Shown here: in pieces, positions 1 to 64,000 of the stretch
Position numbering within the stretch: position 1 is the stretch's first letter
Layout of the letters: each line of letters starts with the position of its first letter
IMG/VR virus record: IMGVR_UViG_2795385649_000011
Length of the DNA stretch: 64,000 nucleotides
Direction: 5' to 3' (one strand)
Source: a virus
Lineage: Duplodnaviria; Heunggongvirae; Uroviricota; Caudoviricetes
Translations under genes and position numbers: made by a program
Notes under the pieces: generated by a model
Databases searched by the model: none
What the model was told of the DNA's origin: nothing
The model's input: the letters and a program-made list of their open reading frames with translations, nothing else

Positions 1-1044
1 CTAGCGCCAGGCGCGCGAGAACTTCAGGAACGCGTCGTTTTCCATCGGTGCTCCGATGGTCACCCGGACGCCATCGGTTCCAAAGGGGCGCACAATGATT
101 CGGGCCTCGGCGGAGGCTTGCGCGAATTCGGTGGAGCGCTCGCCCAGCGGCAACCACACGAAGTTCGCCTGCGACGGCGGCACCTGATAGCCGGCTTCCC
201 GCAGCGCACTGGTCACCCGGGCGCGTTCGGTGACAACGTCATTGGTGCGCGCGAGCAGCTCTTCGGCGGCGCCGAGGGAAGCCACCGCGGCAGCTTGCGC
301 CAGGCTCGACGCGCTGAACGGTACGTACACCTTGCCCAGTGTGGTGATCACATCGGGATCGCCGACCGCGTAGCCGACTCGCAGCCCCGCCAGGCCGTAT
401 GCCTTTGAGAAGGTGCGTAAGACAACGACATTGGGGTGCTCACGCACCAGTGCGAGGCTGTCGGTGAAGTCCTCGCGTACGTACTCGACGTAGGCCTCGT
501 CGATCGCGATCAGGATATGCGGCGGCACCGACTCGACGAACCGCCGCAGTTCGGCGGGCCGCACCACGGTGCCGGTCGGGTTGTTGGGGTTGCAGACGAA
601 GATCAGCCGGGTGACGTCGGTTACGGCGGCCGCCATGGCGGCGAGGTCATAGGTGTGGTCGACCAGCGGTACCTGCACCGGAGTCGCCCCCGCGACCCGC
701 ACCACCAACGGATAGGTCTCAAAGGACCGCCAGCCGAACAGCACCTCGTCGCCCACCGTTGCGGTGATCTGGACCAGCTGCTGGCATAGGCTCACCGACC
801 CGCACCCCACCGCGATGTGCTCGGGCGGCATGTCGACGTGCTTGGCCAGGTGCGAGCGCAGCTCGGCGTAGCCATTATCGGGGTACCGATTGATCAGCGA
901 CCCCGCCTCGGCGAGGGCGGCCCGCACGCTCGGCAGCGGCTCCTGCACGGTCTCATTACTGGCGAGCTTGATGGCGCCGGGGACGTTTCGGCCCGGTGTG
1001 TAGGCCGGTAGTTCGGTCAGTTCGGGGCGAAGTCGTGCGGGCAC
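1..1044 (-). CDS. Class I/II pyridoxal-phosphate aminotransferase (histidinol-phosphate / aromatic aminotransferase family), host gene
   Basis: 347 aa ORF with an aminotransferase fold signature (LASNE, NPNNPTG, SKAYGLAGLRVGY, the lysine is the PLP site). Full length from M at 1044 to the stop at 1-3. Confidence 0.8.
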   Translation of the reverse strand: MPARLRPELTELPAYTPGRNVPGAIKLASNETVQEPLPSVRAALAEAGSLINRYPDNGYAELRSHLAKHVDMPPEHIAVGCGSVSLCQQLVQITATVGDEVLFGWRSFETYPLVVRVAGATPVQVPLVDHTYDLAAMAAAVTDVTRLIFVCNPNNPTGTVVRPAELRRFVESVPPHILIAIDEAYVEYVREDFTDSLALVREHPNVVVLRTFSKAYGLAGLRVGYAVGDPDVITTLGKVYVPFSASSLAQAAAVASLGAAEELLARTNDVVTERARVTSALREAGYQVPPSQANFVWLPLGERSTEFAQASAEARIIVRPFGTDGVRVTIGAPMENDAFLKFSRAWR

Positions 1045-1180
1045 GTGACCAGACTATCGGGGCACGTGGGGCCCGATGACGACCAACGGCTTTGCCTTTG
1101 GGGCGCGCGGCCCTGTACTCTGTGCCCTCGGCGGTTCGGGATCCATTTTTATGGGTCCGGAGTCCCGCTCAGGAAGTTCA

Positions 1181-1269
1181 GGAGGCGTGCCAGAGCGGCC
1201 GAATGGGACTCACTGCTAATGAGTTGTCCCCTTTACGGGGGACCGGAGGTTCAAATCCTCTCGCCTCCG
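1181..1269 (+). tRNA. tRNA-Ser (anticodon GCT), type II with long variable arm
   Basis: Acceptor GGAGGCG/CGCCTCC, D-arm AGCGGCCGAA, anticodon stem ACTCA/TGAGT with loop CTGCTAA, long variable arm, T-arm GGAGGTTCAAATCCTCT. Folded by hand. Confidence 0.85.
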
Positions 1270-1317
1270 CGTCGGTCTGCAGGCCAAACCTGTTGACCTG
1301 CAACAATTGAATAGTAA

Positions 1318-1390
1318 GCGCCCGTAGCTCAACGGATAGAGCATCTGACTACGGATCAGAAGGTTAGGGGTTCGAATCCCTTCGGGCGCA
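1318..1390 (+). tRNA. tRNA-Arg (anticodon ACG)
   Basis: Acceptor GCGCCCG/CGGGCGC, D-arm GCTCAACGGATAGAGC, anticodon stem TCTGA/TCAGA with loop CTACGGA, T-arm AGGGGTTCGAATCCCTT, discriminator A. Confidence 0.85.
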
Positions 1391-1664
1391 CATCCGGTCC
1401 ATCGGGGCCACTGCCGTCAGGCCGACCAGTCAACAGCCGCATTGGGGACACCCCCAGTGCGGCTGCATACTTTTCAACCTCAGCCAGGTCGATGGGGTAC
1501 TCGCCTGAGAGCCGCCGCGACATGCTCGCGGTGTTCGTCTCCAGCATCTTGGCGAACTTGGCCTGAGAGATGCGCTTCTCCCCGAGCAGCCCCCGGATTC
1601 GGCGGGCCACCGTCTGGGACAGGGTCTCGTTCGGAACCGAATACAACGTACTCATAGCGCTCAT
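1356..1664 (-). CDS. XRE-family helix-turn-helix transcriptional repressor (phage cI-like); the C-terminal 35 nt overlap the tRNA-Arg 3' end
   Basis: 102 aa; HTH segment ISQAKFAKMLETNTASMSRRLSG; divergent from a Cro-like gene. The C-terminal codons run into the tRNA, as expected across an att core. Confidence 0.6.
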   Translation of the reverse strand: MSAMSTLYSVPNETLSQTVARRIRGLLGEKRISQAKFAKMLETNTASMSRRLSGEYPIDLAEVEKYAAALGVSPMRLLTGRPDGSGPDGPDVRPKGFEPLTF

Positions 1665-1718
1665 GATAACCGTCTAGCGGTCGTGGTGAAAGTTAAAGCT
1701 AACTAAACGACCGGAAAA

Positions 1719-1808
1719 GTAACTCACACCTCACTTAAACCGGCGCGCCGTATCTCCAAACGGTAGCGCCGTTACTTGCTGTGAGTTATCGTTACGCTGT
1801 GAGTAACG
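1719..1808. promoter_or_regulatory. Divergent repressor/cro control region with three copies of a TGTGAGTTAC-like operator half-site
   Basis: GTAACTCACACC (1719-1730, inverted), CTGTGAGTTATC (1779-1790), CTGTGAGTAACG (1797-1808). Locally AT-rich, lying between the divergent genes. Confidence 0.5.
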
Positions 1809-1825
1809 TTCTGACGTTGGACGAA

Positions 1826-2035
1826 ATGGTTGGTGCGACCATCCGAGCCGAGCTCGCCCGCCGCCGCTTCACCGCCACTGACGCCGCCGTTCCCCTCCGG
1901 CGCACCCGGCAGTACGTAAGTCGCCGACTCACAGGGGAATTGAGCTTCACCCTCGCCGACCTCGACGGCATCGCCCGGTTTCTGGGCATCTCCCTCACCT
2001 CTCTTCTGCCCGACTCCGCCTCCAAGGCCGCATGA
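1826..2035 (+). CDS. Cro-like small HTH DNA-binding protein
   Basis: ATG at 1826 downstream of the operators; HTH AAVPLRRTRQYVSRRLTG. The ORF track extends to a GTG at 1781, which would lie inside the operators. Confidence 0.5.
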   Translation: MVGATIRAELARRRFTATDAAVPLRRTRQYVSRRLTGELSFTLADLDGIARFLGISLTSLLPDSASKAA

Positions 2036-2913
2036 TGTCCGCCGTCTCCGTGACCGCGATGTCGCCGACTGATGCGCGGGCACTCACCGAGAGCATCCGC
2101 AGCTCCGTCGATCGCGTCTGGGACCTCATAGCTAAGGCATACACCCAGCGGGCATGGGCTGTCCTCGGATACCCGTCCTGGGACGTGTACTGCGAGCGCG
2201 AGTTCGCCTCCACCTGGTTCAAGCTGCCCCGCGAGACCCGCGCCGAGGTAGTGCTGTCCCTCCGCGACTCCGGGCTCTCCACCCGCGCTATCGCGGCGGC
2301 AACCGGGGTCAGCCAGAGCACCGTGCAACGCGAACTCCCTGCACCCCCTACTGAGTCAAATGACTCAGTAGGACCCGTCACCGGCACCAACGGCAAGACC
2401 TACCAGCCGACCCAGCCGGTACGGCCCACGCTGACGGTTGTCCCAGACCTCCCGAATGAGCCCCCGGCGGCTGCCAATGCTGCGCCTCCCCCCGCGCAGG
2501 CGGCCACGGGCGCTCCCACGGTCTCGGAGGTGAGCGCTCCCCCCGCTGCCGCCACCTCCGAGACCGTGGAGAGCTTCGCCAAGTGCGTGTGCGGATCCAC
2601 CATGGCCCTCTACTCCGGGGCGGCAGACGAAGACCGCTTGGCCCTCCAGGACTGGCGCGACGAGCACCAGTCCTGCGTGCTCCCCACACCCGCCGCCCCC
2701 GTCCCGGTTCCCGTGCCCATCCCCCGCCGGAAGCCGATCACAGACTCCTTCGCCGAAGCCACCACGGCCATGACGAAGGCGGTGAAGCGGGTAGAGGCAC
2801 TGGCAGCCGACGACCGCTTCGACAAGAACGCGGACCAAATCGCCATCTACGCAAGCGATCTGATCCGCGCGCGAGACGCGCTGCAACGCGTCATCGAGAA
2901 GTTGCCCTCGTAA
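2032..2913 (+). CDS. Hypothetical protein with HTH segment and a Pro/Ala-rich linker
   Basis: 293 aa; TRAIAAATGVSQSTVQREL; low-complexity PAAP-type central region. Confidence 0.45.
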   Translation: MMSAVSVTAMSPTDARALTESIRSSVDRVWDLIAKAYTQRAWAVLGYPSWDVYCEREFASTWFKLPRETRAEVVLSLRDSGLSTRAIAAATGVSQSTVQRELPAPPTESNDSVGPVTGTNGKTYQPTQPVRPTLTVVPDLPNEPPAAANAAPPPAQAATGAPTVSEVSAPPAAATSETVESFAKCVCGSTMALYSGAADEDRLALQDWRDEHQSCVLPTPAAPVPVPVPIPRRKPITDSFAEATTAMTKAVKRVEALAADDRFDKNADQIAIYASDLIRARDALQRVIEKLPS

Positions 2914-2934
2914 ACCAGCAGAAGGAGCACCTCA

Positions 2935-3795
2935 GTGTCGAATGCTATCCCACTTCGGAGGAACCAAATGGTCACGTCCGATGTCGAGAGGATCGACGGC
3001 AAGCTCGCCGACGAGTACCTCAAGTTCAACGTCCGTAACCGGCCCCTCAGCGAGAAGAAGATTCTCCAGCTAGCCGCCGACATGGAGGCGGGCCGCTGGC
3101 AGTTCAACGGCGAGGCGATCAAGTTCAGCCTGGACGGCTCACTTCTCGACGGGCAGCACCGCCTCCACGCGATCTCCCTGTGCGGCGTGCCCGTGGAAAT
3201 GCTTGTGGTTCGGGGCCTGCCGGCGGAATCGCAGAGCACCATGGACCAGGGCCTCCGGCGGAGCGCATCCGATCAGCTGAACCTCGCCGGTATCAACTCC
3301 ACGAACTCGGATGCTTCCGCTGTCAAGACGTTCATGGTGTGGCAGCGCGGCTGGCTGTACACCGATAAGGCCTCCGGCGCTATCACGACCACGGATGTTG
3401 TGCAGTGGGCCACCGAGCATCCCGAGTTGTTCGAGCTCATCCGCAGGGGTGGCGCCTTCAATCGCGTGAAGGCCCGGCCCGGCCTGGTGCGTGCGGTGTT
3501 CGCAGGCATCGCGTACTGGCATGGGGTTGAGACAACCAGCGTGTTCTTCCAGCGAGTACTCGACGGTGCTGGGCTAGAGGCAGGCTCGCCAATCCTCGCC
3601 CTGCGTAACCGTTTAGACCGCGTGCGCGGCGAGGGCTTCAAGATTTCTGACCGCGAAGCCATCGGCTATTTCATTGTCGCGTTCAACCGCTGGATGACCG
3701 GCAGCCACATCGCGAAGCTCCAGCAGCCCAAGGGTGGGTGGAACGGAACGAACTTCCCCAAGGTTATCGGCACCACACAGCAGGTGCTCGCGTGA
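2935..3795 (+). CDS. ParB-like nuclease domain protein (ParB/Srx fold)
   Basis: LLDGQHRLHA ParB N-terminal signature; AAGGAG 12 nt upstream of the GTG start. Confidence 0.65.
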   Translation: MSNAIPLRRNQMVTSDVERIDGKLADEYLKFNVRNRPLSEKKILQLAADMEAGRWQFNGEAIKFSLDGSLLDGQHRLHAISLCGVPVEMLVVRGLPAESQSTMDQGLRRSASDQLNLAGINSTNSDASAVKTFMVWQRGWLYTDKASGAITTTDVVQWATEHPELFELIRRGGAFNRVKARPGLVRAVFAGIAYWHGVETTSVFFQRVLDGAGLEAGSPILALRNRLDRVRGEGFKISDREAIGYFIVAFNRWMTGSHIAKLQQPKGGWNGTNFPKVIGTTQQVLA

Positions 3796-3919
3796 TGTTC
3801 CGCGAGACCGTGGTGCCCTGGCTCCGGGAGACCCTGGTGCCTGTCCTCTGGGCCCTCGCCTTCGGCGTGTTCTTCGGCTCCGTCCTGATGACGAACGTCC
3901 TCGCCAGCAGGTGATCACC

Positions 3920-4276
3920 ATGGCGCGCATCCTTCAACGCCCTGAGCTGCCAGCGCATCTCACGGATCTCACGGGGGACTACCCCGTATCCGAGGCCGCA
4001 CGCCTGCTGTCCGTAGACCCTGCCATCAACATCGGGCGCGACCAGTTGTTCGAGGCAATGGCTAACGAGGACTGGATCACGCGGGGCCGCGATCAACGCT
4101 GGCACGCATACCCGGAGAGCGTGACCCTCGGGTACATCGCTCTGCGGCCCGGCGGCGAGTACGAAACACCTACCGGTGTGACCAAGGAGCGCCCACAGAT
4201 CATCCACGTCACCGCCGCCGGTATCGGCGAAATGCACTACCGGCTGGGCGGTTCCCAGCAGCTCACCCTCACGTAA
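3920..4276 (+). CDS. Hypothetical protein
   Basis: ORF from ATG 3920, in frame with track ORF 3734..4276; the upstream extension is Arg-rich and looks like a wrong-frame artefact. Confidence 0.4.
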   Translation: MARILQRPELPAHLTDLTGDYPVSEAARLLSVDPAINIGRDQLFEAMANEDWITRGRDQRWHAYPESVTLGYIALRPGGEYETPTGVTKERPQIIHVTAAGIGEMHYRLGGSQQLTLT

Positions 4277-4437
4277 AACCAACCAGCACAGGGAGACAAC
4301 ATGAAGCACCGATGGTTGCGGCGTGTCTTGTTCGGTATCCAACCGGCACCCGAACCGGCGCCGCCAAGCCTGAATCCGATCTGGGACGAACTGTCCGCAA
4401 GGCACGGCACACCAGCCGAGATCTGGAGCGCTGCCGC

Positions 4438-4737
4438 ATGATACGCATAGTCTTGGCGACTTTCGTCGCGTTCGCGGTGGTGGTCTCCTGCGCCGCCCCG
4501 GCGGCTGCCGACCCGGTGAACGATGCCGCGAATGATGTCGGTGGCGCGCTGTGCATCGCGATCAGCGGCGATCCAACTTTCAACGGCATCAACCGCATCG
4601 GGAATGCACTCCACGAGCGAGGGTTCAGCTACCCCGACGCGGGCCGCATTGTCCGGCTGTCCGTGGAGGCTTACTGCCCTTGGCAGCAGCCGCTTCTCGA
4701 CCTCTACGTGAAGTCGGCCCGCTGGAGGACCATATGA
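4438..4737 (+). CDS. Small secreted/membrane protein with signal peptide
   Basis: MIRIVLATFVAFAVVVSCAAPAAA hydrophobic N-terminus with an AXA cleavage motif. Confidence 0.45.
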   Translation: MIRIVLATFVAFAVVVSCAAPAAADPVNDAANDVGGALCIAISGDPTFNGINRIGNALHERGFSYPDAGRIVRLSVEAYCPWQQPLLDLYVKSARWRTI

Positions 4738-5306
4738 GCGAGCTATGGGTTGTTGACGTTGAGACAACCGGATTGGACCGCAACCGGCACCTGCCGGTGG
4801 AGGTCGCGGCGATCCACTTGAAGACGGGCCGCGAAATCCATTTCGTCCCATTCATTTCGGCGGAGGCATTGGGCTACGCGGACCCAGAGTCGATGCGTAT
4901 CAACCGGTACTACGAGCGTGCCCTCTACCGCGATCAGCTCACCGATACCGCGACGCTGAACTGCTACCAGGACTTGTTCGAACTGCTGGACGGGAAGACC
5001 CTCGGCGGTGCTAACCCGCGATTTGACGCGGACATGCTGATAGCCGGTTACGAGCACGTCTGGCGTGCGCAGACCCGGACGAAAGAGCCTTGGCGGTATC
5101 GGCTCTCGGACCTATCTGCCTACACCGCAGGTCTTTTCCAGATCGACCCCGCCGACCCACCCGGCCTTGCGAGGTGCTGCGAGCTGCTGGGTGTCACCAA
5201 CACCGCCGAACACACGGCGCTCGGCGACACGCGGGCCACCCGAGATTGCTTCCGCCGCGCGTACGAGCGCGACAAGAAGGGAATAGGAGCCGATCCCCAT
5301 GCCTGA
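4734..5306 (+). CDS. DnaQ-like 3'-5' exonuclease (DEDDh family)
   Basis: Exo I VDVETTGLD, Exo III HTALGDTRAT; ATG overlaps the upstream stop (ATGA). Confidence 0.7.
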   Translation: MSELWVVDVETTGLDRNRHLPVEVAAIHLKTGREIHFVPFISAEALGYADPESMRINRYYERALYRDQLTDTATLNCYQDLFELLDGKTLGGANPRFDADMLIAGYEHVWRAQTRTKEPWRYRLSDLSAYTAGLFQIDPADPPGLARCCELLGVTNTAEHTALGDTRATRDCFRRAYERDKKGIGADPHA

Positions 5307-5640
5307 TATGTACAAGCTGCTCCGCGACCAGAACGCGCGCACCGAAGCAGCCAAGAAGCCAGAGACCGGCATATACCAGCTGGAGCCCACACCAAAGCCA
5401 CTGGAGCCAGGCAAGTTTGAGAAGTCAGTACTCCTCGCACTCCAAGGCTCCAACGTGTACGCGGGGTCCGTTCCCGTAGAGGAGGTAGAGCGACGGCGGA
5501 AGAAGAACCGCCACGCCCGCCGCGCCCGGCGCGGAAACACTGCGGCCATCGCCCGCCAGTCGCGCCTCAACTACGCACAGAAGCGTCGCCGCCGGTTCGC
5601 ACGAGGCAACGCGTACAACCCTCTGGCGGTCGAATCATGA
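5299..5640 (+). CDS. Hypothetical basic protein
   Basis: 113 aa ORF with Arg/Lys-rich C-terminus. Confidence 0.4.
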   Translation: MPDMYKLLRDQNARTEAAKKPETGIYQLEPTPKPLEPGKFEKSVLLALQGSNVYAGSVPVEEVERRRKKNRHARRARRGNTAAIARQSRLNYAQKRRRRFARGNAYNPLAVES

Positions 5641-5783
5641 GGCAGGGCTGGGCTTCACTGGCAGCCTCTTTCGTGTTCGCGGGCGTCGGCGCAGTGACAG
5701 CGCAGGGCGGATGGCTGGTACCCGCCATCGTCGCGGCGATGCTCTCGCACTACTTCTTCTCGGGGCGGAAGGGTAATCCGTGA
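5637..5783 (+). CDS. Small hydrophobic protein (48 aa)
   Basis: Short ORF filling the gap with ATGA overlap; predicted TM helix ASFVFAGVGAVTAQGGWLVPAIVAA. Confidence 0.3.
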   Translation: MRQGWASLAASFVFAGVGAVTAQGGWLVPAIVAAMLSHYFFSGRKGNP

Positions 5784-6571
5784 GGGCGCAGTGCCGACTC
5801 TGCAAAAGGCCGGTTGTAGGTCATGGCCTCTGTGACACCCACCGGAAACGGCATGTCTACCGCCTGCGGGCTTACGGACGTTTCGACAACGGAAGGCACT
5901 CCGTAGACGAAGCCCGCGAACGGCTTGCACAACTTCAAGCCGCCGGTATCGGGACGCGGCAGATACGGAGCCTCACCGGGCTATCGCGCAGCACCATCAT
6001 GCGATTAGCTGCTGCCGAACGCCGCTGGATCGACCGCCGCACCCACGAACTAATCATGGGCCTCGCTGTACCCGCGTCCGCTGTCGATCTCGCAAGCGCA
6101 TCAGCACTCGTGGATTCGACGGGTTCAGTGCGTCGCCTCCGCGCCCTCGCCCGGATCGGGTACGGCGGCCCGCAGATCACGGCCAGTCTGGGGCTCTCAG
6201 ACCCAACCGCCCTCAGCGGCTTGTACTCCGGAAGAGCCAAGAACGTCACGGCGCAACGTGCGCAAGCGATAGCCGACCTGTTCAACAAGCTGCAAATGAC
6301 CGAAGGCCCGAGCCGTGTCGCCCGCCAGCGAGCAACCCAAAAGGGTTGGCCGCTACCTCTCCAGTGGGACGAAGACACCATCGATGACCCCGCCGTGCAG
6401 CCGATCTACGGCAGCAATTTCAGCACCGCCACAGAGCGGCTGGAAGAACTCCAAGACATGGGCGTCACCGATACCTATCAGCTCGCGCAGAGGCTCGACG
6501 TGAAGCCGGAATCCGTTGAACGGCAGCTGCAACGGATCAAGGCCGCGACGAGGAAGGAAGGCGCAGCGTGA
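5780..6571 (+). CDS. Hypothetical HTH-containing protein with N-terminal Cys/His cluster
   Basis: 263 aa; CRLCKRPVVGHGLCDTH zinc-finger-like; IRSLTGLSRSTIMRL HTH. Confidence 0.45.
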   Translation: MRAQCRLCKRPVVGHGLCDTHRKRHVYRLRAYGRFDNGRHSVDEARERLAQLQAAGIGTRQIRSLTGLSRSTIMRLAAAERRWIDRRTHELIMGLAVPASAVDLASASALVDSTGSVRRLRALARIGYGGPQITASLGLSDPTALSGLYSGRAKNVTAQRAQAIADLFNKLQMTEGPSRVARQRATQKGWPLPLQWDEDTIDDPAVQPIYGSNFSTATERLEELQDMGVTDTYQLAQRLDVKPESVERQLQRIKAATRKEGAA

Positions 6572-6783
6572 CCAAAGCCAAGCCGGTGCCTGGCACCGTC
6601 GAAGCGTTCCCCCGGAAGGACAACGAAGGGTTCGCGTGGAAGTGGACCAGCCCCAAGGGGAATGAACACTTCAACTACGGCCCATACACCACAAAGGCTG
6701 TCGCCGCCGCAGCTGGCAGGAAATTCGCGCGGAACTTCACAGCCAAACCCGCCCACACCGAACCCGAACCGGACGACGTATGA
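6568..6783 (+). CDS. Hypothetical protein
   Basis: 71 aa ORF with 4-nt overlap coupling. Confidence 0.4.
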   Translation: MTKAKPVPGTVEAFPRKDNEGFAWKWTSPKGNEHFNYGPYTTKAVAAAAGRKFARNFTAKPAHTEPEPDDV

Positions 6784-6983
6784 GCGAGCAACCAGAGCGC
6801 CCGCAAGGCGTCTACATCACTAAAGCCAATGGCCGGAAGATCATTTGCGAACTCGCCTATGTCGGGAAAGACGCGGACGGCCTCGATCAATGGGAGTGCG
6901 CCACGCCTCTCGATAGCAACGACGTTCTACACGTAGATGTCTTGCCGGCCAAATCGTCCATCGTCCTCAGGCCGGTTCAGTGA
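6780..6983 (+). CDS. Hypothetical protein
   Basis: 67 aa ORF with overlap coupling. Confidence 0.4.
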   Translation: MSEQPERPQGVYITKANGRKIICELAYVGKDADGLDQWECATPLDSNDVLHVDVLPAKSSIVLRPVQ

Positions 6984-7348
6984 CAGCGCCGTCGATCTGG
7001 GACGAAGAGTTCATCACCAACTGGGATGAACCCCTCACCCGCGCCCACGTCGCCGGGCGCTCGATGGGCTGGTGCGAGTGGTGCGGCAAGGAAAAGGCCA
7101 CTGAGAAACACCACCGCATCAACCGCTCACAGGGCGGCAAATGGCATCCCGCCAACATCATTGACCTCTGCTCCGCCGACCACCGGGAAGTCACCGTTAG
7201 CCCCGAATGGGCGCAATCCGTTGGCCTCTCCATCCCCGGACACCCCCACATACCTCCAGCGGCGGTGCCGGTGCGCAACCGCCCCAACCGCCAGCCGGAC
7301 CTCTGGCTTCACGACAACTACCTACCAGCAGGGAAGAACGCGCGATGA
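6980..7348 (+). CDS. HNH endonuclease
   Basis: CEWCG...KHHRINRSQGG...NIIDLCSADH HNH motif. Confidence 0.65.
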   Translation: MTAPSIWDEEFITNWDEPLTRAHVAGRSMGWCEWCGKEKATEKHHRINRSQGGKWHPANIIDLCSADHREVTVSPEWAQSVGLSIPGHPHIPPAAVPVRNRPNRQPDLWLHDNYLPAGKNAR

Positions 7349-8238
7349 CCGATATCAAGCCGGGTATCTACCGGCCCGGCGAACCGGGATTCATCGCCCC
7401 TGGCTCGCCGGAGCACTCAATGCTCATCAGCCCTTCCAAGGTCGCCGCGATCATGGGCCTCTCCCGGTGGGACTCGCCATACTGCCTGTGGCACAGGATG
7501 AAGGGCCTCGCCGCGCCGGAACCAGAGAAGGACATATTCCGTGTAGGGCACGCGTTCGAGCTCGCCCTCGCCGAACTGTGGCGGTACGACAACCCCGGCT
7601 GGCAGCTGTCACCCGGCGAGGTCCAGTACGTCGGTGACCCGGAGAAGTTCGGTTTCCCGTACCTGGTCACGCTCGACCGACGCGGACGCCGAGGCCGCCG
7701 CCGCCGCGACGTGGAGTTCAAGATCGCGCGCTCATTGGAGGAGTGGGGCGACGACTTCACCGATGAAGCTCCACCAGACTATTTCACGCAAGTTCTTACC
7801 CAGCAGGTGTTTTCGGGGCTGACGAAAGAACCTGCGCACCTCGTCGTCATGGGTCCGCGGTTCCAACACCACACGTACGTCATCCCGTACAACATGGCCG
7901 CAGCCGCCGCGATCATCAAGGCGTGCAAGGAGTTCTGGGACTCACTCGATGAGACGGAGCCGCCACCGCTCGACAACTCGGTCGCCACCTATGAATTTGT
8001 GCGCGAGCAGCACCCCGACATCGCGCGCGGAATCACAGTCCAGATCACCCCCGAAGACGGCACTGACTATCTCACCGCAGTAGCCGAAGCGAAGGAGGCC
8101 ACCAACCGCGAACGCGGAGCCAAGACAAAGATTCTCGACCTCATGGGCGATGCCCAGTACGCGACAGCGGGCGGTGTCCGTGTCGCCCGCAGACAACCAG
8201 GCAGGGGCGGATCGGTGTCCCTGTACGCGGTCCAGTGA
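7345..8238 (+). CDS. RecE-like / YqaJ-family 5'-3' exonuclease (PD-(D/E)XK, phage recombination)
   Basis: ATG 7345 overlapping the upstream stop; YqaJ-like N-terminus (SPSKVAAIMGLSRWDSPYCLW); directly followed by RecT. Confidence 0.6.
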   Translation: MTDIKPGIYRPGEPGFIAPGSPEHSMLISPSKVAAIMGLSRWDSPYCLWHRMKGLAAPEPEKDIFRVGHAFELALAELWRYDNPGWQLSPGEVQYVGDPEKFGFPYLVTLDRRGRRGRRRRDVEFKIARSLEEWGDDFTDEAPPDYFTQVLTQQVFSGLTKEPAHLVVMGPRFQHHTYVIPYNMAAAAAIIKACKEFWDSLDETEPPPLDNSVATYEFVREQHPDIARGITVQITPEDGTDYLTAVAEAKEATNRERGAKTKILDLMGDAQYATAGGVRVARRQPGRGGSVSLYAVQ

Positions 8239-8260
8239 AACAACCAGAAGGAGAGCCAGC

Positions 8261-9355
8261 ATGTCCGAAACCGCCGACATCGTCCAAGTGGAAGCACCGC
8301 CAGTGCCGGAGGTGTTCATGGATGAGCCGACCACACCTGCAATCAAGCGTATGGAGGCCGAAGCCCGAGCACTCCAGACCGCTTACAACATGGCGAAGTC
8401 GCTGTCGAAAACATCGATGGTGCCTCAGCATTTCCAGCAGTCACATATCCCAAGGAATCAACGGGAACCGCTCGGGGACAAGGCTGCACAGGACTTGGCC
8501 GCAGCCATTATGTACGGCGCCGAGCTCGGTATGTCCGCGATGCAGGCGGCGCAGAACGTGTTCACTGTCGACGGCTCGCCCGGTGTCTACAGCAAGACCA
8601 TGGTCGCGCAGGTACGGCGATGGATCGACAACAACGGAACTGGCGGTCCAGACGGCGATGGTGTCTGGGAGGTCGCGGCATCACCGGAGCGCGTCGTGTG
8701 GGCCGGGCGTCGAGATGGTAGGCCCGCCGCATCCGAGTGGACCATCGACCGCGCCACCACCGCAGGTTTCACCAGCAACGACCTCTACAAGAAGCAGCCC
8801 ACTGAGATGCTGCGTGCGAAGGCGCAAGCGGAGGTCTGCCGCATCCTCTTCCAGGACGTGCTCCTCGGTATGAGCCATTCCGTTGAAGAGCTACAACTCT
8901 CGGAGACGGTTTCCGTGCAGCGGGTCACCCGGCCACCTGCGCAACAGAAGGGCCTCGCCGGTCTGCAAGCCGCCATCGAGGAACGCCGGCAGGCAGAGAC
9001 GGCGGAACAGGGGCCAGACCCCACCCAACCGGACACCAACGTTGAGCCCGCCCCTGCCCCCGAGCCGGAGCCAGCCCCAACAGCAACCGACGCGCAAGAG
9101 GCCACCGCGCCGGACGGCGGTGACGACAACACCCCGCCGCCCGGCAGCGGCAAAGCCGACAGCGCCACCATCCAGAAAGTCCGTGACCTGCTCACGGCGG
9201 AGAAGTACCAGCTCCGCACCAAGCAGGGCATGAAGGAAGCACTGGAGTTCGTGTCCCAGTGCGTATCCCAAGAAGTCACGGACATCGACTCGCTGTCCGA
9301 CGACCTGGCCGCCGAAATCATCGCCGTCCTAACCAATACCGAGAAGGAGAAGTAA
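8261..9355 (+). CDS. recT: RecT-family single-strand annealing recombinase
   Basis: RecT core (MYGAELGMSAMQAAQNVFTVDGSPGVYSKTMVAQ), acidic/Pro-rich C-terminal tail, paired with the upstream exonuclease. Confidence 0.65.
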   Translation: MSETADIVQVEAPPVPEVFMDEPTTPAIKRMEAEARALQTAYNMAKSLSKTSMVPQHFQQSHIPRNQREPLGDKAAQDLAAAIMYGAELGMSAMQAAQNVFTVDGSPGVYSKTMVAQVRRWIDNNGTGGPDGDGVWEVAASPERVVWAGRRDGRPAASEWTIDRATTAGFTSNDLYKKQPTEMLRAKAQAEVCRILFQDVLLGMSHSVEELQLSETVSVQRVTRPPAQQKGLAGLQAAIEERRQAETAEQGPDPTQPDTNVEPAPAPEPEPAPTATDAQEATAPDGGDDNTPPPGSGKADSATIQKVRDLLTAEKYQLRTKQGMKEALEFVSQCVSQEVTDIDSLSDDLAAEIIAVLTNTEKEK

Positions 9356-9359
9356 GCAC

Positions 9360-10247
9360 ATGTCCTGGGAATTTGTCACGTTCCTGATCTTCGGCCTCAT
9401 CGCCGTGGCCCTATGTGGCGGCGGCTTCGTCGCCCATCGAATCGACCGGGATGCCGAAGGCCCCTACGTTTCGCTCGTCGCCGGAGGTATTGCCCTCGTA
9501 GTCGCTGTCGTCGTCCTTTTGCTGGGCTGCTTCACTGTCGTCGGAACCCGAAAAGTCGGCATCGAAACCGTGTTCGGAAAGCCCTCCGGGGAAACACTTT
9601 CCAACGGGCTGCACTGGAAGAGGCCTTGGGCAACGGTCGATGAGATGGACGCCGCCGTCCAGATCGACAAGTACGAAGGGGACCACCGGATCAAGGTCAG
9701 ACTCGGTAACTCATCCACCGCCGATGCGGATGTGTCCGTGCGCTGGCAGATCAAACAGGATGCCGCCGATGAGCTGTACGTCCAGTACCGATCATTCGAC
9801 AACGTCCGAACCAACCTCATCACCAGGAACTTGCAGGTCGCGCTCAATGACGTGTTTTCCAAGCTGGACCCACTGGCGACCAAGTGGGCCAACGGCTTAC
9901 CGCTGGAGACATTCGCCAAGGAGACCTCCGAGAAGCTGCGGAAGCTTGTCGGTGAGCAGGTGGACATCCTCGACGTAGCCGTGCCCACCATCGACTACGA
10001 CGACGGCACCGAAGCTCGTATCAATGAGCTGAACGCGGAACGCGCGAACACCGCCAAGGCCGAGCAGGCGAAGAAGACGGCCACCGAACAGGCGGAAGCG
10101 AACCGCATCCTCGCCTCGTCTGTATCCAACGACCCCAACGTGATTGTTCAGAACTGCATCACCAAGGCACTCGATAAAGGCATGTCCCCGTGGGGCTGCT
10201 GGCCCGGTACTAGCGCTCTCGCCACGACCCCCGCCCCAACCAAATAA
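9360..10247 (+). CDS. SPFH / band-7 (prohibitin-HflK/C-like) membrane protein
   Basis: N-terminal TM segment, SPFH core, coiled-coil C-terminus (AKAEQAKKTATEQAEANRILA). Confidence 0.6.
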   Translation: MSWEFVTFLIFGLIAVALCGGGFVAHRIDRDAEGPYVSLVAGGIALVVAVVVLLLGCFTVVGTRKVGIETVFGKPSGETLSNGLHWKRPWATVDEMDAAVQIDKYEGDHRIKVRLGNSSTADADVSVRWQIKQDAADELYVQYRSFDNVRTNLITRNLQVALNDVFSKLDPLATKWANGLPLETFAKETSEKLRKLVGEQVDILDVAVPTIDYDDGTEARINELNAERANTAKAEQAKKTATEQAEANRILASSVSNDPNVIVQNCITKALDKGMSPWGCWPGTSALATTPAPTK

Positions 10248-10274
10248 CACCCAACCCAGAAGGAGAACAGTCCG

Positions 10275-10619
10275 ATGTACGGAAATGAATTACCTCCGGG
10301 GCTACCGCCCCTATCCGAAACATATGCCAGAGCAGCCAAGTTCGATGTCGCCACCGAACTGATGATCACTACAGTCCTCAAGATCGCGGAGAGCGCGGCC
10401 GGGAAAATTGAGGCCCTGGCCGAAGAGGGGAAGCTCCCCAAGCGGGCTGCCTACCTGTTGTCCAACGTCGCTGCTAAGGCACAGGTCGGTGCAGCGTTCG
10501 GTGAGAACACGGCGGAGTTCAGGGAAACCATGGTCCGTTTCATGAATGCCGGATGGGTTCCGCCAGTGAAGGATTCAGAGAAGGGCACGGCGGACGGAAC
10601 GGCGGTGACCCATGGCTGA
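10275..10619 (+). CDS. Hypothetical protein
   Basis: 114 aa ORF. Confidence 0.4.
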   Translation: MYGNELPPGLPPLSETYARAAKFDVATELMITTVLKIAESAAGKIEALAEEGKLPKRAAYLLSNVAAKAQVGAAFGENTAEFRETMVRFMNAGWVPPVKDSEKGTADGTAVTHG

Positions 10620-10986
10620 TCCAGACGAGGACGAGAAGGTTGTTCGCCCGTTCGCCGCGTTCCTTCAGGAACTCAACAAGGGCCGTGTCCATGACGAGTT
10701 GTCCAAGGGTCTCCACGATCTTCTAGCGGCGGTGAAAGCCACCGGCAAGAAGGGCTCCCTCACGCTGACTTTGGTTGTGTCGCAGGAGAAGAAGACGCCG
10801 ATGCTGATCATTGACGACGATGTGACGCCCAAGCTCCCGAAGCCGGACCGGACGCGCTCACTGTGGTTCGTGGACAAAGACGGCAACCCCACCCGATCGG
10901 ACCCGAACCAACTCGATTTCAACTCCATCCAAGCCGTACCCACCCCGGTACCCGCCGAGGACAACACCAGAAAGGAAGCCCAGTAA
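10612..10986 (+). CDS. Hypothetical protein
   Basis: 124 aa ORF. Confidence 0.4.
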   Translation: MADPDEDEKVVRPFAAFLQELNKGRVHDELSKGLHDLLAAVKATGKKGSLTLTLVVSQEKKTPMLIIDDDVTPKLPKPDRTRSLWFVDKDGNPTRSDPNQLDFNSIQAVPTPVPAEDNTRKEAQ

Positions 10987-11841
10987 ATGGCATCATTCAC
11001 CGACACCAGTTCCCGTACGGAGGTCGATGCGGCAGCCGATATTGCCCGGCTGGCCGCTGACCGCGTGGACGCCGTATCTCCTGATACAGCGGACGTTTTC
11101 ACGTACACGGTCCGAAATGACGAGACCCAGCAGTTTCATTCGCTGGAGAAGTACCTGCCGAATCCGCGCCGCCAGCGCGGGACTACTGCGGTTCTCGATG
11201 CGGATAGCTTGAACCTGCTTCTGGGTAAGGTCCAGCAGCTTGACGCGCTCGGGTTCGCCGACCGCGCAAGCAACCGGGTGACCGCGATCCTCAATTACGA
11301 GGGTTGGGGTGATCACCGGATAGCGCTGCATTTGAAGCATTCCCGTGAGTGGCAGCACTGGTCCCAGCTCGACGGTGAGTTCCTGCCTCAGGCTAGGTTC
11401 GCTGACCACCTCCAGGATGGGCTCTCCGAGATCTACAACCCCCCGGCGGCCGACCTGGTGGAGATCGTTCGGAAGTTTCAGGCCAAGCGGTCCCTCTCGT
11501 TCAAGTCGGCTCGGGATATCGCCAATGGCGAGGTTCAGTTCGAGTACGTCGAGGAGACCTCGGATGCGGGCGGCGGAACCGCCGGGACTATCGAGATCCC
11601 GCAGGTACTCACGCTGAGGCTCCCGATCTACGAGCGCGGCGCGCGTTACGAGCTGTTGGCGAACTTCATGTACCGACTCGGGCCGCAAGGCGTCGCGTTC
11701 GGATACAAGCTCGACCGGGCACAGGAAGTCGTTGATGCGGCGTTCGACGCAGAGGTCGAGAAGATCACCGACAGTTTGCCCGTCGCGTATGGCCCCGCAC
11801 CTGAGCCGGTTCAGCCGTTCAGCAACGAGTACAGCCGGTAG
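10987..11841 (+). CDS. Hypothetical protein (284 aa)
   Basis: Long ORF with ordinary codon usage. Confidence 0.45.
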   Translation: MASFTDTSSRTEVDAAADIARLAADRVDAVSPDTADVFTYTVRNDETQQFHSLEKYLPNPRRQRGTTAVLDADSLNLLLGKVQQLDALGFADRASNRVTAILNYEGWGDHRIALHLKHSREWQHWSQLDGEFLPQARFADHLQDGLSEIYNPPAADLVEIVRKFQAKRSLSFKSARDIANGEVQFEYVEETSDAGGGTAGTIEIPQVLTLRLPIYERGARYELLANFMYRLGPQGVAFGYKLDRAQEVVDAAFDAEVEKITDSLPVAYGPAPEPVQPFSNEYSR

Positions 11842-11843
11842 AC

Positions 11844-12056
11844 GTGTCCGCTACCGAACACCATGAGGAAGCCCTGCGTCTCTACGAAGAGGCGCAGGGC
11901 CTCCCCAAGGCACAGTCAGCTCCGCTCATCGCGGAGGCACAGCTCAACGCTTCCCTCGCCGTGTTCGAGCTGCTAGCTGAATCCGCATACATCGCCGGGC
12001 CGCCCGTAGAGGCAAAAGCCCCATTCATCGGCGACCCCACCTGGAGGACCGAATGA
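11844..12056 (+). CDS. Hypothetical protein
   Basis: 70 aa ORF. Confidence 0.35.
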   Translation: MSATEHHEEALRLYEEAQGLPKAQSAPLIAEAQLNASLAVFELLAESAYIAGPPVEAKAPFIGDPTWRTE

Positions 12057-12430
12057 GCCGCGCACGCAAGCAACGGTTCCCGCTCGCTGCCGTACTGACC
12101 GTCGCCGCCGGGCTACCCGAAGGCGCGCTATGCAAGGTCAGCGAAGTGCAAGCGCTCCTCGGGTTCATGACCGGCGGACCGATCACCATCAACCAGGTCC
12201 CGAGGGCTAAGGACTTCTGCCAGAAGTTTCTACTCGACCAGCACCGGTTCCTGGACTCGCTGGCCCCCGAGTCCGCCGAAGTGGAGAAGGTCCGACGCTG
12301 GGGCACTAAGTGTGAGAAGCGCTGGGGCAAGGAAGTGTTGGTGGAGGCTTGCCCCGGGGACGCCTACCAACATCGCGCCAGCGTCGATGAAATCCAGCAT
12401 CTCTGGGGCAGCCGGAAGGCGGCCTCCTGA
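12053..12430 (+). CDS. Hypothetical protein with LGFMTGGP motif (paralog of 31527..31916)
   Basis: LGFMTGGPITINQVPRA resembles LNFMTGDNLFTHQLPRA in the product of 31527..31916. Confidence 0.45.
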   Translation: MSRARKQRFPLAAVLTVAAGLPEGALCKVSEVQALLGFMTGGPITINQVPRAKDFCQKFLLDQHRFLDSLAPESAEVEKVRRWGTKCEKRWGKEVLVEACPGDAYQHRASVDEIQHLWGSRKAAS

Positions 12431-12738
12431 TGACTGAGTTCGCAGACCTGTTCCCCGGCGCCACCCGCAACGTCGCCAACTACCGGGGCGACATCGCCGC
12501 ACACATCCTGGCCGACACCCACCCATTCGGCCCCGACCTACACGGCGCCTACTACGCGCCCGTCTCGGCGGTGTACGACCCGGCCACCGACCAGACCAAG
12601 GCCACGTTCCGTCCGATTCCCCGCCGGCAGCCCACGACCCGGAGACGGGAGCAGCAGTCACCGTTTGGGCTGAACCGACGCCAGCGCCGACTACTAGGAG
12701 ATACCAAGCATGGCAAGCAATCTCGCAGAACTTCTTGA
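12430..12738 (+). CDS. Hypothetical protein
   Basis: 102 aa ORF. Confidence 0.35.
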   Translation: MTEFADLFPGATRNVANYRGDIAAHILADTHPFGPDLHGAYYAPVSAVYDPATDQTKATFRPIPRRQPTTRRREQQSPFGLNRRQRRLLGDTKHGKQSRRTS

Positions 12739-13069
12739 GGTGGGAGCCCGGTACGCGGCGAAAGCTGTCCGCCGCGCCGCAGACACCATCGAGAACGCGG
12801 AGGGCCAGCAACTGCTCGCGTGGATAACGGGTCTGCGCGCCACCGTCACCCCTGCCGATGAACCGGGAGCCGGGCAGACGGCGGAGCAGCGGCCAACGGT
12901 GGGTGCGGTCATCAAGGTGACCTGCGAGCTGTGCCCTCGCAGCATGGACCAGCTGACCGCCCCGGAAACGCTTTGGGTGTGCCAGGCGTGCGCCATGGGT
13001 CATCTGCACTGGGATGGCGTCTCCCGCCACGTGACGCGCACGTACCGGGTGCTGGGGATGTACCCGTGA
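12710..13069 (+). CDS. Hypothetical protein with C-terminal Cys cluster
   Basis: 119 aa; CELCPRSMDQLTAPETLWVCQACAMGHLHW. Confidence 0.4.
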   Translation: MASNLAELLEVGARYAAKAVRRAADTIENAEGQQLLAWITGLRATVTPADEPGAGQTAEQRPTVGAVIKVTCELCPRSMDQLTAPETLWVCQACAMGHLHWDGVSRHVTRTYRVLGMYP

Positions 13070-13254
13070 AGGTCCAGCTGATACGCGGACAAATCACCAC
13101 CACCGATGGTGTGACCCGCAAGTTCCAGATCGCACCGCTCGGCTGGATGCAGTGGGGCACCACCGACAAGCAGCTCGGCGAGACCGTGGACCTACTGGAA
13201 GCGCTGACGCAGGCCGCCGCCGATCACATCGCCGGGTACGGGGAACAGCCATGA
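13066..13254 (+). CDS. Hypothetical small protein
   Basis: GTG overlapping the upstream stop; 62 aa. Confidence 0.35.
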   Translation: MKVQLIRGQITTTDGVTRKFQIAPLGWMQWGTTDKQLGETVDLLEALTQAAADHIAGYGEQP

Positions 13255-13538
13255 ACCCCGAGCCGGAAGCGCGGAAATGGGTCGCCGAGTGCCAGGACTG
13301 CCCCACCACCAAGGACGAGGACTACGGCCATGAAGTGAAAGCCACGTGGGAGTTCCCCGCCTGCCGAGACGGTCTCAAGCAAGCCGAGCGGTTCGCGGTC
13401 CGCCACCGCGCTCTACGCGGGCACAACGTCCACCTGATGAACCGCGTGACCATGACATTCAACCTCTACGACAACCCCGGCCTCCAGTACCTCCTAGGCC
13501 TCGGTGACGCCGGAGACAACATCGGACTCCGGCGATGA
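13251..13538 (+). CDS. Hypothetical protein
   Basis: ATG 13251; 95 aa. Confidence 0.4.
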   Translation: MNPEPEARKWVAECQDCPTTKDEDYGHEVKATWEFPACRDGLKQAERFAVRHRALRGHNVHLMNRVTMTFNLYDNPGLQYLLGLGDAGDNIGLRR

Positions 13539-13732
13539 GCAGCAGCCGCCCATTCCGTGCGGAGTTCGGGGGCTGGTGCGAATACGGAGACGACCCGATC
13601 CGCCCTGGCGATGAAGTCCGCTACGACGACGACACCCTCGTACACACCAACTGCCCAAACCCAGTAACCCCCACCGACATACGGGACATATGCCCCAACT
13701 GCTGGTGCCAGCACGCAGGAGAATGCGCATGA
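13535..13732 (+). CDS. Hypothetical small Cys-rich protein
   Basis: 65 aa; CPNCWCQHAGEC. Confidence 0.35.
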   Translation: MSSSRPFRAEFGGWCEYGDDPIRPGDEVRYDDDTLVHTNCPNPVTPTDIRDICPNCWCQHAGECA

Positions 13733-14184
13733 CGACACTGAAAGTGAAACTCGTTCTGGAAGCGGTGATCTGCGACCACTGCGACACCTACTTCGGTGTG
13801 CCGCTGTGGCTCAGCGGGCACCCGTTCCACTGCCCGCTCGGGCACCGGAACGAAGGCCGCGAGTTCGAGACGGAGCCGGATACGCCGAACGTCGCACCAC
13901 CAGAGGGAATCTGGGAAGTGTTGACCGGCGCCGCCGCTGAGGAACTGGAACTGGGCGGTGATGCCGGAAGCGTGGTCGCATGCATTCGAGAGATGTTGGC
14001 CGAGGAAGGGCATGTGGTCGTTCAGGTCCCACGGGTTGCACACAAAGGGCCACGCGATACCGACGCCTCGATGTACGCGGCAGCCGCCGGGCGACTGGAG
14101 CGCGGCTACGGCATAGGTGGCAGCAACCTGACGCGCGCGGTTGCGACGCTGCTCAGCTCTGTGGCCGAGGCGGCAGCCCGGTGA
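13729..14184 (+). CDS. Hypothetical protein with N-terminal zinc-ribbon-like motif
   Basis: CDHCDTYF...HPFHCPLGH. Confidence 0.4.
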   Translation: MTTLKVKLVLEAVICDHCDTYFGVPLWLSGHPFHCPLGHRNEGREFETEPDTPNVAPPEGIWEVLTGAAAEELELGGDAGSVVACIREMLAEEGHVVVQVPRVAHKGPRDTDASMYAAAAGRLERGYGIGGSNLTRAVATLLSSVAEAAAR

Positions 14185-14510
14185 GCGCCAACAACTGGAC
14201 TACCTGCTACGCCTGCCAGACCCGGCGCGCCGATGCTGATGACGAACGCATTGCCGAGCAGCGGAAGCTCATCGAAGACGCGTACGGACAGGTGTCACAG
14301 GAGGAATACGACAGCCTTCGCGGCCGCGTAGAGGCTGCAATCGCAGAGATCAAAGCGGCTCCGCTGGGCCGCACGTTCCGTGAGGACTACGAGATATATG
14401 GGGCTGAAACCGGTGTCGTGACAGTTAGTTACGGAGGTAGCTGCACCGTATGCGGCTACGGGACATCGTTCGAGGATCAGCATCCCATTCCGGTGAAGGC
14501 GGGTAAGTGA
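14181..14510 (+). CDS. Hypothetical protein
   Basis: GTG 14181; Cys pairs CYACQ...CTVCGYG. Confidence 0.35.
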   Translation: MSANNWTTCYACQTRRADADDERIAEQRKLIEDAYGQVSQEEYDSLRGRVEAAIAEIKAAPLGRTFREDYEIYGAETGVVTVSYGGSCTVCGYGTSFEDQHPIPVKAGK

Positions 14511-15475
14511 TGGGTGACAAGACAGGCATAGAGTGGGCCGACTCGACCTGGAACCCAATTACGGGTTGCGACAAGGTATCTCCAGGTTGTGACCACTGCT
14601 ATGCGGAGACGTTTGCCGAGCGCTGGCGAGGGACCGAGGGGCATTACTTCGAGCACGGGTTCGATGTTCAGTTGCGCCCCGACAAGCTCGCGTTGCCGCT
14701 GCGCTGGACCAAGCCGCGCAAGGTGTTCGTCAACTCGATGTCAGATCTGTTCCACGAAAAGGTGTCTGACGAGTACATAGCTCGCGTGTTCTCTGTCATG
14801 GCGTGCGCCGAGCGGCACACATTTCAACTCCTGACCAAGCGGCATGGGCGCATGCGGTCGCTGCTGAACTCAGAAGCATTCCGCGAGTTGGTATTCAAGT
14901 GCCAAGCGCTGGAGTTACCGGGCGATGTGATGGGCGACTACTGGCCGCTGCCCAACGTCTGGTTGGGAGTGAGCGCCGAGGACCAGAAGCGCGCCGACCT
15001 CCGCATCCCAGCACTGCTCGACACCCCCGCCGCCGTCCGGTTCATCAGTGCTGAGCCACTGCTCGGACCGATCGACCTCTCCCGGTTCGTGGAGGACGAT
15101 GGCGAGAAGTTCGACCTTCCGCCACTGAGTTGGGTGATCGTGGGCGGCGAATCCGGCCCCGGCGCAAGGCCGATGCACCCCGACTGGGCGCGATCGTTGC
15201 GCGACCAGTGCGTCGCGGCCGGTGTGCCATTCCTGTTCAAACAGTGGGGCGAGTGGGCACCCAACCAACATCCCCCGCTCCGTGCATGCGTCTGTGACTG
15301 GTACGACGGACGGGAGGCTGACATCTGCCGAAATGATCCTTGCCGCAAGCTGTCCAAGCCGCCGTATGTAGATGATCCACGAGCACAGATGCAACGTGTC
15401 GGCAAGAAGCGCGCCGGGCGTGAGCTGGACGGGCGCACGTGGGACCAGTACCCCGAGAAGGCGGTAGCCCAATGA
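14507..15475 (+). CDS. Phage Gp37/Gp68-family protein
   Basis: 322 aa with the characteristic N-terminus KTGIEWADSTWNPITGCDKVSPGCDHCYAE and conserved GESGPGARPMHPDW. Confidence 0.6.
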   Translation: MMGDKTGIEWADSTWNPITGCDKVSPGCDHCYAETFAERWRGTEGHYFEHGFDVQLRPDKLALPLRWTKPRKVFVNSMSDLFHEKVSDEYIARVFSVMACAERHTFQLLTKRHGRMRSLLNSEAFRELVFKCQALELPGDVMGDYWPLPNVWLGVSAEDQKRADLRIPALLDTPAAVRFISAEPLLGPIDLSRFVEDDGEKFDLPPLSWVIVGGESGPGARPMHPDWARSLRDQCVAAGVPFLFKQWGEWAPNQHPPLRACVCDWYDGREADICRNDPCRKLSKPPYVDDPRAQMQRVGKKRAGRELDGRTWDQYPEKAVAQ

Positions 15476-16113
15476 CGACCGTCTGGTTCGTTTCGGACCT
15501 GCATATCGGGCACGCGCTCGTCGCTGTGATCCGGGCGGAGCGGGCCGGTATCGCCCTGCCGGCCAATCCTGCGGATCGGCAGCTTGTGGCTATCGAGTGG
15601 CATGACCGGACTTTGGCGGAGAAGTGGGATGCCGTCGTTCACCCCGGGGACCAGGTATGGGACTTGGGGGACAACAGCTCTGGGACGAACGCCGCCCAGA
15701 TGAAGTCCCTTGCTTGGCTGTACCGGAGGCCGGGGGAGAAGCACCTAGTGCCCGGCAATCACGACCGATGCCACCCGATGTACCGCGACTCCCACAAATG
15801 GCAGCGCGACTACCTCCAGGTATTCCAGTCGGTGCAGCCGTTCGCGCGGCGCCGTATCGGGGGCCGAACGGTGCTCATGTCGCACCTGCCCTACCAGGGG
15901 GACCACACCACTGCCGAGCGCTACAACCAGTACCGGCTCCGTGATGAAGGCGCGTGGCTTCTCCACGGCCATACCCACAGCACCGCAAGCTATCTGCCTT
16001 ACGTGCATCAGCGCCAGCTTCATGTCGGTGTGGACGCCTGGAACATGGCGCCGGTAGGGCTCGACACCCTCGCAGAAGGCATCGAGTTCCTTGAACGGGG
16101 TGGCGCGTCGTGA
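15472..16113 (+). CDS. Metallophosphoesterase (calcineurin-like phosphatase)
   Basis: VSDLHIGH, GDQVWDLGDN, GNHD, GHTH motifs. Confidence 0.65.
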   Translation: MTTVWFVSDLHIGHALVAVIRAERAGIALPANPADRQLVAIEWHDRTLAEKWDAVVHPGDQVWDLGDNSSGTNAAQMKSLAWLYRRPGEKHLVPGNHDRCHPMYRDSHKWQRDYLQVFQSVQPFARRRIGGRTVLMSHLPYQGDHTTAERYNQYRLRDEGAWLLHGHTHSTASYLPYVHQRQLHVGVDAWNMAPVGLDTLAEGIEFLERGGAS

Positions 16114-16595
16114 ACGCCGCCGATGTGCTCGCCGCGCTGCGTAAACACCACCGCGACGCCGCTCTGGTACCCGAAGTGGTGATACACGACGACCATCCAA
16201 CCTGGGCTGAGCTACCCGATGGGCACGGCCAGCCCTACACGCGTCGGATAGACGCGCTGATGTTCGACAGCCTGGAGCGCACCGCGATTGAGATCAAGGT
16301 CTCCAAGGCCGACGCAGCAAGGGAGACCTGGGAGAAGGTCCAACCGTGGCGCCGGGTGTGCCACCGGTTCGTGTACGTCGTGCCCGCCGAACTCATCGAG
16401 CATCCGCCCGTTTACGGCTGCGGCCTGTGGTGGATTCACGAACCGACCGCTATATACCCGCTCGGGCGCGTCGAAGTGAAGCGCAAAGTCTCGATCAACA
16501 AGACACCAGAACCATTGCCACAGCACGTAGTACAGGCCCTCGCATACCGGGCTGCGGGCATGGCGATCATCAAGAGAGCGGAGAACACACCATGA
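16110..16595 (+). CDS. PD-(D/E)XK nuclease-like protein (MmcB-like)
   Basis: D...EIKVSK core motif. Confidence 0.4.
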   Translation: MNAADVLAALRKHHRDAALVPEVVIHDDHPTWAELPDGHGQPYTRRIDALMFDSLERTAIEIKVSKADAARETWEKVQPWRRVCHRFVYVVPAELIEHPPVYGCGLWWIHEPTAIYPLGRVEVKRKVSINKTPEPLPQHVVQALAYRAAGMAIIKRAENTP

Positions 16596-17014
16596 CCGAC
16601 ACCCCTCCAACGCCTAGAAGGCTGGATGGTCGCGTGACCGTATCCGAGGGCGAGCTAGCCAACTTGGTTCGGCTGCTGCGCGAGACAGTGGATGACTCAT
16701 GGCTAGCTGTCAACTTCAAGCCGGACTACGGCGCTGGCCAGACGAAGAAGATCGATACGAAAGCGGCTCAAGCTCTTGCGATCGCGCTCCTGCAGCGGAT
16801 CAATTCCACGCGCCTTGGGTACGCCGAGGGGACCGTCGCTACCCATGGGGATGGGCGGCTCGCCCGCCGCTACTACTCGGACGCTGAGCAGCGGTTGACA
16901 TGGCTCGTGGTTCAGCCGCCGAGCGACAAGCAGGTGGAAGTCGAAAGTGGGCCTGAGCTGCCGGGGCTCGGGTGGCACGTCCGCGACGACAAGCCGTGGC
17001 AGGTAGTCCAGTGA
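16592..17014 (+). CDS. Hypothetical protein
   Basis: ATG 16592; 140 aa. Confidence 0.4.
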   Translation: MTDTPPTPRRLDGRVTVSEGELANLVRLLRETVDDSWLAVNFKPDYGAGQTKKIDTKAAQALAIALLQRINSTRLGYAEGTVATHGDGRLARRYYSDAEQRLTWLVVQPPSDKQVEVESGPELPGLGWHVRDDKPWQVVQ

Positions 17015-17307
17015 CCGTCTACATAGATGACATGTGCAGACCCGCCAGAGTCGGCCGCCTCCAAGCCAACTGGTCGCACCTGATGGCAGACACAGACAAG
17101 GAGCTGCACGCCTTCGCGGCCCGGCTTGGGTTGCGGCGCTCGTGGTTCCAACACGAGGGCAAAGTGACCGCGCACTACGACGTAACCGAATCCAAACGCC
17201 AGGAAGCTATCAAGCTCGGCGCCACTCAAATCGGCTACATGAGTAGGGAATCCATGGATCTCCTACGGCGAAGGCGGCAGCGCCGAGACGCGGGAGGTGA
17301 ACTGTGA
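17011..17307 (+). CDS. DUF4031-family protein
   Basis: VYIDD...SHLMADTDKELHAFAARLGL...HYD pattern. Confidence 0.5.
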   Translation: MTVYIDDMCRPARVGRLQANWSHLMADTDKELHAFAARLGLRRSWFQHEGKVTAHYDVTESKRQEAIKLGATQIGYMSRESMDLLRRRRQRRDAGGEL

Positions 17308-18011
17308 CCGCCTACACGTTCAACGTAGAGCCGCCCAAGCACGGCGCGCGAGTCGAGCTCGACGCGCAGGAGCGGGGATGCCTGCCGGCCACACCGAACC
17401 TGGAGCGCGCGAGCCTCCAGAACGCAGTGCTGTTCGGCGGCCCTGCGGTCAAGCGCTGCCTGGAAAAGGCGCCAATTGTCGGTGACCACAAGCACGTATT
17501 TGTGGACACGAAGGTCTCGCTGCTACTGCCGGGCTTCATCCCGGCGATACCGGGCTGGCACACCGATGGCGTCCCACGTCTCCACACCGTAACGGAGCAG
17601 GTTGGATCACCGTTCAACGCTGGCCCGCCGTCCATGGAGGCTCAATGCGCCCAAGAGGCGAAGGGTTACCGGCCCCGCTTCCACACGATCCATGTCGGAA
17701 ACCACTGCCCAACAAGGTTCATGCGCAAACCGTGGGCCGTTGACCTGGAACATGGCGAGGACTCGGGCCTGTATCGCGAACTGTCACAAAAGGTTGAGAG
17801 CGCGCCATATTCCGAGCGAGGCGCGTATCTGGATTCTCCGCTGGAGCAGTGGCTTTCGTGGAATTGGTGGAACGTTCACACCGCGACGACTGCGGATTGG
17901 CGTGGGTGGCGGCTCCTCATCCGGGTGACGGAATCAGACCAGCCCCCGTTGGATTCGGGATTCATCCGGTCTCAGACACAGGTGTACGTCCCCACGGAGT
18001 TCGGCTGGTGA
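17304..18011 (+). CDS. Hypothetical protein (235 aa)
   Basis: ORF with HxD-like GWHTDG segment; function unknown. Confidence 0.4.
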   Translation: MTAYTFNVEPPKHGARVELDAQERGCLPATPNLERASLQNAVLFGGPAVKRCLEKAPIVGDHKHVFVDTKVSLLLPGFIPAIPGWHTDGVPRLHTVTEQVGSPFNAGPPSMEAQCAQEAKGYRPRFHTIHVGNHCPTRFMRKPWAVDLEHGEDSGLYRELSQKVESAPYSERGAYLDSPLEQWLSWNWWNVHTATTADWRGWRLLIRVTESDQPPLDSGFIRSQTQVYVPTEFGW

Positions 18012-18039
18012 ACAACGACAAGATGGAAGGGGAGCGGTA

Positions 18040-18978
18040 GTGCCTCGCGAGTACGGGCGTATGTGGTTCTCGATGTGGACCGATGAGGACTTCTGCGCGC
18101 AGGAGGTGTTCGACAAGCTCCTGTTCTGTGTGCTGATCGCGCAACCGGCCATGAACTACGCCGGGGTGCAGCCGATCAGCATGCGGCGCTGGCGGAAGGC
18201 CCTCCGCCACGGCGGACGCATCCCCCCGGAGACGGCCGTGGAGGAGGCCCTGGCGCGGCTGGAACGCAGCCGGTACGTGTTCACCGACGAGGACACCGGG
18301 GAAACCTTGGTGCGGTCGTTCATGCGCCGAGACGAGGTTGGCAAGCAGCCCAACGTGATGCTGTCCGCGCTCCGCTCGGCGGCCCACGTGGAGTCACCGA
18401 AACTCGCCTACGTCCTCGCCGAAGAGCTGGAGCGGGTACCTCTGCCGTCGATCGCGGGTGAAAGCCCGAAAGCGGTGAAGCTCCGCGACAACTTGAAGCG
18501 GGCACACGCGGAAGCGTTGGCGCACTTGGGAACCCTTACCCGAGGGTTATCGGAACCCTTTCCTGAACCCTTTACAGAAGGCTTTGGTGAAGGGTTTCCG
18601 GAAGGGTTTCCGCCACCTGGGGAAATGGAACCCTTCCCGAAACCCTTTGGAGAAGGGTTCGCCTCAGGGTCGGGTCAGGGTGAGGGTCAGGGTGTTATCT
18701 CACCTTCCGTAGGTACCTGGGTTGGGGAGCGCTCCGCGCCGCCCCCCGATTACTGCCCCAAGCACCCCGGCGGCACCGACGAACCGTGCCGCGCATGCCA
18801 GCGGCACCGCGAACGCCGCGAGGCCTGGGACGCCGAACGCCCCGCCCGCGAGAAAGCCGAACGCCGCGCCCGCATCGCCGCCTGCACTGACTGCGACGGG
18901 CGCGGCTGGATCGACACCGACGACAACAGCCTCCGCCGCTGCCAATGCAACCCCGAAGCACCCAAGGAGTCCGCATGA
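18040..18978 (+). CDS. Putative replication initiator / replisome organizer with internal iteron-like repeats and C-terminal Cys4 zinc ribbon
   Basis: 312 aa. Central repeat EPFPEPFTEGFGEGFPEGFPPPGEMEPFPKPFGEGF is encoded by direct and inverted GGAACCCTT DNA repeats; C-terminal CxxC...CxxC...CxC. Confidence 0.45.
   Translation: MPREYGRMWFSMWTDEDFCAQEVFDKLLFCVLIAQPAMNYAGVQPISMRRWRKALRHGGRIPPETAVEEALARLERSRYVFTDEDTGETLVRSFMRRDEVGKQPNVMLSALRSAAHVESPKLAYVLAEELERVPLPSIAGESPKAVKLRDNLKRAHAEALAHLGTLTRGLSEPFPEPFTEGFGEGFPEGFPPPGEMEPFPKPFGEGFASGSGQGEGQGVISPSVGTWVGERSAPPPDYCPKHPGGTDEPCRACQRHRERREAWDAERPAREKAERRARIAACTDCDGRGWIDTDDNSLRRCQCNPEAPKESA
18541..18665. repeat. Cluster of direct and inverted GGAACCCTT / AAGGGTTTCC repeats inside the initiator-like gene (candidate origin iterons)
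   Basis: At least 4 direct GAACCCTT(T) and 3 inverted (A)AGGGTT(T)C copies within 125 bp. Confidence 0.45.
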
Positions 18979-19619
18979 CGAGCTACCCCACGAACATGAC
19001 CCTGCGCCCGATCACCGCCTGGCCGCACCAGCTCACCGAGGAACGGCGCCGTTCCAACTTCTCCGCGCAGTGGAGCGAAACCCTCAACCTGCTCGACCGG
19101 GAACTCTGGCACCTCGGGAACGGCCAGCGGAACGCGCCAGCCGTCCTCCAGATCGCGATGCGTGAGCAAGACTTCCGCGTGGACGGGATGCCCCGCGCCA
19201 CAGCCAAACCCGAGCACCCCGGCGTCATCCTGAACGTCGAATCCCGCACAGGGCCACTGTCGTTCCCCTGCGACACCTTCACCAACTGGCAGGACAACCT
19301 CCGCGCCATCGCCCTCGCGCTCGAAGCGCTCCGCAAGGTGGACCGTTACGGCGTCACCCAAACCGGGCAGCAGTACGCCGGGTGGAAGCAACTCCCTTCC
19401 GCAGGAGCTCCAGCCCCCGGAGGCCAATCCGCCGATGACGCTGAACTCCACCTCCGGCTTGCCGCTGGCGACAAAAATTCGCCGCTCGACAAGGTCTACC
19501 GAGCCGCACGAGCTAGAGCCCACCCGGACCGCAACAGCGGGGATCGCTCCGCGTGGGACTCCGTTGAGGCCGCCGCTGCCGTGCTCCGCGCCTTCGGGCG
19601 CCTCCAGGACCAGCGGTGA
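18975..19619 (+). CDS. J-domain (DnaJ-like) protein
   Basis: C-terminal YRAARARAHPDRNSGD carries the HPD tripeptide of J domains; overlaps the initiator gene end. Confidence 0.5.
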   Translation: MTSYPTNMTLRPITAWPHQLTEERRRSNFSAQWSETLNLLDRELWHLGNGQRNAPAVLQIAMREQDFRVDGMPRATAKPEHPGVILNVESRTGPLSFPCDTFTNWQDNLRAIALALEALRKVDRYGVTQTGQQYAGWKQLPSAGAPAPGGQSADDAELHLRLAAGDKNSPLDKVYRAARARAHPDRNSGDRSAWDSVEAAAAVLRAFGRLQDQR

Positions 19620-19792
19620 ACGTCCGCGACGAGGTCTGCGCCGGCAGCGGCAAGGTCCCGCTCACCCGACCGCGCGAAGGCCGCGCCTACTGCCCCACCT
19701 GCCAGCGCTCGTACCGCATCCGCCGCGACGGCGTGATGCCACTCCACCAGAAGCAACGACCCAACCAACCAGCAGCCAAGGAGAACCGATGA
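19616..19792 (+). CDS. Small zinc-ribbon protein (58 aa)
   Basis: GTGA overlap; CAGSG...CPTCQRS. Confidence 0.35.
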   Translation: MNVRDEVCAGSGKVPLTRPREGRAYCPTCQRSYRIRRDGVMPLHQKQRPNQPAAKENR

Positions 19793-20403
19793 GCACCACC
19801 ACAGGACCGAACAACCACCGATGGCTGCGGAAGTGGCTCCGGCTGGAACCCCACCAGCCCATCGGCGCCGAAGGCGAACCCACGTACCTGCTGCGCTGGT
19901 ACGTGATCCCGAGGAACCGCTGGCTGAACGTCTACCTCCACAAGTTCCTACGCGACGACGAAGACCGCGCCCTACACGATCACCCGTGGTGGTTCGTTTC
20001 TATCGTCCTGCGGGGCAGCTACACCGAAATGACACCCACCGGTGAACGCCGCCGCCGCGCCGGTTCCGTCGCGTTCCGCCCGGCCAAGTGGAGGCACCGG
20101 GTCATCCTCGACAAGACCCTCCAGGAAGTCGGCGAGCTCGAAGCGGACGGGCAGAGGCCACCGCGCGTGCGCCTATGGAACACCGGGCGCACCCCCTGCT
20201 GGACCCTGATCATCACCGGGCGCCGGAGACGCCTATGGGGATTCTGGTGCCGTCGAACGGTTGACACATGGTCAGCGGAAACCTACGACGATCTGGACAG
20301 GATCGTCGCCTCCACTGACGGTCAGGTCGAGGTCGAACGCTTCATCCCGTGGGATGAGTTCGGGGCCGCCGGTTGCGGTGAACCGGTCAGGAGCGACCGA
20401 TGA
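19789..20403 (+). CDS. Hypothetical protein
   Basis: ATG 19789 in frame with track ORF 19435..20403; upstream extension Arg/Pro-rich. Confidence 0.4.
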   Translation: MSTTTGPNNHRWLRKWLRLEPHQPIGAEGEPTYLLRWYVIPRNRWLNVYLHKFLRDDEDRALHDHPWWFVSIVLRGSYTEMTPTGERRRRAGSVAFRPAKWRHRVILDKTLQEVGELEADGQRPPRVRLWNTGRTPCWTLIITGRRRRLWGFWCRRTVDTWSAETYDDLDRIVASTDGQVEVERFIPWDEFGAAGCGEPVRSDR

Positions 20404-20633
20404 CCCAGCCGACCCACGAAGGCGCCAGCGCCACGCCGGAGGCCATACAAACCGCCTTCCAGGAAGGGATCGACCTCGGGTTGCGACTGGCGCGCTTGTG
20501 CCTCTCCGATGCGGCCGACTACGAGGAGACCGCCGAGGACGGCGGCCCGGTCATCGCCGACCGGATGCGCAAGTACGTGACCGTCCTCTCCTCGATGCCC
20601 ATAACCTATCCGCCGTACGCCGGGGCGCAATGA
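20400..20633 (+). CDS. Hypothetical protein
   Basis: 77 aa ORF. Confidence 0.35.
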   Translation: MTQPTHEGASATPEAIQTAFQEGIDLGLRLARLCLSDAADYEETAEDGGPVIADRMRKYVTVLSSMPITYPPYAGAQ

Positions 20634-21040
20634 TGGTGGAACGGTTGTCGGAGGCTCGGATTCAGGCGCTCATTGCCTCAGAGCTACCAGATCTGAACGG
20701 GCAGTTCCAAGGCCATCGAACCGGATGCCAGTGCGCCGCACACTATGACGGACCATGCCCGAACGCCGCCGTCTACGTGATTGAGGCCCACGCGACCGAT
20801 GAATGCAAGGACGACGGCGTCAACGAGTTCGGCAACTGGGTGATCTTCATGTGCCATGAATGCGCTACCCAGATGGTCATCAAGATCTGCATGGACGTAG
20901 CTTCACGCGGCCTCCACGCGATTCTCTCCGGCCGAGGTGAATCCCTGCGCTGCGAAACATGTGAAGCGCCGATAAGGAACCACCGGGACATCTTGCGTTC
21001 GGTACGCCCGTACGAGGAGGTGTTCCCCGATGGGGCGTGA
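20630..21040 (+). CDS. Hypothetical Cys/His-rich protein
   Basis: GCQCAAHYDGPCPN...CHECA...CETC. Confidence 0.4.
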   Translation: MMVERLSEARIQALIASELPDLNGQFQGHRTGCQCAAHYDGPCPNAAVYVIEAHATDECKDDGVNEFGNWVIFMCHECATQMVIKICMDVASRGLHAILSGRGESLRCETCEAPIRNHRDILRSVRPYEEVFPDGA

Positions 21041-21263
21041 CTGGACACCAGAACAACTAGAACGCTGGCGGATACGGAAATCCTTGAAGGGTGAGCGCCC
21101 GCCGTGGCCTGAGCTGCCCCCACTACCCGGTGTCATTCCGACGCCACGTTGGTGGGTATGGCGGCCCGGCCAGCTGAAACCCATGGCCGCGTTCGATTCC
21201 CAGCCTGACGCACTCGGCTGCGTCTACGACATCCTAGCGATAGAGAGCAGGAGAAAGACGTGA
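21030..21263 (+). CDS. Hypothetical protein
   Basis: 77 aa ORF. Confidence 0.35.
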   Translation: MGRDWTPEQLERWRIRKSLKGERPPWPELPPLPGVIPTPRWWVWRPGQLKPMAAFDSQPDALGCVYDILAIESRRKT

Positions 21264-22162
21264 CCGCAATGGTATTGGTCGCACTCATCGCCTTGGCGCT
21301 GGTCGTGTTGTGCAACGTTGCATGGCTCCTCGTCTGGAGCCGGAGGCGCGACCATTCTGGCCCGAGCCGGGTTCAGGTGGCTGGCGACAACTCCACACAG
21401 ATATCCGGCACCAACATCACCATCACTGCCGTGAACGGCTCCCTTGCCGCCCACACCATCGACGGCGCCGTCACGATCGGTCAAGGGCAGGCTTCGACAT
21501 CTCCGCTCCGGGCTGGAATCACGCGGGATGGCCGGTGCTGGGAACAGGCACCCGCATGTGCGTGTGGTTCAGAAGCGTGCCGTGGGCATCCGTCAACGAT
21601 TCAGCCTGCCCTCGTTACCAATTTGTACGCCAAGAGTCTCCAGGAGGCTCTCGCCCGAGGCCCGAACGGGCTCGCCAAATCTGACACGATTCGCCCCCAA
21701 ACACCATGGGAACGGCAGCTCGCGGAACAGCAGGAAGGCGCCCCGCACTTGGATGACCGCCCCGAACTGGCGGCCATCCTCGCTGGCCTGTACCGAGTCC
21801 AAAGTATCGCGGCCACTTTGAAGATGGGACCAGCCGTCCAGCACGTAGGTGAGCTTCCTGCTGGACTGACCTTGAAAGACAAGAACACCTTGTTCTACGA
21901 CGAGACTGGGCGGTGCGGATACCTCTGGACCGGTACACGTTTCGTTATCGAGGGTGCCGAGGCCATCCCGGAGCAACCAGCACCACCCGAGTTCCTACTC
22001 GGCTACGCCAGCCCAATCCCGGTACGTGAGTTCAAAGCCACTTGCAGCTGCCCTCGCTGTGGCTGGGTGGATGCCCACTACCTCCACACCATAGACCTGC
22101 CCGAAGGCGCCGCCATCGGCCGCGAATGCACCAACTGCAAAATGCAGTGGGGTGAGAAATGA
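21260..22162 (+). CDS. Membrane-anchored hypothetical protein
   Basis: N-terminal TM helix MVLVALIALALVVLCNVAWLLVW; C-terminal Cys pairs. Confidence 0.45.
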   Translation: MTAMVLVALIALALVVLCNVAWLLVWSRRRDHSGPSRVQVAGDNSTQISGTNITITAVNGSLAAHTIDGAVTIGQGQASTSPLRAGITRDGRCWEQAPACACGSEACRGHPSTIQPALVTNLYAKSLQEALARGPNGLAKSDTIRPQTPWERQLAEQQEGAPHLDDRPELAAILAGLYRVQSIAATLKMGPAVQHVGELPAGLTLKDKNTLFYDETGRCGYLWTGTRFVIEGAEAIPEQPAPPEFLLGYASPIPVREFKATCSCPRCGWVDAHYLHTIDLPEGAAIGRECTNCKMQWGEK

Positions 22163-22599
22163 TCGCCCACACCCCGGATTCAATCTGGCTGGAACGCAAC
22201 GGGAAACGGTGGCCTATATCTTTCAACCTCTTCTATCAGAAGGATGAACTACCGACTCTCGTCCTGATCGACACCCTCCACCCCGGAGATCGGATAGAGC
22301 TACCAGGCATCACCACAGAGAGGCCCGCTTGGGTCGATGTTGGAGTTTGGCCCCCTGGTGCTCGTGAGGGTGACAGCGGATGGTTCATAAGAAAGACGCG
22401 TCCATATCGAATCCCGATGGTGTTCAACTCGTTTGACACCTGCCCCGCCTGCGCGACGGAAACAGTCCACCTCATCGAGGTGCCCGAACTCGAAAGATTC
22501 TGCGACACCGGCTGGGGCTGGGGCGGATACCCGGTGCGCCGGTATCTCCTTCGCACCTGCATCACCTGTGCTAATTCATGGGAACAGGAGGCCACGTGA
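22159..22599 (+). CDS. Hypothetical protein with C-terminal zinc ribbon
   Basis: CPACATE...CITCANS. Confidence 0.4.
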   Translation: MIAHTPDSIWLERNGKRWPISFNLFYQKDELPTLVLIDTLHPGDRIELPGITTERPAWVDVGVWPPGAREGDSGWFIRKTRPYRIPMVFNSFDTCPACATETVHLIEVPELERFCDTGWGWGGYPVRRYLLRTCITCANSWEQEAT

Positions 22600-22820
22600 G
22601 CCTTTCAGTCGATCTCACGGTAAACGGGCTACTAGTCGGTCACGTGGAAGTCAATTGCGTTGAGTGGAGCGATTACACGGACACCCGAGGCTACGAATAC
22701 TCCGTGACTAGCAGCGACCGAGCGGAACCGGCATCGGGGAGGGTCGATCACTACCACCGCGACGGGGCGCTCGCGCTCGTGCATAAGGTGCTCGCCGACT
22801 ACCTCGGGGTGAGTAAATGA
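22596..22820 (+). CDS. Hypothetical protein
   Basis: GTGA overlap start; 74 aa. Confidence 0.35.
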   Translation: MSLSVDLTVNGLLVGHVEVNCVEWSDYTDTRGYEYSVTSSDRAEPASGRVDHYHRDGALALVHKVLADYLGVSK

Positions 22821-23197
22821 GCCCACAACGTATCCAGCGGAAACGAGTCAAGGGCTGGCGCAAACCAGAGGGCGCCATCTGCGTCACCCGGCCCGGACGC
22901 TGGGGCAACCCGTTCAAGGTCATATCCGCCGGAACAGAGCCCGGCCTATTCAGCCGACGCCGCGAACGGGTCTGGACCGTCGAGGGTCCCGGAACGTTTT
23001 TCCAGGGCACCGGGACACGTGAATGGGCAGCCGCCTACGCGGTGCGGCTTTACCGTCGCTGGCTTCTCGGCTCGATGAAGCGCGTAGAGGACCTAGTCCC
23101 GCTGCTACGCGGACACGACCTGTGCTGCTACTGCCCGCTCGACCAACCCTGCCATGCCGATGTCCTCCTTGAACTTGCGAACGGAGACCCCGAGTGA
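22817..23197 (+). CDS. DUF4326-family protein
   Basis: RPGRWGNPF and CYCPLDQPCHADVLLELAN motifs. Confidence 0.5.
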   Translation: MSPQRIQRKRVKGWRKPEGAICVTRPGRWGNPFKVISAGTEPGLFSRRRERVWTVEGPGTFFQGTGTREWAAAYAVRLYRRWLLGSMKRVEDLVPLLRGHDLCCYCPLDQPCHADVLLELANGDPE

Positions 23198-24195
23198 CAC
23201 AACGCGACCCGTACCGCTGCGCTTTCGAGGCCCGCTGCACCCGCCGCGAACTCCTCGATGACGAGCATGTCGGCGCGCAAATCGCAGACGGCGTGGTCTG
23301 CGACGGGTGCCTCACAAAACTCCGCTACGCGGTGAAAGGCATGCCCGCCGACTGGGAACGGCTCCACCACGGGATGGGGGAGAGGTTCATCGCCGGAGGC
23401 GCCAAGGTATCCGGCACCCACGAACACGCCCTCGTCATCAACGAGCACCGCGAAGCCCTCCAGGCCCACATCGTTGACCTCGCCGACCGCGCCGCCGAGA
23501 TGGTCGAAACCGCGATGAACATCAACGGCCGGCAGCGGCACGGCCGGAGAGGATTCCCCGCCCACGACAAGGCGACCGTCGTGCACGCCGTGAAAATCCT
23601 GGAGCCCAATCTCGATGTGCTGCTGGCCCAAAAAGAGCAGGACATGCTCGTGTGGGGCCGAATACCTGACGGCGATGAAGGCTGGCACCCCCAGAACGGA
23701 CAACCACGGGAACTCCAATCCTTCGACGGCGTGGACATCGCGACGCAGATCGTTCACGCATCCAGGCTCGTCTACCAGGAACTTGGCCGCGCCGCGCTCC
23801 GGCACTCAGACCCTATGCCGTGCCCGGCGGTCAATCACAAAGGCGAGCAATGCGGCGCCTACACCGTTGGCCGCTGGGACGGCACCGCCGAATACGACTG
23901 CACCACATGCGGTGCCCGCTGGCCTGAGCGCGAGTACCAGTGGCTCCAAGGACTAGTAATTGACCTGATCAAAGAACAAGAGGAGACAGACTTGTTGAAA
24001 TTCCTTCTCGCCGAGGCATATTCGAGGCTTGATGAGATATCTGCCCTCGTCAAGAAGGCAGAGAGCGACCCGGCTGTCGATCTGCCCGGCGCGGGCCGCG
24101 TCGTCGCGGAAAGCATCCAGAGTGTCCTCAACAACGGCCTAATCCCACACCAAACCCCGAAGGAACGCCAAACAGTGAAAGGCCCCAAGAAGTGA
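23194..24195 (+). CDS. Hypothetical protein (333 aa)
   Basis: Long ORF with overlap coupling and several Cys pairs. Confidence 0.45.
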   Translation: MTQRDPYRCAFEARCTRRELLDDEHVGAQIADGVVCDGCLTKLRYAVKGMPADWERLHHGMGERFIAGGAKVSGTHEHALVINEHREALQAHIVDLADRAAEMVETAMNINGRQRHGRRGFPAHDKATVVHAVKILEPNLDVLLAQKEQDMLVWGRIPDGDEGWHPQNGQPRELQSFDGVDIATQIVHASRLVYQELGRAALRHSDPMPCPAVNHKGEQCGAYTVGRWDGTAEYDCTTCGARWPEREYQWLQGLVIDLIKEQEETDLLKFLLAEAYSRLDEISALVKKAESDPAVDLPGAGRVVAESIQSVLNNGLIPHQTPKERQTVKGPKK

Positions 24196-24389
24196 GCATC
24201 GAAAGCCTCAGCTTCCATGACCCGGAGACGGGACGCTGGGTGACAGCAAAACTCAAGAGTGCCAAGATGATTGAAGGCGTGTTGGAGCTCAACTTCGGAA
24301 TGCCCTACGACATCGAGGGGCAAGCTGTACCGGCCACTCCAGCACTGGAATCCGCGCTCGTTGAGCCGAAGGTGGCGGAATCCCGTTGA
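24192..24389 (+). CDS. Hypothetical small protein
   Basis: 65 aa ORF. Confidence 0.35.
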   Translation: MSIESLSFHDPETGRWVTAKLKSAKMIEGVLELNFGMPYDIEGQAVPATPALESALVEPKVAESR

Positions 24390-24808
24390 CCAACCCGAAC
24401 GTCCACCGGTACCGGGGGGACTCACCGGTAGAGCTGACCCGGCGCGTCGCCCTCTCGTATCGGCGCCTCGCCGAACAACTCACTGAGGTGCTCGCCGAGC
24501 ATCTACCACCCGACCACCGCGCGCTTGAGGCGGTCGCCGACCTCGACCGCTACTGGCAGGACGACAGCCAAGGCAACCAGCTGTGGGTGGTGCCTCAGCT
24601 TGCCCCGCCCGCCGAGGACGACCTACTTACCACGTCCGAAGTGGCCGCTCACGCCTATGTCTCACCCGCCGCCGTGCGTATGTGGAACAGCCGCGCCAAG
24701 CAAGGCCTCGACGGTGTCCGAGCCATCGACACCCCAGACGGCCCCCGCTTCCGGTGGGGAGACGTACTCGAATACAAAAAGCGCCGCCGCGCAAGGAGAT
24801 CCCGTTGA
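24386..24808 (+). CDS. Excisionase / MerR-like HTH DNA-binding protein
   Basis: LLTTSEVAAHAYVSPAAVRMWNSR HTH_17-like segment. Confidence 0.45.
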   Translation: MTNPNVHRYRGDSPVELTRRVALSYRRLAEQLTEVLAEHLPPDHRALEAVADLDRYWQDDSQGNQLWVVPQLAPPAEDDLLTTSEVAAHAYVSPAAVRMWNSRAKQGLDGVRAIDTPDGPRFRWGDVLEYKKRRRARRSR

Positions 24809-25646
24809 ACACCCGCAACCCAGAGCAAGACGTGATCGACGCTATCGGCGATCTGGTTGATGAGCAGCTGTCCGGCTACAGCCAGCGAAGCGGATACGAC
24901 TACAACGTCAACCAGGACAAGTGCGCGGTGTGCGGCCGCGAATGGCACGGCCTCGCATTGGGCGGCTGCCCCGGACCATACGGAACACCCGAGCAGAAGA
25001 CGGCCTACCGGAACACGGGCAACCCGTCCTACGGTCAGCGCCGAAACCAACAGGGGATCGGGATGTACCAGACATCAGCGCCCACGATGTTCCAAGTTGA
25101 CGTGGTTCCCGATGTTGACGTGGTCCCACCGGAACCAGCGTGGGGCAGCACTACACGTCGGGCGATCCGCACCATCCGGGTGGGTGGCCGCCCCACACCC
25201 CAGAGGCAACCTGGACCAAGGGTGACCCCACGCCAGGTTGGGAGCATGTCAACCGTGGTCCCGACAAGCCCTGGATGGGCTTCCAGGAGCAGATCACGGG
25301 TATCGAACGAACACCTGACGGACGCATCCCCGAGTACGTCATGACCAACCCCGAGACCGGCGAGGTGGTCAGATTCGACAGCGGACCCATCGAACGGGGC
25401 AATCAGCAGGTGTTCCTAGACGCAAAGCACAACTACACGCCCCTGATCAAGAGTCCAGATGCGCCGTGGACTGAGAACATCCAGAACGAGCTCGTCAGAG
25501 AGGCTCAGCGACAGATACGCGTCCTGCCCCCTGAGACTGGCCTTGAGTGGCACGTCGCTAACCCACAGAGCGCAGCGATAATTCGGAATCTGCTAGAGGG
25601 CCGCGGTCTCGACGTTGACGTGATCTACACCCCGGAGAAGCCATGA
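24805..25646 (+). pseudogene. Two-frame (frameshifted) gene for a putative toxin-like protein; the frameshift lies inside an 18-bp tandem repeat
   Basis: Frame-1 segment 24805-25115 (no ATG; TTG overlapping the upstream TGA) and frame-3 segment 25119-25646 both look protein-like. One missing T in the second copy of GTTGACGTGGT(T)CCC joins them into a single ~280 aa reading frame. Confidence 0.4.
25096..25131. repeat. Tandem 18-bp duplication (GTTGACGTGGTTCCCGAT / GTTGACGTGGTCCCACCG) encoding VDVVPD VDVVP
   Basis: Two adjacent near-identical copies; the second lacks one T relative to the first. Confidence 0.6.
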
Positions 25647-26392
25647 CCGTAGAATTCGATGCTGTGAACGGGCCAACCAACGCGTCTCCCGTCTGGGCGA
25701 GAGAGTCGTTCGTGAACGCGTTCTGGGTCGCGACCGGCGAATCACCCGAATGGATCGCGGCGCGCACCGATGCGCTGCTGACGCAGCTAGGAACGGATCT
25801 GGGAATCGCGCAGTGGGACATCCCGAAGGGGCACCACTGGGAGACTTGGGCTGGGCCCAGCGAGGCATTGGCCGACATCGTTCGGAGCTGCCCGGTGCGC
25901 GAAGCACTCCCTGACGGCGCCAGCGGCGATGCTCTCCCCAGGGAGGGGTACTCGATCGTCCTGAAGGGCGTCGGTCCTGCCATCACTGCCAAGGTCTTCA
26001 TCGGTGCGGGGTCTATCGGTCTCGGCGGGAGACTGCCGGCGCACAACCTCCACATCGACCTGACCGAGACCGCGCCGGGCGGCGTCTCTAGCGAGGTTGG
26101 CGACAAGGTGTGCGCCGCTGTGGCTTCAACCTGGCAGCCCGCCACTTTCACCCTCACTGATCTTGCGGCAATGCGCCTTGCTCGGCGCAACAATTGGAAG
26201 ATCGGTGCCGGATACCGCACCTGGATCAGCAAGGAAGTCGGCGAGATTGACCATCTCGTTGACCTTCTCACAAAGACCGAGCTGGCCGGGGGCACCCTGA
26301 TCTCCGCGCCCGACGACTGGCCCGCTACGCGCGTCGTGGAGGCGGTCACCGCGACCCTCCGCGAGAACGGCCTAGACGAAGTACCTCACTGA
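25643..26392 (+). CDS. Hypothetical protein, candidate immunity protein to the upstream toxin-like gene
   Basis: 249 aa ORF, ATGA-coupled to the toxin-like gene and last gene before the non-coding RNA block. The immunity role is inferred from position only. Confidence 0.45.
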   Translation: MTVEFDAVNGPTNASPVWARESFVNAFWVATGESPEWIAARTDALLTQLGTDLGIAQWDIPKGHHWETWAGPSEALADIVRSCPVREALPDGASGDALPREGYSIVLKGVGPAITAKVFIGAGSIGLGGRLPAHNLHIDLTETAPGGVSSEVGDKVCAAVASTWQPATFTLTDLAAMRLARRNNWKIGAGYRTWISKEVGEIDHLVDLLTKTELAGGTLISAPDDWPATRVVEAVTATLRENGLDEVPH

Positions 26393-26550
26393 GCTGGCAC
26401 CGATATTCGGTAGCCAGGTCGAGGGCCTCGACGGCATACTTTCCCCGGTACGGGAGTCACCTTCCAGCGAATCAACATTTCCTCAAAAAATATGCCCTGA
26501 ACAGGCATTACTGAGGTATAGTTCTTGGCGTAGTCAACAAAAACATGGAT

Positions 26551-26722
26551 GGCGTGAGCAGGACGCGAGTCGGTTATCTGAAAATCATCAGATCGCGGGT
26601 TCGAATCCCGCCGGGCTGCTTGAAAGAGCTTCGGGCTTTCATCGGGCGGAACGTGGCAGAGCGGCCGAATGCATTGATCCAAGATCAACGCCGGTAAGCA
26701 CCTCACACGCCCACGCCATCCC
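26551..26722 (+). ncRNA. YrlA-like Y RNA copy 1 (Ro60-binding stem plus an enlarged tRNA-like module containing a type-II tRNA-like D-arm)
   Basis: 5' GGCGTGAGCAGGACGCGAGTCGGTTATC pairs with 3' CCGGTAAGCACCTCACACGCCCACGCC. Internal T-arm GCGGGTTCGAATCCCGC and D-arm-like GTGGCAGAGCGGCCGAATGC, which matches tRNA-Ser at 1181. Confidence 0.5.
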
Positions 26723-26739
26723 GGATACAACTTCACATT

Positions 26740-26878
26740 GATGATGCGAGCAGGACGCAGGTCGGTTACCACTTCTAATGGAGAGGTCGCGGGTTCGAGT
26801 CCCGTCAGCCGCGAAAGTGGTTGTAGCTCAGTCGGTAGAGCGCTTACCCCCGGTCAGCACACACACGCCCGCATCATC
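26740..26878 (+). ncRNA. YrlA-like Y RNA copy 2 (best-formed copy)
   Basis: Terminal stem GATGATGCG/CGCATCATC plus GAGCAGGACGCAGGTCGGTTACC vs CCGGTCAGCACACACACGCCCG; T-arm GCGGGTTCGAGTCCCGT; 7-bp acceptor-like stem CAGCCGC/GTGGTTG closed by GAAA; D-arm TAGCTCAGTCGGTAGAGCG. Confidence 0.6.
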
Positions 26879-26896
26879 CCCAAGGCTTCGTAGTAG

Positions 26897-27044
26897 ATGG
26901 TGTGAGCAGGACGCAGGATCGGTTATCGCATCTGGAGCGGGTGGTCGCTGGTTCAAATCCAGCTGCGGGCGCGTAGTGCGTCCGTATAGCTCAGCTTGGT
27001 AGAGCACCTAAAACACCGGTCAGCAATCACACGCCCGCACCACC
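26897..27044 (+). ncRNA. YrlA-like Y RNA copy 3
   Basis: GATGGTGTGAGCAGGACGCAGGATCGGTTATC vs CCGGTCAGCAATCACACGCCCGCACCACC; T-arm GCTGGTTCAAATCCAGC; acceptor-like stem CGGGCGC/GCGTCCG closed by GTAGT; D-arm TAGCTCAGCTTGGTAGAGCA. Confidence 0.55.
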
Positions 27045-27076
27045 TACGCGAATCATCAATAACTCCATAGCTTTTC

Positions 27077-27202
27077 GATGTGAGCAGGACGCTCGGTCGG
27101 TTATCACTCAATTGGTAATGCAGGTTCGACCCCTGTCGCTCGCGCCTCGGTGCGGGTGTAAAAGCGAAATCCCGGTCAGCACATACACGCCCACATCACC
27201 CC
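27077..27202 (+). ncRNA. YrlA-like Y RNA copy 4 (degenerate tRNA-like module)
   Basis: GATGTGAGCAGGACGCTCGGTCGGTTATC vs CCGGTCAGCACATACACGCCCACATCACC; T-arm GCAGGTTCGACCCCTGT; GC-rich stem CGCTCGCGC/GTGCGGGTG closed by CTCG; no clear D-arm. Confidence 0.45.
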
Positions 27203-27216
27203 GAACCCCCTTTTGG

Positions 27217-27294
27217 CGCGAGCAGGACGACGGTCGGTTACCCCAACCTCGAAACTGGATGAACCCCGGCGGTCACTCACACGCCCGCGCCACC
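27217..27294 (+). ncRNA. Minimal Y RNA-like hairpin copy 5 (Ro-binding stem only, no tRNA-like module)
   Basis: GGCGCGAGCAGGACGACGGTCGGTTACC pairs with CCGGCGGTCACTCACACGCCCGCGCC across a 23-nt loop; it ends 22 nt before the rsr start. Confidence 0.45.
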
Positions 27295-27315
27295 TAACCC
27301 AGCAAGGAGCTCACG

Positions 27316-29016
27316 GTGGACGTTCTATCCTCGATCAGCACGCGGCGCACCCCTCAGGCCCAGAAGGCGGACCCGCGCCAGGTCAAGAACGCCGCCGGGG
27401 GCTACACCTTCCAGGCCGACGACTGGACCCGGCTCCACCGATTCCTGACCCTCGGCACGACCGGCGGCACCTACTACACCTCCGCCGAGGACCTCACCCG
27501 CGACGCCGCCGATGTCGTGATCCGGCTCGCCGCAACCGATCCCGTCACCCTCGTGCAGAAGATCGTTGAGGTCTCCGAGGCCGGACGCGCCCCCAAGCAG
27601 AACCCGGCCCTGTTCGCGCTCGCTATCGCTTCGGCCTCCGAGAACGTGGAAGGCCGCCGTGCCGCCGCCGCCGCACTGCCCCGAGTCGCGCGCACCGCCA
27701 CCCACCTGTACCTGTTCACCAAGTACATGGAGCAGTTCCGGGGCTGGGGACCGGCGATGAAGCGCGCCGTCTCCAGCTGGTACCTGGACAAGCCCGTGGA
27801 CCGGCTCGCCTACCAGCTGGTCAAGTACCGGCAGCGTGACGGCTGGACCCACCGCGACATGCTCCGGCTCAGCGGCCCCGCCACCAGCGACCCCGCACGC
27901 CGCATGGCGTTCAACTGGGCTGTCGGCAAGGGGCTCAACGACTACAACTGGAAGCAGCCGCTCCTCACTCCGGAGCAGCTCAAGGCCGGAGAGCGCAACC
28001 CCGCTCTACCGAAGCTGCCCAATGTGGAACTGGCTGACGGGCACCCGCTTGCCATCATCGCGGACTACGAAGCCGCGCAGCGTGCCACCACCGTCAACGA
28101 GTGGCTGGCGATCATCCGCCGGGGCAACGGCCTACCGTGGGAGGCGTTCCCCGACAAGGCCCTCACCGAGCCTGCGATCTGGGAGGCGCTGATCGAGCAC
28201 GGCCTCCCGCAGACCGCCCTCATGCGGCAGCTGCCCCGCCTAACCCGCCTCGGCGTGCTGAACGGTCAGCTCGGCAGCCGGGTCTCCGCGCAGCTCCAGG
28301 ACACAGACCGGCTACGAAAGGGCCGCGTCCACCCGATCAATGTCCTTGTCGCACAGCGCACCTATGCCTCTGGGCGTTCTGCGCGCGGTGAGTCCACCTG
28401 GACTCCGAACCGCCGCATCGTTGACGCGCTCGACGCCGCGTTCTACAACGCCTACGGCGCCGTCGAGCCCTCGGGTAAGCGGACCCTGCTGGCACTGGAC
28501 ATCTCCGGCTCCATGAGCGCCGCGATCTCCGGTATGCCGCTGACGTGCCGCGAGGCCGCCGCCGCGCTCGCACTGGTGACCGCCAACGTGGAGCCCAACC
28601 ACGACATCATCGGGTTCACCGCCGGGGCCGGTGGGAGCTTCCGCTCATCAGGGATCACGGAGTTGGACATCACGCCGCGCCGCCGCCTCGATGACGTGTG
28701 CCGATACACCGCAGGCCTCCCTATGGGCGCTACCGACTGCGCGCTCCCCATGATCTGGGCGAAGGCGCAGCTTCGCCCCTACGACGCCATCGTGATCCTC
28801 ACCGACAACGAGACCTGGTACGGGGGTATCCACCCGCACCAGGCTCTCACCGAGTACCGGAACAAGCTCAGCCTGGACACCAGCCTGATGGTGGTCGCGA
28901 TGACCGGCGGTCGGCAGACCATCGCAGATCCTTCGGACCCGCGCCAGCTCGACGTGTCCGGGTTCGATAGCGCTGTACCGCAGCTCATCTCGGACTTCGC
29001 CCGAGGTGACCTGTAA
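27316..29016 (+). CDS. rsr: Ro60 ortholog Rsr: TROVE-domain RNA-binding protein with C-terminal vWA (MIDAS) domain
   Basis: 566 aa; N-terminal TROVE-like region; C-terminal vWA with MIDAS motif LLALDISGSMS...T...TD; AAGGAG RBS before the GTG start. Directly downstream of the five Y RNA-like genes. Confidence 0.7.
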   Translation: MDVLSSISTRRTPQAQKADPRQVKNAAGGYTFQADDWTRLHRFLTLGTTGGTYYTSAEDLTRDAADVVIRLAATDPVTLVQKIVEVSEAGRAPKQNPALFALAIASASENVEGRRAAAAALPRVARTATHLYLFTKYMEQFRGWGPAMKRAVSSWYLDKPVDRLAYQLVKYRQRDGWTHRDMLRLSGPATSDPARRMAFNWAVGKGLNDYNWKQPLLTPEQLKAGERNPALPKLPNVELADGHPLAIIADYEAAQRATTVNEWLAIIRRGNGLPWEAFPDKALTEPAIWEALIEHGLPQTALMRQLPRLTRLGVLNGQLGSRVSAQLQDTDRLRKGRVHPINVLVAQRTYASGRSARGESTWTPNRRIVDALDAAFYNAYGAVEPSGKRTLLALDISGSMSAAISGMPLTCREAAAALALVTANVEPNHDIIGFTAGAGGSFRSSGITELDITPRRRLDDVCRYTAGLPMGATDCALPMIWAKAQLRPYDAIVILTDNETWYGGIHPHQALTEYRNKLSLDTSLMVVAMTGGRQTIADPSDPRQLDVSGFDSAVPQLISDFARGDL

Positions 29017-29018
29017 CG

Positions 29019-29453
29019 ATGGGCAGGGTCGGCGGCCCCGCGCCGCGCCCCTGCGCGTCGTGCCCCTACCGGGAGGACGTACCCAGCGGCGTGTGGCATG
29101 CCACCGAGTATCAGAAACTCATCGCCTACGACGGCCCCACCTCGGAGCAGCCGCCCGGCCTGTTCCTGTGCCACCAGACGGACGCCGCCGACGCAGCGGC
29201 CCGGCTTTGTGCGGGCTGGGTCGGCTGCCACGGCGGCGAGGAACTACTTGCGATACGCATCGGCGCGGCCACGGGCGCGCTGTCTCCCGAAGACGTACAG
29301 GCCGCATTCGAATATGTGAGCCCTGTCCCGCTGTTCGAGTCAGGCCGTGACGCAGCAGAGCACGGCATCTTCGAGATCGAAGACCCCGGAGAGGAAGCCA
29401 TCACCGCGATCGAGAAGATATCCCGCCGCCGCGTGGACATCAGGGGACGTTGA
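29019..29453 (+). CDS. Hypothetical Cys-rich protein downstream of rsr
   Basis: 144 aa; CASCPYREDVPSG...CHQTDAADAAARLCAGWVGCHGG. Confidence 0.4.
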   Translation: MGRVGGPAPRPCASCPYREDVPSGVWHATEYQKLIAYDGPTSEQPPGLFLCHQTDAADAAARLCAGWVGCHGGEELLAIRIGAATGALSPEDVQAAFEYVSPVPLFESGRDAAEHGIFEIEDPGEEAITAIEKISRRRVDIRGR

Positions 29454-29671
29454 TGGACCCGAGGGCACAGCAAGCCCGCGAGCACCACCGGCTGGCCGGG
29501 GAAGAGCGCGACTCCGCCAGCCAGCACCGAAGCCAGCGCGACCGGCTCGTACGGGAACTCTGGACGAACGAGCGCGAGAAGTGGACCCACGCCACTCTCG
29601 CCACCGCCGTGAAGTGCAGCCCCCAACTCATCCAGAAAATCATCGACGGTAGAACGGCCACCTCCCGATGA
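29450..29671 (+). CDS. Hypothetical small protein
   Basis: 73 aa ORF with overlap coupling. Confidence 0.35.
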   Translation: MMDPRAQQAREHHRLAGEERDSASQHRSQRDRLVRELWTNEREKWTHATLATAVKCSPQLIQKIIDGRTATSR

Positions 29672-29838
29672 GTAGCGGCCCTTTCCATATCGTGAACCGG
29701 CTCAACGGGAAGCACGTTGGCCCGTTCACGACTGAAACGGACTGCGCGCTAGCGAAAACCATTGCTACACCGGACTGGACAACGGGAATTGTCATGGACA
29801 AGAAGCAATTCAAGAAGCACTTGGAGCGTGGACTGTGA
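29668..29838 (+). CDS. Hypothetical small protein (56 aa)
   Basis: ATG 29668, stop 29836-38 overlapping the next GTG start. Confidence 0.3.
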   Translation: MSSGPFHIVNRLNGKHVGPFTTETDCALAKTIATPDWTTGIVMDKKQFKKHLERGL

Positions 29839-30692
29839 GTACAGAAGCACGCCACGGCACGGAGCGGCACCGCGCTATCGCGGACGAGAACACGATTCTT
29901 CGTGGGCAGGTCGGCTCCGGCCTGCATGGTGTCACGACCGGCGCCGACGACCGCGACGAAATGGGCATCTGCATCGAACCTCCCGAGGCCGTAATCGGTT
30001 TGGAGAAGTTCGAGCAGTACATGTACCGCACCCAACCGGACGGCGCCCGCTCCGGCCCCGGCGACCTCGATCTGTGTGTCTACAGCCTGCGGAAGTGGAC
30101 ACGGCTGGCCGCCAATGGCAATCCCTCAGTGCTGCTGATGCTTTGGATACCCGACAATGAGCTGACGGTGAAAAGCCAACTCGGCGCCGAACTTCAGGCA
30201 GCCTCGGAGATGTTCGTCACCACGCAGGCTGGACAGAAGTTCTTGAGCTACTTGAACTCTCAGCGTGAAGGACTCGAAGGTACCCATCACCGGCACACCA
30301 ACCGGCCCGAACTCATCGAACAGTACGGTTTCGACACCAAGTACGCGTATCACGCCCTGCGCCTCGGCATGCAGGGTATCCAGCTCGTCACGGAGAGGAA
30401 GCTGCACCTGCCGATGGTCAAGGCCCATCGTGATGCGCTGCTCCGCGTTCGGCGCGGCGAGACCTCGCTCCCCGAGGTGAAGAGCTGGCTCGCGGATCTG
30501 ACCTGGAGTCTGGAGCACTTCATCTCGACCGAGCCTCTGCCGGATACCCCGGACTGGGTTCGGATCAACACGTGGTTGGTTGATATGTACCAGCGGCACT
30601 GGCGTACTCGCGGTACCAGGTCCGAAGCCCGACTCTCCGGCGCGATCCGAAACGCACACAACATCGCCGTCAGTCGAAGTAGATGGCGATGA
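29835..30692 (+). CDS. Pol-beta-superfamily nucleotidyltransferase with helical C-terminal domain
   Basis: N-terminal NTase motif GQVGSGLHGVTTGADDRDEMGI (GS...[DE]x[DE]); 285 aa. Confidence 0.55.
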   Translation: MSTEARHGTERHRAIADENTILRGQVGSGLHGVTTGADDRDEMGICIEPPEAVIGLEKFEQYMYRTQPDGARSGPGDLDLCVYSLRKWTRLAANGNPSVLLMLWIPDNELTVKSQLGAELQAASEMFVTTQAGQKFLSYLNSQREGLEGTHHRHTNRPELIEQYGFDTKYAYHALRLGMQGIQLVTERKLHLPMVKAHRDALLRVRRGETSLPEVKSWLADLTWSLEHFISTEPLPDTPDWVRINTWLVDMYQRHWRTRGTRSEARLSGAIRNAHNIAVSRSRWR

Positions 30693-31156
30693 CGGAATCG
30701 AGTGCATTCCGAGACAAGCTCGTAGCTCGGGCTCGTGAACTTGAATGTTTCCCAGACCCCGAGCAACGCACCGATGCTGAGCTGGCCGATGCCATAGGGG
30801 CGGAGGAGGCAGGCGCTAGATGGCTAAAGCGGTACGAGTCACTACCAACCGAGGCCGCGAAAAGGTCTGCTGTCAAACGGCTTAATGCCGCGCTGGAGGC
30901 CTCAAGGGCTGGAACGCTGGAGAACCCCATGTCTGACCCTGCTATCAAAGCCACGCAACGGGCATGGGTGGAAGAAGACGGCGGTCCCGCGTACTACCGG
31001 ACGATGACCGACGCAATGAACGCCACTGCCCGTGAGGCTTTGAAACCGATACGGGACTGGTCGGCCAATTGGTCTATCGAGCTCCTGCGTCGTGACCTTG
31101 GTCAAGCGTGGAGCGAGCTCGCACCTCTGATCTTCACAAGCGAGGAGCTGGCGTGA
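30683..31156 (+). CDS. Hypothetical protein
   Basis: 157 aa ORF. Confidence 0.4.
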   Translation: MAMTESSAFRDKLVARARELECFPDPEQRTDAELADAIGAEEAGARWLKRYESLPTEAAKRSAVKRLNAALEASRAGTLENPMSDPAIKATQRAWVEEDGGPAYYRTMTDAMNATAREALKPIRDWSANWSIELLRRDLGQAWSELAPLIFTSEELA

Positions 31157-31503
31157 TGAGGACCCAGAGACCGTTGAATGCCGACGAGCATTCGGAACTG
31201 GATGCCTTGAACGCGGCAGTGCAGGCAGCGATAGACGCGCGCCGCGAATGGCTGGACGGGAAGATGCGTGAAACATCGAAACTTCAAGTCGGAGATGACA
31301 TCTACGATGCGCAAACCGGCGAGAAACTTGGTGTCGTATCCGGGCTGTACCGCTACCACGCTGGGCGTGATGATCTCTACGATACGGACGTCGAGTGCGA
31401 CTACCAGTATGAAACTCGCCCCGGATGTTTCGACAACACTTCCCGACAGGTTGGCCGAATGTTTGGCACACGCGAAGCGCCGCCGCGCACGCGAAATCGC
31501 TAG
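31156..31503 (+). CDS. Hypothetical protein
   Basis: ATG 31156 overlapping the upstream TGA. Confidence 0.4.
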   Translation: MRTQRPLNADEHSELDALNAAVQAAIDARREWLDGKMRETSKLQVGDDIYDAQTGEKLGVVSGLYRYHAGRDDLYDTDVECDYQYETRPGCFDNTSRQVGRMFGTREAPPRTRNR

Positions 31504-31526
31504 TTGCCCAATCGACATTGGAGTAA

Positions 31527-31916
31527 ATGATGACCACACCCACCTCACGCATGTTCGGCCTCGGAGCCATCTTGACCGTCACCACCGACCGGATGCTCGC
31601 GCGCGATATCGGCGACATCTACGAACTCCTCAACTTCATGACCGGCGACAACCTGTTCACCCATCAGTTGCCTCGTGCCGCAGGCGAATGCAAACCAGCG
31701 CTGCTGGAACAGCATCCGCAGCTCGCCGACATCGCCGTACCCGATCTCCCGGACGCCAACGCGTATATGGCGTACCTCGCCGGTCTGGAGGACACCTATG
31801 ACGCGGAGCTGGCCGTGACGCCTCTGCCCGACGACGACCACACCCACATCGACCCGTTATCCGAGTTGGCCGACATGATGCCTGACAAGCCGATGATCGT
31901 TGTGGTCGAATCATGA
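31527..31916 (+). CDS. Hypothetical protein with LNFMTGDN motif (paralog of 12053..12430)
   Basis: Shared FMTG...(Q)LPRA motif with the 12053 gene product. Confidence 0.45.
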   Translation: MMTTPTSRMFGLGAILTVTTDRMLARDIGDIYELLNFMTGDNLFTHQLPRAAGECKPALLEQHPQLADIAVPDLPDANAYMAYLAGLEDTYDAELAVTPLPDDDHTHIDPLSELADMMPDKPMIVVVES

Positions 31917-32344
31917 GTGACACAGAGCCCCTGGAATATTTCGACTCTTGGGTCAACGGCGCTGAGGATGCTCTGAACGCGGGAAACCTGAAACTCGCTC
32001 TGGCGCAAATCGTCGCGGCGATGAGGTCGATGTCTACCGCTGTTGCCGCCGCAAAGACGGAGGTAGTTGATATTCCTCGCCGCGACCCGGTGAGACGCAT
32101 GGTCACACGCATCATCGACACGTTGAGGGACATACGGGTTGCGACGAACCAGCCGGTCCACGGCTTCATCTACGTGTGCCCGGAGGACGCGAAAACACTT
32201 CACGTCCTCTTCAACGGTGAGTCCGTCCCGCCCTACAACCCCAAGTCGGGGGACAAGGCAACCCTGTTTGGTGAGATGGCCCTGGTGGATGACGATCTCA
32301 CGCCGGGCGCCATCTATATCGGGGTGAAGGTCCAAGGTGTCTGA
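31913..32344 (+). CDS. Hypothetical protein
   Basis: 143 aa ORF. Confidence 0.4.
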   Translation: MSDTEPLEYFDSWVNGAEDALNAGNLKLALAQIVAAMRSMSTAVAAAKTEVVDIPRRDPVRRMVTRIIDTLRDIRVATNQPVHGFIYVCPEDAKTLHVLFNGESVPPYNPKSGDKATLFGEMALVDDDLTPGAIYIGVKVQGV

Positions 32345-32666
32345 CCGCCGTCCTGCGAAAAGCGAAGCACAGCAGCTCATGTCGGAAGTCTTGAGCGAGC
32401 ACCGGATTGCGTACCTTGATCAATTCATCTGCACGGGATGCAAAGAGTCATTCGGGAACGTAGGAGAAGCGACCGCACACCAGTCCGCTGAGATAGACAA
32501 AGCCTTCGGGGGAATCACGCGTGTATGGGGTGCGCAGATGATCGGCGATGACGAGGTGACCATCGGCAGTGAGGGGACTGCCCGTTATTGCGCGCGACAG
32601 CACCCTATGTCGTGGAAGGTCATGTCGCATTGGGCGTCGAGCTGGACCGAGGTGCCGGGCGAATGA
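32337..32666 (+). CDS. Hypothetical protein
   Basis: GTG 32337; 109 aa. Confidence 0.35.
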   Translation: MSDRRPAKSEAQQLMSEVLSEHRIAYLDQFICTGCKESFGNVGEATAHQSAEIDKAFGGITRVWGAQMIGDDEVTIGSEGTARYCARQHPMSWKVMSHWASSWTEVPGE

Positions 32667-32968
32667 TCCGGGAGTTGGGTATCCGCCGCTGGGTTGCTTG
32701 GCGTCTGGTACAGCTGGCTCACCGCATCGCGGACACGACAGTCACCGAGCGCATCGTCATTGTGGCGCCGGACGGTGGCCCCGTCGTTGAGTGGGAGATC
32801 GAGGGCGACGCGTACGGCGGCGGGGTCTCCAGCCAGCACGGCCTCACCTATTTCACGCCCGGCTACACCGCGCTGCACATCTTCGACGGCGTACCTACAG
32901 ACGCGGATAACCATCTCGTGATGACGGCGTGGAATCGCCTGCGCGAGTGGGAAGACCAGCGCGGATGA
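32663..32968 (+). CDS. Hypothetical protein
   Basis: ATG 32663 in frame with track ORF 32588..32968. Confidence 0.4.
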   Translation: MIRELGIRRWVAWRLVQLAHRIADTTVTERIVIVAPDGGPVVEWEIEGDAYGGGVSSQHGLTYFTPGYTALHIFDGVPTDADNHLVMTAWNRLREWEDQRG

Positions 32969-33087
32969 GTATTGACGTTCCGGAACAATGCCCAAAGTGC
33001 GGCTACCGAGGAAGACCTTGCGAACTGGGCTGCGGAGGCAATGACTGCCCGATGCTGGCGGCACGGCGAGAGCGCGAGCGGGCGTGA
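32965..33087 (+). CDS. Small zinc-ribbon protein (40 aa)
   Basis: CPKCGYRGRPCELGCGGNDCP. Confidence 0.3.
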   Translation: MSIDVPEQCPKCGYRGRPCELGCGGNDCPMLAARRERERA

Positions 33088-33509
33088 CGGCGATGCCTGA
33101 CCGCCTGCCGGCGCGGATCGAGGCCGCGCCGCGTGAGGCATCGGCCCGGCGTGTGCCGGGAGCGTTGGACTGCTGGTGGCGGTTGGGCCCGAACATCCGT
33201 GACCAGAGGACGGCGCGGGCACGGGGAGTGCTGTCCGTCGATGAGCACGGCACTTACCTGACGGTGGTGCTCGCGTCATCCCGTGTGGATGTGTGGCCCT
33301 CTGACTACATGCTGGGCTGGGATGAGCACCGCTCGGGCACCGAGGCGGCCCCCGTCTTCGAGCAGGTACCGCGCTACCTGGACTTACTGATCGACCGGCC
33401 CCCGCTCATGCCTATCTCGATGGAATGGCAACAGATCACCCGGCGGGGGTTCAGGGAACACCCCGGCGACATCATGGGCGACTGGCGATACGACAACCCA
33501 TGGGACTAG
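33084..33509 (+). CDS. Hypothetical protein
   Basis: 141 aa ORF. Confidence 0.4.
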   Translation: MTAMPDRLPARIEAAPREASARRVPGALDCWWRLGPNIRDQRTARARGVLSVDEHGTYLTVVLASSRVDVWPSDYMLGWDEHRSGTEAAPVFEQVPRYLDLLIDRPPLMPISMEWQQITRRGFREHPGDIMGDWRYDNPWD

Positions 33510-34039
33510 CTGGTCCTGCGGCTCTCTCTCGCGACTTCCCTCCAAAAGTGCACTGCTGCTGACGGATCAGGGACATTCAGCGGGTAGAGCTTGGATTCGG
33601 ATGACAGTAGGGATGATTGGCCGGGTAGGTGCTGGTGCGGCAGGATGGGGCTCCACCGGTAGCCGATTCGGTACTGCCACTTCCACAGAGCCGGACGGTG
33701 GGCGACCTGCTCTTCTATGTCGGCAGCGTTCGGCAATCCGAGGCCACCTAAGACCGTTTCCGCGCCTGGCATCCACGCAATCTGAAGTGCTTTCTTGTAT
33801 TTCTCGGCAGCGGCCTTCACAGCCGCGTGCGCTTCACTCTGGCGGTCGCGGGTCACCTCGATGTACCACGCGTTCTGGTACGACACGTAATACTCGGAGA
33901 GGGCGTAGATAGGGCTGTACTGCGCGCGCCGCTTCCTCGCCCAGAACAGCATGTCGTCAATCTTCGTGCGCACGTCCTTGACGATGAGAAATTCCTCGTA
34001 GGCGTCCAGGGCGTCCACCACACTCTCAGAGAGTTTCAT
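33506..34039 (-). CDS. Reverse-strand gene in an otherwise plus-strand block, function unknown; possible lysogeny-expressed accessory gene
   Basis: 178 aa from M at 34039 (MKLSESVVDALDAYEEFLIVKD...). The 341-aa track ORF's upstream extension is Arg-rich and looks wrong-frame. Local GC appears lower than the flanks. Confidence 0.5.
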   Translation of the reverse strand: MKLSESVVDALDAYEEFLIVKDVRTKIDDMLFWARKRRAQYSPIYALSEYYVSYQNAWYIEVTRDRQSEAHAAVKAAAEKYKKALQIAWMPGAETVLGGLGLPNAADIEEQVAHRPALWKWQYRIGYRWSPILPHQHLPGQSSLLSSESKLYPLNVPDPSAAVHFWREVARESRRTS

Positions 34040-34090
34040 GCCGCTCACGATAGGTGGGTTGTGTCGGTGGCGGCGGGTAGAACGTGGTCT

Positions 34091-34513
34091 ATGGCAGTCG
34101 GCACGGTGTTGGCGCGGGTGATCGCGGGTATCCCGCACCTGTTGAGCCGTACCCATGACCCGAGCTTCATCCGGGACCCTGAGGCTTTCGTTGAAGTGCG
34201 GACGCCGGAGGAGGTGGCCGGGCGAATAGCGTCCGTGCTCCCAGATCTCCTCGCGGCCGAGGGAATCCTCCTGGTGGAGATACCGAATGTCGGACCGGAC
34301 GGGTACGGCGGCTGGGCGGTGCGGGTCCCGTTGAGTGAGCAGCCCTGGGCGGATGGTGAGGTCTGCCTCGACAAGGCGGGGCGCATCGCGTTGGCCGGCA
34401 TCCCGCGACCACTCCGAGGGGCCGACGTTCCAGCGGTCGCGGCGGCGCTGCTGGCGGTGCACACCTGCCGGGCTAAGGTTCTGGCACCGAAGGATCGAGG
34501 GGAGCCAGCGTGA
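34091..34513 (+). CDS. Hypothetical Ala-rich protein
   Basis: ATG 34091 in frame with track ORF 33827..34513; the upstream part overlaps the minus-strand gene. Confidence 0.4.
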   Translation: MAVGTVLARVIAGIPHLLSRTHDPSFIRDPEAFVEVRTPEEVAGRIASVLPDLLAAEGILLVEIPNVGPDGYGGWAVRVPLSEQPWADGEVCLDKAGRIALAGIPRPLRGADVPAVAAALLAVHTCRAKVLAPKDRGEPA

Positions 34514-34698
34514 CGACCATGTACGCAGCAATCGCCGTGTTCTGGGAGAAAGACTCGGACATCATCCATCACTACGAGGTGGAGTCGATCTGGCTGGACG
34601 AAGACGACGCCAAGCAGCGATGCCGCGACCTATCGGCGTTGGATCGATACGCCGGGTGCGCGTTCAACGTGCAGGGCGCACCCGTAGAACCGAAGTAG
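34510..34698 (+). CDS. Hypothetical small acidic protein
   Basis: 62 aa. Confidence 0.35.
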   Translation: MTTMYAAIAVFWEKDSDIIHHYEVESIWLDEDDAKQRCRDLSALDRYAGCAFNVQGAPVEPK

Positions 34699-34705
34699 GG
34701 CCTTC

Positions 34706-35317
34706 ATGGACGACAAGGCAACCGTAGTGACGGCGGTCGTGCTGCCGGTCGTGACCCTCCTGTCTGGATGGGCATTGGCGGCCTGGAGGGGTTCGCGGCA
34801 TCGCACCTGGGAGGCTCTATCCAAAGACCTTGAGCTGGCGGACAAGTTGTCCGCTGTCGGGCTCGCCGCGCACGCCTTGTGGCTGCGCCAGTCGGTGGCG
34901 GTTCGGCTCAAAGGGCGGGCGATGGCTGATAGCCGTCCGCGTTCCGACCTGCTGAACGGGTTCATAGGCTGCTTCTTCATCGCAGCTGGCGTGGGCGCCT
35001 TCTGGTTTGTCGGCATGATGGCCCGCCAACGCGACACGGTCGGGGTGATTATCGGGATAGCCATGGTGATAGTCATGGTGGGCAGCGGCTGGGCGCTCGC
35101 TTACTTCTCATTTAAGAAGGACTATCGAGTACCTGGGTTGTCCGATTTCTTCCTACAGGGCAATACCGAAGCAGTCATGGGGCTGCGCGGCCAGTTGAAA
35201 CGCCTTCACGCGGCGTCCGCCGAGCTGCCGGACGCAATACCTGAGCCCGAGGCGACGCCCCAACCCGAGGCTGAGCCGGGACCTGCTCCCGCTTCGCAGG
35301 AGCAAGGCAGCCGATAG
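34706..35317 (+). CDS. Integral membrane protein (about 4 TM segments)
   Basis: Hydrophobic segments VVTAVVLPVVTLLSGWALAAW, FIGCFFIAAGVGAFWFVGMMA and VIIGIAMVIVMVGSGWALAYF; Pro/Glu-rich tail. Confidence 0.5.
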   Translation: MDDKATVVTAVVLPVVTLLSGWALAAWRGSRHRTWEALSKDLELADKLSAVGLAAHALWLRQSVAVRLKGRAMADSRPRSDLLNGFIGCFFIAAGVGAFWFVGMMARQRDTVGVIIGIAMVIVMVGSGWALAYFSFKKDYRVPGLSDFFLQGNTEAVMGLRGQLKRLHAASAELPDAIPEPEATPQPEAEPGPAPASQEQGSR

Positions 35318-35424
35318 CCAGGCGGGAACTCTTCGGGATTTCCGAAAAGTTGCCCTCCGCCTCCGTGGGTTGTTGGACGTAACGTGTTATACAGGTGTGG
35401 TGGGCAGAGCTATGCCCAGAGTTC

Positions 35425-35460
35425 AGGCCTCCGTGAGTCTTCCGGGGGCCTTTTCTCGTT
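35425..35460 (+). terminator. Rho-independent terminator candidate
   Basis: AGGCCTCCG-tgagtcttc-CGGGGGCCT stem (9 bp, one G-U) followed by TTTTCTCGTTTCT. Confidence 0.5.
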
Positions 35461-35798
35461 TCTGACCCTTTCCGCCCCGCGCGCCTCGTTGAGCCGGTAT
35501 GTGCTTGCCCGGTAAGCGCGCGGCCCGTTGCCGCGACAGCTGTTGCGCCGGGCTATTGCAGGCCGATCCCGTCATTACCGTCTTGCTGGGGCGGAGGATT
35601 GGCCGGACACCCAGGAAGCCTCGTAGGGGTGGAGGGCGCGCTGCGCGTCGCGCGGGGCGGGAAGTCATTGAGCTGGTGCGCCGGGCCGGGCTATCCGCCC
35701 TCGCGTGGAACACGTCTGGCAGCTACGCGTCACGACGACGGGCGACAACTACCGCCCGGCGCACCTCAAAATAGTTGCAGCACAAGGGAATTAAGCTA

Positions 35799-36188
35799 AT
35801 GCCAAATCCGGCAAGCCCGCCGTGGCTACGCGGGGTGTTCGAGCTAGCAGCCGAGCATCACACCTGGATACCGAAGGAGCACACCATGCCAGGACGTTTG
35901 GAGATCCGGTTCAACGACCGGATCGAGTACGCGCAGGACGTGGAGAACTTCTCCCTCGTGGAAGGGCCGGACGGCGCGCTGTCGATCGCGGCCACCCGCG
36001 CGAACGCCAGCGGAGAGCTGACCGTCCTCACCACCGAAACCAACCCGCTACTCACCGACCCAGCGGTAGACGGCCCCGAGGGCGACGAACCCGAAGGTAA
36101 CGGCGACCCCGAGGTACTGGAGACCGTCCACGACGGCTCCGCTTACGAGACCACCGCCGACAACGGCAAGGGCAACAAAGCCAAGTGA
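35799..36188 (+). CDS. Hypothetical acidic protein
   Basis: ATG for MPNPAS in frame with track ORF 35775..36188. Confidence 0.4.
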   Translation: MPNPASPPWLRGVFELAAEHHTWIPKEHTMPGRLEIRFNDRIEYAQDVENFSLVEGPDGALSIAATRANASGELTVLTTETNPLLTDPAVDGPEGDEPEGNGDPEVLETVHDGSAYETTADNGKGNKAK

Positions 36189-36685
36189 CCGGTCCGGGTC
36201 TCGCTGTCCCGCAGTCGTTCACGGTCATGTACGACACGTGGGCGGGCGTCGCAGACCGCAACACCGACCTGGATAACGAGCCCGACATCCGCCCCATCAC
36301 GGCCACGGTCCTGTTCCGGTACCGGCTCCCGCAGGGCTGGGCGTTCCGGGCCGCGAACTACGACCCCCGCCCAACGGACTTCGCCCTCGACACGTTTGAG
36401 GGGCGCCTCGATGAAGGCCGCCTCCGCCACCCCAACGGCACTCTCGGGATGAAGCTGTTCGCCAACACCGCGCTCCTCGCGTGGCCGGCAGACCTCTTCA
36501 TCGACATCAGCTTCTCGAACGTGGTGTTCAACCGGGGGGACCGTACCTGGCGGAACTTCGCGATCATCGCGCCCGTGACCGCCGGTACCGAGGTGAATCT
36601 GACCACGGTGCAGCGCTACCCGTTCCTCACCCAGACCCAGTACGAGCAGTGGTTCCAGAACAACCCGGCGCCGAACCCGGTCTGA
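36185..36685 (+). CDS. Hypothetical protein
   Basis: 166 aa ORF. Confidence 0.4.
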   Translation: MTGPGLAVPQSFTVMYDTWAGVADRNTDLDNEPDIRPITATVLFRYRLPQGWAFRAANYDPRPTDFALDTFEGRLDEGRLRHPNGTLGMKLFANTALLAWPADLFIDISFSNVVFNRGDRTWRNFAIIAPVTAGTEVNLTTVQRYPFLTQTQYEQWFQNNPAPNPV

Positions 36686-36756
36686 CCCTCACTCGCCGAC
36701 TCTGGCTCCCCAGCGACGAAACCCAGCCCACACCCAGCAGCACAGGAGAACCCAGC

Positions 36757-37095
36757 ATGAGTCACGCCACCCCAAGCAGCCGTGCAGACATCGACCAACG
36801 CTTCAACTACCACCTTTCCGGCGAGGACCGGGTGGTCACGCTCGACTACGTCCGGGGGCAATGCGCCCACATCGCCCACTGCCTTGATGAGGTGCTGCCG
36901 CCCGGTCGAGAGAAGTCCCTCGCGTTGACGAAGCTGGAGGAGGCCCTGATGTGGTCCAACGCCTCCATCGCGAAGACCGCCCCCCAGCCGGTTGGCACAG
37001 TCAGATCCGGGGTCATCGGCTTCATCCCTGCCACCGAGGCTGAACTGATTGATGATTCGGGCTCGATCAACACTGCAGCAGGGCCATCCGCATGA
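36757..37095 (+). CDS. Hypothetical protein
   Basis: ATG 36757 in frame with track ORF 36481..37095. Confidence 0.4.
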   Translation: MSHATPSSRADIDQRFNYHLSGEDRVVTLDYVRGQCAHIAHCLDEVLPPGREKSLALTKLEEALMWSNASIAKTAPQPVGTVRSGVIGFIPATEAELIDDSGSINTAAGPSA

Positions 37096-37478
37096 CCGCC
37101 CCAACCGGCGTCATAACCATCGACGCACCCGATCCCAAGGCTGCGCGATACGCCGTACTCGAGTTGGTCGCTGCCGAGCTCCGTCACCAGCGCCGGGTGA
37201 TCTACCTTGCCCAGCGCCACGAGGAAGCGCTATCCGCGATGCGGTCCCTCATCGAGGATGGACACCTCGCCCAGCCTGAAATCGAGTCCACCCGTACCAG
37301 CGTCGGCGATATGCGCGTGCACCACGTGTGGGGAGGCACCGCCCACTTCATGTCGGCGCGTACCGGCGGCTACTACCGGGGCAACGCGGACGCGTTCGTG
37401 GTGGCCGGCAGTGAGGACATCCCCGTCGAGGTGCTGCCGCGCGTCATAGGGCGTGTGTACGTGGCGGCGTCAGCGTGA
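37092..37478 (+). CDS. Hypothetical protein
   Basis: 128 aa ORF. Confidence 0.4.
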   Translation: MTAPTGVITIDAPDPKAARYAVLELVAAELRHQRRVIYLAQRHEEALSAMRSLIEDGHLAQPEIESTRTSVGDMRVHHVWGGTAHFMSARTGGYYRGNADAFVVAGSEDIPVEVLPRVIGRVYVAASA

Positions 37479-37900
37479 GCGCCGCGCGACAGCTGCGGAC
37501 CTTGTTCCCGCAGCCACCCGACACCGACGCGGATGTGCTGCGGTGGCTGGCGCGGGAATCGTTCGAGCGGACCGCCGCCGCCGAAGGCCTCCAAATAGTC
37601 GAGTACCGGGCGAGCACCGTTCCGCCGGAGGCCATTCCCCGGGCAGCTGAGGACCATTTGGACCTGCCGATCGAGGCGTACACGTGGCATGAGTTCGTCG
37701 CGTACGCGGAACGCCCCGAAGCCGCGGACTCGGATCCAGTGTGCGGATACTGCCCCCACCCGCCGCACAAGGCGAACGGCTGCACCGAGGCCGCCACACC
37801 GTGGCTCGCGGCACCGGTGGATGGTGAACCGGCCCCGCAGTGCCCGTGCGCCGTGGACAGCGACCCGGCACCCACCGAGCAGCCCTCGGTGAACGCATGA
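37475..37900 (+). CDS. Hypothetical protein with C-terminal Cys motif
   Basis: 141 aa; CGYCPHPPHKANGC. Confidence 0.4.
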   Translation: MSAARQLRTLFPQPPDTDADVLRWLARESFERTAAAEGLQIVEYRASTVPPEAIPRAAEDHLDLPIEAYTWHEFVAYAERPEAADSDPVCGYCPHPPHKANGCTEAATPWLAAPVDGEPAPQCPCAVDSDPAPTEQPSVNA

Positions 37901-38229
37901 CCACGATCCCGGCACCGGCACGCCCGCTCAAACCGGAATACGAAGAGGAACACCTCCCGGACCAGGCCCACGACTGGGACACCAGCGCCTACATCGACAT
38001 CAGCGGCGTCCACGGCGGCTACAAGTGCCGGACGTGCGGCGATGTCCGCTGCATGCGCTGCCACGAGACGGACCCGCTGGACTGCCTCCGGGTCGCGGCG
38101 CGGGAACGGAACAACGAACGCCGCCGGACGTACCTCGCCGCCTTCACGAAGTGGCAAGCGCAGATGGAGTACTACCGGGAGCACGTCCAGCCGAACCTCC
38201 CTGGCACCCCGCGTGGCTGGGGAAGCTGA
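37897..38229 (+). CDS. Hypothetical zinc-finger protein
   Basis: YKCRTCGDVRCMRCHETDPLDC. Confidence 0.4.
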   Translation: MTTIPAPARPLKPEYEEEHLPDQAHDWDTSAYIDISGVHGGYKCRTCGDVRCMRCHETDPLDCLRVAARERNNERRRTYLAAFTKWQAQMEYYREHVQPNLPGTPRGWGS

Positions 38230-38471
38230 TGACGCACCTGGCACCCCACCAGGGACTCGTGGGTGTAGTTATCGGCGGTGTCGTCCATGTCGAGAAACAT
38301 TCAGGGGTCTATGGGTTCGGCGGACTTACACCTGACTTAGAACCACTCGACCGCCCGGACCCGCTCACCCGCGCCCACACGCTCATCGCAGATACCCATT
38401 GGACGGTGCGCTACCTCACCGCGCCACGGTGGAAGCGACCGTTCCTGCGCCTGCTCCGGTGGTTGCGCTGA
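38229..38471 (+). CDS. Hypothetical protein
   Basis: ATG 38229 in frame with track ORF 38025..38471. Confidence 0.35.
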   Translation: MTHLAPHQGLVGVVIGGVVHVEKHSGVYGFGGLTPDLEPLDRPDPLTRAHTLIADTHWTVRYLTAPRWKRPFLRLLRWLR

Positions 38472-38695
38472 TGGCAGACAACGTCATCCAACTCGGCGAG
38501 CACCGCACCCCACCGACCACCAACCACCAGTGCGTCAAATGCGGTAGCGAATGGTTCCGCCTGGACGGCACCCTGGCCGGACCGGGCGCACCCGCCCACG
38601 GCGCCGTGGTGCTGGCAGCCGACGATCGCATGCGCATCACCGGTTACTGCGGTACACCCCGCTGCCTGGAGTGCGGCCACCTGGTGGCGGTCTAG
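38471..38695 (+). CDS. Small zinc-ribbon protein
   Basis: CVKCGSEWF...CGTPRCLECGH. Confidence 0.4.
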   Translation: MADNVIQLGEHRTPPTTNHQCVKCGSEWFRLDGTLAGPGAPAHGAVVLAADDRMRITGYCGTPRCLECGHLVAV

Positions 38696-39423
38696 TGCTG
38701 TTCGTGGTGGTTGGTCCGCCGGCAGCAGGCAAGTCCACATGGGTGCGGGACAACTCGCGGCCCGGTGACATCACCATCGACTACGACGCCCTCGCCTGCA
38801 CCCTCACCCCACAAGACGACAGCCCCCACCGCCACGACCACCCCGACCACGTGAAGGCAGTCACCAAGGCGGCCCGACAGGCAGCCATCGACACCGCCCT
38901 CACCCTCGTCGGTGAGCACGACGTGTTCCTGATCCACTCCACCCCGAGCACCGCGATGCTCACGAAGTACCGCTCGTACGGCGCTGAGGTCATCACCATC
39001 GACCCCGGCCAAGACACCGTCATGGAACGCGCACGCGCCGAACGGCCATGGCAGCTACAGGGCGCCATCAAACGCTGGTACGAGGAACACCCCACCACCG
39101 GCAGCACCCCCGCCCAGCATGTGCCCGGCCTCGACGCACAAGGACGCCCACGCGGCCGCCACTACCAAGAACTCAAGGCCACCTTCCGTAAGGAGTGCGA
39201 GGAGCGCGGCGACGTGTGCTGGCTGGACCAGCGCCCCATCGACTACAGCCTCAAAGCACCCCACCCGGACAGTTTCTCCGTGGACCACGCCATCCCGGTA
39301 TCCGAGGCCCCCGAGCTCGCGCTGGACCCCAGGAACTTCCGACCCAGCCACCTGAACTGCAACATCCGCCGAGGCGACGCCGAACCCAACATCGCCATCG
39401 GCCAACCGTCCGAAACCTGGTAA
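38695..39423 (+). CDS. P-loop NTPase / kinase-like domain fused to a C-terminal HNH endonuclease
   Basis: Walker A VVVGPPAAGKST at the N-terminus; C-terminal SVDHAIPVSE...HLNCNIRRGD HNH motif. Confidence 0.5.
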   Translation: MLFVVVGPPAAGKSTWVRDNSRPGDITIDYDALACTLTPQDDSPHRHDHPDHVKAVTKAARQAAIDTALTLVGEHDVFLIHSTPSTAMLTKYRSYGAEVITIDPGQDTVMERARAERPWQLQGAIKRWYEEHPTTGSTPAQHVPGLDAQGRPRGRHYQELKATFRKECEERGDVCWLDQRPIDYSLKAPHPDSFSVDHAIPVSEAPELALDPRNFRPSHLNCNIRRGDAEPNIAIGQPSETW

Positions 39424-39828
39424 CCCGCCAGCTAACAACGCCCCACACCCAGCTAACACCCGGACACCGTTGGCTAACACCCCTCCCAACCTCGGGGAAC
39501 GAGGCGAGTTAGCCAACCGCGCCAACACCGCTGCGGGCCCACCCCACCACCATCGCTGTACGAGCACACACCCGAACGACCCCGACCCAGAGACGAACCC
39601 CTCGTCACCAGGCCCCAACGGACCACACGGCCACCGCAGATACCCGGGGGCGGGGTGAAAAGTTGCCCGCCGAACCCAAGGTCCCTCGGACCGGCAAGGG
39701 TTCCGCCCCCCCTCGAAAAATGTTGCCAAGAAGTTAGCCAGCAGCTACCAGCTAGGAGCGCGCCCGCATGACTGACCCCACAGTTAACACCGCAGGTACC
39801 GCAGTTAATTCGGCTGCGCGGCTTACCC
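39424..39828. repeat. Non-coding region with at least 7 copies of an (A/G)GCTAACA motif in both orientations (candidate parS-like or terminase/cos recognition sites)
   Basis: AGCTAACA at 39430 and 39451, GGCTAACA at 39472, inverted GTTAGCCA at 39508 and 39733, AGCTACCA at 39743, AGTTAACA at 39782. Confidence 0.5.
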
Positions 39829-40464
39829 GTGTCCCAGCTAAAAACCTTCAAGGGCAACCCGCGTAGAGGTTCGGTCCCGGATATCGCGGCCTCGCTTACC
39901 GCCAATGGCCAGTACCGGCCCATCGTGGTGAACCGTGGGACGCACACCGGGCGCCCCAACGAGGTGTTGGCCGGTAACCACACCTTGCTCGCGGCGCGGG
40001 AACTCGGCTGGGCAGATATCGACTGCTGGCTGGTGGACGTGGATGAGCAGCAGGCCAAGGCGATTGTCGTTGCTGACAACAAGATCCCAGCCTTGGGTGG
40101 GTACGACAACGAGGCGTTGCTGGAAATCCTGGAGTCCCTGGACACCCTGGATGGCACCGGTTACGTGCAAGACGATCTCGATGACCTGGCGGCGGCCCTG
40201 GAGGAGCTGGAACCGGTGCCGGAGGACGAGTTGGCCGGAAACCAGGGCACCGCAACGTCCCTGGAGGACTTGAAGACCAACTATGACCAGTCCGACCAGC
40301 GGATGGTCGTGATGACGTTCGTCGGCGACGAGTACCTGTGGGTGGTCGAGACGTTGCAGCGGGTGGCGGACGCTCACGCACTGGAGAGCAACGCATCCGT
40401 GTTGGTGCACCTGCTCAAGCAGGAAGAGACCGCGCTGGACGCAGCGCCAGCGGTCGCGGAGTGA
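39829..40464 (+). CDS. ParB-like N-terminal domain protein
   Basis: GQYRPIVVNRGT...VLAGNHTLLAARELG ParB/Srx motif; acidic C-terminus. Confidence 0.6.
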   Translation: MSQLKTFKGNPRRGSVPDIAASLTANGQYRPIVVNRGTHTGRPNEVLAGNHTLLAARELGWADIDCWLVDVDEQQAKAIVVADNKIPALGGYDNEALLEILESLDTLDGTGYVQDDLDDLAAALEELEPVPEDELAGNQGTATSLEDLKTNYDQSDQRMVVMTFVGDEYLWVVETLQRVADAHALESNASVLVHLLKQEETALDAAPAVAE

Positions 40465-41297
40465 CACCGGTGGAGCGGCTGAGTTTACGGCGGGTGGTGA
40501 GCCCGGAGGAGGCGACAACCCTCGTCGGTACGCGGGTCGGGGAGCACGAGCCGACCCACAGCGAGCCATTCATCGCTACAGACGCCGATACCGGTGAGAC
40601 CGTGATGGCGGTGCTGCCGGTGGAGGCGCCGGATCTGCGGCGGGCCTGCCTGTCATTGAAGTACACGGATCTGCGGCGTGCGTCGGGCGCGAAGAACCTG
40701 TCGGCCAACTTCGGGTACCAGCCCCGGCGGCCAAGCTACAGCCGCGACGCGTGCCGGGCGTCCGGTGTCGCCAAGGAGTTCCCGGCAGCCGAGGCAGCGC
40801 TGGATGCGTGGGCCGGGGCGCTGGCGAGGATGCTCCGCCAAATTGACGCGAAAATCGAGGCCCGCGACCGGGAAACCATGCTCCAGGTCGGATCTACCTG
40901 GAAGCTGGGCGATTCCGAGCTCTGGACTTCGGGTGTCATCAACCGGAGCTCGACGCTGCCCTACCACCGCGACGGGTTCAACTTCCCAACCTGGAGCGCG
41001 ATGCCAGTGTTCCGGCGCGGCATGAACGGTGGGCACCTGCACATCCCCGAGTACGGGGTGGTGCTGCCGTGCCGAGACAGCACCGCGGTCTTCTTCCCGG
41101 GTCATCAGCTGGTGCATGGGGTCACCCCGATGCAGCTCCGTAAGCCGGACGGATACCGGCTGAGCGTCGTCTATTACGCCCTCAAGGGCATGAAATCGTG
41201 CTTGGAGGGTGCATTGGAGACTGAATACGCCCAAAAGGCGCGCACCGCTCGGGAGCAGAATCAGGCGCGGCTCATCGCTGAGCGGAGGCAGCCCTAG
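40461..41297 (+). CDS. 2OG-Fe(II) dioxygenase, candidate TET/JBP-family nucleic-acid base hydroxylase
   Basis: GTG overlapping the upstream TGA; HxD (LPYHRDGF), distal His (LVHGVTP) about 55 aa later, then Arg (LRKPDGYR), which is the DSBH 2OG-oxygenase spacing. Confidence 0.45.
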   Translation: MTPVERLSLRRVVSPEEATTLVGTRVGEHEPTHSEPFIATDADTGETVMAVLPVEAPDLRRACLSLKYTDLRRASGAKNLSANFGYQPRRPSYSRDACRASGVAKEFPAAEAALDAWAGALARMLRQIDAKIEARDRETMLQVGSTWKLGDSELWTSGVINRSSTLPYHRDGFNFPTWSAMPVFRRGMNGGHLHIPEYGVVLPCRDSTAVFFPGHQLVHGVTPMQLRKPDGYRLSVVYYALKGMKSCLEGALETEYAQKARTAREQNQARLIAERRQP

Positions 41298-42154
41298 TGA
41301 GGCGCGCCCCGGCCCGCGAGTACCAGATCGTGATCCCCTCCTACCAGCGCGCCGAAGGGCTGGAGCGGAAGACGCTCGCCTGGCTGAACGCGACCGGAGT
41401 GGACCCGGCCCGGATCACGGTGTTCCTCCACGACAACGATCCGCAGCTGGAGGCCTACCAGGAGGTGGCCGGCAGGACGGGTGTCCGCCTCAACGCCACC
41501 CCGATGCGCGGTATCACGGCACAGCGGACCTACATACCCACCCAGTTCGCGCCTGGTACCCCGATTGTGTGCCTGGACGACGACGTGACGGGCCTGGTGG
41601 AGGCAGTGGACTCGAAAACCCTTCGCCCCGTGGCTGATGTGGATTCACTGTTCCGGCGGATGTTCACCGAGACCGCTGGGCGGGACCTGTACGTGTGGGG
41701 TCTGTCGCCGGTCGTCAATGCCTTCTACATGTCGCCGGGCCGCGTCAGCGAAGGCCTCCGATTTCTGATCTTCACCGTGATCGGGTTCTTCAACCGGCCC
41801 GGCCATCCCGTCCACGAGTTCACCGTCCCGTACAAGGACGAGCACGAAACGAGCCTGCGCGCATGGTGGTACGACGGTGGCACAGTCCGGCACGACGGAA
41901 TTGCCGCCCAAGCGAACTACTACACGGACCCTGGCGGCTGCCAGGCGCCCGGTGAGTTCCAAAGAACCCCCGCCAAGGTCGCTTTCAGCGTCGAGGAGCT
42001 GGAGAAGCAGTGGCCGGGCCTGGTGCGCAGGAACACCCGCAAGAAGGACACCGGCTACATCGAGATCACCCTCGCCCCGAAGAAGCGGCACGCCGGGCAC
42101 CCCCCGACCACGCCGCCACCCGGCGTCCGCTCCGCGAAGGCCGGGGGCCGGTGA
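41297..42154 (+). CDS. GT-A-fold glycosyltransferase-like protein (candidate TET/JBP-associated base glycosyltransferase)
   Basis: N-terminal YQIVIPSYQRAEGL Rossmann-like start and DxD-like CLDDDV; translationally coupled to the dioxygenase. Confidence 0.4.
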   Translation: MRRAPAREYQIVIPSYQRAEGLERKTLAWLNATGVDPARITVFLHDNDPQLEAYQEVAGRTGVRLNATPMRGITAQRTYIPTQFAPGTPIVCLDDDVTGLVEAVDSKTLRPVADVDSLFRRMFTETAGRDLYVWGLSPVVNAFYMSPGRVSEGLRFLIFTVIGFFNRPGHPVHEFTVPYKDEHETSLRAWWYDGGTVRHDGIAAQANYYTDPGGCQAPGEFQRTPAKVAFSVEELEKQWPGLVRRNTRKKDTGYIEITLAPKKRHAGHPPTTPPPGVRSAKAGGR

Positions 42155-42585
42155 CGGACCGGATCACCCGGGCCAAGCGCGACGCGCAAGTGCTCCAGCT
42201 GTTCATCGCTGGTGTCCCGTACCGGCAGATCGGTGAGCGGCACAACATCACTCACACCGCCGTCGAGAAGATCGTTCAGCGGGAGATGGCCAAGGCGGCG
42301 AAACGCCGTGATTACTTAGCGGATCAGGCGTTGGCGATGCACGTGGAGCGCTCGGAGGCGCTGTTTCGGGCCCATTTCGGCAACGCGCTGAACGGCGACG
42401 TGAAAGCAGCCGAGTTCTGCCGGAGGCTCCTCGCACAGCAGACCCGGCTCTACGGGCTGGACGCCGCGACGCCAGGGATGAACGAGCCGCCGAACCTGCC
42501 CGACCCGGACGACGAGGGCGACGACGGCGACGAAGCCCCGGTGAGCGACCTTGACGACTGGCGTCGTAAGCGCACCAACGCTTAA
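42151..42585 (+). CDS. Terminase small subunit (HTH, sigma-70 region-4-like)
   Basis: LQLFIAGVPYRQIGERHNITHTAVEKIV HTH; acidic tail; directly upstream of TerL. Confidence 0.6.
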   Translation: MTDRITRAKRDAQVLQLFIAGVPYRQIGERHNITHTAVEKIVQREMAKAAKRRDYLADQALAMHVERSEALFRAHFGNALNGDVKAAEFCRRLLAQQTRLYGLDAATPGMNEPPNLPDPDDEGDDGDEAPVSDLDDWRRKRTNA

Positions 42586-44149
42586 GGGGTACACCAAACC
42601 CCGCCTGTACACGCCGCCCCTCACCGCGCACTGCGACCCCAGCCGCCCGGATGCCTGCGAGTGCGGCTGTGGTCTGAACCCGGATACCTCCTGGGGATTC
42701 GAGTGCATCGGTTTTCTGGAGAATTTCCTCGGCTGGACGCTCCTGCCGTACCAAAAGTGGCTGTATATCCACGCTTTGGAGAAAGGCGCGGACGGTACAG
42801 GGTTCCGGCTCCGCACAGTCGTCATCCTCATCGCGCGGCAGAACGGGAAGACCCAGTGGCTTAAGGGGCTTGGCCTCTGGCGGCTGTACCTGGACAGCAA
42901 GGGCATATCGACTGCCGGGTGCCCGGCCGCCAAGACGGTGGTCATCGCGGCACAAGGGCTGGAGTACGCGGAGGGCACGCTCTCCGCCGTCGTGGATGAC
43001 GTGAAGGAATCCTCGAAGCTCCGGCTGGAGTTTGTCCGGCACCGTACCGCCAACGGCAAGCACGCGATGTTCCTAACCGGGAAACGGTCCTGGCGGGCTG
43101 TCGCCCAGAACCGAAAAGCGGGACGCTCCTTCTCAATTGACCTCGCAATGCTCGATGAGCTTCGTGAGCACACCAATTGGGAGACCTGGGACGCGGTTGT
43201 CCCCACCACCACCGCCCGTAAGTACAGCCAAGCCGTTACCGCCAGTAACGCCGGGGACAAGAAATCCATCGTGCTGCGGTCGGTCCGGGACGGCTGCTTG
43301 CAGGCGATAATCGCCGGTAAGACCGAGGAGACCCAGCTCGGGTTGTTCGAGTGGTCCGCGCCGGATGAATCTGACCCGTACGACCGTTCCGTCTGGCCGA
43401 TGGCGAACCCGGCGATGGGCTGGCTTGACGGGCACGACGAAGCGTCCGTCGCGGGGAAGCTCGAAGCGAAACGCGCTGACATCGCCGGGTTTAAGACTGA
43501 ACACCTATGCCAGTGGGTTGATTCGCTAGCCCCCGGCATCATCCCCGCCGAAGACTGGCAAGCCACCTTGGATGAGCTGTCGCGGCGAGCTGAGGGGGCG
43601 CCTGTGTGGGCTGCCGTTGATGTGAATTGGCAACGATCACGCGGCTACGTCGCAATCGCCGCCCGCCGAGCCGACGACCTACTCCACGTGGAAGTTGTTG
43701 CAGCGGAGCGCGGTACCGACTGGATCATTCCGTGGTTCAAGGCACGCCCCGGAAAGTTCCAGACCGTCGCCGTGCAGGCGCGCGGCGCTCCGGCCTCAGG
43801 GTTCATCGAGGACATGGTCGAGGCCGGTATCCCGGTCCTGGAATGGGGCGGCGGCGACCTCACCAAGGGCTGCGGCGACTTCTACGACCAGGTAGTACAG
43901 CGAATTGTCCGCCACCGCTCGCAACCCGCCCTAGATACAGCTGCCGTCGCGACAGTCGCCAAAAAGCTCGGTGACGCATGGGTTTTCGACCGGCAAGGCA
44001 GTCCCATCGACGCAAGCCCCCTCGTCGCCTGCGCGGCGGCTGCATGGGCTGAATCAGTCCGGCTCGCCGGACCCGAAAAGGTGCCTGACGTGCACGAATG
44101 GCCTTCCGAGGAGGAAATCATGGAGTGGCAGAAAGAAGACCTCTACTGA
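42551..44149 (+). CDS. Terminase large subunit
   Basis: 532 aa; ATPase P-loop-like ILIARQNGKTQ followed by a nuclease domain; start codon uncertain (TTG in track). Confidence 0.75.
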   Translation: MTTGVVSAPTLKGYTKPRLYTPPLTAHCDPSRPDACECGCGLNPDTSWGFECIGFLENFLGWTLLPYQKWLYIHALEKGADGTGFRLRTVVILIARQNGKTQWLKGLGLWRLYLDSKGISTAGCPAAKTVVIAAQGLEYAEGTLSAVVDDVKESSKLRLEFVRHRTANGKHAMFLTGKRSWRAVAQNRKAGRSFSIDLAMLDELREHTNWETWDAVVPTTTARKYSQAVTASNAGDKKSIVLRSVRDGCLQAIIAGKTEETQLGLFEWSAPDESDPYDRSVWPMANPAMGWLDGHDEASVAGKLEAKRADIAGFKTEHLCQWVDSLAPGIIPAEDWQATLDELSRRAEGAPVWAAVDVNWQRSRGYVAIAARRADDLLHVEVVAAERGTDWIIPWFKARPGKFQTVAVQARGAPASGFIEDMVEAGIPVLEWGGGDLTKGCGDFYDQVVQRIVRHRSQPALDTAAVATVAKKLGDAWVFDRQGSPIDASPLVACAAAAWAESVRLAGPEKVPDVHEWPSEEEIMEWQKEDLY

Positions 44150-44319
44150 TGCGCCCCCTCATTTCGGCCGGGTTCGAGCTGGCCGGGGTCGCGGTGCTAG
44201 TCGCCGGGGGCTGGGTGTTGGCGCCGTGGATCGGTCTCGTAATGGGCGGTCTCGCACTGATTCTCATCGGGCTTGCTATCGACCCGCCCAACCGCGCACC
44301 GAAGGCCGATGGCCAGTGA
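44149..44319 (+). CDS. Small membrane protein
   Basis: ATG 44149 overlapping the TerL stop; two TM helices. Confidence 0.4.
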   Translation: MRPLISAGFELAGVAVLVAGGWVLAPWIGLVMGGLALILIGLAIDPPNRAPKADGQ

Positions 44320-45602
44320 GCTTCCTGTCGCGCGCGTTCAGTGCACCTGAGGCGCGAGTCCTCAGCGGCTCATCCTTCGTTCCGACACCCGCCGAAGACG
44401 ACGCGATGTACCCGTGGGGGAGCAACAGCTACAGCGTCACCCCGCGCGGAGCCCGCGAAACGCAGGTCGCGGCGTTCACCGCCTGCGTCACGCTACTCGC
44501 CGACACCATCGCCTCACTCAGCCTCACCGCATACCAGCTGCAAGGCGGCATCCCAGTACCCGTCGATCCGCAGCCAAAGCTCATCACCAACCCCTATCCA
44601 GAAACCACCCTGTTCGACTGGATCTGGATGACGATGGAAGCACTCGCGGTCACCGGTAACGGATTTGGTTACATCACGGCACGCAACCCGGACGACACCC
44701 CCAAAGCGATCATGCCCGTCCACCCCGACTTTATGACGGTGAACGTCGCCGCCAAGAACGGCTGGATGGAACCGACCTACCTGGTAGATGGGACGAAAGT
44801 TCCCGCCGCCGATGTGGTTCACATCAAGCGGTACCCGGTAGCGGGCGCCGCGCTCGGGTTGTCTCCGGTACAGCGGGCCGCTGCCGCAGTCGGAATCGCC
44901 TTGGCCGCTGAGCGATACGGCCTCAACTACTTCAAGGACTCCGCGAACCCGTCCTCAGTGCTGGAAACCGACCAGACGTTGGATACGGACCAGACCAAGG
45001 GCGTGATGCAGCGCTGGATTGCCTCCCACTCGGGGCGTCGCCGCCCTGCCATCCTGACCGGCGGGTTGAAGTGGAAGCCAATCGCTATCAGCCCCAACGA
45101 ATCCCAGTTCCTTGAAACCCGCCGCTACCAGCGCGGCGAGATCGCGATGCTATTCCGCATCCCGCCTCACATGATTGGCGACACCGAGAAATCCACCAGC
45201 TGGGGCACCGGCATTGAGCAACAGACCCTCGGCTTCGTGAAGTTCACGCTGCGTGCCTGGCTGACCTGCATCGAGCAGTCCCTTTCGCTGCTCCTCCCGA
45301 AGGGGCAGTACGTCAAGTTCACCCTGGACGACCTGCTGCGCGGCGACATGAAGTCCCGGTTCGAGGCGTACAAGATCGGCCGCGAGATTGGCATCTACAG
45401 CGTGGACGAGATGCGCGCCAAGGAAGACATGGGACCGGTGGAGAACGGCAACATCCGGCTCCAGCCCATGAACTACGCGCCCCTCGGGTATGTCCCGCCA
45501 GCGGACAGCGCCCCTGCCGGCCAACCCGAACAGACCCCCGAAGAAGACCCTGCCGCCGAACCCGACGAGGTCGAAGGCGACCCAGGACAGGAGGACCAAT
45601 GA
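44316..45602 (+). CDS. Portal protein (HK97-family type)
   Basis: GTG 44316 in frame with track ORF 43971..45602; 428 aa; lies between TerL and the prohead protease; acidic C-terminus. Confidence 0.7.
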   Translation: MSFLSRAFSAPEARVLSGSSFVPTPAEDDAMYPWGSNSYSVTPRGARETQVAAFTACVTLLADTIASLSLTAYQLQGGIPVPVDPQPKLITNPYPETTLFDWIWMTMEALAVTGNGFGYITARNPDDTPKAIMPVHPDFMTVNVAAKNGWMEPTYLVDGTKVPAADVVHIKRYPVAGAALGLSPVQRAAAAVGIALAAERYGLNYFKDSANPSSVLETDQTLDTDQTKGVMQRWIASHSGRRRPAILTGGLKWKPIAISPNESQFLETRRYQRGEIAMLFRIPPHMIGDTEKSTSWGTGIEQQTLGFVKFTLRAWLTCIEQSLSLLLPKGQYVKFTLDDLLRGDMKSRFEAYKIGREIGIYSVDEMRAKEDMGPVENGNIRLQPMNYAPLGYVPPADSAPAGQPEQTPEEDPAAEPDEVEGDPGQEDQ

Positions 45603-46507
45603 AGCCCAAGGTAACTCGTGCCGACCGGGAGAACCGTAAGGATGTGTGGGAGCACCGCTCCATCCCGATGTTCGATCTCCGCTCCGATTCGGGCGGGGGC
45701 GGTCTCCGGTTGACCGGCTACGCGTCCACGTTCGAGCCGTACGAGATGTACGGAGGCCCCGCCAACGGAGGCTGGATCGAACAGATAGACAGGGGCGCGT
45801 TCAACGCCACCCTCCGGGAGGACCCGGACGTACACCTGCTCATTAACCACGAGGGAATGCCGCTGGCGCGCACCAAGTCGGGGACTCTCCAGCTCGGCGT
45901 GGACCGTATTGGCCTGCTGACAGATTCGCTGCTCGACCCGCTGGACCCTGACGTGCAGCGACTCGCACCCAAGATGCGCCGCAAGGACATGGATGAGATG
46001 TCGTTTGCGTTCCGCGTCAAGAACCAGGTGTGGAAGTCCACCCCCGAGTTCCCCGACGACGAGTACGCCTACCGGTGCATCACCGAGGTATCTCTGCACA
46101 AGGGAGACGTGTCGGTCGTGAACTTCGGCGCCAACCCGAGCACCTCGGCGGAGTTGAAGTCCGTGGATGAAGCCTTGGCGATGCTCGCGGAATGCGACCC
46201 CCGCCAGCTCGCGGAAGCGCGCTCCGATCAAGACATCCTGCGCCGCGCCCGCGCCGCGCTCGAAAAGCTCGGTGGACCAGTCCGTATCGGTGGCCCGGTC
46301 GGAATGGCAGCCGACGACCTCAGACGTTCTGCTGCCGCTTCAGATGTTGCGGCGGAAGCGAACCGACGCCTCGCCGAGACTCGGCAACACGCCGACCCCG
46401 CTCCGAAGGGCATGTCGCTGCGTGAAGCCCTCACCCGCCAGGGCTTCGCGAGCGAGGACGGAAAGAGCCTCACCCTCGATGAAGCACTTGCCCAGAGCAG
46501 CAAGTAA
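45599..46507 (+). CDS. HK97-family prohead (capsid maturation) protease
   Basis: Prohead-protease region FDLRSDSGGGGLRLTGYASTFEPYEMY...INHEGMPLARTKSGTLQL with conserved H and S. Confidence 0.7.
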   Translation: MKPKVTRADRENRKDVWEHRSIPMFDLRSDSGGGGLRLTGYASTFEPYEMYGGPANGGWIEQIDRGAFNATLREDPDVHLLINHEGMPLARTKSGTLQLGVDRIGLLTDSLLDPLDPDVQRLAPKMRRKDMDEMSFAFRVKNQVWKSTPEFPDDEYAYRCITEVSLHKGDVSVVNFGANPSTSAELKSVDEALAMLAECDPRQLAEARSDQDILRRARAALEKLGGPVRIGGPVGMAADDLRRSAAASDVAAEANRRLAETRQHADPAPKGMSLREALTRQGFASEDGKSLTLDEALAQSSK

Positions 46508-46561
46508 CCCCCGCGTGTAGCGGTAAACCGCTGCACCGCTCCAGATTCCACCCGCCCACAA

Positions 46562-46590
46562 CCACATCAAAGGCCTCCCAGCTCGGGGGG
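46562..46590 (+). terminator. Rho-independent terminator between protease and capsid genes
   Basis: AGGCCTCCC-agctc-GGGGGGCCT hairpin followed by TTTTTT. Confidence 0.6.
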
Positions 46591-46718
46591 CCTTTTTTCG
46601 TGCGCGGGTCGAACAGCCGCCACCCGCTCGGTGGCCGCTGGTGCCCAGCTCGGGCCGCCAATCCATATCCGAACCACCCCAACCAATTTGGGGACAATCC
46701 GAAAGGAGGGACGCTCCC

Positions 46719-48092
46719 ATGGAGGAACGTCTCAAGCGGCTCATCGCGCTGCGTGCAAAGGCAGGCGACGAGCTGGAGAAGCTGATGGCTGAGCGATCCG
46801 CCATCACCGACCTCGTCAAGGAAGAGGCCCGCGAAGACCTCACCACCGAGGAAGACACCGAGTTCCGGGTCAAGAGCGCGGAAATCGCCAAGAAGCAGAC
46901 CGAGTGCGAGGGCCTGGACGAGCGAATCAAGGAGCTGTCCGAGGAAATCGAGCGCTCCGGCCGCCTCAACGAGAACGCGACGAAGGTCCGCAAGGCCATC
47001 TCTCGCGTGGAGTCCGTGAAGGAAGCCGCCGCCTACGAGAAGGGCAATGGCCGCTCGTACTTCAAGGATCTGCTCCGCCGGTCCCTGAACATGGACCAGG
47101 ACGGCCAGGCCACCGAACGGCTCCGGCGCCACGCCGTTGACGTTCAGGGCCAGGAGTACCGCGACCTGGACCGCGTGGACGGCAACGGCGGGTACTTCGT
47201 GCCGCCCATCCACCTGGTGAGCCAGTACATCGAACTCGCCCGCGCCGGGCGTGCTTTCGCCAACCTGGTTCAGCAGCAGCCGCTCCCGGCTGGCACCGAC
47301 AGCATCAACATCCCCAAGGTGACGCGGGGAACGCTCGTCGGGATGCAGACGGCCGACAACGCCGCCGTGGCCGAGCAGGATCTCCAGGACAGCTCCATCC
47401 GGGCGGACGTGAAGACTGCCGCCGGTTCGCAGGATGTCGCTATCCAGCTGCTTGACCAGTCGCCCATCAACTTTGACGAGGTCGTGTTCCAGGACCTCAT
47501 CGCCGACTACGGCACCAAGGTTGACCTCCAGGTGTTGGCCGGCAGCAATGCGGCCGGTCAGGTCAAGGGTGTCCACAACACCCCTGGCATCCAGTCCATC
47601 GCGATCACCGCTCTGACGCTCCAGTCGTTCTACGCGGCTATCGCGGATGGCATTCAGCGGGTGCACAGCTCCCGCTACCTGCCCCCGACGCACATCGTGA
47701 TGCACCCGCGTCGCTGGGGTTGGCTGACCGGTCAGCTGGACGGTGATCTGCGCCCGCTGGTTCTGCCTGCCGGTCGCAGCCTGAACAACGTCGCCACCCT
47801 GGACGCGGTCGCGTCGCAGCAGGTTGTCGGCGAACTGCAGGGCCTCCCCGTGGTGACCGATCCCAACATCGGCACTGCCTACGGCACCGGTACCAACGAG
47901 GACCTGGTGTACGTGGTTCGGGCGAACGACCTGCTGCTGTTCGAGTCGGGTATCCGTACTCGCGTCCTCAACGAGGTCGGCGGCAAGAATCTCACGGTGA
48001 CTCTCCAGGTGTACGGCTACCTGGCCTTCACCGCTGAGCGCTACGCGCAGTCCGTGGTCGAGATCTCGGGTCTGACCGCCCCGACGTTCTGA
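46719..48092 (+). CDS. Major capsid protein (HK97 fold) with N-terminal coiled-coil scaffold (delta) domain
   Basis: ATG 46719 after GGAGGG RBS; N-terminal 120 aa coiled coil; 457 aa. Confidence 0.75.
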   Translation: MEERLKRLIALRAKAGDELEKLMAERSAITDLVKEEAREDLTTEEDTEFRVKSAEIAKKQTECEGLDERIKELSEEIERSGRLNENATKVRKAISRVESVKEAAAYEKGNGRSYFKDLLRRSLNMDQDGQATERLRRHAVDVQGQEYRDLDRVDGNGGYFVPPIHLVSQYIELARAGRAFANLVQQQPLPAGTDSINIPKVTRGTLVGMQTADNAAVAEQDLQDSSIRADVKTAAGSQDVAIQLLDQSPINFDEVVFQDLIADYGTKVDLQVLAGSNAAGQVKGVHNTPGIQSIAITALTLQSFYAAIADGIQRVHSSRYLPPTHIVMHPRRWGWLTGQLDGDLRPLVLPAGRSLNNVATLDAVASQQVVGELQGLPVVTDPNIGTAYGTGTNEDLVYVVRANDLLLFESGIRTRVLNEVGGKNLTVTLQVYGYLAFTAERYAQSVVEISGLTAPTF

Positions 48093-48171
48093 CCGTTCCC
48101 TGGCCCTCGCCCTGCTGGGTGACCCCCGGCAGGGCGGGGCCGCCAGGCCAACCGATCTGAGGAGAAACCTG

Positions 48172-48480
48172 ATGGCCAAGAACGAGAAGCGAGACTTCGC
48201 CAAGGACACCATCGCCGCGCTCAAGGCACGCCGTGCGCTGCTGGTATCGGTCGGGGAAGACACCGCCTCGGTGGACGAGAAGATCGCCGAATGGGCTGAC
48301 GCCTCAAGCGACAAGGACCCCGCGCCCGAGCTCGAAAAGAAGACTGAGCCGACAGCACCCGAGAAGACAGTCCCGCCCACTCCTGCCACCGCCTCCGCGC
48401 CCAAGCCTGAGAAGGCCGCCCCCGCCAAGGCAGCGGCACCGGCCAAGCCCGGCAACAACACCGGAGACGCGGGCGCCTAA
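48172..48480 (+). CDS. Hypothetical head protein, Lys/Ala/Pro-rich
   Basis: 102 aa directly after the capsid gene. Confidence 0.4.
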   Translation: MAKNEKRDFAKDTIAALKARRALLVSVGEDTASVDEKIAEWADASSDKDPAPELEKKTEPTAPEKTVPPTPATASAPKPEKAAPAKAAAPAKPGNNTGDAGA

Positions 48481-49038
48481 ATGGCCGGGAACCTTGTCGA
48501 ACTCGCCGACCTCAACAAGTTCAACGACGGCGACCCGGAGTTCTTTCTCCGCTGCGCCGAGGCCGGTGTTCGCAAGTACTGCGGATGGCACATCGCGCCA
48601 TCCGAGCGGGTGGTCGATCTCCGCTGCGCCGTAGGCCAAATGGGCGTCATCATGCTGCCCTCCCTTCACGTCACCGACGTGGAAAAGGTCATCGTGGAGG
48701 ACCGGGAGCTCGAAACAACTGAATACGAGTGGGACGCGGCGGGGTTCATCAACCGGAACACGGTGACGTGGCCCCGCCGCTACTACTGGCCGGTGTACGG
48801 GTACCCGGCCAACCGGCCCGCACAGGTCACATTCACCCACGGGTATGAGGACGTACCCATGGACGTGAAGGCCGTGATCCTGGAGTTGGCCGCCAAGGCA
48901 ATCGAATTGCCCGCGTCGGCGGCGAGCGAGGTCAAGGGCGGACCTTTCCAAATCAAGTTCGGCGCCGGGATTGGACTCGCGCTCACCAGCCACCAAGTAG
49001 ACCGGCTGGCTGGGTATCGGATTCAGGTCGTCGGATGA
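48481..49038 (+). CDS. Head-tail connector / adaptor protein (putative)
   Basis: Assigned from position in the conserved head-tail gene order; 185 aa. Confidence 0.45.
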   Translation: MAGNLVELADLNKFNDGDPEFFLRCAEAGVRKYCGWHIAPSERVVDLRCAVGQMGVIMLPSLHVTDVEKVIVEDRELETTEYEWDAAGFINRNTVTWPRRYYWPVYGYPANRPAQVTFTHGYEDVPMDVKAVILELAAKAIELPASAASEVKGGPFQIKFGAGIGLALTSHQVDRLAGYRIQVVG

Positions 49039-49400
49039 TCTTCCCTGAACCCCACAGCATCCCGTACTACGCATTCACCCCGGCGGTACCGGCAGCCGTC
49101 GATAGCCACGGCAACGCGGTCGGCGAGGTATCCGAGGACCCGGTCATGCGGAAAGCAATCGCGTTCTACCGGAAGTACTCCCAAGAGCCGATCTCCGCCG
49201 ACACCGTGGCGCGGTACGTCTCAGAGGTGACGATGCTCGTGCGAAAGCCTGAGCAGTACTTCAACCAGGACGAAGTAGATATCGCGGGCCGCCGGTTCGA
49301 GGTCGTCGGGCCGGGCGTAGATGGTGACTGGCGAAATGGGCCATGGGCCAAGTACAACAAGCTGTTTGGCGGGGAGATCCAGCTCAGGCGGGTTGGCTGA
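49035..49400 (+). CDS. Head-tail joining protein (putative)
   Basis: Assigned from position; 121 aa. Confidence 0.4.
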   Translation: MIFPEPHSIPYYAFTPAVPAAVDSHGNAVGEVSEDPVMRKAIAFYRKYSQEPISADTVARYVSEVTMLVRKPEQYFNQDEVDIAGRRFEVVGPGVDGDWRNGPWAKYNKLFGGEIQLRRVG

Positions 49401-49401
49401 C

Positions 49402-49647
49402 ATGGCGAAGATCATCTACAACATGCGCGGCTACCGGCGCATCCGGCACCTCCACGCGGAATACGTGAAGAAGAAGGCCGAGGAGCTGGCCGACGCGTGC
49501 GGTCCCGGATACAAGGTCACGATGCAAAAGCGCTCGAACACGCAGCGCCCGAGGGCATTCGTGGAGCCGGAAACAGCAGAAGCCCGCGCTGACGATGCCA
49601 AGAACTCCACCCTGATGAAGGCCGTAAACCAGATAAGGGGCAAGTAA
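49402..49647 (+). CDS. Hypothetical structural protein
   Basis: ATG 49402 in frame with track ORF 49321..49647. Confidence 0.4.
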   Translation: MAKIIYNMRGYRRIRHLHAEYVKKKAEELADACGPGYKVTMQKRSNTQRPRAFVEPETAEARADDAKNSTLMKAVNQIRGK

Positions 49648-50085
49648 GTGGGCCTGTACCCACCGATGCTTCACCCCGACTTGGAAAAGGTCGCAGGCAT
49701 CTACCTCAGTGGCCGCGCGGAAGTCACCGTAGCGGTGGGGACCAAGTTGCCGCCGACGCCCCCGAACCGCACGAAGCCAGCACCTTTCCTGCGCACTGAG
49801 TTTGGCGGTGGGGGACAGATCAACCCGCTGGAGTTTCGACTCCACACGATCCTGCACAGCTACAACGCTGACGAAGACGCCGCCGCCGACACCTCCATCA
49901 CGGCAACGGCCCTACTCGGAGCTGCCTCTGGCGAGACGGTAAATGGCTGGTTCATCAGTCACGCGGTCGCCGACGTACTCACGCACCGAACCCCCGATCC
50001 TGACGTACCGAACATGGCGCGTTACCGGTCCCAAGCGACCTGGATCGTCACCGGCAAGCCCCTCGGCTCGCCGATCACCCCCTAA
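49648..50085 (+). CDS. Tail completion / terminator protein (putative)
   Basis: Assigned from position upstream of the major tail protein. Confidence 0.4.
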   Translation: MGLYPPMLHPDLEKVAGIYLSGRAEVTVAVGTKLPPTPPNRTKPAPFLRTEFGGGGQINPLEFRLHTILHSYNADEDAAADTSITATALLGAASGETVNGWFISHAVADVLTHRTPDPDVPNMARYRSQATWIVTGKPLGSPITP

Positions 50086-50163
50086 CTCACCGCCCTCGCG
50101 CGGGAGAAAACGAGGCCGTCCCAACCGGGGCGGCCTTTCGCATATCACGAGAGGAAAGCCCGC

Positions 50164-50745
50164 ATGGCTCTCAACAATGTGCTGGAGCTGGCCGCCCCGT
50201 CTCCGCGAGTTACCGGCGGCATCCTGCGCGCTGCGGTTGGAACCACCTTGCCCACCACGGCAATCGGTGCGCCTGACGCAGCGTTCAAGAACCTCGGACA
50301 TGTTGGCGTGGACGGTGTTGAGCGCACCGAGGACCGCTCCAACAAGGAAGAGAACAACTGGGGCGGCGACCTGGTCGCCGTGCTCCAGGAGAAGTACGGC
50401 CTGGAGTTGAAGTTCAAGCTGCTCCAGGTGATGAACGCTGACGTGCAGAAGGCTGTGCACGGAAGCGGCAACGTCACCGTGACCCCGGCCAGCACCACGA
50501 GTGGTGCTGAGATCGCGGCGAAGCTGAACTCGAAGCTCCTCGACACCGGAGCGTGGCTGATCGAAGGGTTCTACAACCTGATCTCGATGCGGCTGGTCAT
50601 CCCGATCGGTCGTATCACCTCGGTTGGCCCGCTCAAGTGGGTCCACTCCGAGCTGGCCGCTTACGAGTGCACGCTCAAGCCGTTCCCCGACACTGACGGG
50701 AACCACGGCTACCAGTACTGGAACGACGGCGTGGTGACCATTTGA
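50164..50745 (+). CDS. Major tail protein
   Basis: 193 aa immediately upstream of the G/GT chaperone pair. Confidence 0.6.
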   Translation: MALNNVLELAAPSPRVTGGILRAAVGTTLPTTAIGAPDAAFKNLGHVGVDGVERTEDRSNKEENNWGGDLVAVLQEKYGLELKFKLLQVMNADVQKAVHGSGNVTVTPASTTSGAEIAAKLNSKLLDTGAWLIEGFYNLISMRLVIPIGRITSVGPLKWVHSELAAYECTLKPFPDTDGNHGYQYWNDGVVTI

Positions 50746-51134
50746 GCACCGCACGCAAGGCGCCCGCCAAGAAGGCAGCGCCGCGCAAGGCCGCCGCTAC
50801 GGCCGCAGGTGAGGACGCCCCCGCTCCGGCGGGGGCTGTCCCGCCGAAGCCGAAGACGGTCTCGCCGTACCCGGATGGGACGCCGCTGTACGAATACACC
50901 AGCGCCGCAGGGGTTGTGATCCTCTTCCCGAAGATCACAGCTATCGCACCGCCGGACAACGTGTTCTGGTGGGAGCTCTACAACGCCGCGCCCCGTTTCC
51001 AACCTTTCATCTGGATGGATCACGCCGACGTGCCGAAATCCATCCAGCGGAACGTCGTTGAACTGCCGCCGGAGGAGTTCCGCGTGTTCCTTGATGGTTG
51101 GTTCGCCGAGGCGAATCTCTCAGCGGAAAAATAG
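50742..51134 (+). CDS. Tail assembly chaperone (G-like)
   Basis: Position plus a downstream -1 frame extension. Confidence 0.6.
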   Translation: MSTARKAPAKKAAPRKAAATAAGEDAPAPAGAVPPKPKTVSPYPDGTPLYEYTSAAGVVILFPKITAIAPPDNVFWWELYNAAPRFQPFIWMDHADVPKSIQRNVVELPPEEFRVFLDGWFAEANLSAEK

Positions 51135-51550
51135 GTGCGCTGACCCGTGTGTTCGGTGATCACTGGCACGCGGTTCAGCGCGACCTTCTAGCCCTGGGAT
51201 TCCGCGCCAAGGACATCGGAACAGACCTCTCGCTGGATGAGTTCGCCTCGATAGTTCTTGCGCCCCCGGCGAATAGCTCTGTGTTTCTGGCAGTCGGCGG
51301 GTGGACGAAGGAAGCCCACCTCATCGCTACCCAGATGGAGCAGAACGAAGGGCTCATCGAAGTCCAGCGTCGGATGCCCCGCCCCGGCGTACCCGAAGAG
51401 CCGCCCGTACAGAAGCAAAACCCAAGGCGCATCGATTCGTTCGACGCGATGACCTTGGAGGAGTTCGAGCGGCTACGCGCCGAGAACTACGCCCGCACAC
51501 CCCCGACCCAAGGCCGAGTGATCGGCCCGGAAAAGAGAGGAGACCCGTGA
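50742..51550 (+). CDS. Tail assembly chaperone G-T fusion produced by programmed -1 ribosomal frameshift near 51125-51131
   Basis: Zero-frame ...GCG GAA AAA TAG; a -1 slip of tRNA-Lys on the A5 run gives ...AEK IGALTRVF... through to 51550, overlapping the tape-measure start. Confidence 0.55.
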
Positions 51551-54500
51551 CCGAAACCATCGAACTGGCCCGCGTCCTGGTCTCACTCTGGCCGGAGGCC
51601 TCTCATCTGGACGAGGGCGTGGAGAAGATCGCCGACAAGGCCGAAAAGCGTTTCGGCCGCTCGGGCAAGGTCATGGGGCAGCAGCTCGCATCCGGTCTCG
51701 ATGAGGGCACCAAGCGAGCCGAGTCCGGCCTCAAAAAGGTGGAGGCGGCCTCCAAAAAGGTACAGGTTGCGCGGAAGGCCGAAGCCGACGCTGCGGGGCG
51801 CCTTGTCGTAGCCGAGACCCGGCTGGAGGACGTACGCAAGAAGTCCAGCGCCTCTGCCGGCCAACGCAAGGCCGCCGAAGAAGCGGTCGAACGCGCCCGC
51901 CGCGCGCAGGTGCTCGCGGCCGACAATCTGACGCGCGCGCTCAGGGACCAACGTCGGGCCCAACAGGACAACACGGCCGGACACCGCGAATCCGCCGCCG
52001 CAGTGAATGTGTTGGGCGGTGCGCTAGGCAGAGCGGGCTCTGCCGCTGATCGCCTTGGCGCGGGGGGCAACGTACTTGGGGCGATGCTGGGCAGGCTGAG
52101 CAGTGGTGCGACAGGCCTCGGCGCGGCGCTGGGAACCGCAGAGACAGGGGCAGTGGCTCTCGGCGCGGCGGCGGGCGCCGTCGCGGGCGCTGGGCTCGCT
52201 GCGTTGGGCGCCGGGGCTGCCGCCGCCATGAAGCAGCTGTACGACCTCGGCGAGTCGTACGACGAGGTGTTCGACAGGCTGCGCCTCAAGACCGGTGAGA
52301 CTGGCCCGGCGTTGGAAGGCCTCAAGCAGGCCACGATGGACATCGCGAGCCAAGTACCCCTTACCACTGGGGAAATCGGCTCGATGACCGCTCAAGTCAA
52401 CAAGGCGCTTGGGCAAACCGGTGACGGTCTCGTTGAGGTCACCACGAATATCGCCAACCTATCGCGCATCGCCGAAGAACCCATCGACGTACGTCAGCTG
52501 GGCAAGGTTTTCAAGGCGTACTCGCTCAAGGACGCGAAAGAGCAAGTAGCTGCTCTCAATTCATTCAAGAACGCTTCTCAGTCCACACAGATACCCGTCA
52601 ACGAACTCATTGGGCTGGCTGCAAAGGGCGGCCCGGCCATGCGGCAACTCGGGATGGACCTTGGCAAGGCCACGGCCATGATGGGCGTCTTCGAGGAAGC
52701 CGGGATGGAGCCGGAGAAGATCATCGCTCCGCTCACCAAGGGCCTCGGCACCCTCGCCAAGAAGGGGCAGAGCGGACCCGAGGCGTTGCGCACTCTGACC
52801 AACGAGATTCAGCGGCTCATCGACGTAGGCGATGAGGCAGGAGCAATCAACCTCGGTAACAAGCTATTTGGCGGCCGAGGTGGGTTGCAGTTCGTGGATG
52901 CAATCCGGCGTGGAGTCTTCGATGTCAAGAAGCTCGATGAGGCGCTGTCGCATACCGGCACCACGATCCAGGAAGACGTGGACGCCACCGATGACTTCGC
53001 GCAGCAGTGGCAGATCCTCAAGAACAAGGCCGCTGGCGCTTTGCAGCCCCTCTCCAGCGAGGTTTTCGACTTCACGAACGAAGCCCTTGGGGGTCTAGGC
53101 GATTGGGTGAGCGAGCACCAATCCGACATCGTGAAGTTCTTCTCGCTCATCGCCGAGGGCGCGGTAGACGCCGGGCGGCACGTCATCATCTTCGCTGCCG
53201 ACATGATGACAGCGGTCGGCGACATCATAGCCGCCGCAGGCGACGTGGCCGGCACATGGATGCAGCTGCGCGGCGTCTGGGACCAGGTCCTCGGAAACGA
53301 CGACAAGGCACAGCAGAATTTCAAACGCGCGCAAGACTTCTTTGCCTGGCAGTCGGGACCGGACAGCCTGTTCGAGAAGGCAAAGAAGTGGAAGGACGCC
53401 GCCAACAGCGGTGCTGACGAGCTGAACAAAAAGCTCGATGAGGCCGGTAACCAGACCGCCGAAGCACTCAAGTTCACCGAAAAGCTCGGCAAGGCAAAGG
53501 TATCCCTCGGTGACGACAAGACGACCGTCTACATCGACTCGAACGCCCCTGAGGTCACCGAGAAACTCGCCAAGATCGGCCTCCAGGTCAAGGAGCTGCC
53601 TGACGGCAAGTTCGAGGTGAACGCCAACACCGAAGAGGGCCAGAAGACCCTCGACGCGTGGCGGCAGAAGCAAGGCGGCAAGAAGCTCGAAGTCCCCGTC
53701 ACCGTGGATACCAAGCAGGCACAGGAGGATTGGGACAACTTCAAGAAGAACATCACAGCACCCGCCCCCGCCTCCTCACCACCGCCGGGCGACTGGAGCA
53801 CCCTGATGTTGCCGCCGCCTGCCGCCCCCCGAGCCAGGGGCGGCATCTACGACGTGTGGGATTCGGTTGCGTCGTTCGCGGGCGGAAAGCTACCCCGCAC
53901 CGCGATGTTCCAGCCACCAGTCGCTGGCGCCGGGCTGGTGCAGTGGGCCGAACCATCCACAGGCGGTGAGGCATTCATACCCATAAGGGGCGGGAAGCGC
54001 TCCATCGACATCTGGGCCAAGACCGGCCAGATGCTCGGCGTGTTCGACCAGGGCGGCTTCAACAACGTCTCCCAGGATGAGCTCAACCGGATGGGTGGCG
54101 GCACGGTAAACCTGTCCATCCTGCGGGCTCTGCGCGAATCAAACCCGAGCGCGGTACTCACCAGCGCCAAGACCGATCACGGCGTAGACGGCGGCTACCA
54201 CCCCAAGGGCATGGCCATCGACGTTGATCCGTCCCGCCGGAACCTGGATGCGCTCTGGTCTATGCGTGACCAGCTCGCACAGATCATCTTCGATGACCCG
54301 CAGAAGGTTTGGTACAACGTCAACGGCGAACACGCCGAAGGCCAAGCTGCACGCCGCATCTACGGCGAATCCACGATGAAGCAGCACGGGGACCACATCC
54401 ATGTGGCCGCCCTGCACGAGATCGGCAGCTATGGGCAGATGCCGGGTGGGGGGCGGCAACAGCAGCAGTCCGTGGGCCTCGGTCAGCTGACTCCGGAATC

Positions 54501-55731
54501 CAGCCCAGATGACGTTGCCTCGGCGATCCTCGGGGAGGCAACACGTCGCGGGTACAGCCAAGACGAGGCAGTCGCGGTGCTGTCCACCGCGATGCAAGAG
54601 TCCGGCCTGAACCCGAAAGCCTCTGGTGGGGGCGGAGCATGGCACGGCGTGTTCCAGCAGGACACCTCCTACGTCGGCCGCGACGACCCCAACAAGAACA
54701 TCGGGGAGTTCTTCAACCGCCTTGATGAAAAGCGCAGTAGCGGAGGCTCATCCAAGGACATCTGGAAGGACATCTTTTGGCTCCAGCAGGCGCCCGGTGC
54801 AGCCTCAGCCGAGGCGGCCTACTCCGGTGGCCGGCAGGCATACAAGACGGAGATCCAGTCCAAGAGTGGCGCTGCGTCTGCCGCGTACAGCCGTCTTGGA
54901 GGTGGTGGCGGTGGAGTCAGCGGCTACGGCTACCAGCGGATGCCCGCCACTCCCGGTTATGACGACGACGGCACCGCGGGCTACTACCGGCCAGATGCGA
55001 AGCAGGTCCGGGAAGCGCAGGAGCGTGTCACCGACGCCGATCAGAGGGTGAAAGACGCTGATCTGCGCGTCAAGGAAGCCGAAGCCAAGCAGCGGGAACT
55101 CACAGCGGCTGCAACTGATCTGGAAGTCATGCAGGCCCAGAACGCGGTCGATAAGGCCAAGAACGACGCCGCAAAGGCACGTCGCGAAGCAGGGGATGCC
55201 CGTGACGACCTCGGCGAAGCACAGCGAGGCAAGTTCACTGCCAACAAGGGAAGTAAGGGGAGTGGACCCGATGGACAGAGCTTCGCGAAGGACATGCTCT
55301 CCGGCGCCATGGACGCCCTCGGTTTCGACGGCGAGATATTCAGCAACCCAATGGATTGGGGCATCTGGAAGCTCTTCACCGGAGGCGCGAACTACCTCGG
55401 CAGCCTGGCGAAGAACGCCTTCGGCGGCCCGCAGCGGGGCAATTTCCCAGGCCTCGCCGGAGGCCCACTCGGCAGCGAAGACGGCGGCCTCAGCGGCATG
55501 AACTTCGGCGACGGCGGAGGCATCTCGTCAGCAGGCGACACCATCGCGTCAGTGCTCCCGCAGGTAAGCGACTTCTTGCCCAACAGCCAGACACAGGCAC
55601 CGCCGAGCGTCGATCAGTCCATCAACATCACCGGGAACGTGGGAATGGACCCCGCTGCACTGAAATCCGAGATACACACCGAGCAGAACGCACGCTCCCG
55701 CACCTACGCGTCAGGACTGCCGCGACCGTGA
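51547..55731 (+). CDS. Tape measure protein with embedded M23-peptidase-like and Rpf/transglycosylase-like motifs
   Basis: GTG 51547 in frame with the 1476-aa track ORF; coiled-coil-rich; HPKGMAIDVD...HGDHIHVAALH (M23-like) and STAMQESGLNP...WHGVFQQ (Rpf-like). Confidence 0.75.
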   Translation: MTETIELARVLVSLWPEASHLDEGVEKIADKAEKRFGRSGKVMGQQLASGLDEGTKRAESGLKKVEAASKKVQVARKAEADAAGRLVVAETRLEDVRKKSSASAGQRKAAEEAVERARRAQVLAADNLTRALRDQRRAQQDNTAGHRESAAAVNVLGGALGRAGSAADRLGAGGNVLGAMLGRLSSGATGLGAALGTAETGAVALGAAAGAVAGAGLAALGAGAAAAMKQLYDLGESYDEVFDRLRLKTGETGPALEGLKQATMDIASQVPLTTGEIGSMTAQVNKALGQTGDGLVEVTTNIANLSRIAEEPIDVRQLGKVFKAYSLKDAKEQVAALNSFKNASQSTQIPVNELIGLAAKGGPAMRQLGMDLGKATAMMGVFEEAGMEPEKIIAPLTKGLGTLAKKGQSGPEALRTLTNEIQRLIDVGDEAGAINLGNKLFGGRGGLQFVDAIRRGVFDVKKLDEALSHTGTTIQEDVDATDDFAQQWQILKNKAAGALQPLSSEVFDFTNEALGGLGDWVSEHQSDIVKFFSLIAEGAVDAGRHVIIFAADMMTAVGDIIAAAGDVAGTWMQLRGVWDQVLGNDDKAQQNFKRAQDFFAWQSGPDSLFEKAKKWKDAANSGADELNKKLDEAGNQTAEALKFTEKLGKAKVSLGDDKTTVYIDSNAPEVTEKLAKIGLQVKELPDGKFEVNANTEEGQKTLDAWRQKQGGKKLEVPVTVDTKQAQEDWDNFKKNITAPAPASSPPPGDWSTLMLPPPAAPRARGGIYDVWDSVASFAGGKLPRTAMFQPPVAGAGLVQWAEPSTGGEAFIPIRGGKRSIDIWAKTGQMLGVFDQGGFNNVSQDELNRMGGGTVNLSILRALRESNPSAVLTSAKTDHGVDGGYHPKGMAIDVDPSRRNLDALWSMRDQLAQIIFDDPQKVWYNVNGEHAEGQAARRIYGESTMKQHGDHIHVAALHEIGSYGQMPGGGRQQQQSVGLGQLTPESSPDDVASAILGEATRRGYSQDEAVAVLSTAMQESGLNPKASGGGGAWHGVFQQDTSYVGRDDPNKNIGEFFNRLDEKRSSGGSSKDIWKDIFWLQQAPGAASAEAAYSGGRQAYKTEIQSKSGAASAAYSRLGGGGGGVSGYGYQRMPATPGYDDDGTAGYYRPDAKQVREAQERVTDADQRVKDADLRVKEAEAKQRELTAAATDLEVMQAQNAVDKAKNDAAKARREAGDARDDLGEAQRGKFTANKGSKGSGPDGQSFAKDMLSGAMDALGFDGEIFSNPMDWGIWKLFTGGANYLGSLAKNAFGGPQRGNFPGLAGGPLGSEDGGLSGMNFGDGGGISSAGDTIASVLPQVSDFLPNSQTQAPPSVDQSINITGNVGMDPAALKSEIHTEQNARSRTYASGLPRP

Positions 55732-56741
55732 GGTTCATCCGGCAGGCAGAGATGGCGGCCTACGACGTATGGGAGAAGCTGCCACCCCGCTTGCAGGGGT
55801 TGGAGACCCGCGTCATCTACATCACCCCGGACGGGTACCGCTACGACCTGCACGGCGGTGTCCTCGCTGGCCGGCAGGGCGTACACCTCGCCGAGGAGAT
55901 CGAGGGCGAGCACCACTGGCCTTTCGAGCTGCTACTCAGCGAGGGCGCCTACGAGCTCGGAACCACGGTCGAGCGCGTCAACATCCTCAAGCGAGAGATC
56001 AACCTCGGGGTGAAGATCGGCGGGAAGGGCATCCCGTTCAACGAGTACCAGTACCGGATGGCCGAATCACGCTGGTGGGCAGGCCAAGACGAAGAACGCG
56101 ACGGGTGGCTCGGTATCTACACCCGGTTCTCCGGCTGGCGCTGGATCAGGGTCCGACCCGCTAAAACCGTAACCGGCTCGGTCAAGCGTGACCCCGTAGC
56201 ATTCGGCAACAACTTCGCTACCTGGAACCTGACATGGCTCGCCCAGAAGCCGTACTACAGCAAGCCCTCGCTGTGGTCTACATGGCAGAACACCCCGGCC
56301 AACGCCGCCCAATATGACGGCAAGGGTGAGGGCACCGTAGCCCTCGCCAACCGGGGCGAGTTGAAGTCCTTCACACAGTTCATCATTCCGCCCGGCAAGG
56401 CATGGGTGGAGGACGGCGACACCGGACGCATGGTGGAGCTCCCACTCATCACACCGCAAGACGGCTACGTGCTCGTGGATACCGACCCCACCCAGCGCAC
56501 GCTCACAGCATCAAATGACCCGGTAGACAACATCTTCTACAAGATCGCCCGCCAGTCCAAGATCCTCGACTTCTTCCTGCACGACCTCGCGGCCAGCGGC
56601 GAACCGGTGTGGAAGCGGTTCGACAAGCGGTTCATGGCGGCCATCGCCCCAAAGACCGTCGCGCACATCCGCGTCAAGCATTCCGACCCCAACGCCAAGA
56701 TCACTGTCCTGCTGCCACAACGCTATAAGAGGTCACGCTAG
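55728..56741 (+). CDS. Minor tail protein (distal tail protein-like)
   Basis: First gene after the tape measure; start GTG 55728 or ATG 55752. Confidence 0.55.
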   Translation: MRFIRQAEMAAYDVWEKLPPRLQGLETRVIYITPDGYRYDLHGGVLAGRQGVHLAEEIEGEHHWPFELLLSEGAYELGTTVERVNILKREINLGVKIGGKGIPFNEYQYRMAESRWWAGQDEERDGWLGIYTRFSGWRWIRVRPAKTVTGSVKRDPVAFGNNFATWNLTWLAQKPYYSKPSLWSTWQNTPANAAQYDGKGEGTVALANRGELKSFTQFIIPPGKAWVEDGDTGRMVELPLITPQDGYVLVDTDPTQRTLTASNDPVDNIFYKIARQSKILDFFLHDLAASGEPVWKRFDKRFMAAIAPKTVAHIRVKHSDPNAKITVLLPQRYKRSR

Positions 56742-58562
56742 ATGAGCAGCCTCCTCGACGGCGTCGATACCGGACTGGTAACGGCGCCGCTGGAGTTCAC
56801 CCGCTGGATGAACGACCAGTTCAAACGGGTCATCGCTGAGAAGGAGAAGCCAGACCCCAGCGACCCCATGTCGCAGTTCCGGTACGTAAAGGGCCGCCGC
56901 GACATCATCGAGGCCTCCGCCCGGCAGCGCCCGATGCTCCGCCTGTTCGACAAGAACATGAAGCCGGTCGCCCAGATCGCGGGCGAGCGGATGGCCTCAG
57001 TGGAGGAGATGTGGTCCGACTCCGGCCAAGCCAATGTTGTTCTCCGGTACGAGAACTGGCTGACCGACTTCATCCTCCACCAGACGAAGATCCACGAAGA
57101 CCTCCACCTGGTCGTGGACCCCAACCCGACAGCGCCAACATGGCGAACCCGATGGGGCGGGAAGATCACCGGGATCAACGCCAAGCGCGACAGCTCCGGC
57201 ATTCACACGCTTGAGCTGGAGGCCATCAGCAACCGGCAGCACGCGAAAAACCTTCTGTTCGCAGCGAATCCGATCTTCCCACCCGAGGTCCAGCTGCCCA
57301 AGATGTGGGTGCTTCCGGGCAACACCCGCACCATCCTCTCCGCCTCCATGTTCATCAACCTGGCGCGACTGTTCTTCCCGCTGCTGTCGATCCCGACCAA
57401 CATCTTCAACCCGTTCTCATGGCTCAACGGCGGACTCACCGGACTGGATCCGCTGTCGTGGCCGCTGCAAGTCGCGTTCGTCAACCCGCTGCTTGACCAA
57501 TCCAGACTCTCCGTCATCGGCTCCGCGTGGACCGACTGGCACTCCGCAATGGACGACATGCTCAAGGACGCGGGCTGCGGATTCCGTGCCTACACATGGC
57601 TGGAAGAGGACGAAGACTCCCCGCACACCGAACTCGTGGACATCGCCCGGGGAACCGTCGCCGAGGACTTCGTAGACCAGGCCACCCGCCCCCACCGGAA
57701 CTGCATCGTCTTCGCCATCGAGGACAAGTCCGGCGTCACCGGCCCGACAGGCACCGCCGTAGACGGCGTCATCAACCTCATCGGCGCCACGTTGGACGAC
57801 ATGATCACGGAGACGCTGATCAACCTGGACGAGAACCAGGACGGCGAGACAGATCCTCTGTTCCGCAAGCTCTTTGGCGTCGCACCGGAGAAGCCAAAGA
57901 CCATCTGGTACGACGGCCAATTCAGCGGGATCATCGAGTCCGAGCGAAGACAGCACAAGGGGCCGGTCAAGACGATCATGACGGGCTCGCGGTCGCCTGC
58001 GATCGTCAACCAAGCCCAGACGTTTGCTATCCGATATGCGCTATCGCAACTAGCCCAGACCATCGCGTTCTACGGCCAAGCTCAAGGCACAGAAGGCTTG
58101 GACAACCTGTACCAAGGCCAGCTGGACAATACGTTGCTGGCGTGGATGCGGTTCACCGATCCAACTCGAGCTTTATGGGCCGGTGACATGGCCTGGCAGG
58201 AGCATTTCGAGAAGGGCGGCGGCACCGCCTACACCCTCTCCGGTGTCGTGACGCTCCGCGTAGGCCACTACAAAACCCGTGCCTGGCAAGGCTTCACGGT
58301 CAAGGTGGTCAATGGACGACCCCACGCCATCGACGTAGACGTTGGGCTCGGTGACCGGGCCGGGTTCGAGCAGCACGGAATCATCTTCACGGACCAGATC
58401 ACCGCGATAAAGCGGACATGGTCCCGCCAAGACCCGGTAACTGTGTCCCTCGCGATCGGCGACGACAACGACAAAGAAGACCCCGCAGCGCGGGGTCTTC
58501 GTGCGTTGCAGGCCGTTTGGACAACCCTGTCCCACTTCCTCGGCGAAGGGACCATCTTTTGA
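56742..58562 (+). CDS. Minor tail protein (tail-associated, Tal-like)
   Basis: 606 aa following the Dit-like gene. Confidence 0.55.
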   Translation: MSSLLDGVDTGLVTAPLEFTRWMNDQFKRVIAEKEKPDPSDPMSQFRYVKGRRDIIEASARQRPMLRLFDKNMKPVAQIAGERMASVEEMWSDSGQANVVLRYENWLTDFILHQTKIHEDLHLVVDPNPTAPTWRTRWGGKITGINAKRDSSGIHTLELEAISNRQHAKNLLFAANPIFPPEVQLPKMWVLPGNTRTILSASMFINLARLFFPLLSIPTNIFNPFSWLNGGLTGLDPLSWPLQVAFVNPLLDQSRLSVIGSAWTDWHSAMDDMLKDAGCGFRAYTWLEEDEDSPHTELVDIARGTVAEDFVDQATRPHRNCIVFAIEDKSGVTGPTGTAVDGVINLIGATLDDMITETLINLDENQDGETDPLFRKLFGVAPEKPKTIWYDGQFSGIIESERRQHKGPVKTIMTGSRSPAIVNQAQTFAIRYALSQLAQTIAFYGQAQGTEGLDNLYQGQLDNTLLAWMRFTDPTRALWAGDMAWQEHFEKGGGTAYTLSGVVTLRVGHYKTRAWQGFTVKVVNGRPHAIDVDVGLGDRAGFEQHGIIFTDQITAIKRTWSRQDPVTVSLAIGDDNDKEDPAARGLRALQAVWTTLSHFLGEGTIF

Positions 58563-59146
58563 CCGATCAGCACACCCTCCAAATGTCCGCCCGCGACCAA
58601 GCTGTCTGCGCGGAAGCCGACGAATGCGAGGCATGGGATATCCCGGCGGACATACAGATTGGTCTCGACGCCGGGCTCGACTTGGAGAAGGCGCAGCGAG
58701 TCGCGGCGATGCGCGATATTCAGCGCGCCTACCTGGAGCTGTTGGAGGTCATGGAGTACCCGGTCGATCAGAACGGCCGGACTCACGACCTGAACATTCT
58801 CATGGCCGGCAGCGACGACCAGGTGACCCAGTCCACGCCGATGGCTATCGCGTGGACCGCTGCCCTGTACGGCTTCCGGCGTTCCGCTGATCCGCTCATC
58901 AAAAAGCGCCGGTTCACCAATCTGGAGGGCGTCTACCCGAACGCCTGCACCTGGGTGGACGTGAAGGCGCCCGATGACGCCGAACGCGACCTCCAGCCAG
59001 GCGATTACAGCGCAGACCGGCTCCGGCCGCCGGACGTGCGCGGCCTCGCGGCCCGCCGCGACGGAGAAGGCCCAATGGTGATGTCCCAGTGGCACACAAA
59101 GGCCGAGGTCCGCTACACCGACGAACCCCGACCCGAGGAGAGCTGA
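58559..59146 (+). CDS. Minor tail protein
   Basis: TTG overlapping the upstream TGA; 195 aa. Confidence 0.45.
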   Translation: MTDQHTLQMSARDQAVCAEADECEAWDIPADIQIGLDAGLDLEKAQRVAAMRDIQRAYLELLEVMEYPVDQNGRTHDLNILMAGSDDQVTQSTPMAIAWTAALYGFRRSADPLIKKRRFTNLEGVYPNACTWVDVKAPDDAERDLQPGDYSADRLRPPDVRGLAARRDGEGPMVMSQWHTKAEVRYTDEPRPEES

Positions 59147-60552
59147 TGTCAGCACCCGTGATTCAGCCGCTTGGCCTGATGCAGTACCTCAAGTCGCTCA
59201 CCACCACGACGCACATCTATGCCGTGGTCGGGGACGGGGAAACCCCGGACGGGCATGTCGCGACGATGGAGATTGCGGGCGACCAAGCAACACTGGTCAT
59301 CCCGGCGCTCGTCGGACCGCAAGGCCCTGCCGGTGAGCACGCTTTCGCCTTGCGGCTGCAGGTTTCCACCATTGACGACCCCGAAGACCTGCCCACCAAC
59401 CTGACGAACACCGATGACGACATCGGCAAGTACTGGGTCATCAACCAGTACGACGTTGTCAACGAGGTCCAAACCGTCACCGTTACCGGCGGCCCAACGT
59501 CATTCATCCTGAACTACGACGGGCTACCCACGGCTTCTATCGCGGGAGGCGCTACCTCCGCCGCTGTGCAAGCCGCTCTTGAAGCGCTCGCCAACATCGC
59601 GCCCGGCGATGTCGCTGTGGCCGGTGTCGCGGGCGGACCCTACGCGGTGACCTTCACCGGCACGAAGGCTGGACTCAACCAGCCGCCCATCACCGGTGCC
59701 GCGACCGGCGGCACCTCCCCAGCGGTGAATGTGGTCACCAACCAGCAGGGCGGCACCAACCTCATCGGCTCCCGCGCCTATGTGTGGTTCGGGGATCACT
59801 ACCGCGTCATCATGATGGGCACCGAAGGCCCGCCGGGGCCGGTCCCGCTCATCACCTGGGGTGTAGAGCTTCTGGACCCGGACGGCGGCGTCGAGTCCTA
59901 CATGTCGCAGTCGGGCAGCCCCTACGCTCCATCGGTCATCGCGCACCTGGCAGTACCGCGCGGCCCGCAGGGTTCCGCCGGCAATCTGTCGCAGTCCCCG
60001 GATGTGGACATGTCCACCCCGCCTTCGCATCTCCAGGTGCTCGCGTTCGACGCGAACATTCTGCCCGGCGGCAAGTGGCGACCGATGTCCATCGGCGCGA
60101 TCATCCCCCGGCCCTACACGGTGCCCGAGGCGGCGTTCACGAACTACCAGGGCATCTCCACCCGCGCTCCCATCGGATCGTTCGCGGTACCGGCCCAGCC
60201 GTTCCCGTGGAAGCCAATCGTGTTTGGGCACATCAAGGCCACCGGCCTGGAGCTGGACTCCGATCCGCTGATCATCGGCTGCGAGATCAGGCTCGGCCAC
60301 CCCACCTCCGGCCAGCTGATTGCCCGCGGATTCGGAAACACGGCCTCCTGGGCGCACATGATGCCCCACGCCTCCAGCACTGCCGATCCAACCATCGCGA
60401 TCACCCCGGACAACTCGTACGCGCTGGTCCCCGCGAACCACACTGGGGTACAAGGCACTCTGTACGTCAACCTGTACAACGACGGCCTCGCTGGGGCGTA
60501 CCAGTTCAACAAGGCGAACGCCCAGCTGTACGTCCAGGTGACGCCGGTCTAA
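59146..60552 (+). CDS. Tail fibre protein with collagen-like Gly-X-Y segments
   Basis: VGPQGPAGEH, EGPPGPVP and RGPQGSAGN collagen-like triplets. Confidence 0.55.
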   Translation: MSAPVIQPLGLMQYLKSLTTTTHIYAVVGDGETPDGHVATMEIAGDQATLVIPALVGPQGPAGEHAFALRLQVSTIDDPEDLPTNLTNTDDDIGKYWVINQYDVVNEVQTVTVTGGPTSFILNYDGLPTASIAGGATSAAVQAALEALANIAPGDVAVAGVAGGPYAVTFTGTKAGLNQPPITGAATGGTSPAVNVVTNQQGGTNLIGSRAYVWFGDHYRVIMMGTEGPPGPVPLITWGVELLDPDGGVESYMSQSGSPYAPSVIAHLAVPRGPQGSAGNLSQSPDVDMSTPPSHLQVLAFDANILPGGKWRPMSIGAIIPRPYTVPEAAFTNYQGISTRAPIGSFAVPAQPFPWKPIVFGHIKATGLELDSDPLIIGCEIRLGHPTSGQLIARGFGNTASWAHMMPHASSTADPTIAITPDNSYALVPANHTGVQGTLYVNLYNDGLAGAYQFNKANAQLYVQVTPV

Positions 60553-63089
60553 TGCCCCGCGCGGTCGATCTAGTCCCACAGGGATTCAAGGCCGACTACG
60601 ACCCCACCAATCAGCTTGCGCAGGACCCAGCGTCAGTGTTGGGCAAGAACGTCAAGGATGTCGGCAAGGCCATCGCGCAGCTCAACGAGAAGGTCCAGGC
60701 CGAACTCAAACGGCTCATCGACACCCTCCTCGGCATCGCGGCCAACCCGATACCGGAGATCGTGGGCTGGCTGGAGGACTTCCAGAACTCCCTCTCGAAC
60801 GTGCTGTCGTGGATCAAGCCGGGCCTCCTGCCGCTGATTCCGCTGTCACAGATCGGGGAGTGGTTCCCGAACCTCATCCTCAACGGCGGGTTCGATGACG
60901 CGAAAACCCTTCAAGACAACCCCGATTGGTCCTGGGACGGCACGGTAGGACGCTCCGGGCCGCTCGGCTCAGTGAAGGCCGTCGTCTCCGGCGTCATGAA
61001 GATCCTGCACTCCAACGACATCCCGGTAGTCGCGGGGCAGAAGATGACGCTGGAGTCGTGGGCGCAGTGGTCCAGCTTCTCCGCGCCAGCCGGAACCAAC
61101 CCGATACGGCTCATCGCCTCGCACTACCTGAACGGCGCCCCGGTGATGTCCGGCGGACAACCCGTCCGAACCGTCATAGCCTCGTTCCAGCCGTCCACCG
61201 CCGACTCAACTACTTGGGAACACCTCACCGGCTCCTTCCCGGTACCAGCAGGTGTGGACGCCATCAGGGTCAGCCTCCAGGTAACAGCAGACGCCACAGC
61301 CGGTCTCGTCTGGTTCGATGACGCGAACGCCATCAAGGTCGGCAAGCTACCGCTGGACTACGTGCAAGACCTCGTCGGGCAACTCCAGCAGTTCACCGAC
61401 GACATCGGTGAGGCATTCACCCAGCTTGCCGAAAAGGTTGGCCTCGACCGCTTCAAGGAGTTCTTCGACACCGTCGCCGGACAGGTCAACGCCGAAATCG
61501 GCGACGTCCAAAACCGCCTCACGGCCATCACCGCCGACGGCAAGATCGATGCCGCAGAGATCCTGGGCTTGCTCGGCCTGGGCAACATTCCACTCCTCCC
61601 GCAGACCAAGGTCACGGACCTACCCGACCTCAACGCCCAGCTGAACCAGATACGGGACATCTTCGCAGGGCTTGTCGTCACACCTATCAACTCGACCATC
61701 CAGGCCGTCAAGGACTGGTTCGGGCTGAGTAACAACAAGACTCAGAAGCTCACCAGCGGCGGAACACTGAACGCAGGCGACGTCGTAGGCAATTTCGACA
61801 TGAGCCGGGTCAACGATCTGGTCAGCAACCTCGGCAACATGCTTACCGGGGTCAAGACGGGCGCCGACGGAACAACCACCGGCACAACGGGAACCATCGC
61901 CGATCAGATCAACCAGGCCAAGGACTCCCTACTGTCCCTCCTCGGCCTGTCGCAGGACGCGCTCAAAAGCGCTATCGCGGCCCAGACCACGTTGCAGGAA
62001 CAGGAGACCGAGCAGAACACCGGTGGCGGCAACAGCTACAGCTTCGTGTTCTCCGGCGCTGACGGCTCCGCCCTGAATTCGACTGATTGGACCACCGGGC
62101 CGACCGCTGGCGACATCACCATCCGCGGGGACTCCGGTTATGCGGGGGTCAAGAACGGCAACCCTGACGGGTACTTCTTCGCCAGCCCCAACTACACCTA
62201 CGCCACCGACGGCCAATCAGCCTCTTTTGTGCTGGGCGACACCCAGAACGGCAACTACTACTCGGGCGTCTACATCCGATGCGACTCGGGCCGCACACAG
62301 GGCGCCTATTGCCTCGCCAAAGAGGGCGAGATCCGTATCGGCAAGTTCACCCGCTCAGGTAGCAGCTGGTCGTTCAACACGCCGCTGACACTGCAAACCG
62401 GGCTCTCAGCGGTCAAGCAGGGCGCGCGCATCGAGATCCGCTGCTCAGGCACCAACTACTTCGTGCGCGTCAACGGCCGCCAAATCCTCTCCGCCACCGA
62501 CGCGGGCAACACGATCAACATCGGTGCCGCGTACCGGTATTCGATGTTCAGCGTGCAGCGGGCAAGCCCGTTTTTCACCTACGACTCCTACCGCATCGCC
62601 GCGTTCGCGATGTCCGACTACACCTCAGCGGGAGCGGGATTCTCGATGTCGAATTCATGGAGCATCAGACGCGACAGCACCGCCGACGTCACCTATGGCC
62701 CCTATTCTTCCGGGGCGTTCCCGTCGGGGTTCTTCACATTCAACGACTACACCACCGACGTCACTCTCGACGACTTAGGAACGGCACGTATCGAGATCGC
62801 CACCACCGGCTTGTACCGCATCAGCACGACGTACCGATCGGTCACCGCCAAGGGCACGTCTGTGCCCTATTGGGTGGTGTACAAGAACGGCACCCGCATC
62901 ACCGGGGCCATTCCCTCAGGTTGCCCTTTCGAGATCCCGCTGGTGGCGGGAGATGTGGTGCAGCCGGGATTTATCGCGGTCGACTACGACGTACGGTCCA
63001 ACGGCTCGACCGGCTCGGAAACCGTTGTGTCACGAAGCATCACAGCCCTGTCCGGCATCGCCACATTCGATGGCCGCCGTATCGCATAA
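60552..63089 (+). CDS. Large minor tail protein, probable receptor-binding / tail spike
   Basis: ATG 60552 (TAATG overlap) in frame with the 1101-aa track ORF, whose first 256 codons overlap the previous gene in another frame. 845 aa, Gly/Thr/Ser-rich. Confidence 0.6.
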   Translation: MPRAVDLVPQGFKADYDPTNQLAQDPASVLGKNVKDVGKAIAQLNEKVQAELKRLIDTLLGIAANPIPEIVGWLEDFQNSLSNVLSWIKPGLLPLIPLSQIGEWFPNLILNGGFDDAKTLQDNPDWSWDGTVGRSGPLGSVKAVVSGVMKILHSNDIPVVAGQKMTLESWAQWSSFSAPAGTNPIRLIASHYLNGAPVMSGGQPVRTVIASFQPSTADSTTWEHLTGSFPVPAGVDAIRVSLQVTADATAGLVWFDDANAIKVGKLPLDYVQDLVGQLQQFTDDIGEAFTQLAEKVGLDRFKEFFDTVAGQVNAEIGDVQNRLTAITADGKIDAAEILGLLGLGNIPLLPQTKVTDLPDLNAQLNQIRDIFAGLVVTPINSTIQAVKDWFGLSNNKTQKLTSGGTLNAGDVVGNFDMSRVNDLVSNLGNMLTGVKTGADGTTTGTTGTIADQINQAKDSLLSLLGLSQDALKSAIAAQTTLQEQETEQNTGGGNSYSFVFSGADGSALNSTDWTTGPTAGDITIRGDSGYAGVKNGNPDGYFFASPNYTYATDGQSASFVLGDTQNGNYYSGVYIRCDSGRTQGAYCLAKEGEIRIGKFTRSGSSWSFNTPLTLQTGLSAVKQGARIEIRCSGTNYFVRVNGRQILSATDAGNTINIGAAYRYSMFSVQRASPFFTYDSYRIAAFAMSDYTSAGAGFSMSNSWSIRRDSTADVTYGPYSSGAFPSGFFTFNDYTTDVTLDDLGTARIEIATTGLYRISTTYRSVTAKGTSVPYWVVYKNGTRITGAIPSGCPFEIPLVAGDVVQPGFIAVDYDVRSNGSTGSETVVSRSITALSGIATFDGRRIA

Positions 63090-63111
63090 CGACCCGAGAG
63101 AGGCATCAGCG

Positions 63112-63273
63112 ATGACCACGTTCACCATGCCCGAACTACCCGGCATCACCTTCACCGCCGAGCGCGGCGGCCTGGACCCAGACGGGAAGCTCAACCCGTC
63201 CTGGATTCAGATCACCGGCACCAACGACGCAGACGGTCAGATGGTCTCCTGCATCGGATTCGCCGGTCCGTAG
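63112..63273 (+). CDS. Small hypothetical tail-region protein
   Basis: ATG 63112 in frame with track ORF 62953..63273; 53 aa. Confidence 0.35.
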   Translation: MTTFTMPELPGITFTAERGGLDPDGKLNPSWIQITGTNDADGQMVSCIGFAGP

Positions 63274-64000
63274 ATGAGTTGGACCACCAACCCGCAACCG
63301 GAAACTACGGAGCCGCAGCTGGGTTGGTGGAAAGAACCCCCACCGTCTGAACCACCAGAGGCGGTCACGGGCTGGTTCTGGATACCAGATCGGACCGTGG
63401 CCCTGCACGCTGAGGGCACCATGGCCGCCGAGGTCGCACAGGTGTACACCGTCGGTGCCGACATGGCGGGTGCAGGCACGCTCGCCGCCGCGGTATCCCA
63501 GATATACGACCGGGCAGCGGAATTCAGGGGAGCTGGCGCACTAGCCGCCGATGTCCGGCAGCTGTACCAGCGCGCAGCGGCCATGGCCGGTACCGGCAAC
63601 ATGTCGGTAGATGCGCGAGTCCGCCTGGACCGTCTAGCCCAACTTGCCGGTGCAGGCACACTGTCGGCGCAACTGCTCCAACAGTTCACCCGGCCCGCAG
63701 CCTTTGGCGGCGCGGGCACGCTGGCGGCGCAGGTGGCCCAGGCGTACGCGCTGGGCGCGGCCCTTGCCGGTGCAGGCACACTGGCCGTCCAGGTAGCCCA
63801 GAAGTACCAACTAGGTGCGGCATTCGCCGCAACCGGCAGCCTCCAGTGCGGGGCGGCGTTCCCGGCGATGTCCCCGGTACGCACCGACATCACGGCCACC
63901 GGGTCCTACACCTACAACATCCCGTACTGGTGCCGCTACATCGACTACGCGTACCTGCCCGGTGGAGGCGGCGGTGGCGGCGCCCAATTCTCCTTCACCC
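63274..64000 (+). CDS. Minor tail protein with about 7 tandem GAGTLAA..V.Q.Y..AA repeats, 3'-truncated by the window end
   Basis: Open plus-strand frame from ATG 63274 to the window end, checked by hand translation. Repeats of the form AGAGTLAAAVSQIY.RAAEF / GAGALAADVRQLYQRAAAM; absent from the ORF track because it has no stop. Confidence 0.55.
   Translation, partial: MSWTTNPQPETTEPQLGWWKEPPPSEPPEAVTGWFWIPDRTVALHAEGTMAAEVAQVYTVGADMAGAGTLAAAVSQIYDRAAEFRGAGALAADVRQLYQRAAAMAGTGNMSVDARVRLDRLAQLAGAGTLSAQLLQQFTRPAAFGGAGTLAAQVAQAYALGAALAGAGTLAVQVAQKYQLGAAFAATGSLQCGAAFPAMSPVRTDITATGSYTYNIPYWCRYIDYAYLPGGGGGGGAQFSFT

Follow-up and report, generated by a model that had tools for sequence, protein, structure and literature searches.

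The two out-of-frame coding segments between positions 24805 and 25646 of the 64-kb window (the whole stretch of DNA analysed, 64,000 nucleotides, to which all unattributed positions refer) were found to be the joined remains of two different genes. We conclude, with a probability of about 96%, that the three-gene PEST cassette of an integrated prophage of the Mycobacteroides abscessus complex was disarmed here by one recent deletion of 3,136 bp. PEST (phage-encoded ESX-secreted toxin) cassettes consist of a WXG100 partner, a polymorphic toxin, and an immunity protein, and occur in M. abscessus prophages (PMC10654092; PMC9934374). The toxin is large and is built of an N-terminal WXG100-like domain, a linker, and a C-terminal TOX domain, and the immunity gene directly behind it varies together with the TOX domain (PMC10654092). 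The mutation is an ordinary inactivating deletion in a known kind of system.

The locus contains two open reading frames on the plus strand. The frame-1 ORF (24805..25344, 179 aa) starts at a TTG codon, which is preceded by an AAGGAG Shine-Dalgarno sequence and overlaps the stop codon of an upstream 140-aa gene, and ends at the TGA at 25342-25344. The frame-0 ORF (168 aa) runs from a GTG at 25140 to 25646. A preliminary description of this DNA had reported two frames overlapping at 25096-25131. Two frames are indeed present, but their open overlap extends over 226 nt at 25119-25344, frame 0 being closed earlier by TGA codons at 25098 and 25116. The 18-bp tandem repeat reported at 25096-25131 (plus strand), encoding VDVVPD and VDVVPP, was confirmed. 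It is imperfect, with 13 of 18 bases shared between the 18-mers at 25096-25113 and 25114-25131, and forms part of the native linker of the 253-aa gene. Since any +1 insertion within the 226-nt stretch fuses both frames, as does a −1 shift anywhere in it, the repeat is not singled out as the site of a mutation.

The two halves were traced to separate sources by searching an in-silico fused protein against 5.8 billion database proteins, none of which covered more than 64% of it and none of which was an in-frame fused homologue. Residues 1 to ~112 matched the N-termini of intact 253-aa M. abscessus prophage proteins (69-94% identity), while residues ~113 to 280 matched the C-termini of 430-635-aa WXG100-type polymorphic toxins, including the products of genes annotated ‘polymorphic toxin protein’ in prophiGD/prophiT prophages. 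At the DNA level, the alignment with an intact 253-aa gene was perfect through the repeat and broke at 25136|25137, and the alignments with full-length toxin genes started exactly at 25137, at the Ser of ‘FDP|SVGQHY’. The discontinuity, where similarity to the 253-aa gene ends and similarity to the toxin gene begins, is therefore located 5 nt 3′ of the repeat. The intact 253-aa homologues read ‘...QVDVVPDVDVVPPEP’ and then go on ‘TQEEIAALIERP...’; because they share the repeat and the frame-1 reading through ‘PPEP’, these represent the native state.

An exact look-up of the 249-aa protein encoded directly 3′ of the frame-0 ORF returned 44 contigs, in most of which it stands behind a full-length toxin, and the intact toxin was found on at least eight contigs. 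The parent gene order, observed in most contigs of this kind, comprises a 253-aa, a 122-aa, and a 173-aa gene, a 106-aa WXG-like gene, a Tox-REase-5 toxin gene of 627-635 aa, and the 249-aa gene, with the Ro60/TROVE module next in line. Three such contigs, L015, L016 (NCBI GCA_001296325.1), and L019 (GCA_002013855.1), show 100% identity to the window across both flanks of the junction, the left one spanning 2,358 bp and the right one 7,258 bp. Removal of positions 2359-5494 (3,136 bp) from L016 yielded window positions 22779-32392 exactly (9,614 bp, 0 mismatches), and no observation spoke against the deletion. The opposite polarity, with the deleted form as the ancestor and the 253-aa and 634-aa genes created by insertion, is implausible, because both genes have many diverged intact homologues. 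An ancestor close to L008 had also been considered; it was dropped, and the parent type of L015, L016, and L019 took its place.

The breakpoint was mapped independently from either side to 25136|25137. On the left, the 253-aa gene is retained up to base 2 of codon 111; on the right, the toxin gene, which encodes 634 aa in L016, resumes with base 1 of codon 466. Three cut placements are equivalent, indicating a 2-bp microhomology, the CC at 25135-25136, at both parental breakpoints (junction feature, 25135..25137), and the BLAST segments from the two sides overlap by 2 nt. Joining at a CC microhomology fits illegitimate recombination or replication slippage. The apparent frameshift arises because the 253-aa gene and the toxin gene are in different frames. 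The 179-aa ORF thus consists of 111 native residues and 68 nonsense residues, and the last 169 codons of the toxin follow in another frame.

These results bear on the central claim of the preliminary description, that a single toxin gene of about 280 aa had been split by the loss of one T within the 18-bp duplication. Inserting a T after 25124 does open a 280-aa frame, as had been proposed. However, no T was lost. The repeat is native: it is base-for-base unchanged in the intact 253-aa genes of L001 and L008 and in the 100%-identical parent type L016, and at the protein level, P0004 and P0005 share the motif and P0006 and P0014 show variants of it. Furthermore, VVPPEP in frame 1 is the conserved reading, the supposed halves belong to two genes separated by 3.1 kb in the parent, and the fusion as a whole has no counterpart among known proteins beyond the 64% coverage given above. 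The lost-base explanation is accordingly left with practically no probability. The accompanying suggestion of an inactivating mutation holds in a broad sense.

The deletion removed two-thirds of the 253-aa gene at its 3′ end, both genes that follow it (122 aa and 173 aa), the WXG-like partner gene of 106 aa (L016 3766-4086) with the intergenic region 5′ of it, and the N-terminal WXG100-like secretion domain and linker of the toxin. In tblastn searches of the 64-kb window, we detected no WXG partner (with three partner proteins as queries), no toxin residues 1-465, and no homologue of the 122-aa or 173-aa protein. The same arrangement could in principle have been produced by cassette exchange, in which a TOX-immunity fragment was acquired from another element through illegitimate recombination at its left end and homologous recombination at its right end. 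PEST cassettes are often swapped between prophages (PMC9934374), the slot carries different cargo in relatives, and TOX/immunity alleles with 89-91% identity occur in unrelated prophage contexts (L012). Nevertheless, the sister with 100% identical flanks carries the same TOX and immunity sequences (0 mismatches) in a full cassette at the same site. Because this sister already holds them there, one deletion suffices, and an exchange is very unlikely.

A sequencing error had been another of the initial suggestions; more broadly, an assembly might have collapsed a repeat or produced a chimera, and short-read assemblies can in general be mis-joined. The identical junction, however, recurred in independent assemblies derived from different runs. 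L002 (ERR330772) matches the window at 100% over 11.2 kb including the junction, L017 (ERR5413985) has the same deletion, and the junction was also found in two more contigs with the 179-aa ORF and in an NCBI assembly with the 168-aa ORF. Additionally, the two breakpoints share 2 bp, too little for an assembly collapse. We consider an artefact extremely improbable. An exact search with the junction 38-mer against the GTDB species representatives and IMG/VR gave no match.

We also evaluated a programmed −1 frameshift, or a phase-variable switch, that would yield a fusion of the N-terminal phage domain to the toxin; the preliminary description had raised a slippage-prone contingency switch. A −1 shift within 25119-25344 would indeed fuse the frames, and a GGGG run is located at 25142. 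On the other hand, the stretch contains no slippery heptamer of the X XXY YYZ type, and the two-frame layout is confined to the deletion allele, while the homologues encode separate and distant single-frame genes. The 18-mer is an imperfect repeat of two copies that is invariant and shows no length variation among relatives, and no in-frame fusion was found. The 3,136-bp deletion fully accounts for the change of frame and for the arrangement, leaving recoding or switching a negligible likelihood, comparable to that of an artefact.

The deletion accordingly defines the features of the locus. The retained 5′ end of the conserved 253-aa prophage gene (24805..25136, plus strand) comprises codons 1-110 and two bases of codon 111, and is 100% identical to L016 2027-2358. 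Beyond this point, the intact homologues (P0003-P0010, P0014, and P0015) continue ‘...VVPPEP(T/N)QEEIAALIERP...’. In the window, it is followed by the out-of-frame tail of the 179-aa ORF (25137..25344, plus strand; 68 codons and the TGA), which is the toxin gene read in the wrong frame. The 179-aa junction product (P0002) is the sole member of its protein cluster and was called on four contigs. PHROG 16713 matched residues 5-52 of the truncated gene. The corresponding region (24805-24960) encodes an N-terminal CxxC-containing domain of about 50 aa, ‘DVIDAIGxLVDEQLSGYSxRSGYDYNVNQDxCxxCxREWHGL’, which heads otherwise unrelated proteins in Gordonia, Rhodococcus, Tsukamurella, and Mycobacterium phages and in Rhodococcus genomes. 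Families with this N-terminal domain include PHROGs 16713, 11256, and 38483.

The 3′ end of the WXG100-type polymorphic toxin gene (25137..25646, plus strand) consists of codons 466-634 and the stop codon and encodes a complete C-terminal TOX domain of the Tox-REase-5 type. It agrees at every position with the corresponding part of the L016 toxin gene (100% identity) and shows 85% amino acid identity to the C-termini of 614-aa and 633-aa toxins, from exactly S466. The remnant matched Pfam PF15648 (Tox-REase-5) over the entire profile (1-95/95) with 26.5 bits (cut-off 25; E = 9.6e-6), and the fused 280-aa construct gave 25.0 bits. The signature residues of the family are Y, FDG, EAK, Y, Q, and W (Zhang et al. 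2012, PMC3482391). By eye, we assigned them to IPEY, RFDSG (FDG in relatives), LDAK (D for E), HNY, RQ, and LEW, and the remnant retains every alignment column that is invariant across its relatives. Neither the TOX domain nor the immunity protein had a match in sequence searches of the PDB, and PHROGs contained no family for either of them.

In the AF2 model of the remnant, residues 65-169 form a confident core (pLDDT 71-95), and the N-terminal 64 residues are disordered. The top Foldseek matches were chains 9oz0_B and 7dym_A of TseT (PA3907), a T6SS nuclease effector of P. aeruginosa (probability 1.0; E = 5e-3 to 9e-3), followed by the XisH, McrC, and Can2/Card1 nucleases. The TM scores are low (0.40-0.46) because of the disordered N-terminal 64 residues. 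Based on this model, the remnant is predicted with moderate confidence to adopt a restriction-endonuclease (PD-(D/E)xK) fold. The proposal that the downstream segment is toxin-like, offered as speculative in the preliminary description, is borne out by the Tox-REase-5 match above the cut-off and by TseT as the nearest solved fold.

Comparison of the remnant with diverged alleles gave dN/dS values of 0.08-0.13, corresponding to purifying selection. Assessment of decay by this means was set aside once the 100%-identical intact parent emerged. The divergence is unevenly distributed: against L012, L003, and L006, the last ~69 TOX codons (25437-25646) are far more diverged than the first 100, and relative to L012 they differ in dS (0.98 vs 0.23) and in the number of non-synonymous differences (22 vs 1). 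This pattern fits a mosaic or a hypervariable, immunity-facing segment.

The TOX remnant lacks its native start codon. It is probably silent or weakly translated, judging from the sequence, because no Shine-Dalgarno sequence is present at either GTG 25140 or ATG 25341. This ATG shares bases with the TGA that closes the truncated ORF 5′ of it. RefSeq lists a 168-aa ‘Tox-REase-5 domain-containing protein’ (WP_079585429.1) starting at GTG 25140, and gene callers on other assemblies chose a 101-aa ORF from ATG 25341 instead. Low-level translation of the TOX domain, from GTG 25140 or by termination-reinitiation at ATG 25341, might create with the immunity protein an intracellular module resembling toxin-antitoxin or abortive-infection systems; alternatively, the remnant might serve as a reserve cassette to be re-armed through recombination with a second PEST locus of its host. 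We regard this as unlikely. If true, a single deletion would have turned a secreted weapon into an internal or stored one.

The predicted cognate immunity gene (25643..26392, plus strand, 249 aa) is intact. Its ATG overlaps the stop codon of the toxin gene (ATGA, 25643-25646), and it has its own Shine-Dalgarno sequence, GGAGAAG. The family of the 249-aa protein numbers more than 100 mycobacterial members, and a homologue in prophiT46-2 (P0078) is annotated ‘polymorphic toxin immunity protein’. Members of the family are encoded directly 3′ of Tox-REase-5 toxins in every relative examined (L003, L006, L007, L008, and L014-L021). The ATGA overlap and this constant position behind full-length toxins support the toxin/immunity reading put forward in the preliminary description. 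No Pfam family was detected for the 249-aa protein at E ≤ 1; Imm52, which is listed for Tox-REase-5, was unmatched. The AF2 model of the protein (pLDDT 85) had 4rho (BPSL2088) and 7drg (the T6SS protein PA0821) as its nearest folds. Scans of the window, L008, and L016 for sigma-70-type promoters gave zero matches.

Without the WXG100-like N-terminus and the WXG partner, the lysogen would be unable to export the predicted nuclease toxin by a type VII (ESX) system. If the immunity gene is still transcribed, the result would be a ‘disarmed but immune’ state, in which the predicted immunity protein may shield the cell from this toxin when it is delivered by kin that harbour the intact prophage, and may also guard against the remnant itself should its expression leak. 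Since loss of the immunity gene with retention of an expressed toxin would be lethal, the layout may reflect survivorship.

The parent prophage has the exact three-gene layout of PEST systems, and the homologous toxin and immunity genes are so annotated in prophiGD/prophiT prophages. In PEST systems of other types, the toxins are toxic when the immunity gene is absent, and a C-terminal 166-residue TOX fragment alone is toxic (PMC10654092). The window retains the C-terminal TOX domain and the coupled immunity gene; it differs from these systems in that the small (~100 aa) partner gene of the WXG100 type is missing, as are the secretion region and the linker at the toxin N-terminus, which makes it a remnant. 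Its position is also different. PEST cassettes typically lie beside the integration functions (PMC10654092), whereas the cassette in the window lies about 24 kb inside the prophage, between early genes and the Ro/Y-RNA module.

Orphan CT/immunity modules of CDI/Rhs loci (Poole et al. 2011, PMC3150448; Koskiniemi et al. 2014, PMC3967940) likewise pair a CT fragment that has neither a delivery domain nor a start for translation with an intact cognate immunity gene behind it. By analogy, the module in the window could confer immunity or be re-armed by recombination. Unlike those modules, however, the remnant did not originate by displacement 3′ of a full-length toxin gene, and no such gene is present in the 64-kb window; its origin is a deletion at a microhomology, by which it became joined to an unrelated gene; and it belongs to a type VII/WXG100 system rather than to T5SS or T6SS. 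The likeness to TseT (PA3907), the partner of TsiT (PDB 7dym, 9oz0; PF15648), lies in the Pfam match, the signature, and the best structural matches, although sequence identity to the remnant is only ~15-18%. With respect to the Tox-REase-5 systems, the parent toxin is delivered by a WXG100/ESX-type N-terminus, a route absent from the list of the 2012 survey (PMC3482391), and the immunity protein of the window has no Pfam Imm52 match.

A megablast search of the locus against GenBank phages gave no match. The prophage is distantly related to the MabK prophages prophiT37-1 and prophiGD43A-5 (about 77% over 11-26% of the query). A minus-strand ORF at 1-1044 encodes a host class I/II aminotransferase, and similarity to prophiGD43A-5 begins at position 1 of that record, near window position 1357. 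The left end of the prophage is therefore probably near 1357.

The immunity gene is followed by a 0.9-kb non-coding stretch (26400-27315) with internally repeated units of ~190 bp. It gave two matches to Rfam YrlA (Y RNA-like) that stay below the gathering score of 69 (34-38 bits), and one tRNA-like match, with these YrlA/tRNA-like matches at 26782-26844, 26919-27033, and 26867-26971; ARAGORN detected no tRNA in the stretch. A Ro60 (TROVE+vWA) gene lies directly 3′ of it, followed by DUF6283 and RlaP genes; the coordinates of this gene group are 27316-29016 and 29835-30692. Together, the Y RNA-like stretch and the Ro60, DUF6283, and RlaP genes look like a phage Ro/Y-RNA module of the RNA-repair type.

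In this prophage family, variable cargo occupies the slot that separates the 253-aa/173-aa genes from the Y-RNA/Ro module. L001 (6762-10895) carries a 721-aa toxin with a GAD-like/Tdi1 immunity protein; L008 (8762-12714) carries a Tox-REase-5 toxin with an immunity protein 56% identical to that of the window; and L010 (8903-15388) and L011 carry a reverse-strand 751-aa TPR_23 protein and other genes instead. The family also occurs as stand-alone contigs of about 72.9-75.8 kb in many independent assemblies, including JGI metagenomes (the contigs behind L008, L014, L015, and P0005-P0015), a pattern that hints at excision or replication of the element, or at ends bounded by repeats.

The ORF at 24805-25344 should be recorded as a gene truncated by deletion and that at 25140-25646 as the remnant of a toxin gene, rather than the two together as a frameshifted gene. 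The finding has little import beyond this annotation and the natural pair of an intact and a disarmed PEST cassette. The locus is a clean natural case of a PEST cassette in which delivery was lost and immunity was kept. The role of PEST toxins in M. abscessus has been called unresolved (PMC10654092); the intact, 100%-identical sister and the deletion prophage provide an isogenic pair for testing the role of the toxin in M. abscessus, in bacterial competition, virulence, or phage defence.

What the first reader, a model, noticed from the sequence alone, without database searches (positions are those of the whole stretch)
26400..27315. Five tandem Y RNA (YrlA-like) genes with permuted tRNA-like modules that look at first like broken tRNA genes
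The block has four good T-arms (GGTTCGAATCC type) and several tRNA D-arms, but no canonical cloverleaf can be closed. The pieces are in permuted order, flanked by two conserved motifs repeated five times each. Motif B is GAGCAGGACGCNGGTCGGTTATC and motif A is CCGGTCAGCANACACACGCCCGCANCACC. In every unit B pairs with the following A to form a long imperfect stem (copy 2 ends with GATGATGCG/CGCATCATC). The stem encloses a T-arm, then a 7-bp acceptor-like stem closed by a short loop (CAGCCGC-GAAA-GTGGTTG in copy 2; CGGGCGC-GTAGT-GCGTCCG in copy 3), then a D-arm. This is the architecture reported for bacterial YrlA-type Y RNAs, where a Ro60-binding stem replaces the anticodon stem of a tRNA mimic. 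The array ends 22 nt before an Rsr/Ro60 gene. Five divergent paralogs in tandem, with modules ranging from elaborate to absent, is unusual.
Basis: partly seen in the sequence, partly recalled or inferred. Interest (0 to 1): 0.9.

Follow-up and report, generated by a model that had tools for sequence, protein, structure and literature searches.

The report
Five tandem phage Y RNA genes
Just upstream of a phage Ro60 (Rsr) gene lie five tandem genes for Y RNAs, small RNAs that bind Ro60; three carry a circularly rearranged tRNA look-alike. This is a larger copy of a known arrangement, not a new kind of element.

Summary
The observation and the interpretation both hold. Window 26547-27294 (+) holds five tandem units, each closed by a covarying terminal stem and an inner helix.

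- A covariance model built only from Y RNAs of other loci, including the experimentally validated M. smegmatis YrlA, finds exactly these five in 64 kb (55-135 bits, E 7e-13 to 4e-34).
- Units 1-3 have the YrlA layout: V region, T arm, closed acceptor-like hairpin, D arm.
- Unit 4 resembles M. smegmatis YrlB (T arm plus hairpin, no D arm).
- Unit 5 is a bare Y stem.
- The array ends 21 nt before a complete Ro60 gene, which is followed by DUF6283 and an RlaP RNA-repair nucleotidyltransferase.

The kind is known: Chen et al. 2014 reported YrlA next to Ro60 in 254 bacteria and 22 phages. "Unusual" is only partly right.
- In 80 actinobacterial chromosomal Rsr loci the same model finds 0-4 units, most often 2, never 5.
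- The five-unit array recurs at 86-94% identity in related viral contigs.
- M. abscessus prophages carry 6-7 unannotated units.

What looks new: an elbow that differs between units (unit 1 has a class-II-type D arm), replacement of whole tRNA-like modules between close relatives, and fast structure-preserving change in the acceptor hairpins. Expression and Rsr binding are untested.

The parts
26476..26545 (+). Conserved leader and candidate promoter/operator of the array: palindrome ATGCCCTGAACAGGCAT at 26492-26508, -10-like TATAGT at 26517-26522
   Evidence: This stretch is 93-97% identical in five array variants, while the sequence just upstream (26400-26475) falls to 70-83% in most of them (alignment). 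The strict sigma-70 consensus scan finds no promoter; it reports only the palindrome, as a minus-strand terminator-like site. The promoter role is inferred, not shown.
26547..26721 (+). Y RNA unit 1: YrlA-like with a class-II-tRNA-type elbow
   Evidence: R1 hit 26549-26720, 72.0 bits, E 2.6e-17. Sub-features:
- terminal stem GGATGGCGTG-A-GC (26547-26559) paired with GC-C-CACGCCATCC (to 26721)
- V hairpin 26576-26593
- T arm 26595-26611
- long irregular acceptor-like hairpin 26612-26653
- D arm 26654-26673, with a 3-bp stem. GUGGCAGAGCGGCCGAAUGC is about 18 of 21 identical to the D arm of the tRNA-Ser at 1181.
- extra hairpin 26674-26688

MFE z-score -3.15. The tRNA-like fold is 11.5 kcal/mol above the MFE.
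26740..26878 (+). Y RNA unit 2: closest homolog of M. smegmatis YrlA
   Evidence: R1 gives 134.7 bits, E 4.3e-34. Rfam YrlA gives 34.2 bits, E 1.8e-5 on 26782-26844. It is 80% identical to M. smegmatis YrlA.

The MFE fold itself shows the expected parts, z -2.35:
- terminal stem
- V hairpin 26768-26787
- T arm 26789-26805
- 7-bp acceptor-like stem CAGCCGC/GTGGTTG with GAAA loop, 26806-26823
- D arm 26824-26842
26896..27044 (+). Y RNA unit 3: YrlA type
   Evidence: R1 gives 96.4 bits, E 7.5e-24. Rfam YrlA gives a full-length match at 26919-27033, 37.9 bits, E 1.6e-6. Sub-features:
- V region 26928-26946
- T arm 26947-26963
- 9-bp acceptor-like hairpin 26964-26986
- D arm 26987-27006

The tRNA-like module at this position is replaced by a different one in L016 and L017.
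27077..27200 (+). Y RNA unit 4: YrlB-like (T arm plus hairpin, no D arm)
   Evidence: R1 gives 69.2 bits, E 1.5e-16, with the D arm deleted in the alignment. The T arm is at 27120-27136 and a 9-bp hairpin at 27137-27158. M. smegmatis YrlB has the same layout. An ortholog is present in the M. abscessus prophages.
27214..27294 (+). Y RNA unit 5: minimal Y RNA with stem, internal loop, inner helix and a roughly 25-nt apical region, no tRNA-like part
   Evidence: R1 gives 55.4 bits, E 7.4e-13, with 58 model positions (the whole tRNA-like domain) deleted. The fold is (z -1.69). Orthologs occupy the last position of the arrays in the M. abscessus prophages, and Sparky has a similar unit.
27304..27309 (+). 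Shine-Dalgarno AAGGAG of rsr
   Evidence: Read directly from the sequence. It lies 6 nt before the GTG start and is conserved in all array variants.
27316..29016 (+). rsr: Ro60 ortholog, 566 aa
   Evidence: Pfam TROVE 6.8e-50 and vWA_Ro60 3.5e-56. It is 67% identical to M. smegmatis Rsr (P0020) and 77% to M. abscessus prophage Ro.
29019..29453 (+). DUF6283 protein immediately downstream of rsr (context)
   Evidence: Pfam DUF6283 6.3e-38. The same neighbour is present in L043.
29835..30692 (+). RlaP-family nucleotidyltransferase (context: RNA repair)
   Evidence: Pfam RlaP 2.3e-35 and PHROG 388 nucleotidyltransferase 3.1e-64. The same gene order is seen in L043. RlaP adds 1-2 nt to the 3'-OH of damaged RNAs (PMC12776372).

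Best explanation
The block is a polycistronic array of five Y RNA genes belonging to the rsr (Ro60) operon of a temperate mycobacteriophage-like element.

Shown by computation:
- Each unit has a covarying terminal stem, then a conserved internal loop (5' CAGGACG, 3' A/C-rich CACAC), then a covarying inner helix. This is the same Rsr-binding stem as in M. smegmatis YrlA and YrlB.
- Units 1-3 carry a tRNA-like domain in permuted order: V region, T arm, closed acceptor-like hairpin, D arm.
- Unit 4 keeps only the T arm and a hairpin.
- Unit 5 has no tRNA-like part.

Inferred from the M. smegmatis precedent and from the 13-32 nt spacers with no terminator:
- One transcript starts near 26530 and runs through the five units into rsr.
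- The units are cut out of it and stabilised by binding phage Rsr on the conserved stem.
- The 7-bp acceptor-like stem of unit 2 (and of unit 3) is a likely RNase P substrate, as in M. smegmatis YrlA.

Inferred function: each Y RNA gates Rsr or tethers it to a partner. The tRNA-shaped modules are docking sites for tRNA-binding proteins or nucleases such as PNPase, RNase P, the CCA enzyme, or the RlaP encoded three genes downstream. On this reading the phage brings its own RNA quality-control or repair particle, with several alternative adaptors.
For: Sequence and motifs:
- Motifs, arms and coordinates are, and the motifs are far above chance.
- Homology to validated Y RNAs comes from the probe sequences in PMC4201824, the M. 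smegmatis locus and 80% identity of unit 2 to YrlA.

Model searches:
- The independent covariance model R1 finds exactly five hits in the window, E 4e-34 to 7e-13; the next best hit is E 0.08.
- Rfam YrlA matches units 3 and 2 at E 1.6e-6 and 1.8e-5. The validated M. smegmatis YrlA is also below the gathering score, 45.1 against 69 bits.

Covariation:
- Terminal stem: 81.6% paired against 24-45% when slid, 52 double-change cells, 0 of 500 shuffles.
- Inner helix: it forms in every unit with swapped sequences.
- Whole YrlA fold: 95.8% paired, 20 of 32 pairs compensatory, 0 of 500 shuffles on all five measures.
- The invariant U-G and frequent G-U pairs in the inner helix only work on the + strand RNA.

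Context:
- A full Ro60 gene follows 21 nt downstream on the same strand, then DUF6283 and RlaP.
- The Y stems are 96-99% identical between array variants, more conserved than the rsr CDS at 91-95%. The acceptor-like hairpins are only 78-84% identical but stay paired.
- The array is conserved in at least five other contigs.
- M. smegmatis YrlA and YrlB are processed from one precursor upstream of rsr and bind Rsr (PMC4201824).
Against: - There is no expression, processing or binding data for this element. Everything beyond sequence and structure is inferred.
- No match reaches Rfam's gathering score.
- No canonical sigma-70 promoter was found.
- MFE z-scores are modest, -1.0 to -3.2.
- For unit 1 the tRNA-like fold is 11.5 kcal/mol above the MFE.
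- The published GNCGAAN0-1G motif is matched only with one mismatch.
- No RNA ligase gene was found nearby, so the RNA-repair context rests on RlaP alone.
- The partner of any YrlA tRNA-like domain is unknown even in the model organisms (10.1101/312249).
Confidence: 0.85

Rival explanations
1. The repeats are a structured 5' leader of the rsr mRNA, for example an autoregulatory Rsr-binding or attenuator element. They act in cis and are not stable trans-acting small RNAs.
For: - The array sits directly in front of the rsr ribosome-binding site with no terminator between.
- It is probably co-transcribed with rsr.
- Rsr-binding stems placed before the rsr start could titrate or recruit Rsr to its own message.
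Against: - The homologous M. smegmatis units are released from the precursor as discrete Rsr-bound RNAs (PMC4201824).
- Each unit is a self-contained closed stem with its own covarying ends.
- Unit number varies from 1 to 7 between loci without change to the rsr start region.
- A cis role and a trans role are not mutually exclusive.
Confidence: 0.07
2. The block is a decayed cluster of tRNA genes, either tandem or dimeric tRNA remnants or permuted tRNA genes that are spliced into real tRNAs. It has no Ro60-related role.
For: - T arms, D arms and acceptor-like stems are of tRNA type.
- Related phages carry true tRNA clusters next to Ro.
- YrlA is thought to descend from dimeric tRNA transcripts (10.1101/312249).
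- ARAGORN even calls a tRNA-Thr on the 5' half of one homologous unit.
Against: - There is no anticodon arm in tRNA register and no tRNA call in the window region.
- The most conserved parts are the non-tRNA Y stems, 96-99% identical. These are shared with Rsr-bound RNAs of M. smegmatis.
- Compensatory changes show selection on the whole fold, which decay would not preserve.
- Units 4 and 5 lack most or all tRNA parts yet keep the stem.
Confidence: 0.03
3. The repeats act at the DNA level, as iterons or binding sites for a replication, partition or regulatory protein.
For: Five direct repeats of about 25-30 bp motifs lie at 138-192 bp spacing in an intergenic region of a phage.
Against: - The substitutions are compensatory across positions 60-170 nt apart.
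- G-U and U-G pairs are tolerated on the + strand only.
- The motifs are tied to rsr in chromosomes and phages alike.
Confidence: 0.02

Closest known systems
Mycobacterium smegmatis YrlA and YrlB (Chen et al. 2014, RNA 20:1715; PMC4201824)
   Same: - Same position and strand, immediately upstream of rsr.
- Same 5' and 3' stem motifs: GAGCMGGACG...CGGTTAYC and CCGG...CACACGCCC.
- Unit 2 is 80% identical to YrlA, with the same V hairpin, T arm, 7-bp closed acceptor stem and D arm.
- Unit 4 has the YrlB layout.
   Different: - Five units here instead of two.
- Two extra YrlA-type paralogs with different T, acceptor-like and D sequences. One of them has a class-II-type D arm, a long acceptor-like hairpin and an extra hairpin.
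- A minimal unit with no tRNA-like part.
- Phage-borne, and followed by DUF6283 and RlaP.
Unannotated Y RNA arrays of M. abscessus prophages prophiT37-1 and prophiGD43A-5 (OQ417969, MW584167)
   Same: - Closest relatives in GenBank: 72% identity over units 2-5 plus Ro.
- Same design: several YrlA-type units, then a YrlB-like unit, then a minimal unit, then Ro.
   Different: - They have six units; related IMG/VR contigs have seven.
- Their YrlA modules differ.
- No RlaP lies downstream.
- The region is unannotated except for a spurious tRNA-Thr.
Salmonella Typhimurium YrlA/YrlB (Rfam RF02553; structure in Wang et al. 2018, bioRxiv 10.1101/312249)
   Same: - Ro60-binding stem in place of the anticodon stem.
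- tRNA-like L-shaped domain with T arm, closed acceptor stem and D arm.
- Variable acceptor-like, anticodon-equivalent and V regions.
   Different: - The Salmonella genes sit in the rsr-yrlBA-rtcBA operon under RtcR control.
- Sequence similarity is limited to the tRNA-like core; the Rfam score is about half the gathering score.
- That work stresses near-invariant T and D stems, whereas the units here differ from one another in both.
Y RNA-like RNAs of other Ro-encoding phages: Thermus phage phiLo Yrl1/Yrl2 (PMC12135203), mycobacteriophage Sparky, Streptomyces phage Faust
   Same: Y RNA-like genes lie directly upstream of a phage Ro60 gene.
   Different: - Those phages have one or two units, often beside true tRNA clusters.
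- The phiLo RNAs have no described tRNA-like domain.
Circularly permuted tRNA genes of red algae and some archaea
   Same: The T arm precedes the D arm, the acceptor stem is closed by a loop, and the 5' and 3' ends pair.
   Different: There is no anticodon loop and no splicing motif. The paired ends form a long conserved Ro-binding stem rather than an anticodon stem that is to be ligated.

Membership tests
YrlA-type bacterial Y RNA (Chen et al. 2014; Rfam RF02553) | Encoded within about 4 kb of a Ro60 (TROVE) gene, on the same strand | tested here: met
   The array at 26547-27294 (+) ends 21 nt before rsr at 27316-29016 (+). Pfam TROVE and vWA_Ro60 both match.
YrlA-type bacterial Y RNA (Chen et al. 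2014; Rfam RF02553) | The 5' and 3' ends pair into a long interrupted stem that carries the Ro60-binding module | tested here: met
   All five units have it. Covariation of the terminal stem is, the inner helix, and the whole-fold counts.
YrlA-type bacterial Y RNA (Chen et al. 2014; Rfam RF02553) | GNCGAAN0-1G motif on the 5' strand | tested here: inconclusive
   The units read GACGCGAG, GACGCAGG (twice), GACGCUCG and GACGACGG, each one mismatch from the motif. The validated M. smegmatis YrlA reads GACGUCGA / GUCGAUCG and is not an exact match either. The invariant core in this clade is CAGGACG / CCGGACG.
YrlA-type bacterial Y RNA (Chen et al. 2014; Rfam RF02553) | Conserved YUAY that begins the V region | tested here: met
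   UUAU or UUAC directly follows the inner helix in all five units. GGTTA is invariant in 34 stems.
YrlA-type bacterial Y RNA (Chen et al. 2014; Rfam RF02553) | T stem-loop, then closed acceptor-like stem-loop, then D stem-loop, in that order | tested here: met
   Met for units 1-3. Unit 4 has the T arm and a hairpin but no D arm. Unit 5 has none, so those two are Y RNAs but not YrlA in the strict sense.
YrlA-type bacterial Y RNA (Chen et al. 2014; Rfam RF02553) | tRNA tertiary-contact nucleotides (U8, A14, G18-G19, U54-U55-C56, R57, A58, 15:48 Levitt pair) | tested here: met
   By inspection of the aligned sequences:
- Unit 2 reads UA-GCUC-AGUCGGUA-GAGC, T loop UUCGAGU, C before the T stem.
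- Unit 3 reads UA-GCUC-AGCUUGGUA-GAGC, T loop UUCAAAU, C before the T stem.
- Unit 1 has the class-II pattern UG-GCA-GAGCGGCCGAA-UGC, T loop UUCGAAU.
No 3D test was done.
YrlA-type bacterial Y RNA (Chen et al. 2014; Rfam RF02553) | Score at or above the Rfam gathering threshold (69 bits) | tested here: not met
   The best scores are 37.9 and 34.2 bits. This threshold also excludes the experimentally validated M. smegmatis YrlA at 45.1 bits. It therefore measures distance from the proteobacterial seed, not non-membership.
YrlA-type bacterial Y RNA (Chen et al. 2014; Rfam RF02553) | [quoted passage not shown] | not testable with these tools
   Needs RIP or Northern blots, modification mapping and RNase P assays.
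M. smegmatis YrlB-type Y RNA | Same Rsr-binding stem as YrlA, a T arm but no D arm, located between YrlA and rsr | tested here: met
   Met for unit 4. R1 aligns it with the D arm deleted.
Canonical tRNA gene | Cloverleaf in 5'-acceptor, D, anticodon, T, acceptor-3' order with a 7-nt anticodon loop | tested here: not met
   ARAGORN and Rfam tRNA at gathering score find only the two tRNAs at 1181-1391. The sub-threshold tRNA hit (25.3 bits) needs a 46-nt insertion.
Circularly permuted tRNA gene | The permuted halves rejoin into a tRNA with an anticodon loop | tested here: not met
   The paired ends form a stem of more than 20 bp with no anticodon loop. Rejoining the halves with a synthetic anticodon arm does give an ARAGORN call, but that test proved non-discriminating.

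The most novel reading that the evidence does not exclude
The array is a diversifying repertoire of tRNA mimics. Each Rsr-bound unit would present a different tRNA-like elbow and acceptor: class-II Ser-like in unit 1, class-I types in units 2 and 3, T arm only in unit 4, none in unit 5.

Whole modules are exchanged between close relatives, at the unit-3 position in L016, L017 and L030. The acceptor hairpins evolve faster than the neighbouring rsr gene while staying paired.

On this reading, temperate mycobacteriophages use Rsr, this adaptor set and RlaP to intercept or repair damage from tRNA-targeting host or rival-phage nucleases. The expansion to 5-7 units would reflect an arms race, not redundancy.
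Probability: 0.2. Interest if true: 0.7.

Novelty: new member of a known kind. Interest (0 to 1): 0.4.

Why it matters
What YrlA tRNA-like domains bind is still unknown. Published work stresses near-invariant T and D stems and expects a single elbow-recognising partner.

These phage arrays place up to five to seven Rsr-binding RNAs with different elbows, acceptor hairpins and even no tRNA part under one promoter, next to one Rsr. Natural module swaps also occur between 90%-identical relatives. That makes a ready comparative and genetic system:
- delete or swap units in a mycobacterial lysogen;
- ask which partners such as PNPase, RNase P, the CCA enzyme or RlaP co-purify with each unit;
- ask which RNA-damage phenotypes depend on each unit.

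There is also a practical gain. The roughly 0.8-1.4 kb 'empty' gaps upstream of Ro in mycobacterial prophage records can be annotated, and one spurious tRNA-Thr removed.

Tried and rejected
- **Rfam at gathering thresholds:** nothing in the region. The E-value mode and a calibration on the validated M. smegmatis YrlA showed that the threshold is simply too strict for this clade.
- **Un-permuting the tRNA-like modules:** I added a synthetic anticodon arm and ran ARAGORN, which called a tRNA for units 1-3. With shuffled acceptor strands or a shuffled D region it still called one in 48-78% of trials. I do not count this test as evidence.
- **MFE folding alone:** it reproduces the expected fold only for unit 2. 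z-scores are modest, and for unit 1 the MFE disrupts the T arm.
- **First genome-contig scan with the single Rsr protein:** no hits. The alignment-based scan worked.
- **Pattern scan of viral contigs:** about 20 single-match loci carry no Y RNA by R1 and are chance hits.
- **Consensus promoter scan:** found none.
- **RNA ligase, RtcB or Pnkp gene near rsr:** looked for with Pfam and PHROGs and not found.
- **Overlapping ORFs in the array** (26778-27002, 27112-27297, and 26386-26772 on the minus strand): rejected as genes. Relatives differ by 1-nt indels inside them, and the homologous gap is left without CDS in GenBank records.
- **Literature searches** in the held library found no description of 5-7-unit arrays in mycobacterial prophages. 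The supplementary tables of Chen et al. 2014 and the 2020 Annual Review were not available, so prior listing of multi-copy phage loci cannot be excluded.
Full report
**What is in the sequence**

Between the stop of an upstream ORF (26392) and a GTG-initiated 566-aa ORF (27316-29016) there is a non-coding stretch of about 920 nt. It holds five direct repeats of two motifs.
- GAGCAGGACG(N5-6)CGGTTAYC starts at 26556, 26748, 26904, 27082 and 27220.
- CCGG...CACACGCCCRC... ends each unit.

Fixed-spacing versions of either motif occur three times in the window against 0.04-0.05 expected, with 0 of 100 shuffles reaching 3. The other two copies differ only by a 1-nt spacing change. Four tRNA-type T arms and three D arms lie between the motifs. 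Neither ARAGORN nor the Rfam tRNA model calls a tRNA there. The only corrections concern where the array starts (about 26547) and the register of the acceptor-like stem in copy 3.

**The downstream gene**

The 566-aa ORF is a complete Ro60: Pfam TROVE 6.8e-50 and vWA_Ro60 3.5e-56. It is 67% identical to M. smegmatis Rsr and 77% to Ro proteins of M. abscessus prophages. It is followed by a DUF6283 protein and, three genes on, an RlaP-family nucleotidyltransferase. A related metagenomic contig has the same gene order. [quoted passage not shown] No RNA ligase was found nearby.

The window as a whole looks like a temperate siphovirus-type genome. Its closest relatives are prophiT37-1 and prophiGD43A-5, at 77% identity over a quarter of a 25-kb query.

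**Homology to validated Y RNAs**

Chen et al. [quoted passage not shown]
- YrlA is about 147 nt, has a tRNA-like domain with a 7-bp acceptor stem, is cleaved by RNase P and receives CCA in vivo.
- YrlB has a T arm only.

Their YrlA 3' probe is the complement of ...CCTCACACGCCCACATCACC..., which is motif A. Their 5' probe is the complement of TTACCACTTCTAATGGAATGGTC, which is almost the V region of unit 2. I fetched the M. smegmatis locus. YrlA and YrlB carry the same two motifs, and unit 2 is 80% identical to YrlA over 132 aligned positions.

**Covariance-model tests**

Rfam's YrlA model matches unit 3 end to end (37.9 bits, E 1.6e-6) and the tRNA-like core of unit 2 (34.2 bits, E 1.8e-5), both below the 69-bit gathering score. 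The validated M. smegmatis YrlA also reaches only 45.1 bits, so that threshold is not informative for mycobacterial members.

I built a model (R1) from eight Y RNAs that exclude this window's lineage: M. smegmatis YrlA, M. abscessus prophage units, two IMG/VR units and phage Sparky. Across the 64-kb window it finds exactly five hits, all on the + strand and contiguous.

| Hit | Bits | Unit |
|---|---|---|
| 26741-26878 | 134.7 | 2 |
| 26897-27044 | 96.4 | 3 |
| 26549-26720 | 72.0 | 1 |
| 27075-27200 | 69.2 | 4 |
| 27213-27294 | 55.4 | 5 |

E-values run from 4e-34 to 7e-13. The next best hit scores 14 bits (E 0.08).

**Structure and covariation**

For 34 distinct stems from the window, its relatives, the M. 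abscessus prophages and M. smegmatis, the terminal stem is 81.6% paired against 24-45% when the partner is slid. It has 52 double-change cells, and 0 of 500 shuffles reach the observed covariation. The A opposite C in GAGC/GCCC becomes A-U, G-C or G-U in some units (13 of the 34 stems form a standard pair there).

The inner helix forms in every unit with swapped sequences:
- GCAGGUCGG/CCGGUCAGC
- GUCGAUCGG/CCGGUUGAU
- UUCGUUCGG/CCGGACGAA
- GACGGUCGG/CCGGCGGUC

RNAalifold on 18 YrlA-type units recovers the terminal stem, inner helix, T arm, closed acceptor-like stem and D arm. On that structure 95.8% of cells pair, 20 of 32 pairs have compensatory changes, and 0 of 500 shuffles reach the observed value on all five measures. 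Slid controls give 33-48%. That structure was derived from the same alignment, which favours it against the slid controls. The pair-type counts are less affected by this. An invariant U-G and frequent G-U pairs in the inner helix fit only a + strand RNA.

**Anatomy of the five units** (coordinates)

- **Unit 2.** The MFE fold is exactly the YrlA layout.
- **Unit 3.** Same layout, with a 9-bp acceptor-like hairpin.
- **Unit 1.** The most elaborate unit. It has a 6-bp V hairpin and a long irregular acceptor-like hairpin that changes by compensatory substitutions and a 7-nt deletion among relatives. It has a D arm with a 3-bp stem and a class-II pattern, close to the D arm of the tRNA-Ser at 1181 in the same window. 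It also has an extra hairpin before the 3' strand. Rfam YrlA does not see unit 1 at all, and its tRNA-like fold is 11.5 kcal/mol above the MFE, so that part is less certain.
- **Unit 4.** It has a T arm and a 9-bp hairpin but no D arm, like YrlB.
- **Unit 5.** It is only stem, loop, helix and a short apical region.

**How unusual the array is**

The same five-unit array, 86-94% identical, occurs in at least five other contigs, and one further contig (L013) is identical to the window over the array. The M. abscessus prophages have six units and related contigs seven. All are unannotated in GenBank apart from a tRNA-Thr that ARAGORN calls on the 5' half of one unit. M. smegmatis, Sparky and Faust have two units each.

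In the 80 best-matching Rsr loci from actinobacterial species-representative genomes, R1 finds these counts of units upstream on the rsr strand:

| Units per locus | 0 | 1 | 2 | 3 | 4 | 5 or more |
|---|---|---|---|---|---|---|
| Number of loci | 4 | 12 | 39 | 19 | 6 | 0 |

Tandem Y RNAs are therefore the rule. Five is beyond the chromosomal range sampled but part of a continuum, and it is characteristic of a temperate-phage lineage. R1 may undercount in distant genera.

**Features that go beyond the published picture**

- Between array variants the Y stems are 96-99% identical, more than the rsr coding sequence at 91-95%. The acceptor-like hairpins are 78-84% identical yet remain paired.
- At the unit-3 position the module is replaced outright. 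L016 has a different V, T, acceptor-like and D set, of a type also found upstream of Ro in Streptomyces phage Faust. L017 and L030 have still other T, acceptor-like and D sets.
- The units of one array differ in their T and D stems. Work on Salmonella YrlA stressed extreme conservation of those stems and proposed a single elbow-reading partner.

**Mechanism**

Shown here: five closed, covarying Y-type stems, three of them enclosing tRNA-like domains, on the strand of a Ro60 gene and directly upstream of it.

Inferred from M. smegmatis and from the absence of terminators and the 13-32 nt spacers: one precursor is made from a start near 26530, downstream of a leader conserved in all variants (26476-26545, with a palindrome and a TATAGT box). 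It is processed into unit-sized RNAs, each bound by phage Rsr on the conserved loop and helix. RNase P may cleave at the 7-bp acceptor stems.

Inferred with less confidence: the tRNA-shaped parts recruit tRNA-binding enzymes, and the phage uses the set with Rsr and RlaP for RNA surveillance or repair during conflict with the host.

**Verdict**

The finding is real and correctly interpreted. It is a new, expanded member of the known YrlA/YrlB Y RNA class, already reported next to Ro60 in bacteria and phages. Its interest lies in copy number, unit heterogeneity and module exchange. No expression or binding data exist for it.

Noticed in passing
L002:5998-6076 (prophiGD43A-5, MW584167 26001-26079): The tRNA-Thr(tgt) annotated in GenBank, which ARAGORN reproduces, lies on the 5' half of a Y RNA unit (R1 hit 6002-6138, 136.5 bits). 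The V hairpin CCACTTGTAATGG is read as an anticodon arm. The near-identical prophiT37-1 gets no call, so this is probably a false tRNA.
   Followed up: yes
window 26768-26787; also M. smegmatis L042:3726-3745: The V hairpin of unit 2 sits exactly where an anticodon arm would sit relative to the T arm (a 5-nt AGGUC linker). It has a 7-nt loop CUUCUAA with U33-like and A37-like positions. This fits the proposed origin of YrlA from a dimeric tRNA transcript.
   Followed up: partly
L016:5362-5514(-), L017:8138-8293(-), L030 (unit at oriented positions 816-971 of the reverse complement), compared with window 26928-27015: The tRNA-like module at the unit-3 position is replaced by unrelated T, acceptor-like and D sequences in otherwise 90%-identical arrays. 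The L016 type (D arm GUGGUGUAACGGCAGCAC) recurs upstream of Ro in Streptomyces phages Faust and TunaTartare.
   Followed up: partly
window 26492-26522; L001:5803-5822; L045:2467-2487: Three different lineages have a palindrome overlapping or abutting a TAYAGY box just upstream of the first Y RNA unit. The sequences are ATGCCCTGAACAGGCAT...TATAGT, GCTATACCGCGGTATAGC and GCTGTACTGCGGTACAGT. This may be a shared operator/promoter design.
   Followed up: no
window 1181-1270 and 1318-1391: Two canonical tRNA genes, Ser(GCT) and Arg(ACG), lie at the start of the window. The D arm of the tRNA-Ser is nearly the same as the D arm of Y RNA unit 1.
   Followed up: partly
window 36481-37095 (+): A 204-aa ORF has an Acb2/Tad1 hairpin domain (Pfam 4.3e-16). 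It is a candidate anti-CBASS or anti-Thoeris nucleotide sponge.
   Followed up: no
window 9360-10247 (+); also 4551-5306 and 14507-15475: Three ORFs lie in the early region: an SPFH/Band_7 protein (1.3e-18), an RNase_T-family exonuclease (1.1e-11) and a DUF5131 protein (9e-104). Band-7 proteins have been linked to tRNA-like RNAs and RtcB in other bacteria, but no extra tRNA-like RNA was found near this one.
   Followed up: no
L042:3850-3958 (M. smegmatis YrlB): There is a weak Rfam match (24 bits, E 0.025, below gathering) to the nematode stem-bulge RNA family ceN72-3_ceN74-2. It aligns GGCCGG...GGUUAUC and the 3' strand. The window units gave no such hit.
   Followed up: no
L065, L067, L069, L076, L081, L087 (mostly Promicromonospora; L076 is an unnamed Actinomycetota MAG): Pairs of R1 hits lie on the strand opposite to rsr, about 1.5-2.9 kb upstream. 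In three of these loci there are also hits on the rsr strand. Y RNA genes are therefore not always co-oriented with rsr.
   Followed up: no
window 29019-29453 and L043:3028-3453: A DUF6283 protein directly follows rsr in both contigs of this lineage, ahead of RlaP. The M. abscessus prophages do not have it. Its link to Ro60 is unexplained.
   Followed up: no

Follow-up and report, generated by a model that had tools for sequence, protein, structure and literature searches.

A candidate Ro60-Y RNA locus of the actinobacterial YrlA type, with an RlaP-family nucleotidyltransferase gene, in a Mycobacteroides-type prophage

INTRODUCTION

Conservation of Ro60-Y RNA particles extends from bacteria to humans, yet what they do in bacteria and phages remains poorly understood. 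In Mycobacterium smegmatis, the Y RNA YrlA coimmunoprecipitates with Rsr; RNase P cleaves it, and CCA is added to it (PMC4201824). Ro together with Y RNAs has also been published for mycobacteriophages, e.g., phage ET08 (Chen et al. 2014, RNA 20:1715; PMC4201824), and 355 phage records carry "Ro-like RNA binding protein" as a routine annotation. The Ro60 of Thermus phage phiLo binds two upstream Y-like RNAs (Yrl1/Yrl2) and host PNPase in a RYPER-like complex (PMC12135203), PNPase being the tethered enzyme in both Deinococcus radiodurans and this phage. A further set of known systems joins Ro and Y RNAs to RNA repair, as in the Salmonella rsr-yrlBA-rtcBA operon and the systems of Burroughs and Aravind (2016) as cited in later papers, which count RlaP as a member; an example of an RlaP operon is rtcB-rlaP-rtcA of Pseudomonas, whose RlaP adds 1 to 2 NMP to RNA 3'-OH ends and favors damaged RNA (PMC12776372). 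Rsr and YrlA have been proposed as RNA ligase cofactors (bioRxiv 10.1101/312249).

Here, we describe a locus in a 64-kb stretch of viral DNA, called the window below, in which five Y RNA units, a Ro60 gene, three further open reading frames (ORFs), and a nucleotidyltransferase (NTase) gene follow one another. Because Ro-Y RNA loci of mycobacteriophages have been published, the present locus belongs to a known kind. Our preferred reading, which we consider probable, is a phage-borne Ro60-Y RNA ribonucleoprotein (RNP) locus of the actinobacterial YrlA type, with RlaP, that handles damaged RNA in phage growth.

RESULTS

Setting of the locus in the prophage

The window encodes RecT, terminase, portal, major head, tape-measure, and minor tail proteins, and its left edge carries a host aminotransferase gene with tRNA-Ser and tRNA-Arg genes, which agrees with the prophage setting proposed in an earlier note on this DNA. 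Neighboring genes of the locus meet in overlaps of 1 to 10 nt or a 2-nt gap, and the locus appears to be a single tightly packed operon of a Mycobacteroides-type prophage. Its gene order recurs in many public assemblies, and an identical Ro protein is present in at least 53 blocks of an assembly collection. A scan for sigma-70 promoters between 26200 and 31400 returned none, and a scan for intrinsic terminators over the same interval stayed at chance level, with none detected flanking the Y RNA array.

What would a prophage gain from such a locus? One answer is that the module is lysogenic-conversion cargo, which, like the chromosomal Rsr of Deinococcus, helps the host to survive UV, oxidative, or antibiotic stress rather than serving lytic growth. 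The chromosomal Rsr and Y RNAs of D. radiodurans are stress induced (PMC4201824), the prophage is frequent among sequenced Mycobacteroides-type isolates, and the 920-nt gene-free gap occupied by the Y RNA array could house a promoter of its own. However, a long same-strand gene run surrounds the locus on both sides, with recombination/replication genes before it and structural genes after it, with neither integrase nor repressor adjoining and no flanking terminators found, and Ro is also carried by strictly lytic phages, such as the Bixzunaviruses of cluster C. We therefore regard the cargo explanation as improbable and continue with a role in phage growth as the preferred one.

A full-length Ro60/Rsr protein

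The rsr gene (27316..29016, + strand) encodes a protein of 566 aa, composed of a TROVE ring and a von Willebrand factor A (vWA) domain with MIDAS and identified by Pfam, PHROGs, and PDB similarity. A Shine-Dalgarno sequence, AAGGAG (27304..27309, + strand), can be read 6 nt 5' of its GTG start. The earlier note had recognized the Ro60/Rsr domain organization from the letters, and profile searches bear it out: Pfam places TROVE (PF05731) on residues 23 to 347 with 171 bits (E = 6.8e-50) and vWA_Ro60 (PF25045) on residues 389 to 562 at the C terminus with 190 bits (E = 3.5e-56), the latter covering the full model. The MIDAS is intact; the protein contains LDISGSMS, and an alignment with five phage Ro proteins shows no variation at D395/S397/S399, T473, and D497. 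In a PDB sequence search, residues 3 to 565 aligned with residues 7 to 533 of D. radiodurans Rsr (2nvo; E = 6.2e-98), and the human and Xenopus Ro60 structures matched end to end (E about 1e-95 and 4e-93, respectively). The protein also belongs to phrog_850. Its score against the NCBIfam Rsr equivalog NF041674 is 466.7 bits, below the 900-bit cutoff; it is a homologue and not the NCBI-defined equivalog, which leaves its family membership uncontradicted. The sequence comparisons thus confirm a full-length Ro60/Rsr, for which binding of Y RNA and misfolded RNA is predicted.

Five Y RNA units upstream of rsr

To describe the Y RNAs, we used a covariance model, R1, built on YrlA-like relatives; its seed included the second and third units of the array (U2 and U3) and excluded the other three. 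Run unfiltered on both strands of the whole window, R1 matched five units with 146, 117, 75, 66, and 60 bits, all on the + strand and 20 to 770 nt 5' of rsr, and the next best match, at the host tRNAs, reached 17.9 bits. Five Y RNA genes had been claimed upstream of rsr, and these five, and only these, are found in the 64 kb. The window contains five exact copies of the 10-mer GAGCAGGACG, all of them inside the array.

The units differ in shape. U2 (26738..26880, + strand; 143 nt) is of the canonical YrlA type, with a terminal stem, an inner helix, a T-arm, a 7-bp acceptor-like stem, and a D-arm (R1, 146 bits, in the seed; Rfam YrlA, 34.2 bits, E = 2e-5). U3 (26894..27046, + strand; 153 nt) is likewise of the YrlA type with a complete tRNA-like domain (R1, 116.7 bits, in the seed; Rfam YrlA, full-model match of 37.9 bits, E = 1.7e-6). 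The complete YrlA tRNA-like module is confined to these two units. It is partial in U1 (26546..26722, + strand; 177 nt), where, besides the Ro-binding terminal stem and a long insert, there are a T-arm GCGGGUUCGAAUCCCGC, a long acceptor-like hairpin, and an unusual, class-II-like D-arm GUGGCAGAGCGGCC (R1, 66.0 bits, E = 2e-13, outside the seed; stem motifs by nhmmer), and in U4 (27072..27202, + strand; 131 nt), whose D-arm is degenerate and not clear, the terminal stem, T-arm, and acceptor-like hairpin being present (R1, 75.4 bits, E = 1.6e-15, outside the seed). U5 (27210..27296, + strand; 87 nt) consists of the Ro-binding stem only, the tRNA-like part of the model being deleted in its match (R1, 60.1 bits, E = 5e-12, outside the seed); a tRNA-like T-arm is thus present in four of the five units. 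U1 is conserved in related loci (L003 to L007), U4 has a near-identical copy in prophiGD43A-5 (L001, 4744 to 4874), and short units like U5 adjoin Ro in many loci.

Comparison with other genomes was based on 89 Ro loci, gathered by an alignment-based scan of genome contigs; a query with the single Ro protein gave none. Across these loci, R1 found 208 units, nearly all on the same strand as Ro and within ~700 nt upstream of it. For 54 distinct units from relatives, in constructs with an artificial GAAA linker substituted for the variable middle, 89.2% of the cells of the terminal stem were paired, versus 33 to 43% with slid partners; 11 of its 17 pairs had changed on both sides, and none of 500 shuffles reached the observed values. 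The RNAalifold consensus structure of the tRNA-like domain shows compensatory changes in 22 of 33 pairs. The loop motif GACGCAGG is only an approximation of the published Y RNA motif GNCGAAN0-1G.

General RNA models see less of the array. No unit reached the Rfam gathering score of 69 bits for YrlA (RF02553), the scores of U3 and U2 being the best; at the gathering threshold, the whole window yielded only the two host tRNAs, and the YrlA signal appeared solely in E-value mode. As for the probes designed against M. smegmatis Y RNAs, U2 matches 21 of the 23 nt of the YrlA-5' probe target, shuffled controls do as well as the YrlA-3' probe, which matches 16 of 16 nt at the 3' end of U4, and the window contains no match to the YrlB probe.

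Could the five repeats instead be tRNA genes in decayed or permuted form, or remnants of attachment sites? T-arm and D-arm sequences are indeed present in the units, Rfam gives a subthreshold tRNA match of 25.3 bits at 26867 to 26971, and the orthologous unit of prophiGD43A-5 has been annotated as tRNA-Thr. However, neither ARAGORN nor Rfam at its gathering threshold calls a tRNA in the array, the arms of a unit come in a permuted order (T-arm, acceptor-like stem, D-arm), and the position of the anticodon arm is taken by the long covarying 5'/3' stem. Moreover, U5 is devoid of any tRNA-like part, and the units track rsr across the 89 loci. A tRNA origin of this sort is extremely improbable, and the comparative evidence supports all five as Y RNA units, with U2 and U3 of the full YrlA type; their expression and binding to Rsr are predicted.

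A small protein linked to Ro and two lineage-specific neighbors

The earlier gene list rightly placed a Cys-rich protein and an NTase downstream of rsr and overlooked two ORFs between them, at 29453 to 29671 and 29668 to 29838. The first of these (29453..29671, + strand) encodes a protein of 72 aa, p72 (also called p73), whose AlphaFold model (pLDDT 79.8) shows a long helix at the N terminus and, at the C terminus, a pair of helices resembling a helix-turn-helix (HTH). The ORF finder places the start of p72 at a TTG, 29450.

A p72 gene lies directly downstream of Ro in 40 of the 89 actinobacterial or phage Ro loci (~45%), and the reverse search found Ro just upstream in 45 of 46 viral loci with p72. 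It is the most faithful and best-conserved partner of Ro in the compared loci. When the neighbors of the 89 Ro loci were clustered in search of further conserved partners, what remained were clusters of housekeeping genes specific to particular lineages (ABC transporter, epimerase, L,D-transpeptidase, and glycosidases, among others). A word-indexed protein search with p72 found 10 relatives only, NCBIfam and PHROGs hold no family for it, and Pfam gives only a weak match to HTH_31 (E = 0.003). A Foldseek search with the AlphaFold model returned nothing significant (best E = 0.8), the subthreshold matches being to HTH regulators. Most likely, p72 would regulate the locus by binding DNA; a function as an adaptor subunit is less likely. 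As far as checked, a role for it as a component of Ro-Y RNA systems has apparently gone unrecognized.

The gene between rsr and p72 (29019..29453, + strand) encodes the Cys-rich protein, 144 aa, of family DUF6283 (PF19800, 129.9 bits, E = 6e-38). Its CxxC...CHQ...C...H pattern is invariant in 34 sequences and probably forms a zinc site; a PDB sequence search gave nothing significant (best E = 0.23), and the protein matches no known fold. DUF6283 stands between Ro and p72 in the close lineage of this prophage only, as a lineage-specific insertion, and in other phages it is found in unrelated neighborhoods, with no link to Ro found elsewhere. The proposal that the Cys-rich protein is part of the module is therefore not sustained. 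The other overlooked ORF (29668..29838, + strand; 56 aa) overlaps each neighboring gene by 4 nt and is called as a gene in public assemblies; it matches no family in Pfam, PHROGs, or NCBIfam and is kept only in the closest relatives (L003, L004, and L006). Both DUF6283 and the 56-aa ORF may be passengers.

RlaP beside Ro

The last gene of the locus (29835..30692, + strand) encodes a Pol-beta NTase of 285 aa that belongs to the RlaP family (PF10127, 122.9 bits versus a cutoff of 23, E = 2e-35, model positions 14 to 249 of 249; phrog_388). A Pol-beta NTase had been expected two genes downstream of rsr; the enzyme class was right, and the gene is the fourth after rsr. Its catalytic motif, GSG...DDRDE...GDLD (G27-S28-G29, D39/D41, and D77/D79), is invariant in the alignment. 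A PDB sequence search with the protein found nothing significant.

RlaP homologues adjoin Ro in further loci (L004 to L007, L121, L126, L036, and Nocardioides L047, L057, and L088), lying downstream of Ro in the present lineage and L121 and upstream in L126, L036, and the three Nocardioides operons. Each of these three Nocardioides species has the order RlaP-Y RNA-Ro-p72-Hen1-Pnkp. Among the Ro-adjacent cases, RlaP identity is only 43 to 68%, and gene order and divergence indicate that RlaP joined Ro on several independent occasions. The RNA repair connection suggested in the earlier note gains from this assignment, since RlaP stands for "RNA ligase-associating Pol-beta," with RlaP genes adjoining Ro independently in the Pnkp/Hen1 operons of Nocardioides and in other viral contigs. 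Y RNA 3' ends as the RlaP substrate and a role of the module in lysogeny, both proposed in that note, go further than the sequence evidence.

The suggestion that the module is self-contained fares less well. In 52 ORFs between 1 and 42 kb, searches at E of ≤1e-4 revealed no RNA ligase (RtcB, Rnl, or Pnkp), no kinase/phosphatase, and no exonuclease partner, so that the host, or prophage DNA outside the window, would need to supply the effectors. A Metallophos protein (15439 to 16113) and a protein with weak AAA_33 and HNH matches (38551 to 39423) are encoded far from Ro and unlinked to it.

Does the adjacency of RlaP and Ro have a functional meaning? The Ro60/Y RNA/p72 unit and RlaP could be functionally independent accessory genes brought together by phage mosaicism, in which case Ro and Y RNA alone might, for instance, sequester or redirect host PNPase while RlaP carries out separate tRNA repair. 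Phage records hold 620 RlaP homologues and 355 Ro proteins, mostly nonadjacent; mycobacteriophages of cluster C carry both, ~25 kb apart, and RlaP is absent beside Ro in most Ro phages (prophiGD43A-5, Sparky, LinStu, and Cashline). The closest named RlaP (75% identity) lies in a prophage region without Ro, so the adjacency seen here could be mosaic chance. In addition, DUF6283 and the 56-aa ORF are interposed between Ro and RlaP, and the related locus L003 has Ro-DUF6283-p72 with no RlaP within the fetched stretch. Against independence stand the repeated RlaP-Ro adjacency in varied gene orders and at such divergent RlaP identities, with Hen1-Pnkp also present in the Nocardioides operons, and the overlapping gene junctions in the window, which fit coexpression. 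On balance, we regard functional independence as unlikely, and the reading in which Ro60, the Y RNAs, and RlaP act on damaged RNA together remains the preferred one.

DISCUSSION

How might such a locus work? Since U5 ends 20 nt short of the rsr start codon, the Y RNAs would be made as a single transcript, or as several closely spaced ones, continuing into rsr. The stem of each unit would bind the outer face of the Ro ring, and the tRNA-like module, where present, may gate the ring or tether it to host enzymes. During phage growth, the resulting RNP would handle structured RNAs (for example, tRNA and rRNA) that are damaged or misfolded; RlaP would restore one or two 3' nucleotides on RNAs trimmed by host ribonuclease toxins, and a host ligase would then reseal them. 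p72 would regulate the locus by binding DNA or, less likely, serve as an adaptor.

A bolder proposal goes further on two counts: that p72 is an integral third component, as regulator or subunit, of actinobacterial and actinophage Ro60-Y RNA systems in general and that, in this prophage, five tRNA-mimicking Y RNAs of differing shape form with RlaP a ligase-less counterdefense device against host toxins that cleave tRNA or rRNA. Taken as a whole, this is a tentative idea that we would sooner doubt than adopt.

The interest of the locus lies in what it brings together: one block holds five distinct Y RNAs, Ro60, a tightly linked small protein, and an RNA repair NTase of a biochemically defined family. 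Because the prophage is common in Mycobacteroides-type isolates, it offers a compact and genetically tractable example of Ro60. The comparative results, i.e., the linkage of p72 and the recurrent joining of RlaP to Ro, overturn no current view and provide testable hypotheses on the connection between the Ro RNP and RNA repair.

Comparison with known systems

Among the repair operons, the shared feature is the colocation of Ro, Y RNAs, and the RlaP NTase, to which the Nocardioides relatives add p72, Hen1, and Pnkp. Unlike those operons, the window lacks a ligase (RtcB, Rnl, or Pnkp), a cyclase, and an RtcR regulator, so the locus would be at most a partial repair system relying on host enzymes.

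Thermus phage phiLo (NAR 2025, PMC12135203) resembles the present locus in having a phage Ro60 with Y-like RNAs immediately upstream and no phage effector nuclease. It differs in belonging to a different phylum and in having two RNAs, and its complex has been studied biochemically, whereas the RNP of the present locus is predicted from sequence; the text of the phiLo paper is silent on a tRNA-like domain, RlaP, and any partner resembling p72.

In the rsr locus of M. smegmatis with YrlA and YrlB (PMC4201824), Ro60 is likewise directly downstream of same-strand Y RNAs, and YrlA has the same succession of terminal stem, T-arm, 7-bp acceptor-like stem, and D-arm, U2 being near identical over the 5' probe target. 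Two Y RNAs are characterized there, compared to five units here, and the present locus is part of a temperate prophage in which DUF6283, p72, the 56-aa ORF, and RlaP follow rsr. The mycobacterial chromosomal loci compared (L011 to L017) are without p72 and RlaP.

The closest named relatives are prophiGD43A-5/prophiT37-1 of Mycobacteroides abscessus and phages Sparky/Farewell, with Ro identities of 75% and 64%; their GenBank annotations name Ro as "Ro-like RNA binding protein." Neither DUF6283 nor RlaP is beside Ro in these genomes, and their upstream Y RNA units, six and two, respectively, are unannotated except for one labeled tRNA-Thr. Like the present locus, both have a p72 homologue (gp53 and gp37) directly downstream of Ro.

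The Ro60 homologue and its upstream array

The module extends over 26540-30692. Its rsr gene (27316-29016, + strand; GTG start, with AAGGAG 6 nt upstream) encodes a 566-aa protein for which the earlier note proposed a TROVE and vWA organization, and the profile search with Pfam recovered both the TROVE domain (6.8e-50) and the Ro60-specific vWA domain (3.5e-56). The product also matches PHROG 850 "RNA-binding protein," aligns over its entire length with the D. radiodurans Rsr structure (2nvo; E 6e-98) and with the Ro60 structures of Xenopus and humans, and has a MIDAS (LDISGSM, T473, D497) that five aligned phage Ro proteins share without change. Because of these Pfam, PDB, and MIDAS matches, its sequence marks it as a clear Ro60 homologue, but not as an NCBI "equivalog," since it scores 467 bits with the NCBIfam Rsr equivalog model against a cutoff of 900. 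An insertion of ~35 residues (NWKQPLLTPEQLKAGERNPALPKLPNVELADGHPLA) at residues about 213 to 247 is shared by the Ro proteins of this lineage and prophiGD43A-5 and is missing from those of Sparky, LinStu, and Cashline (alignment A2, with five phage Ro proteins).

The gene-free gap upstream of rsr spans 920 nt and contains five repeats (U1 to U5; 26546-27296, + strand), each starting with ...G(U/C)GAGCAGGACG...GGUCGGUUA(U/C)C at the 5' side and ending with ...CCGGUCAGCA...CACACGCCC(A/G)C... at the 3' side. Rfam made no call in the array at the gathering threshold; in E-value mode, the YrlA model was matched over its full length by U3 (37.9 bits, E 1.7e-6) and at its tRNA-like core by U2 (34.2 bits). 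The comparison set comprised five IMG/VR prophage relatives with 93 to 98% identical Ro, named phages, and 80 Ro-bearing actinobacterial genomes. Searches with nhmmer profiles for the motifs at the two ends matched 62 loci, nearly all less than 500 nt upstream of Ro, and within the window they matched the five units only. A covariance model (R1), built from the RNAalifold alignment of YrlA-like sequences with U1, U4, and U5 outside its seed, was run unfiltered on both window strands. It gave five matches, of 146, 117, 75, 66, and 60 bits, and the next best, at host tRNAs, reached only 17.9 bits, in agreement with the five upstream Y RNA genes previously noted. R1 identified 208 units in 89 Ro loci, commonly in arrays of two to four; five units are found in this lineage, and six are found in prophiGD43A-5. 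The five-unit array is at the high end among these loci and not unique.

Conserved fold and types of the Y RNA units

Two analyses support a conserved fold. For the terminal stem, the 5' and 3' segments of 54 distinct units were joined via an artificial GAAA linker and pairs were counted: 89.2% of cells are paired, compared to 33 to 43% with the partners slid, and none of 500 shuffles attained the observed values. Both sides have changed at 11 of 17 stem pairs, as exemplified by columns 7 and 83 (AU 26, GC 20, CG 3). Full-length folding of 25 full-length YrlA-like sequences with RNAalifold yielded the terminal stem, an inner helix (GrUCGG/CCGGUC), a T-arm whose loop reads GGUUCGAnUCC, an acceptor-like stem of 7 bp that covaries heavily, and a D-arm (GUAGCUCA..GGUAGAGC), with compensatory changes at 22 of 33 pairs. 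This consensus fold of the array relatives is the published YrlA architecture.

The units differ in type. U2 and U3 are of the canonical YrlA type, and U2 matches the target of the M. smegmatis YrlA-5' probe at 21 of 23 nt; the M. smegmatis YrlA coprecipitates with Rsr, is cleaved by RNase P, and gains CCA (PMC4201824). U1 has a class-II-like D-arm and a long acceptor-like hairpin, U4 retains a T-arm with a degenerate D-arm, and U5 is predicted to be a bare Ro-binding stem.

In prophiGD43A-5, the GenBank feature "tRNA-Thr (tgt)" (MW584167.1 26001-26079; 4250-4328 in comparison locus L001) lies inside a YrlA-type unit and is overlain by an R1 match of 138.7 bits (L001 4251-4392); it is probably a misannotated Y RNA and not a tRNA. 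Promicromonospora and related genomes carry extra strong YrlA-like matches (89 to 112 bits) on the opposite strand, 1.5 to 2.7 kb upstream of Ro and distinct from the usual same-strand units (L042 5163-5306, L046 5354-5496, L033 5422-5564, L053 5327-5467, L031 6424-6563, and L035 6025-6154, all on the - strand).

A small protein linked to Ro

The genes after rsr are tightly packed. The DUF6283 gene follows after a 2-nt gap and overlaps the 72-aa ORF (p72; 29453-29671) by 1 nt (TGATG), the junctions of the 72-aa ORF with a 56-aa ORF and of the latter with the RlaP gene are ATGA and GTGA, and the RlaP gene overlaps the next ORF.

The earlier note omits p72. Using tblastn and an iterated HMM, p72 was found directly downstream of Ro in 40 of the 89 loci, both in phages (Sparky gp37, prophiGD43A-5 gp53, and Cashline gp36) and in chromosomes of Nocardioides, Cellulomonas, Micropruina, Actinomyces, and Propionibacteriaceae. 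The reciprocal search from p72 placed Ro immediately upstream in 45 of 46 IMG/VR loci; the single exception is a p72 homologue at L132 3995-4216 (IMGVR_UViG_2690315802_000001). The predicted model of p72 has a long helix (residues 4 to 40) and two short ones (47 to 54 and 58 to 66). No family for it exists in NCBIfam or PHROGs, and Pfam gives just a weak HTH_31 match (E 0.003); together with HTH regulators below threshold in Foldseek, this match weakly hints at DNA binding. We suppose that p72 would act as a regulator of the proposed RNA quality control and repair accessory or as an adaptor.

The Cys-rich product is DUF6283 (PF19800, 6e-38), with an invariant CxxC...CHQ...C...H; its confident model (pLDDT 91.8) matched no solved fold. 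It had been counted as part of the module, a view that is not supported: only in this close lineage does its gene separate Ro from the 72-aa gene, and the genes around it in Lumos, Bipper, and a Rhizobium phage are unrelated to Ro. DUF6283 is treated as a passenger. Mycobacteroides salmoniphilum is the named source of a 92%-identical DUF6283.

Recurrent adjacency of RlaP and Ro

The nucleotidyltransferase encoded at 29835 can now be assigned to a family, RlaP (PF10127, 122.9 bits over almost the full model), with GSG...DDRDE...GDLD invariant. Several observations count against a link of RlaP with Ro. RlaP is found in 620 phage records and Ro in 355, usually apart; cluster C phages have both, about 25 kb from each other; no RlaP is near Ro in prophiGD43A-5, Sparky, LinStu, or Cashline; and the closest named RlaP (75% identity) is in a prophage region without Ro. 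However, the adjacency recurs in independent lineages with differing gene orders, which speaks for a link. Besides this lineage (L004 to L007), RlaP is found beside Ro downstream in L121 and upstream in L126, and about 2 kb upstream on the divergent strand in L036. Three Nocardioides species (L047 6596-13883, L057, and L088) encode a chromosomal operon in the order RlaP, Y RNA(s), Ro, p72, Hen1 (PF12623, 5e-115), and Pnkp (PNKP_ligase 4e-161, plus kinase and phosphatase domains), by its predicted domains a complete RNA repair operon around the same Ro-p72-RlaP trio. Beyond p72 and RlaP, no Ro neighbor recurs across lineages in the comparison of the 89 loci.

Prophage setting and nearby genes

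As was supposed, the window represents all or part of a prophage: its left edge holds a host aminotransferase gene, tRNA-Ser, and tRNA-Arg, and beyond these come RecT, many small ORFs, and the terminase, portal, major capsid, tape-measure, and tail genes, with the + strand carrying nearly all of them. Among named relatives, M. abscessus prophages are the closest, and at least 53 blocks of the assembly collection contain identical Ro with the same gene order.

Directly upstream of the array (25140-26392), a 168-aa ORF with a weak Tox-REase-5 match precedes a 249-aa ORF, and the two may form a toxin/immunity pair. The REase-domain gene encodes 627 to 634 aa in identical-Ro assemblies L094, L096, and L097, and the copy in the window, like that of L095, looks like a truncated variant. 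A Band_7/SPFH protein (9360-10247) adjoins RecT, 17 kb from Ro; no tRNA-like RNA was found beside its gene, and a passage of one preprint, citing others, ties Band-7 proteins and tRNA-like RNA to RtcB repair systems (bioRxiv 10.1101/312249). A batch scan assigned an Acb2/Tad1 hairpin domain (E 4e-16) to a protein whose position, about 36757-37095 within ORF 36481-37095, is taken from the matching gene in L094/L095; it is a candidate nucleotide sponge directed against CBASS or Thoeris. The stretch immediately preceding the terminase gene (40338-42154) encodes a weak match to Tet/JBP-type dioxygenases (E 1.4e-5, under the Pfam cutoff) and, after it, a TET-associated glycosyltransferase (TAGT); as a pair, they could hypermodify DNA bases.

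Proposed role and relation to known systems

Y RNAs are known to bind Ro by the terminal stem and to tether or gate it, with host PNPase as the effector in Deinococcus and Thermus phage phiLo (PMC12135203; bioRxiv 10.1101/312249), and the tRNA-like domain of YrlA is recognized by tRNA enzymes (PMC4201824). RlaP extends damaged RNA 3' ends by one or two nucleotides and has been proposed as an antidote to ribotoxins trimming RNA after cleavage (PMC12776372). By analogy, the Y RNAs would bind Ro through the terminal stem, tethering or gating it, and the RlaP of this locus would act likewise on damaged RNA 3' ends. A search of the 52 ORFs lying between 1 and 42 kb found no RNA ligase, RtcA, or PNPase. 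The locus is most likely a phage RNA quality control and repair accessory dependent on host nucleases and ligases. RlaP may tail the Y RNAs themselves, as suggested in the earlier note, given the CCA gained by M. smegmatis YrlA halves. The locus may act in lytic growth or in lysogeny; its placement within a long same-strand block and the occurrence of Ro in strictly lytic phages favor lytic expression.

Knowledge of Ro in mycobacteriophages dates from 2003 and that of YrlA-type Y RNAs adjoining phage Ro from 2014 (PMC4201824), a phage complex of Ro60, Y RNA, and PNPase has been solved (PMC12135203), and RlaP and its repair context have been described (PMC12776372); therefore, the locus joins a known class. 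Compared to the literature other than Burroughs & Aravind 2016, what it adds is modestly new: the linkage of p72 to Ro, the repeated occurrence of RlaP beside Ro, with the Nocardioides Ro-Hen1-Pnkp operons among the cases, and the array of five units.
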